Origin: a virus
Reading direction: 5' to 3' (one strand)
UHGV virus genome: UHGV-1808101
Length of the DNA stretch: 13,632 bases
Shown here: positions 1 to 13,632 of the stretch, piece after piece
Numbering within the stretch: the first letter of the stretch is position 1
Layout: each line of letters begins with the position of its first letter
Notes under the pieces: model-generated
Databases searched by the model: none
What the model was told of the DNA's origin: nothing
Seen by the model: the letters and a program-made list of their open reading frames with translations, nothing else
Translations under genes and position numbers: made by a program

Positions 1-39
1 CTGAGCCTCAAGACGATCCTGAATGTAATAAGCGTTCAT
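1..39 (-). CDS. gam: Gam host-nuclease (RecBCD) inhibitor, 5' end only (GamS start [13 protein letters not shown]); continues beyond the window
   Basis: Reverse complement of 1..39 translates [13 protein letters not shown], matching the recalled N-terminus of lambda GamS; AGGAG Shine-Dalgarno upstream on the minus strand; position immediately after kil as in lambda. Confidence 0.6.
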
Positions 40-112
40 GGCTGAACTCCTGAAATAGCTGTGAAAATATCGACCGCGAAATGCCGGGCTGATTAGGAAA
101 ACAGGAAAGGGG

Positions 113-256
113 TTAGTGAATGCTTTTGCTTGATCTCAGTTTCAGTATTAATATCCATTTTTTATAAGCGTCGACGGCTTCACGAAACATCTTTTCATCA
201 CCAATAAAAGTGGCGATAGTGAATTTAGTCTGGATAGCCATAAGTGTTTTATCCAT
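113..256 (-). CDS. kil: Kil (host cell-division inhibitor), 47 aa
   Basis: Translation [47 protein letters not shown] is near-identical to recalled lambda Kil; start overlaps the cIII stop (AATGGATAA); same frame as the 3' part of the 113..382 track ORF. Confidence 0.75.
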
Positions 257-389
257 TTTTGGGAACTCCTGGCTGATTAAGTATGTCGATAAGGCGTTTC
301 CATCCGTCACGTAATTTACGGGTGATTCGTTCAAGTAAAGATTCGGAAGGGCAGCCAGCAACAGGCCACCCTGCAATGGCATATTGCAT
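249..389 (-). CDS. cIII: CIII (FtsH/HflB inhibitor that stabilises CII), 46 aa
   Basis: Not in the ORF track (<60 aa). Minus-strand ATG at 389 preceded by AGGAG; translation [46 protein letters not shown] matches recalled lambda CIII over its N-terminal 46 residues. Confidence 0.8.
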   Translation of the reverse strand: MQYAIAGWPVAGCPSESLLERITRKLRDGWKRLIDILNQPGVPKNG

Positions 390-454
390 GGTGTGCTCCT
401 TATTTATTTACACATAACGAAAACGCCTCTAGTGAAGCGTTATTGGTATGCATA

Positions 455-479
455 TAAAAAAGCCCTCACATTGGAGGGC
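455..479 (-). terminator. Rho-independent terminator (tL-like) upstream of cIII in the leftward operon
   Basis: On the minus strand: GCCCTCCAATGTGAGGGC hairpin (6-bp GC-rich stem) followed by TTTTTTAT. Confidence 0.5.
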
Positions 480-541
480 AAAGAAGATTTCCAATAATCA
501 GAACAAGTCGGCTCCTGTTTAGTTACGAGCGACATTGCTCC

Positions 542-569
542 GTGTATTCACTCGTTGGAATGAATACAC
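542..569. repeat. Perfect 9-bp inverted repeat GTGTATTCA-N10-TGAATACAC in the cIII-upstream intergenic region
   Basis: Read directly from the sequence; no adjacent U-run, so not an obvious intrinsic terminator. Confidence 0.4.
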
Positions 570-613
570 AGTGCAGTGTTTATTCTGTTGTTTATGCCAA
601 AAATAAAGGCCGA

Positions 614-1237
614 TTATGCGGCCTCGGAAGGAAGTCCAATCATCTTATTCAAATCTTCTACCCGTAAAGCAGGAAGTGCTGCACTTGCTTTATCTGCTTC
701 TTTTGGTAGCAACTCTTTGCTTTCAGGCCAAACTTCAATAAGTCGCTTAACTGTTGTGACTGAGTTCAAAGCAGCCCATACGTTTGATTCTATATCCTTT
801 TTCCTGGCTTCAAGTTTTTGTTGCAATGCGCAGATTTCATCAAACCTTTTTGTTATTTTGTGTTCTGCGTCAAACATGCATTTATCTTTGTCGGGGGTAG
901 GGAGCAATATATCTTCACCGTTGCCGTCTTTTCCGTATGAATGCCAGCCAACCCTTCTTCCAGATACAGTCAGATAAATCGAACATGAACTGACATCGCA
1001 TGAGTAAAATGAACATCCCAGCTTTTGAAGTTCCTCACTTGCAGCCATTAACTTTGATGCCAGCTGGTCCACTTCTTCGGTTTTCTTTTTCCCGCCAAAC
1101 GCAATAACTCTGGCGTCAAGTGCAAGCTGGTTCTTTAACTTTGTTACTTCTTCAAGTTCAGTGAACACCCCGGACTTAATTAAAGCGTTACGAGCGATTT
1201 CCTCTTTCATTCTCGTAGTTAAGCGGATTGATGACAT
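614..1237 (-). CDS. Hypothetical early-left (pL operon) protein, 207 aa, function unknown
   Basis: Long minus-strand ORF; chosen start MSSIRLTT at 1237 has a GAGAGGAA Shine-Dalgarno-like sequence upstream; occupies the ea10/ral/sieB accessory slot between N and cIII. No motif recognised. Confidence 0.6.
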   Translation of the reverse strand: MSSIRLTTRMKEEIARNALIKSGVFTELEEVTKLKNQLALDARVIAFGGKKKTEEVDQLASKLMAASEELQKLGCSFYSCDVSSCSIYLTVSGRRVGWHSYGKDGNGEDILLPTPDKDKCMFDAEHKITKRFDEICALQQKLEARKKDIESNVWAALNSVTTVKRLIEVWPESKELLPKEADKASAALPALRVEDLNKMIGLPSEAA

Positions 1238-1298
1238 ATTAATTCCTCTCAAATAAGTGGTTTGCTGCCTAATCTCATTTTCTGGCGACCAACACAAG

Positions 1299-1682
1299 TC
1301 ACCTCGCCGTCAGTTGTTTTGATTTCCGGTAGCCTGCCGCGTAAATGGCTACGTTTGGAAGACATACACCAGTTTCTGGTTGCTTATGTCCAAACTCATT
1401 CGCGTACACAATGGCTGCTCGCTCCAGATTGCGTCTGTATTCTTTCTGTTGCCAGATCACGTCCTGTGCCATGAACTTAATTGGCTTAGCGTCTTCTATG
1501 CGCTCAGGCGTTTCGTGAGTACCTTTAGCCTGAATCTGCGCTCTGCTTAGAGTAGGGCGGTGTAATACTTCTGAACTTATTGCTTCTTCGCGGGCCAGTA
1601 CGCAGTTAGCTAATGCCTTTGCCTTTAAACGCTCACGACGACGAGAACGTGAATTGCCTTTGAACTGAGTTCTGCGTGTCAT
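1299..1682 (-). CDS. N: Antitermination protein N, P22 gp24-like type (127 aa)
   Basis: AGGAGG Shine-Dalgarno 6 nt upstream; N-terminal arginine-rich motif GNSRSRRRERLKAKA; C-terminus VAIYAAGYRKSKQLTAR resembles recalled P22 gene 24 protein (…ALYAAGHRKSKQITAR); first gene downstream of pL/nutL. Confidence 0.7.
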   Translation of the reverse strand: MTRRTQFKGNSRSRRRERLKAKALANCVLAREEAISSEVLHRPTLSRAQIQAKGTHETPERIEDAKPIKFMAQDVIWQQKEYRRNLERAAIVYANEFGHKQPETGVCLPNVAIYAAGYRKSKQLTAR

Positions 1683-1847
1683 ATAGACCTCCTGATGAAC
1701 TTTGGTGGTGTGGTAGGTGGGAGACCCATTTCGACCTGTTTCGGCCTACTTCAATTCGGCAATAGTCCCGCAGGCCTCGCCGCTTTACGTGCGACATATT
1801 CCCGTCCATGAACCCTTCACCACACCCCAAAGTTCACTTTGGTTATT

Positions 1848-1862
1848 GCGCTTTGTCAGCGC
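1848..1862 (-). promoter_or_regulatory. nutL boxB RNA hairpin (GCGCUGACAAAGCGC on the leftward transcript)
   Basis: Minus-strand reading GCGCTGACAAAGCGC; 4-5 bp GC stem with a GACAA-containing loop, the P22-type boxB as recalled; located between pL and N. Confidence 0.6.
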
Positions 1863-1930
1863 CGTAGATTCATATTCGAATCGTTGTATATTCACCGCCC
1901 TGGTGAGTGGTGCATCCTGCTGATGGCTAA

Positions 1931-1959
1931 ATAGTACGATGTGTACTTTATTGAGTCAA
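1931..1959 (-). promoter_or_regulatory. pL promoter with overlapping operator oL1 (-35 TTGACT, 17-bp spacer, -10 TACTAT on the minus strand)
   Basis: Minus strand reads TTGACT-caataaagtacacatcg-TACTAT; the spacer contains the palindrome AGTACACATCGTACT (plus 1933..1947), which recurs at pR. Confidence 0.55.
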
Positions 1960-2142
1960 TACAAAATGTTCTAAATATGATTAGTTTTTTATAACGTTTT
2001 GTATTTTATGGGGTTATATTTTGCAGGGTTGAGTGGCTTGGGAGGTGATCGAGAGATCTGAATTGCGATGTTTAGTGAGTTGTATCTATTTATTTTTCAA
2101 TAAATACAATGAGTTATGTTTTTTAGGTGGGGGATCGCGAGG

Positions 2143-2169
2143 CAAAGAAAACCCGGCGCTGAGGCCGGG
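2143..2169 (-). terminator. Rho-independent terminator ending the cI-linked minus-strand operon
   Basis: Minus strand: CCCGGCCTCAGCGCCGGG hairpin (6-bp GC stem) followed by TTTTCTTTG, immediately after the stop of the 206-aa ORF. Confidence 0.55.
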
Positions 2170-2177
2170 TTAATGCG

Positions 2178-2798
2178 TTAATGCTGGGGAGTGATTTTTT
2201 TGTTGTCTGTTGGCTGGGTATTTTGTGGCGGCGCTTGCAAAGTGGAAGGCTGTTGCAAAGGTGCGTGGTCTGACTTTAAAGCTGATACCAGCCCGGGAAT
2301 CGCAACTATTACAGCGATAATGACACTAAAAATGGCTAATCGTATAGAAATACCCGACTGAACACCACTAATTGCGGCATTAACCCCTGTTATTTGTCCT
2401 TGAATTCCTTCGAATCTCCCATTAATTGCTTTTATATCGCCAGCAGCGCTATCCATCTTTCCATCGATCTTGGACGATAGAGAGCTTATGGCTGCATTAA
2501 GTGATGCAAATTGGACATTAACGCTTTCACGAGATAGAGCCATGTCAGCCCTAATGGAGGAAGCAATAGACTCCATCTCTGCTTTATTAGCAGCTAAGCG
2601 AGCATCAAGTTCCTCTCTGCTGATCGTTCCCACTTCTTCCTCCGTTTGTGGCGGTTTTATGTAATTATTTTGCACCTTGGTGGGAGAATTATCAAATTCA
2701 GCCTCAAAATCAGAACCGCCAACAACCTTCAACCTCCGGCTTTCAGATATGTTGGTGTCTTGCTTTCCATGATTATTTAAATTACTGTCGTCACTCAT
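2178..2798 (-). CDS. Hypothetical membrane-anchored coiled-coil protein, 206 aa (third gene after cI)
   Basis: ORF with ATG overlapping the upstream stop (ATGA coupling at 2795..2798); hydrophilic N-terminus, Ala/Ser-rich heptad-like central region, one hydrophobic helix LAIFSVIIAVIVAIPGLVSAL, and a Pro/Gln-rich C-terminal tail. Confidence 0.65.
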   Translation of the reverse strand: MSDDSNLNNHGKQDTNISESRRLKVVGGSDFEAEFDNSPTKVQNNYIKPPQTEEEVGTISREELDARLAANKAEMESIASSIRADMALSRESVNVQFASLNAAISSLSSKIDGKMDSAAGDIKAINGRFEGIQGQITGVNAAISGVQSGISIRLAIFSVIIAVIVAIPGLVSALKSDHAPLQQPSTLQAPPQNTQPTDNKKITPQH

Positions 2799-3229
2799 AA
2801 TAGCTCTACGGTGAAAAATGATTCATTTTTATGAAGTTCATTTTTAGGGTCTTCATTATCTTGCAATATCCCTATAACACTATACAGCCCTTTAGCTGGG
2901 ACCCTAATTTCTTTCAATGTTACTATTACCTGTCCGCCAACCCCTGTTTCAAAATGGCTATCTTTCGTATCGATGAAAAGTGAAACTGATTCCGAAGAGC
3001 CGTCAGGGAATTGAATTTCCTCACCTTTTTTTATAATTAGGTGCGCGGGGATTACCATAATACCCAAATTATATCTTGAATTTGGTTTCAACCCGATCAT
3101 ACCAACCCTGAAATCAATTGATAGCCGCGCAGGAAATTCATTGCATGTAAAATTAAGCGTCGGTTGGTTGGGTTCTTCGCTGCTATCAAATGGGGTTATA
3201 AAAGATATTCTTTCTAAATTAAGTGCCAT
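2795..3229 (-). CDS. Hypothetical protein, 144 aa (second gene after cI)
   Basis: Start moved to MALNLERISF (ATG at 3229) because AGGAGA lies 5 nt upstream; the longer track ORF (start 3283) lacks a comparable ribosome-binding site. No motif recognised. Confidence 0.6.
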   Translation of the reverse strand: MALNLERISFITPFDSSEEPNQPTLNFTCNEFPARLSIDFRVGMIGLKPNSRYNLGIMVIPAHLIIKKGEEIQFPDGSSESVSLFIDTKDSHFETGVGGQVIVTLKEIRVPAKGLYSVIGILQDNEDPKNELHKNESFFTVELL

Positions 3230-3299
3230 AAATTCTCCTGCATCGCTGTATGCTCTACGAGCATCTCTGCGACCATCCATCATCCAAACGTCTCTTCAC

Positions 3300-3641
3300 T
3301 CATCCGAAGAAGCAGCAATCCGGGTCAGCACGCACAAGCTCAAGCGCATCAGTCAGCGAAAGTTCAGTACTGTACTGATGCCATTTCATATCCTTCCGCA
3401 TCCAATAGATTTTCCATCTATCCAGAGAACGTATGTACTTGATTCTTGCTGATGGCAGGATGTTTGTTTCACCTGGGTTGCCCTGCCACACGGGGCGCTG
3501 TTCGCCGATATCTATCGTTTGGTCATTGATGCTATAAACAATATCCAGTTCATTGCGGATATGTTCAGGCGGCCTTATGCTTTCAATGAATTGGTGAACT
3601 TCTTTTTTGACCGCTTGATATTCAAGGTCAGTGAACGCCAT
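3300..3641 (-). CDS. Hypothetical protein, 113 aa (first gene after cI, rexA-like position)
   Basis: ATG 10 nt after the cI stop with a GAGGAGGA Shine-Dalgarno overlapping the cI stop codon; no motif recognised. Confidence 0.65.
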   Translation of the reverse strand: MAFTDLEYQAVKKEVHQFIESIRPPEHIRNELDIVYSINDQTIDIGEQRPVWQGNPGETNILPSARIKYIRSLDRWKIYWMRKDMKWHQYSTELSLTDALELVRADPDCCFFG

Positions 3642-3650
3642 CTATCCTCC

Positions 3651-4310
3651 TCACCCAAACGTCTCTTCAGGCCACTGGCTGGCGATAACTTTCCCAACAA
3701 CGGAACAACTCTCATTGCATGGGATCATTGGGTACTGTGGGTTTAGTGGCTGTAGAAACACCTGACCACTATCCCTGATCAGTTTCTTGAAGGTAAACTC
3801 ATCACCACCAAGTCTGGCTATGCAGAAATCACCTGGCTCAACAGCCTGCTCAGGGTCAACAAGAATTAACATCCCGTCAGGAAAACTGGGTTTGGAACCT
3901 GTTGGTGCGGTCATTGAGTTACCTTCAACCTCAAGCCAAAATGCAGAATCACTGGCTTTTTTGGTTGTGCTTACCCATCTCTCCGCATCACCTTTGGTAA
4001 AGGTTCTAAGCTCAGACGAGAACATCCCGGCCTGAACATGAGAAAAAACAGGGTACTCATATTGTTTTTTAACGGGGGCTGATGAGCATTCGCCAACAGG
4101 TGAAAATGTACCGTCGTGGTTGAATGAGACGTTATTAATACCAAGGTACTTAAACACCACACCAATCTCGTCAAGAGATGGATGACGAGATCCGCGCAAC
4201 CAGTGACCAATTCCACCCTGCGTCATACCAAGCTCTTCAGCTAACTTCTCTTGAGTTATGCTGAGTTCTTTCATTCTGGATCTAGCCAGTTCATACCATT
4301 TCATTTTCAT
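3651..4310 (-). CDS. cI: CI prophage repressor (helix-turn-helix N-terminal domain plus LexA/S24-type autocleavage C-terminal domain)
   Basis: C-terminal ~135 residues ([15 protein letters not shown]…[12 protein letters not shown]) match recalled lambda CI, including the Ala-Gly cleavage region; N-terminal domain ([37 protein letters not shown]…) is a different helix-turn-helix. Start set at 4310 (GAGGGT Shine-Dalgarno; leaves ~110 bp for oR) rather than the track start at 4373. Confidence 0.9.
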
Positions 4311-4367
4311 ACCCTCATTATTACGCTCCGTACTAAAACCATCCATGCACAAGATGTATTTTTTCGA

Positions 4368-4396
4368 TTGCATTCCAAAAGTACATATCGTATTAT
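4368..4396 (+). promoter_or_regulatory. pR promoter with overlapping operator oR1 (-35 TTGCAT, 17-bp spacer, -10 TATTAT)
   Basis: Plus strand TTGCAT-tccaaaagtacatatcg-TATTAT; spacer and -10 carry AAGTACATATCGTATT, matching the pL operator consensus AAGTACA-N-ATCGTAYT; cro ATG 27 nt downstream. Confidence 0.55.
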
Positions 4397-4422
4397 TGTT
4401 TCATGGTTACTATGGAGGGCAT

Positions 4423-4638
4423 ATGAGCAACCTACGAAAATATCGAGAGTCACTGAAGATCTCTCAAACAACCCTTGCTAAGGCTGTTGGATGCACACAG
4501 GGGGCTATCGGACATTGGGAATCTGGTCGTCGCTTCCCAGACCTTAAAACATGCCGTGCTCTTGTTGCGTGCCTAAACAAGTTCGGCGCAAAAGTCAGTC
4601 TTGATGACGTGTTCCCGCCGGAACACCAAGCCGCTTAA
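4423..4638 (+). CDS. cro: Cro-like repressor, 71 aa
   Basis: GGAGGG Shine-Dalgarno then ATG at 4423; helix-turn-helix segment ISQTTLAKAVGCTQGAIGHWESG; divergent from cI across oR. The track ORF 4258..4638 is an upstream in-frame extension. Confidence 0.8.
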   Translation: MSNLRKYRESLKISQTTLAKAVGCTQGAIGHWESGRRFPDLKTCRALVACLNKFGAKVSLDDVFPPEHQAA

Positions 4639-4679
4639 TAAGCGGATCCACTCTTTTCACAATGGACATTCGTCCTACG

Positions 4680-4694
4680 TCGCTGACAAAGCGA
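4680..4694 (+). promoter_or_regulatory. nutR boxB hairpin (UCGCUGACAAAGCGA)
   Basis: Same GACAA-loop hairpin as nutL boxB, lying between cro and cII; boxA-like CACTCTTTT at 4649..4657. Confidence 0.5.
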
Positions 4695-4779
4695 GTCCCA
4701 ATATATCTGACCAACTAAGGCCATATGCGTTTCCACGCATACCTTTCAACTAACTATTCACTATTGGAAATATTAAGAA

Positions 4780-5076
4780 ATGACACAAACAAGTTACAGC
4801 AAACTATCCCAGCGCGACGTTGATCGCGCAGAAACGGATTTACTCATCAACCTGTCAACGCTTACCCAGCGCGGTCTGGCAAAGATGATTGGCTGTCATG
4901 AATCGAAGATAAGCAGAACGGACTGGAGATTTATTGCTTCGGTCCTGTGTGCTTTCGGAATGGCATCAGACATCAGTCCGATTAGCAGGGCTTTTAAGTA
5001 TGCGCTTGATGGAATCACCAATAAAAAACGCCCGGCGGCAACCGAGCGTTCTGAACAAATCCAGATGGAATTCTGA
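4780..5076 (+). CDS. cII: CII transcriptional activator (lysogeny establishment), 98 aa
   Basis: C-terminal …[19 protein letters not shown] matches recalled lambda CII; helix-turn-helix in the centre; position after cro/nutR. Confidence 0.85.
5022..5048 (-). terminator. OOP-like antisense RNA terminator (tO) inside the cII 3' end
   Basis: Minus strand CGCTCGG-TTGCCG-CCGGGCG 7-bp stem (one G-U pair) followed by TTTTTTATT; same arrangement as lambda oop antisense to cII. Confidence 0.55.
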
Positions 5077-5108
5077 GGGAATTACTGGATCAATCCACAG
5101 GAGTCATT

Positions 5109-5255
5109 ATGACAAAACAACTCAGTCCTTACCAGGACAAAATTCACAAACACATACTACGTGATCGCTTCCTGTCCAGCTTCAAGCAGCCTGGTCGATT
5201 CCGGGCTGGGTTGGAAAAAGTGAAGCTGATGCAGAAGGAGAAAGGTCATGAGTAA
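5109..5255 (+). CDS. Candidate small basic protein, 48 aa, between cII and O
   Basis: AGGAG 6 nt upstream of ATG 5109; [48 protein letters not shown]; stop overlaps the O start. Not in the ORF track; no homolog recalled. Confidence 0.35.
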
Positions 5256-6153
5256 TCTTGCAACCGTAACACATTTAAGGCCTTCACAACGGCCTGTGGA
5301 GCGTCGTGTGGCAGAAGTTGAAGATGGTTATACCCGTCTTGCAAATGCCCTGTATGAAGAGCTTATCGGCGCAGATTTAACGAAAAATCAGAGCAAGGTT
5401 GCCCACGCCATATGCCGTAAAACATACGGCTACGGTAAAAAGATGGATCGCATCTCTGATAGTCAGTTAGCTCAAATTACCAGGCTGCCAAGACAGAAGG
5501 TAAACAAGGCCAAGAATGAGCTTATCGCGATGAAGGTTATCTTTCGCGAAGGCCAGCAAATCGGGCCTAACAAGAACATCGAGGAATGGCAAATCGAAGG
5601 GTGTCACTACTCTGGTGATAATGTCACTGCATTGGTGACAAAAAGTGTCACCAAAACGGTGACAGCGCTGTCACCAAAACAGGGACACACAAAAGAAACT
5701 ATTACAAAAGAAAAAAGAAAAGATTATTCGTCCGAGAATTCTGGCGAATCCTCTGACCAGCCAGAAAACGATCTTTCTGTGGTTAAACCGGATGCTGCAA
5801 TTCAGAGCGGCAGCAAGTGGGGAACAGCAGAAGACCTGACCGCCGCAGAGTGGATGTTTGACATGGTGAAGACCATCGCGCCATCAGCCAGAAAACCGAA
5901 TTTTGCAGGGTGGGCTAACGATATCCGCCTGATGCGTGAACGTGACGGACGTAACCACCGCGACATGTGTGTACTGTTCCGCTGGGCATGCCAGGACAAC
6001 TTCTGGTCCGGTAACGTGCTGAGTCCGGCCAAACTCCGCGACAAGTGGACCCAGCTCGAAATCAACCGTAACAAGCAACAGGCAGGCATGATAGCCAGCA
6101 AACCAAAACTCGACCTGACAAACACTGACTGGATTTACGGGGTGGATTTATGA
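5248..6153 (+). CDS. O: Replication initiator O (origin-binding protein), 301 aa
   Basis: C-terminal ~115 residues ([82 protein letters not shown]…WIYGVDL) match recalled lambda O; the N-terminal DNA-binding half is divergent; iterons lie inside the gene. Confidence 0.9.
5602..5687. repeat. Replication origin iterons: four ~19-bp palindromic repeats (TGTCACCAAAACGGTGACA type)
   Basis: Repeats at 5602, 5622, 5646 and 5669 with ~20-24 bp periodicity, each a TGTCAC…GTGACA palindrome around CAAAAC, followed by an AT-rich tract at 5690..5735; inside O as for ori-lambda. Confidence 0.7.
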
Positions 6154-6851
6154 AAAACATCGCCGCACAGATGGTTAACTTTGACCGTGAGCAGATGCGT
6201 CGGATCGCCAACAACATGCCGGAACAGTACGACGAAAAGCCGCAGGTACAGCAGGTAGCGCAGATCATCAACGGTGTGTTCAGCCAGTTACTGGCAACTT
6301 TCCCGGCGAGCCTGGCTAACCGTGACCAGAATGAACTGAACGAAATCCGCCGCCAGTGGGTTCTGGCTTTCCGGGAAAATGGGATCACCACGATGGAACA
6401 GGTTAACGCTGGAATGCGCGTAGCCCGTCGGCAGAATCGACCATTCCTGCCATCACCCGGGCAGTTTGTTGCCTGGTGCCGGGAAGAAGCATCCGTTACC
6501 GCCGGGCTGCCAAACGCCAGCGAGCTGGTTGATATGGTTTACGAGTATTGCCGGAAGCGTGGCCTGTATCCGGACGCAGAGTCTTATCCATGGAAATCAA
6601 ACGCGCACTACTGGTTGGTTACCAACCTGTACCAGAACATGCGGGCCAATGCGCTGACTGACGCGGAATTACGGCGTAAAGCTGCCGATGAGCTGACCTG
6701 TATGACCGCGCGAATTAACCGTGGTGAGGCGATACCTGAACCAGTAAAACAACTTCCTGTCATGGGCGGTAGACCTTTAAATCGTGCACAGGCTTTGGCG
6801 AAGATCGCAGAAATCAAAGCTAAGTTCGGACTGAAAGGAGCAAGTGTATGA
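6150..6851 (+). CDS. P: Replication protein P (DnaB helicase loader), 233 aa
   Basis: Translation matches recalled lambda P essentially along its whole length ([35 protein letters not shown]…); ATGA overlap with the O stop. Confidence 0.92.
   Translation: MKNIAAQMVNFDREQMRRIANNMPEQYDEKPQVQQVAQIINGVFSQLLATFPASLANRDQNELNEIRRQWVLAFRENGITTMEQVNAGMRVARRQNRPFLPSPGQFVAWCREEASVTAGLPNASELVDMVYEYCRKRGLYPDAESYPWKSNAHYWLVTNLYQNMRANALTDAELRRKAADELTCMTARINRGEAIPEPVKQLPVMGGRPLNRAQALAKIAEIKAKFGLKGASV

Positions 6852-13632: not shown

Follow-up and report, generated by a model that had tools for sequence, protein, structure and literature searches.

The gene between N and cIII of an Escherichia coli lambdoid prophage is a full-length member of the Nmad5 family

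The gene at 614..1237 on the minus strand of UHGV virus genome UHGV-1808101 is, with hardly any room for doubt, a full-length member of the Nmad5 family (PF18757), forming an exchangeable cassette within the early-left (pL) operon of a lambdoid prophage that lies beside mlrA/yehV in E. coli. The window, by which we mean the whole stretch of 13,632 nucleotides that was analysed, covers the early-left, immunity, replication and nin region of this prophage. As to what the protein does, our tentative first choice, held with less than even confidence, is an autonomous, non-enzymatic, very early accessory protein that would bind a host or DNA-metabolism partner and serve either host takeover or the early protection of phage DNA.

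Results

The protein matches Nmad5 over its full length

The preliminary description of this gene had treated its product as an unrecognised protein without any recognisable motif, a view that does not survive comparison with curated families. The 207 codons, which are followed by a stop codon at 614..616, matched the Pfam model PF18757 (Nmad5, 'Nucleotide modification associated domain 5') with 231.9 bits against a cut-off of 27 (E 1.1e-68), protein residues 4-203 aligning with model positions 1-206 of 206. The protein also matched PHROG 1965 (E 3e-81), a family of unknown function, and gave no match to the NCBIfam profiles. An identical (100%) RefSeq protein, WP_000095078.1, is named 'Nmad5 family putative nucleotide modification protein', and its homologues bear the same NCBI name. 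The gene is, therefore, an already known and annotated family member. Because the family is curated and the RefSeq label is correct, the gene should not be carried forward as unrecognised, and its value rests in the family and not in the window copy. The preliminary description had also reckoned with homology to a characterised housekeeping or structural family; the homology found is to an uncharacterised one.

In the family-size search (1.84 billion representatives, clusters at 50% identity), 914 clusters matched the family at E <=1e-3. Among the matches listed in two homology searches (150 and 120 proteins), almost all were 190 to 220 aa long and no domain fusions hinting at function were found; the 120 listed matches with Pfam annotation carried PF18757 only. 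With its 207 aa, the window protein shows the same stand-alone, single-domain build of about 200 aa. As far as the Pfam title and citing papers tell, the name Nmad5 derives from the gene neighbourhood in phages with hypermodified thymidine. Such a neighbourhood of base-modification enzymes is lacking around the window gene, and family membership stands nonetheless, since this is a contextual feature and not a sequence criterion.

Conservation is concentrated in a C-terminal module and gives no sign of an enzyme

The family is marked by a C-terminal signature, TTxK[KR]L..WPE...LP...LN..IGLP, which in the window protein reads TTVKRLIEVWPESKELLP...LPAL.VEDLNKMI (637..753, minus strand, codons 162-200) and includes R165. 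R43, GG48-49, G93, T162, L166, WPE170-172, P178, L196-N197 and G201 are all present; in alignments of 25, 52 and 80 sequences, these columns either do not vary or are conserved to at least 90%. When 52 to 80 diverse members were compared, the positions that were invariant or nearly so were R5, L6, I14, A18, R43, G48, G49, G93, T162, K164, L166, W170, P171, E172, L176, P178, L196, N197 and G201. No catalytic-type constellation of D, H, C, K or S was conserved across the same members.

An AlphaFold model of the window protein, for which the 80-sequence alignment served as input, reached a pLDDT of 87.8 and a pTM of 0.74. It predicts three helices at the N-terminus, with a beta-hairpin region at residues 86-121, a long helix at 127-158 and, around the WPE motif, three short helices; the C-terminal tail (183-207) was modelled with low confidence although it is among the most conserved sequence. 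We found no PDB relative of this model. Foldseek against BFVD returned 13 matches at E <=1e-3, with a best TM-score of 0.74, and all the named matches were Nmad5-domain proteins or the eiAU homologue, which had already been found by sequence, except for PhiJL001 Gp23. When the PDB was searched by sequence, both the protein itself and a profile of 52 sequences yielded only coiled-coil noise (best 3hnw, E 0.03). For a nucleotide-modifying enzyme of any class, we thus found neither conserved catalytic-type residues nor a related enzyme fold, the missing PDB match and the missing catalytic-type residues both being negative evidence only.

The window protein has a pI of 6.76, with 32 K+R against 32 D+E, and the family has a median pI of 6.8 (range 5.3 to 9.8). 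Since both protein and family are neutral, they correspond neither to a DNA mimic nor to an obviously basic DNA binder; a mimic of the Ocr/ArdA type was rejected on charge, as the protein is neutral rather than strongly acidic. Homology to lambda Gam or Sipho_Gp157, considered as candidate host-nuclease inhibitors encoded beside recombinases, was likewise rejected, with hhalign probabilities of 0.1 to 0.2% each in a comparison of single sequences only, which is a weak test. The Pfam and PHROG scans gave only Nmad5 and sub-threshold coiled-coil matches, with no homology to Ral, SieB or Ea10, and no PADLOC-DB defence family matched the protein at E <=0.1. Finally, the C-terminal 'EAA' was considered as a degron and rejected as a family feature, because its codons form the 5' arm of a terminator hairpin and distant members end differently.

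The gene follows N in the pL operon and precedes its first intrinsic terminators

The longest form of the open reading frame begins at a TTG (1297) and encodes 227 aa; the form that begins at the ATG at 1237 encodes 207 aa (MSSIRLT...). We took the ATG as the start because it agrees with the beginning of both the family alignment and the Pfam model. The good ribosome-binding site noticed earlier is indeed present: it reads GAGAGGAA (1243..1250, minus strand), and its GAGG core (1248..1245) lies 7 nt before the ATG. The gene immediately upstream encodes the antiterminator N (1299..1682, minus strand; PF25694 E 2.3e-15, PHROG 271), whose stop codon is separated from the Nmad5 ATG by 61 nt, and no hairpin with a T-run was found in the interval 1238..1298. 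RefSeq annotates the N gene of E. coli SCU-104 as a short pseudogene fragment ('regulator, incomplete'; L170 14186..14254). This label is probably an annotation artefact, since the window has an intact 127-aa open reading frame that matches the N_peptide family and PHROG 271.

On the other side lie the genes for cIII (249..389, minus strand; PF02061 E 9e-31) and Kil (113..382, minus strand), and gam, bet and exo are further early-left neighbours. No other minus-strand open reading frame of at least 40 aa was found within 390..613, so the Nmad5 gene is the sole slot gene in the window. The ORF list thus bears out the claim that nothing else is encoded between N and cIII, a claim that applies to the window and not to all relatives.

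A tL-like terminator had been proposed to follow the gene, and the minus strand has three hairpins there, at 625..606, 479..462 and 441..422. The first (GAGGCCG-CATAAT-CGGCCTT plus a T-run; 596..625, stem 625..606) is terminator-like and overlaps the Nmad5 stop codon. It is kept in most of 80 close loci, and in eight of them it occurs as a variant, GGTCG...CGTCC, that would give a U-U stem mismatch. The second, a tL-like intrinsic terminator (GCCCTC-CAATGT-GAGGGC-TTTTTT; 452..479, stem 479..462), aligns with a stretch of HK106 that bears an annotated rho-independent terminator, and it lies within 260 nt downstream of the Nmad5 gene in 59 of the 80 close loci. The third (422..441), which has a T-rich tail and lies just upstream of the cIII leader, also occurs in HK106 and PhiR12_1 in conserved form. 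The gene that comes next begins with the cIII thermoregulator RNA (Lambda_thermo, Rfam RF01804; 344..402, minus strand; 88.5 bits against a gathering score of 50).

A pL-like promoter (TTGACT-17-TACTAT; 1931..1959, minus strand), recognised by consensus match at the position where pL is annotated in HK106, would drive both N and the Nmad5 gene, and a consensus scan found no promoter-like site of the gene's own. Because there is no terminator-like site between N and the gene, and the first such sites come after it, we infer that the gene is transcribed together with N before antitermination and is an immediate-early product; a Rho-dependent stop in between is possible.

The gene is an exchangeable cassette under purifying selection

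Among close relatives, the N alleles that accompany the Nmad5 gene are 39 to 100% identical, and in some cases no N could be detected. The gene lies 65 to 1108 nt from N and 109 to 2740 nt from cIII, and it is not the sole occupant of the slot in all of them. The recombination genes downstream also differ among lambdoid phages, being Red in the window, Erf/Abc2 in PhiR12_1 and RecT in Kapi1. HK106 carries a different, 83-aa gene in the same slot; its sequence diverges from that of the window in the 5' arm of the stop-codon hairpin and is identical from the 3' arm onward (L002 ~3195..3215). This junction indicates that the Nmad5 gene can be exchanged as a cassette, whose downstream limit is a conserved block made up of the terminator and the cIII leader. 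The earlier view of an accessory gene in the early-left slot is borne out: the gene is real, looks well expressed and sits in a slot whose content varies among relatives.

The 207-codon frame was intact in 79 of the 80 close homologue loci (IMG/VR), and the one exception (L076) had a TCA to TAA change at codon 3. For 57 distinct alleles we obtained a mean dN of 0.025 and a mean dS of 0.110, a dN/dS of about 0.23 that indicates purifying selection; together with the intact frames, this value argues that the gene is not a chance open reading frame. As dN/dS was 0.14 to 0.24 in each of the four quarters of the gene, diversifying selection was rejected. Allele variation was concentrated in residues 51-150, and the C-terminal module was nearly fixed.

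The gene was present in 211 of 5426 complete E. coli genomes. In E. coli SCU-104 it is 100% identical, and the prophage that carries it adjoins mlrA/yehV. Among Stx2a-converting phages, one lineage (48 records) has a copy without Nmad5 homology before about codon 34, and from this truncation we conclude that the gene is dispensable in that lineage. In Stx2_716 (L181 1125..1451, 1501..2025), the sequence that replaces the 5' part encodes an IS-like open reading frame, which we take to be orfA of an IS3-family transposase, and this suggests that the gene was interrupted by an IS element. Separately, tblastn gave a second matching place in the Stx2a-phage records. Disruption in most homologues, which the preliminary description had raised as an objection to its own proposal, was therefore not seen; the gene is intact in most of them, with the exception of the Stx2a-phage lineage. 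A literature search on the PhiR12 and mEp235 phages found nothing relevant.

Other features of the window

Three minus-strand genes at 2178..3641, between the cI-type repressor gene (3651..4373, minus strand) and pL, occupy the position of lambda rexAB. They encode a DUF3024 protein (3300..3641) that matches the PADLOC candidate defence family PDC-S43 (E 7e-42), a 162-aa protein of PHROG 5893 (2795..3283) and a 206-aa protein of PHROG 5820 with a C-terminal hydrophobic helix (2178..2798), and together they look like a prophage-expressed defence or exclusion cassette.

The nin region, on the plus strand, contains a Lar-family restriction-alleviation gene (7450..7686) and a phage N6-adenine methyltransferase gene (8059..8613), so that the prophage already has restriction-evasion functions, in an operon other than that of Nmad5. 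Further along the plus strand, Rfam models identified isrK (8829..8905), a c4-a1b1 target (8816..8868) and a C4 antisense RNA (8931..9014). Two antirepressor-type genes (9067..9771 and 9840..10568) lie directly downstream of these RNAs, an arrangement that corresponds to P1/P7-style antisense control of an antirepressor, here in a lambdoid nin region. Just after the Q gene there is a weak tRNA-like Rfam match (11799..11868, plus strand; 32.6 bits against a gathering score of 29); ARAGORN called no tRNA over the whole window, and the match may represent a decayed tRNA. Two full-length copies of the STnc100 sRNA (12700..12905 and 13183..13392, plus strand; Rfam, 141 and 166 bits) are located downstream of the Q antiterminator gene and a TerB-family gene (11970..12473).

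Gene contexts across phages are diverse

A scan of viral contigs with the window protein as lead returned only near-identical E. coli prophages; with a distant member as lead, diverse contexts appeared. We sampled these as 31 non-redundant viral loci, clustered at 80% identity. The loci were retrieved by the pattern WPE[ASV]x[ED]L[LI]P, so that Yuavirus-type sequences are under-represented, and their 150 neighbouring genes, up to three genes away, were compared with Pfam. The recurrent neighbours were DUF2800 (8), PD-(D/E)xK nucleases (7), an Enc34-type ssDNA-binding protein (7) and family-A DNA polymerase (6), followed by S24/HTH repressors (3) and N (2). Helicases, VapE, AAA_24, a DnaG zinc ribbon, YqaJ, RusA, SNF2, DUF669 and DinI appeared as single cases. 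No base-modifying family recurred within three genes in these 31 diverse loci.

Individual phages agree with this: outside the Yuavirus clusters, the gene is found in replication or recombination modules or on its own, and not beside base-modifying enzymes. In the N4-like phage Pollock, the Nmad5 gene lies between a thymidylate-synthase-like gene and a gp42-like exonuclease gene, and the order in a metagenomic phage (L171) is ThyX, Nmad5, Rv2179c-like exonuclease, PolA. Another metagenomic phage has it between a helicase gene and a DUF3799 nuclease gene, and in eiAU it follows the helicase-primase gene. Solitary copies occur between terminase and portal genes in ZRG1 and, on the opposite strand, among the tail genes of Vibrio phage VchM-138. 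Dhillonvirus, of which Nmad5 is a core gene (146 records), likewise has it on the opposite strand, flanked by head genes. The setting within a thymidine-hypermodification cluster was found in the Yuavirus phages M6, YuA and SN1; in M6 and YuA the gene lies between those for aGPT-Pplase1/5-hmdU kinase and dUMP hydroxymethylase, near the DNA polymerase gene. When the M6 pathway was studied in vitro, gp51 to gp55 were used, without the Nmad5 protein gp56; for the first transfer step, gp54 and gp51 sufficed (PMC8989533).

Published genetics of a Dhillonvirus homologue

A full-text search by family name identified a single study with experiments on Nmad5 (PMC11846954). In the phages SM_A8 and SM_S22, spontaneous escape from Tmn was mapped to the Nmad5 substitutions K216E and K296E, respectively; reversion of the mutation made the phage sensitive to Tmn again and its introduction made a phage resistant (PMC11846954). 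Deletion of nmad5 gave no resistance to Tmn and showed the gene to be dispensable, wild-type Nmad5 gives no protection from Tmn, for which the genus uses a separate anti-Tmn gene, and attempts to clone the nmad5 gene failed, apparently owing to its toxicity (PMC11846954). Since the phage stayed sensitive to Tmn after the deletion, Nmad5 is not simply the trigger.

In our alignment, K216 of SM_A8 and K296 of SM_S22 both fall on R165 of the window protein, the conserved basic residue in TTxK[KR]L[IL]xxWPE. The difference in numbering arises from the SM_S22 annotation (L168 2006..3010), which is 80 codons longer than that of the SM_A8 orthologue (L169 2048..2812). The shorter, SM_A8-type start is probably correct for SM_S22 as well, as the additional codons run into the scaffold gene and correspond to nothing in the family alignment.

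According to a 2026 preprint, which makes no mention of Nmad5, the direct trigger of one Tmn variant is T2 RIIB, described there as an early, replisome-associated protein (PMC13001434).

Discussion

A very early binding protein is the favoured reading

In the mechanism that we tentatively favour, the Nmad5 protein would be made very early, being transcribed with N ahead of the first intrinsic terminators, and would act as a binder and not as an enzyme. Binding would take place through the C-terminal module, in which TTxK[KR]L..WPE..LP is invariant and precedes a flexible tail, LPA...LN..IGLP. The partner of the protein would be a conserved host or DNA-metabolism component, and its role would be either to take over the cell or to guard phage DNA replication and recombination as they begin. 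Early expression, action by binding and a role directed at the host are all steps that we infer.

The idea of the preliminary description, that the protein serves host takeover or anti-defence, is plausible for the lambdoid Nmad5. We count in its favour that conservation and fold are not enzyme-like, that the family occurs autonomously and in a moron-like manner in unrelated phages, that the gene precedes the first intrinsic terminators of the pL operon, and, by analogy, the Dhillonvirus genetics (PMC11846954). The lack of a PADLOC match and the neutral charge count against it. Further points weigh against the favoured reading: with Gam, Kil and cIII already encoded by the prophage, host takeover shows no obvious gap for the protein to fill, and the replication and recombination neighbourhood could reflect the mere clustering of early genes. 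The experimental data, moreover, concern a homologue of 23% identity and are ambiguous, since nmad5 deletion left the phage sensitive to Tmn, and toxicity is read from the cloning failure.

Alternative roles

A dedicated anti-defence protein, a narrower form of the idea in the preliminary description, would instead attach to one particular immune protein or nuclease of the host and block it; a KAP/YobI-type membrane NTPase such as Tmn is an example. The escape genetics are what makes this attractive, since a charge reversal at the conserved basic residue escapes Tmn and deletion does not, which looks like a gained inhibitory specificity (PMC11846954). Dispensability, moron-like occurrence, very early placement and the concentration of allele variation in residues 51-150, with a nearly fixed C-terminal module, are also in keeping with it. 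However, a dN/dS of 0.14 to 0.24 throughout carries no arms-race signature, a family that is neutral (median pI 6.8) is unlike an acidic DNA mimic, and hhalign shows no relation to lambda Gam or Sipho_Gp157. In addition, the wild-type Dhillonvirus protein gives no protection from Tmn and the genus has a separate gene for this purpose (PMC11846954). On balance we regard a dedicated anti-defence role as doubtful.

The recurrent neighbours raise another prospect, namely an accessory subunit of the phage replication or recombination machinery that would bridge or load a nuclease, an ssDNA-binding protein or a polymerase. The gene is found repeatedly between those for the Enc34-type ssDNA-binding protein and family-A DNA polymerase, adjoins DUF2800, DUF3799 and Rv2179c-like or N4 gp42-like exonuclease genes, abuts or overlaps a neighbour's frame by a few bases at some loci, and in lambdoid phages lies upstream of exo/bet/gam, erf/abc2 or recT; Tmn, moreover, is reported to sense the replisome-associated T2 RIIB (preprint PMC13001434). 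On the other hand, the partner genes are not constant, being Red, Erf, RecT or PolA modules in different phages and missing from the vicinity in others, and the solitary, oppositely oriented copies in structural modules speak against a dedicated phage-encoded partner. Given also that the gene is dispensable in Dhillonvirus (PMC11846954) and truncated in the Stx2a-phage lineage, we consider a replication subunit unlikely.

Taken literally, the family name would suggest a true nucleotide-modification factor, acting as a non-catalytic specificity or targeting subunit of DNA-modifying enzymes and, in the lambdoid phage, as a Ral-like modulator of methyltransferases of the host or the phage. In the corresponding slot, lambda carries ral, which modulates methylation, and the window has its own N6-adenine methyltransferase (8059..8613) and Lar-family protein (7450..7686). 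The copies in M6, YuA and SN1 lie within a thymidine-hypermodification cluster, and those of Pollock and L171 have thymidylate-synthase-like neighbours. Against this, no modification enzyme recurs within three genes in the 31 diverse loci; the methyltransferase of the window lies 6.8 kb away, in the pR operon; the Pfam scan gave no Ral family; and gp54 and gp51 were enough for the first transfer in M6, in work that did without gp56 (PMC8989533). The explanation fits Yuavirus only, and a modification role appears distinctly improbable.

A prophage-benefit gene, such as a SieB-like superinfection exclusion or defence function expressed from the lysogen, can be practically set aside: the gene sits where lambda has sieB, and prophage accessory slots often hold defence genes, but there is no PADLOC match, the pL operon to which the gene belongs is repressed, no promoter-like site serves the gene alone, and it is a core gene of the strictly lytic Dhillonvirus (146 records), with further copies in N4-like and Yuavirus lytic phages.

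Implications

Returning to the very early binding protein, we can extend it to a more far-reaching proposal, which we put forward as speculation and regard as unlikely: that Nmad5 proteins are misnamed and are widespread autonomous, non-enzymatic early effectors, whose TTxK[KR]L..WPE surface and flexible tail would make contact with a conserved component of the host as phage DNA replication begins, and that membrane NTPase immunity of the Tmn type would monitor this contact, or a single charge reversal could turn the contact against such immunity. If this were true, the lambdoid Nmad5 protein, co-transcribed with N before the first terminator, would be a second immediate-early function in a tractable K-12 system. 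The family is widespread in the sampled phages, mostly those of Proteobacteria, and most of the contexts examined do not fit its name. The lambdoid phages mEp235, HK542 and PhiR12, which carry the gene and have E. coli or K-12 MG1655 as listed host, would be convenient for finding the function of Nmad5 and the basis of Tmn escape.

Comparison with known systems

T2/T4 RIIB, reported to trigger Tmn (preprint PMC13001434), offers only a functional analogy to Nmad5, as an early, non-essential phage protein that is tied to the replication stage and whose mutations escape Tmn. The two differ in that no homology was found between them, and in that RIIB escapes include nonsense mutations, whereas nmad5 deletion gives no escape.

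The Dhillonvirus protein (SM_S22 CDS6, SM_A8 CDS7) belongs to the same family as the window protein, has the same C-terminal signature and is likewise accessory and dispensable. It is, however, only about 23% identical, measures about 254 aa and has a large insertion in the beta region, and its gene lies on the opposite strand between the head genes of a lytic siphovirus, in contrast to the pL operon position of the window gene. The Yuavirus proteins M6 gp56 and YuA gp15 have their C-terminal half in common with the window protein (residues 121-207, 32 to 45% identity) and a more divergent and shorter N-terminal half. Their genes are early ones close to a DNA polymerase gene, as the window gene is early, but are surrounded by genes for aGPT-Pplase, 5-hmdU kinase, radical-SAM and PLP enzymes, none of which is near the lambdoid gene.

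In lambda, the interval between N and cIII holds Ral, SieB and Ea10, which are non-essential accessory cargo. These share with the window gene the position in the pL operon and the accessory kind, but have no sequence relationship to its protein, which is about three times the size of Ral. Compared with the setting that gave Nmad5 its name, the window gene is without base-modifying enzymes around it, whereas its protein agrees with the family in size, signature residues and predicted fold, with no structural difference.

Follow-up and report, generated by a model that had tools for sequence, protein, structure and literature searches.

We analyzed a 13,632-nucleotide stretch of viral DNA (hereafter the window), which its open reading frames (ORFs) and Pfam matches identify as the early region of a lambdoid Escherichia coli prophage. 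From the left end, the window carries cIII/kil remnants, an Nmad5-like gene, N (1299-1682, minus strand), PL/OL, a three-gene cassette, cI, OR, cro, and cII, and to the right of cII come O, P, ren, nin genes, two antirepressor genes, Q, and a TerB-family gene. The window is identical, without indels, at 13594 of its 13632 positions to a chromosomal prophage of E. coli SCU-104, a commensal isolate from a healthy person. A search with ARAGORN across the window found no tRNA, and Rfam gave a marginal tRNA match at 11799-11868.

The three-gene cassette (DUF3024/PDC-S43, orf162, and orf206; 2178..3641, minus strand; assigned from ORFs, Pfam, and PADLOC) occupies the position of rexAB and is co-oriented with cI, with which it is probably co-transcribed and expressed in the lysogen. 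A terminator was predicted next to it, at 2171-2150. In blastn comparisons the cassette is bracketed by lambda-homologous DNA, namely the terminator region (2051-2172) and the C-terminal block of cI described below, and this bracketing suggests that the conserved cI C-terminal coding DNA may act as a homology arm for the swapping of neighboring modules.

The repressor gene cI (3651..4310, minus strand) encodes a protein of 219 aa from the ATG at 4310, with an alternative ATG at 4304, and contains the Pfam domains HTH_3 and Peptidase_S24. The ORF stays open upstream as far as 4373, and RefSeq sets the start at 4346, within OR2, which gives 231 aa. Since the homologues from other genera have 217-219 aa, we favor a start at 4310 or 4304, and a GAGGG Shine-Dalgarno sequence is found upstream of both of these ATGs. 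The protein has the parts that define LexA/lambda-CI-type repressors, i.e., a helix-turn-helix (HTH) domain and an S24 domain with a Ser/Lys dyad and an Ala-Gly bond.

We compared the window with the lambda genome (NC_001416) by blastn and found that lambda DNA matches cI only at 3651-4061 (minus strand), with 95.1% nucleotide identity. This block starts exactly at codon Tyr84 and runs to the stop codon. It encodes residues 84-219, within which fall a portion of the hinge, the site of Ala-Gly cleavage, and the S24 C-terminal domain (Peptidase_S24 Pfam match, E 1.1e-28), including the whole dimerization/cooperativity domain. Residues Tyr84-Gly219 are identical to residues 102-237 of lambda CI at 135 of 136 positions, and Ala94-Gly95, Ser132, and Lys175 align with A111-G112, S149, and K192 of lambda CI. 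Twenty of the 136 codons differ from those of lambda, 19 of them synonymously and 1 nonsynonymously. Outside the block, identity to lambda is at the random level (27% over 59 nt upstream and 38% over 94 nt downstream). As the cleavage module is this close to that of lambda, RecA-stimulated autocleavage of CI would be expected upon SOS induction.

The N-terminal DNA-binding domain (residues 1-83; XRE/HTH_3; 4062..4310, minus strand) has no match in lambda DNA. Its HTH_3 match (Pfam, E 2.3e-9) covers residues 32-79 of the 240-aa ORF, and its 83 aa align only weakly with lambda CI, over the generic HTH. An earlier note on this DNA, made from the sequence alone, had described CI as a lambda-type C-terminal half behind a different HTH domain; this description is borne out, with 83 non-lambda residues followed by the nearly identical stretch from Tyr84 onwards. 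A sequence comparison with the PDB revealed no solved structure close to the N-terminal domain (best E about 7e-4), and the N-terminal domains of P22 C2 and 434 in particular show no close sequence relationship with it (E 0.16-0.8). The close relatives are those of Sakai-type phages, with 91.6-96.4% aa identity over the N-terminal domain, and the complete CI is 96% identical to the CI proteins of an Stx1-converting phage and Nil2. The repressors of the phage L / SPN9CC type are more distant (51-57% aa identity over the N-terminal domain).

Downstream of OR lies cro (4423..4638, plus strand), which encodes a 71-aa protein with an HTH_3 domain (Pfam) that is paralogous to the N-terminal domain of CI. 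The two share 35% identity and a common recognition helix (CI, TQGGIGHW; Cro, TQGAIGHW). This Cro is 94.4-95.8% identical to Sakai-type Cro proteins at the amino acid level, and a gapped alignment with lambda Cro gives only 34% identity; the window Cro is an all-helical HTH_3 protein, whereas lambda Cro has a different fold. The view that cro is correspondingly different from that of lambda was thus correct, and cro covaries with the N-terminal domain of CI. In phages 434 and P22, as here, the repressor head has a homologue in Cro, with recognition-helix residues in common. We propose that CI and Cro read one set of operators, in the 434/P22 arrangement, since their heads are paralogous with a common recognition helix.

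The cII gene (4780..5076, plus strand; Pfam Phage_CII) encodes the activator of cI establishment transcription. A TTGC-N6-TTGT box is located at the start of cII, at 4789-4802 on the minus strand, which is the position of PRE in lambda. It has one mismatch, and the exact cII box TTGCN6TTGC does not occur near cII. The candidate box carries no statistical significance on its own, and its putative role is a positional analogy.

A promoter scan predicted PL on the minus strand at 1931..1959, with a -35 box TTGACT, a 17-nt spacer, and a -10 box TACTAT. The promoters PR and PRM are weak consensus matches and were identified by eye. The putative PR (4368..4396, plus strand) consists of a -35 box TTGCAT (4368-4373), a 17-nt spacer, and a -10 box TATTAT (4391-4396); it scores below the threshold of the consensus promoter scanner, and AP005153 carries the annotation "putative major rightward promoter" at the homologous place. 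For PRM, sequence and lambda geometry point to a candidate -10 box TAATAA at 4318..4323 on the minus strand, 7 nt upstream of the ATG at 4310, where AP005153 has a maintenance promoter annotated. This location suggests that the cI mRNA from PRM would be leaderless or nearly so, as in lambda.

The 16-mer AAGTACAYATCGTAYT occurs exactly twice in the window, at 1933-1948 (minus strand) and at 4379-4394 (plus strand). These are the copies that had been noticed before within the spacer and -10 region of both pL and pR, and they are indeed there. The 16-mer is a pseudo-palindrome, AGTAC-N5-GTACT. Of the six 17-bp operators that make up a lambda-like set (OL1-3 and OR1-3, with the half-site WARTACR), it is the strongest. 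The earlier note had one operator on each side; both of its sites are real, and the array in fact has three per side, as seen in the window and in eight phages.

On the right side, OR1 (AAGTACATATCGTATTA, 4379..4395) spans the PR spacer and -10 box and matches an operator annotated at the homologous position of AP005153. OR2 (ATGCACAAGATGTATTT, 4345..4361) is a weak site whose center is 43 bp from the cI ATG; it is kept in the eight phages and annotated in AP005153, and the same 17-mer is given as the VT2-SA OR2 oligonucleotide in Table S1 of PMC10742460. OR3 (TATTACGCTCCGTACTA, 4319..4335) adjoins the cI start, with its center 17 bp from the ATG at 4310, and is conserved and annotated in AP005153. 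On the left side, OL1 (TAGTACGATGTGTACTT, 1932..1948) spans the PL -10 box and spacer, OL2 (CAATACAAAATGTTCTA, 1957..1973) overlaps the PL -35 box and is annotated in AP005153, and OL3 (TATAACGTTTTGTATTT, 1990..2006) is annotated at the homologous AP005153 position. The locus therefore has the layout of a lambdoid immC region, with divergent cI and cro, three operators over PR and PRM, and a second triplet at PL.

Among the twelve half-sites, A5 and C6 are present in 12/12 and A2 in 11/12, with the consensus W-A-R-T-A-C-R. A relaxed palindrome, ANNAC-N5-GTNNT, has 11 matches in the window, compared to 2.8 expected, a number reached in none of 200 shuffles; five of the 11 matches correspond to OL/OR sites. 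Two of the six sites, OR2 and OL3, match poorly, OR2 not even conforming to the relaxed palindrome; we designate these two sites as putative operators from their conservation, their position, and their earlier annotation. A palindrome match at 2103-2117, which would be a fourth site on the OL side, was excluded as an operator; the DNA around it, close to the terminator, is homologous to lambda. When we aligned eight phages with the same N-terminal domain, we observed directly that the half-sites are conserved and that the six sites hold their positions, with substitutions and indels falling mainly in the N5 centers and in the spacers between operators. OL1 and OR1 are 2447 bp apart. OR1 and OR2 are spaced by 34 bp, compared to 24 bp in lambda, so pairwise OR1-OR2 cooperativity cannot simply be assumed.

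The immunity region is of the VT2-Sakai / Nil2 / Stx1-converting-phage type, which is already known and common. We found 44 phage records matching the segment 3300-4700 over at least 80% of its length. The carriers include YYZ-2008 and the Stx phages VT2-Sakai (AP000363), Nil2 (AJ413274), 2851, 1717, and the PA series, as well as two phages of O157:H7 Morioka V526, the Stx1-converting phage and Stx2 phage II (AP005153/AP005154). Non-Stx phages that differ widely in morphotype carry the type as well (phi458, the P22-like vB_EcoP-720R6, Louie, and the lambda-like 2B8), and of 5426 complete E. coli genomes, 776 (about 14%) contain cI together with OR of the window type. In the GenBank record AP005153, CI is annotated "similar to phage lambda CI," and three putative operators each are annotated at OR and OL, at positions homologous to ours. 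The same 17-mers are given as VT2-SA operators in Table S1 of PMC10742460, and this paper quotes Fattah et al. (Genes Genet Syst 2000, 75:223) for high C-terminal and low N-terminal homology between the CI proteins of VT2-Sa and lambda. A claim of novelty for this immunity type falls, because the N-terminal domain belongs to a known type (VT2-Sakai / Nil2 / Stx1-phage / Stx2-II / 2851 / 1717, 92-96% aa identity), the very point that the earlier note had set as its test. The type is nevertheless catalogued, in annotation and in print, rather than well characterized. Our literature search found no published binding test of the cognate repressor on Sakai-type operators, and the electrophoretic mobility shift assays on VT2-SA sites that PMC10742460 describes used lambda CI only.

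Compared with Sakai-type phages, the window has the same CI architecture (C-terminal domain 97-99% aa identity), the same kind of Cro, and the six operators at the same positions, and the recognition helix is identical and invariant in the alignment. The window CI differs from the Sakai-type protein by six N-terminal substitutions outside the recognition helix and by one in the lambda-type block. Over the N-terminal domain and OR, the nucleotide identity of the window allele is about 90% with the Sakai subtype and 96-97% with the phi458/720R6 subtype. Operator differences fall mostly in the N5 centers and outer bases, as in OR1, which reads ...ATCGTATTA in the window and ...ATTGTATTT in the Sakai-type comparison. 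Sakai-type phages also have a different N gene and a different cassette downstream of cI. The c2/cI proteins of the Salmonella P22-like phages L, ST64T, SPN9CC, and g341c have the same HTH_3 + S24 design, with an N-terminal domain 51-54% identical to that of the window. The details of recognition differ in these phages, their operators presumably differ as well, and over the C-terminal domain they share 79-86% identity with the window, not 99%. Lambda has in common with the window the hinge and C-terminal domain from Tyr84 onward, with the cleavage site and the Ser/Lys dyad, the divergent cI-cro arrangement, 3+3 17-bp operators, an OL-OR distance of about 2.4 kb, and an OR2 center 42 bp from the cI start, as against 43 bp here. 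It differs in its N-terminal domain, which is unrelated beyond the generic HTH, in its operators (TATCACCGC... versus AGTAC-N5-GTACT), and in carrying rexAB where the window has another cassette.

To place the hybrid repressor in its family, we surveyed 120 CI homologues, whose N-terminal domains were labeled against four reference N-terminal domains; a single-linkage clustering of these domains at 60% identity was dropped, as it linked the window and phage-L types into one chain. At least four N-terminal classes (window, lambda, phage-L, and HTH_19 types) carry C-terminal domains with 79% or more identity to that of the window, and these classes are interspersed on the tree of C-terminal domains. 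By these sequences, domain shuffling is general to the repressor family, since one C-terminal family is joined to so many heads, and no special event has to be supposed here. The hybrid look of CI reflects a shared, freely reassorting C-terminal module of enterobacterial phage repressors. A different reading is that the lambda-like C-terminal half was retained by common descent under strong purifying selection while the N-terminal domain diverged faster, and LexA-like repressors do generally have C-terminal domains better conserved than their DNA-binding heads. The preponderance of synonymous changes, 19 of the 20 differing codons, is also what purifying selection predicts. However, identity drops from 95% to random within a few bases at both edges of the block, so synonymous sites too are conserved only inside it; the four N-terminal types are interspersed on the C-terminal tree; and the window-type N-terminal domain is also found with C-terminal domains only 58-64% identical to that of the window (P0025 and P0029). 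We therefore regard common descent of the whole gene as highly improbable. The sharp edges of the lambda homology at the DNA level fit recombination within the hinge, and in this respect the domain-level recombination claimed earlier stands; a derivation "from lambda" was too specific, given at least four N-terminal classes on this C-terminal family. The direction of exchange could in fact have been reversed, with the window-type cI being older and lambda cI a recombinant that received this C-terminal domain, or both could have drawn on a third E. coli phage repressor. Both N-terminal types have relatives with codiverged C-terminal domains: those of the window type (P0002-P0007) are 79-86% identical over the N-terminal domain and 80-85% over the C-terminal domain, and those of the lambda type (P0053, P0072, P0075, and others) are 65-74% and 82-85% identical, respectively, the relatives of both types having C-terminal domains 80-86% identical to that of the window. 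The C-terminal coding DNA of the hybrid alleles differs among themselves (91-95% identity) as much as each differs from lambda (93-95%). The HTH_19-type repressors P0062 and P0094 of E. coli adjoin the lambda/window C-terminal clade on the tree, which would suit a reversed direction or a third source. Nothing decisive stands against such a history, to which we give somewhat less than an even chance; it concerns the past of the locus, not its function, and is compatible with the switch that we propose below. The interspersed classes, the codiverged relatives, and a C-terminal DNA differing by 5-9% indicate that the exchange is old or recurrent; it may equally have gone into lambda or out of it.

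Two further readings bear on specificity. The repeated 16-mer might be a chance or promoter-derived similarity and no operator at all, and both copies do overlap AT-rich promoter elements, which inflates their resemblance. Yet the 16-mer is palindromic and has two copies compared to 0.20 expected (two being reached in 1 of 200 shuffles), its sites are kept at both loci in the eight phages while the neighboring spacers vary, and they belong to a 3+3 array with lambda-like geometry; we give this reading practically no credence. The window repressor might also confer lambda immunity or functional cross-immunity, through mutual operator recognition that suffices in vivo. According to PMC10742460, Fattah et al. 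(2000) reported cross-immunity of VT2-Sa with lambda, and in PMC10742460 itself lambda CI shifts all six VT2-SA operator oligonucleotides. Identical C-terminal domains could, moreover, permit mixed dimers or cooperation between lambda CI and the window CI. Against this, the lambda operator consensus TATCACCGNCGGTGATA has no match in the window at up to 3 mismatches, confirming that the operators are unlike those of lambda as had been stated, and the alignable part of the two N-terminal domains is confined to the generic HTH. The apparent KD of lambda CI is 3.7-6.4 µM on VT2-SA sites, compared to 0.21-0.35 µM on its own OL1/OR1 (PMC10742460, Table 1); the affinity for VT2-SA sites is similar to that for the weakest lambda site, and the parts of PMC10742460 available to us show no non-operator control. 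As to membership in the imm-lambda group, a lambda-type N-terminal domain, lambda operators, and a lambda-type Cro are all absent from the window. Lambda immunity or cross-immunity thus appears unlikely to us. The cross-immunity that PMC10742460 attributes to Fattah et al. is not predicted by the sequence and counts against our preferred explanation, and other papers citing Fattah et al. that we consulted added nothing on it. The distinct immunity specificity that the earlier note had deduced is what the sequence predicts, tempered by this report. Taken together, the earlier interpretation is right in outline and incomplete.

We propose that the locus very likely forms a lambda-style switch of the VT2-Sakai / Nil2 / Stx1-converting-phage type, in which a dimeric, cooperative, RecA-cleavable CI opposes a Cro with the same recognition helix. 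The anatomy of this switch and its identity with known phages are observed directly; for binding, cooperativity, activation, and cleavage we reason from the homology with lambda. The 83-residue XRE-family HTH domain of CI would read 17-bp pseudo-palindromes with the half-site WARTACR. CI dimers at OR1/OR2 and OL1/OL2 would turn off PR (cro, cII, O, and P) and PL (N), and CI at OR2 would stimulate PRM, the distance from the center of OR2 to the cI start being about 43 bp, close to the 42 bp of lambda. OR3 and OL3 would mediate negative autoregulation of CI, possibly via OL-OR looping over 2.45 kb; lambda-like looping is possible because the domain making the dimer, tetramer, and octamer contacts is that of lambda. 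Upon SOS induction, CI would cleave itself at Ala94-Gly95, stimulated by RecA and using the Ser132/Lys175 dyad, and Cro acting on the same operators would commit the phage to lytic growth. CII would drive establishment transcription of cI from the PRE-like site at the start of cII.

For the window itself, these results are of little significance: an immunity type that is common and had been catalogued before was read correctly. The type is also present in the Sakai Stx2 phage. The broader point, a modest one, is that in phages of E. coli and Salmonella a lambda-type C-terminal domain is common to repressors of several specificities. Since one lambda-type dimerization/cooperativity domain sits on at least four heads in common enterobacterial hosts, mixed dimers or tetramers may form. 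A more speculative and rather doubtful idea is that the repressors of coresident heteroimmune prophages do form such mixed oligomers, which couple their switches, and that swaps of both the specificity module and the rex-position cassette use the cI C-terminal block as their homology arm. If this were true, mixed oligomers would result in dominant-negative weakening of immunity, in shared induction thresholds, or in the reported VT2-Sa/lambda "cross-immunity." The shared C-terminal module bears on the origin of new immunity groups and on interference between the repressors of coresident prophages, and such interference is relevant to Shiga-toxin phages, where induction controls toxin output.

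The reading frame of the repressor gene cI remains open for 21 codons 5' of its likely start (4311-4373, minus strand), a stretch that spans the upstream operators OR3 and OR2. Both RefSeq and AP005153, the GenBank record of a Stx1-converting phage with the same immunity type, place the cI start at 4346, within OR2, which yields a product of 231 aa; cI homologues from other genera have 217 to 219 aa. We consider that the 231-aa product is probably an annotation artefact. For the divergent partner Cro, a structural template exists, since PDB entry 28tn_A, a solved 82-aa "lambda repressor-like protein," matches the window's Cro over its full length (4423-4635; E value, 2e-17).

We found a three-gene cassette at the position of lambda rexA/rexB (2178-3641, minus strand), in the same orientation as cI and followed by an intrinsic terminator (2150-2171, minus strand). 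In a blastn comparison with lambda, homologous DNA lies on either side of it (2051-2172 and 3651-4061). The first gene encodes a DUF3024 protein that matches the defence candidate PDC-S43 in PADLOC (E value, 7e-42), and the second encodes a 162-aa protein to which Pfam assigned no family. We propose that the prophage may encode a defence or exclusion function in these three genes. The product of the third gene, a 206-aa protein, has a C-terminal stretch that appeared hydrophobic when read by eye.

On the same strand, the N antiterminator ORF is intact (1299-1682, 127 aa; Pfam N_peptide, E value of 2e-15), while for the near-identical prophage of E. coli strain SCU-104, RefSeq annotates only a 69-nt pseudogene fragment at this position. 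The N of the Stx1 phage differs from that of the window, the two having sequence in common only at the 3' end. The lambda cIII thermoregulator RNA element was found at the start of cIII (Rfam Lambda_thermo, 344-402, minus strand; 88.5 bits), and the gene located between cIII and N (614-1297, minus strand), whose product RefSeq describes as a putative nucleotide-modification protein of the Nmad5 family, had no PADLOC match.

Two full-length copies of the STnc100 sRNA family (12700-12905 and 13183-13392, plus strand; 141 and 166 bits in Rfam) are located 3' of Q, a TerB-family gene and DUF3927. Stx phages carry tRNA genes downstream of Q, and a marginal Rfam tRNA match 3' of Q (11799-11868, plus strand; 32.6 bits, E value of 0.0013), not called by ARAGORN, may be a degraded tRNA at that place.

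Also on the plus strand, Rfam identified the a1/b1 target element of C4 antisense RNA (8816-8868), isrK (8829-8905) and the C4 antisense RNA itself (8931-9014), immediately 5' of two antirepressor genes, one encoding a protein with a P22AR C-terminal domain (9067-9771) and the other a phage antirepressor (9840-10568). From this arrangement, the region looks like a second immunity layer resembling immI of P1/P7, which could be able to inactivate CI.

Follow-up and report, generated by a model that had tools for sequence, protein, structure and literature searches.

A mosaic lambdoid O gene joining an mEp043-type origin cassette to a lambda-type backbone

Does the O gene of UHGV virus genome UHGV-1808101 combine the DNA-recognition half and the origin of one lambdoid type with the P-contacting half of another? 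The window analysed here is the whole 13,632-nucleotide stretch of this viral genome. Its O gene had been described in the initial annotation as having a C-terminal domain and a following P gene of lambda type, together with an N-terminal half and intragenic iterons of another type, consistent with an exchanged origin-specificity module. According to PMC6022878, lambda O contacts DNA through its N-terminal part and P through its C-terminal part, the two being joined by a flexible linker; one O dimer occupies each iteron, the O-some stresses the nearby AT-rich region, and P brings DnaB. The work cited there is that of Furth and Yates (1978), Wickner and Zahn (1986) and Tsurimoto and Matsubara (1981).

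The O gene, its neighbours and its repeats

The features of the O region are listed below by their positions in the window.

4780-5076: cII, upstream of the DUF2740 ORF and O
5109-5255, + strand: small DUF2740 ORF, 48 aa (P22 ORF48/HK97 gp53 family; Pfam PF10872, E 2e-27)
5248-6153, + strand: O gene, intact ORF for a lambda-O-family replication initiator of 301 aa
5305-5589, + strand: N-terminal Phage_rep_O DNA-binding domain of O, aa 20-114, predicted winged helix (Pfam PF04492, E 7e-38; AlphaFold; Foldseek)
5602-5620: iteron 1, TGTCACTACTCTGGTGATA, codon phase 1, encoding CHYSGD
5622-5640: iteron 2, TGTCACTGCATTGGTGACA, codon phase 3, encoding VTALVT
5646-5664: iteron 3, TGTCACCAAAACGGTGACA, with perfect 7-bp arms, encoding VTKTVT
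5669-5687: iteron 4, TGTCACCAAAACAGGGACA, codon phase 2, encoding SPKQGH
5688-5735: AT-rich, A-strand-biased tract of 48 bp, presumed DNA-unwinding element
5762-5779: palindrome of lambda/21 type, CAGAAAACGATCTTTCTG, right of the AT-rich tract, the same in phage 21 and one base off in lambda (DE3)
5815-6090, + strand: C-terminal helical domain of O, aa 190-281, lambda type, presumed P-binding (sequence identity; AlphaFold)
6150-6851, + strand: P gene (DnaB helicase loader), lambda type (Pfam PF06992 Phage_lambda_P, E 9e-62)

The O protein is a member of the Phage_rep_O family, its PF04492 match scoring 129 bits versus a cutoff of 28.7. By its partner gene the locus is of the lambda O type, as had been proposed: a C-terminal domain 98% identical in amino acid sequence to those of lambda and phage 21 (approximately 21% to that of mEp043) adjoins a P protein that is 98.3% identical to both lambda P and phage 21 P, and the two ORFs overlap by 4 nt, the same as in lambda. 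The N-terminal part is indeed unlike that of lambda (52% identity), and it is approximately 99% (99.3%) identical to the mEp043 type. The DUF2740 ORF overlaps the start of O by 8 nt. An ORF of this family lies upstream of O in mEp043, P22, mEp213 and most of the listed IMG/VR loci with the N-domain type of the window, and it is missing from the region upstream of O in lambda and phage 21. It may be a part of the origin-recognition module.

A repeat finder returned four 19-bp inverted repeats of the form TGTCAC-N7-GTGACA within the O gene, whose starts are 20, 24 and 23 bp apart. These are the palindromes of TGTCACC-AAAAC-GGTGACA type that the initial annotation had called non-lambda, and every coordinate given there proved right. 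When up to two mismatches were allowed, the pattern had four matches in the 13.6-kb window (0.61 expected), all of them in the 86-bp stretch 5602-5687, and none of 200 dinucleotide-preserving shuffles gave four matches. All copies have TGTCAC as the left arm, and the right arm departs from GTGACA by at most one base. The AT-rich tract that had been noticed after the iterons is 27% GC, compared with 49% for the O gene as a whole, and 56% of its top strand is A; its core ACACAAAAGAnACTATTACAAAAGA is kept in the origins of lambda, ES18, mEp043, P22, 3W and mEp213. A LexA box over iteron 4 was also considered and rejected by eye, as the spacing of CTGT-N7-ACAG is wrong for LexA.

Several other elements were observed elsewhere in the window. 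A lambda cIII thermoregulator RNA element is found at 344-402 on the - strand (88.5 bits), and the left end of the window is therefore the cIII region of the pL operon. Three ORFs on the - strand (2178-3641) follow cI directly, where lambda has rexAB; one encodes a DUF3024 protein of 113 aa (3300-3641) with a match to PDC-S43, a defence candidate in PADLOC (E 7e-42), and the other two (2795-3283 and 2178-2798) had no match in Pfam or PADLOC. The PhiR12 phages considered below have a different gene at this rexAB-like position. On the + strand, the Rfam families c4-a1b1, isrK and C4 antisense RNA were matched at 8816-9014, directly upstream of an antirepressor gene (9067-9771; ORF6N, P22_AR_C), and the segment 8816-9771 as a whole is a P1/P7-style RNA-controlled antirepressor within a lambdoid nin region. 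Downstream of the Q antiterminator gene (11217-11735), the + strand has two full-length copies of the STnc100 sRNA family, at 12700-12905 (141 bits) and 13183-13392 (166 bits). Right after Q, an Rfam tRNA match at 11799-11868 (+) scored 32.6 bits, barely over the gathering score, and ARAGORN found no tRNA in the window; the match may be the remnant of a tRNA such as Stx phages carry at this place.

Junctions of the cassette and free combination of modules

We searched the O gene by megablast against 50,697 phage records. Nucleotides 1-473 of the gene were 99.4-99.8% identical to mEp043, Sf101, SEN22 and vB_EcoP-720R6, a range that also describes the DUF2740 ORF, the N-domain, the four iterons and 33 bp at the start of the AT-rich tract in these phages, whereas nucleotides 428-906 were approximately 98% identical to phage 21, lambda imm21 and many Stx phages. 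The only records that aligned to the gene from end to end were PhiR12_1, PhiR12_2, PhiR12_2*, PhiR12_4 and PhiR12_5 (99.1%).

Base-by-base comparison allowed both ends of the mEp043-like segment to be placed:

5084-5720, + strand: imported origin-specificity cassette of mEp043/Sf101/SEN22 type, comprising the DUF2740 ORF, the O N-domain, the four iterons and the start of the AT-rich tract (99.4% identity to mEp043)
5698-5720: crossover interval of 23 bp, ACTATTACAAAAGAAAAAAGAAA, within the AT-rich tract, shared without change by the window, mEp043 and phage 21

Homology to mEp043 begins at 5084 and ceases at 5720, with four mismatches in 637 nt, and the dense differences between the window and phage 21 cease at 5697. 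The right-hand crossover was placed in 5698-5720 because this interval is identical in all three sequences. On the left, the boundary lies just past the cII stop at 5076, and the imported piece therefore consists of the DUF2740 ORF, the N-domain and the iterons. The flanks of the cassette are 21/lambda/Stx-like; cII forms the left one, and the right one consists of the O C-domain, P and ren. Judged from these alignments, the O gene is a natural recombinant, in which a 637-bp cassette of mEp043/Sf101 type sits in a lambda-type backbone. The proposal of an exchanged origin-specificity module was thus borne out, with a crossover that can be narrowed to 23 bp.

The same modules were found in other pairings among sequenced phages:

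lambda, 21, 933W: N-domain of lambda type; iterons ATCCCTCAAAACGAGGGA; lambda C-domain and P
ES18 (O is gp59): N-domain of lambda type; iterons of lambda type; ES18-type C-domain and T7-gp4-like primase-helicase gp61
mEp043: N-domain of window type; iterons TGTCAC; ES18-type C-domain and gp61 homologue
window, PhiR12: N-domain of window type; iterons TGTCAC; lambda C-domain and P
3W: P22-like N-domain; iterons TTTACC...GGTAAA; lambda C-domain and P

For two recognition modules and two recruitment modules, all four possible combinations are represented. The N-domain and the iterons co-segregate across these recombinants, and the partner domain varies freely.

IMG/VR was scanned for the exact 19-mer of iteron 3, which occurred in at least 120 stretches. 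In 118 of the 120 listed stretches, the 19-mer was in or beside an O gene of the window family, and 117 of them had a match to the window N-domain (62-99% identity); one other stretch starts too near the iteron to contain an N-domain. The remaining two, L013 and L117, carry the 19-mer outside any O gene and were set aside as unrelated occurrences. In L117, a GC-rich contig, the match falls among two TGTCACC-N5-GGTGAC palindromes that are approximately 20 bp apart and outside any O gene, an unrelated operator-like site.

Among the listed stretches, the partner was an ES18-type C-domain in at least 64, with the primase-helicase wherever the stretch reached that far; a distant lambda-like C-domain and P (approximately 50% and 42% identity) in about 15; a P22-type C-domain, a DnaB-like helicase or both in about 15-20; and the lambda C-domain and P at 98% in two (L064 and L131). 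In all partner classes, the iteron array is followed by the block ACACAAAAGA(A/C)ACTATT(A)CAAAAGA, which is also present in lambda, and class-specific divergence begins past this block. In some relatives (L016, L028, L046, L075, L087, L093 and P0052), the exact iteron is one place nearer the start of the array, or there are at least five TGTCAC repeats; P0052 is a protein of 318 aa with extra VTK-coding repeats. Such extra-repeat relatives of the window origin type parallel the difference of four versus six iterons between lambda and Stx phages.

The direction of the exchange deserves consideration, since an mEp043-like phage might instead have swapped its ES18-type C-domain and primase-helicase for the lambda C-domain and P. 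The ES18-type domain is by far the commonest partner of this N-domain and iteron module in the IMG/VR counts, and by this measure its pairing with the lambda partners is derived. However, the mEp043-like DNA in the window extends over just 637 bp, and with 21/lambda/Stx-like DNA on both sides of so short a cassette, its import is the more economical account for the genome of the window. We consider the reverse exchange rather unlikely. The two accounts differ solely in which parent is named the backbone, and the function would be the same either way.

Occurrence of the mosaic

The exact O protein of the window was found in at least four independent metagenome samples, in the same neighbourhood (cI-cro-cII-DUF2740-O-P-ren), and about 30 O variants at 97% identity or more were present on more than 250 contigs, all from E. 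coli where the source names an organism. Among 5426 complete E. coli genomes, the whole mosaic O gene was detected in one, the closed genome of SCU-104 (99.2% nucleotide identity), whereas the cassette (5084-5697, at 80% coverage or more) was detected in 169. The mosaic combination is thus uncommon and its parts are common.

The five PhiR12 phages (PV340549-PV340554) and SCU-104 have the same mosaic with the same junction (99.1-99.2% nucleotide identity over the gene), followed by P and ren. The PhiR12 O protein differs from that of the window at three residues, the window carrying L99F (in the predicted wing), V281M and T282I. A protein alignment showed that the M-I variant at 281/282 also occurs in another cluster of O proteins with a lambda C-domain. 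The immunity region of the PhiR12 phages next to this locus is unlike that of the window. The PhiR12 phages have been isolated, their records name MG1655 or E. coli C as the host, and with an O protein only three residues different they offer indirect support, by proxy, for the viability of the mosaic O.

It could be argued that assembly created the mosaic as a chimera, or that the prophage is decaying and its O gene dead, as the window derives from metagenome assemblies and the whole mosaic is so much rarer in complete E. coli genomes than its N-module. However, an identical protein in an identical neighbourhood recurs in independent samples, near-identical variants are found on hundreds of contigs, and the mosaic is present in a closed genome, in two listed IMG/VR contigs and in isolated phages. 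The O ORF is also intact and retains the lambda-like overlap with P. This recurrence makes a chimera or a dead gene very improbable.

Predicted function and relation to known origin types

An AlphaFold model of O, based on a 24-sequence alignment, was of medium confidence (mean pLDDT 64). Its N-domain (aa 26-118; pLDDT 72-90) has helices at 26-41, 46-60, 71-78 and 82-94 and a beta-hairpin at 98-107, and its C-domain (aa 190-281; pLDDT 76-86) is a helical bundle. Residues 122-189 were modelled with low confidence and are predicted to be disordered; the DNA for these residues comprises the iterons, the AT-rich tract and the palindrome at 5762-5779. Foldseek searches against the PDB gave weak matches to the model (best E 0.035), nearly all of which were winged-helix DNA-binding regulators of the MarR, CRP and TrmB kinds, and a sequence search of the PDB matched no solved structure of any O protein. 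The N-domain is thus predicted to be a winged helix. Its predicted recognition helix is the same in all aligned proteins of the TGTCAC type, except for one E-to-D change in one protein, at an overall identity of 55-83%, and it differs from those of the lambda (PVKRCNEAKLE in lambda O), P22/3W and HK97-like types.

It is very probable that the O gene of the window encodes the initiator, and contains the origin, of a lambdoid (Stx/21-like) prophage, and that this natural recombinant works like lambda O and ori-lambda. By homology, dimers of the winged-helix domain would bind the four palindromic iterons within the linker-coding segment of O, and the resulting nucleoprotein complex would put stress on the adjoining AT-rich tract. 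The C-terminal domain would then recruit P, which would deliver the host DnaB. Such an origin is predicted to have TGTCAC-N7-GTGACA specificity and to retain the P-DnaB loading route of lambda. Binding by O, unwinding, dependence on P and non-recognition by lambda O would all be expected from this homology.

The four iteron copies lie in all three codon phases and encode unrelated peptides; therefore, the conserved thing is the DNA palindrome and not the peptide. A reading in which the repeats are a VTK-type peptide repeat of the O linker without DNA function, the true origin being elsewhere, can draw on the V-T-x-x-V-T encoded by each of iterons 2 and 3 and on VTK repeats in the aligned O proteins of relatives, but it is hardly credible given this constraint on the DNA, the inverted symmetry of every copy with its constant left arm and nearly constant right arm, a position, number and spacing equal to those of the lambda iterons base for base, and the predicted disorder of the encoded segment.

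How new is this origin? Its novelty had been overestimated in the initial annotation: the N-domain and the iterons occur at approximately 99% identity in mEp043, Sf101, SEN22 and 720R6, and the whole mosaic occurs at 99.1% in PhiR12. The type is therefore one that has already been sequenced and annotated as O; as for its being an already characterised origin type, we found no paper on its iterons. Our literature search retrieved no binding, unwinding or replication assay and no description of TGTCAC iterons; the Sf101 genome paper likens the replication module to that of mEp043 and says nothing further, and papers on O of Stx phages treat lambda-type iterons. We lean slightly towards the view that the TGTCAC-N7-GTGACA origin and its N-domain form a distinct, experimentally uncharacterised lambdoid specificity class that is orthogonal to ori-lambda and uses the same P-DnaB route. 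If so, with at least four helicase-recruitment partners, the conserved AT-rich tract in the O linker would act as a universal recombination joint, linking the choice of start site to the choice of recruitment partner. An O/ori pair of new specificity that works through lambda P might provide a second, compatible replicon of the lambda type, and it would lend itself to identifying the winged-helix residues of O that recognise the iteron arms. The principle of a modular O is about fifty years old, and the allele has already been deposited as replication protein O. The discovery value of the locus is small; as a natural recombinant it illustrates cleanly how lambda O is built from two modules.

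Lambda has the same gene order cII-O-P-ren (as do 21, 434 and 933W-type Stx phages), and its O protein has the same plan of a Phage_rep_O N-domain, a linker and a P-binding C-domain. Ori-lambda is likewise intragenic, with four palindromic iterons of 18-19 bp at 20/24/23-bp spacing, and it shares the CAAAAC spacer in two of four iterons, the AT-rich tract and the palindrome. In phage 21, the iterons annotated as gpO-binding have these start spacings and occupy the corresponding place in the gene. However, the ori-lambda specificity type (lambda, 21, 434 and 933W) has arms TCCCTC/GAGGGA, versus TGTCAC/GTGACA in the window; as the iterons of lambda and phage 21 are of the ATCCCTCAAAACGAGGGA type, the arms of the window genuinely differ. 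The divergent N-domain and the missing DUF2740 ORF of lambda are further differences. Conversely, the TGTCAC iterons and the N-domain of the mEp043/Sf101/SEN22 module are present in the window, and the ES18-type C-domain of that module and its 626-aa primase-helicase, which resembles ES18 gp61 and stands in place of P, are not.

The window also differs from the remaining types compared. Phi80, with which a comparison had been suggested together with lambda and 21, has iterons of the TTCCCGAAAACGGGAA type (TTCCCG...CGGGAA) and an N-domain that is 27% identical to that of the window. P22 has TTTACC...GGTAAA iterons and a 50% identical N-domain, and mEp213 (HK97-like) has ATTAGC...GCTAAT iterons and a 40% identical one; the window is of neither these types nor that of phi80. 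In phiEt88, the iterons are TGTTACC...GGTAACA and the N-domain is 54% identical.

Phage 82 likewise pairs a non-lambda N-half with a lambda-compatible C-half, and because of this shared pairing the origin of the window may be of the phage 82 type. The phage 82 origin was reportedly described by Moore, Denniston and Blattner in Gene in 1981, perhaps with five repeats. Neighbouring accessions and the annotation notes of HK022 yielded no O or ori sequence of phage 82. Phage 82 was absent among the 13 phage records with the N-domain type of the window, and none of the near-identical proteins listed, whose names are abbreviated, had a phage 82 label.

The principle of joining near the AT-rich tract is seen in other natural phages. 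ES18 gp59 is the reciprocal mosaic of the window O, and the O protein of 3W has a P22-type N-domain with TTTACC iterons on the lambda C-domain and P; these other combinations have their junctions a few bases to either side within the tract. Hybrids of lambda with phi80 and with 82 are said to have given genetic proof in 1978 that the N-half of O is specific for the origin type and the C-half for P. The window O gene exemplifies this two-half design in nature.
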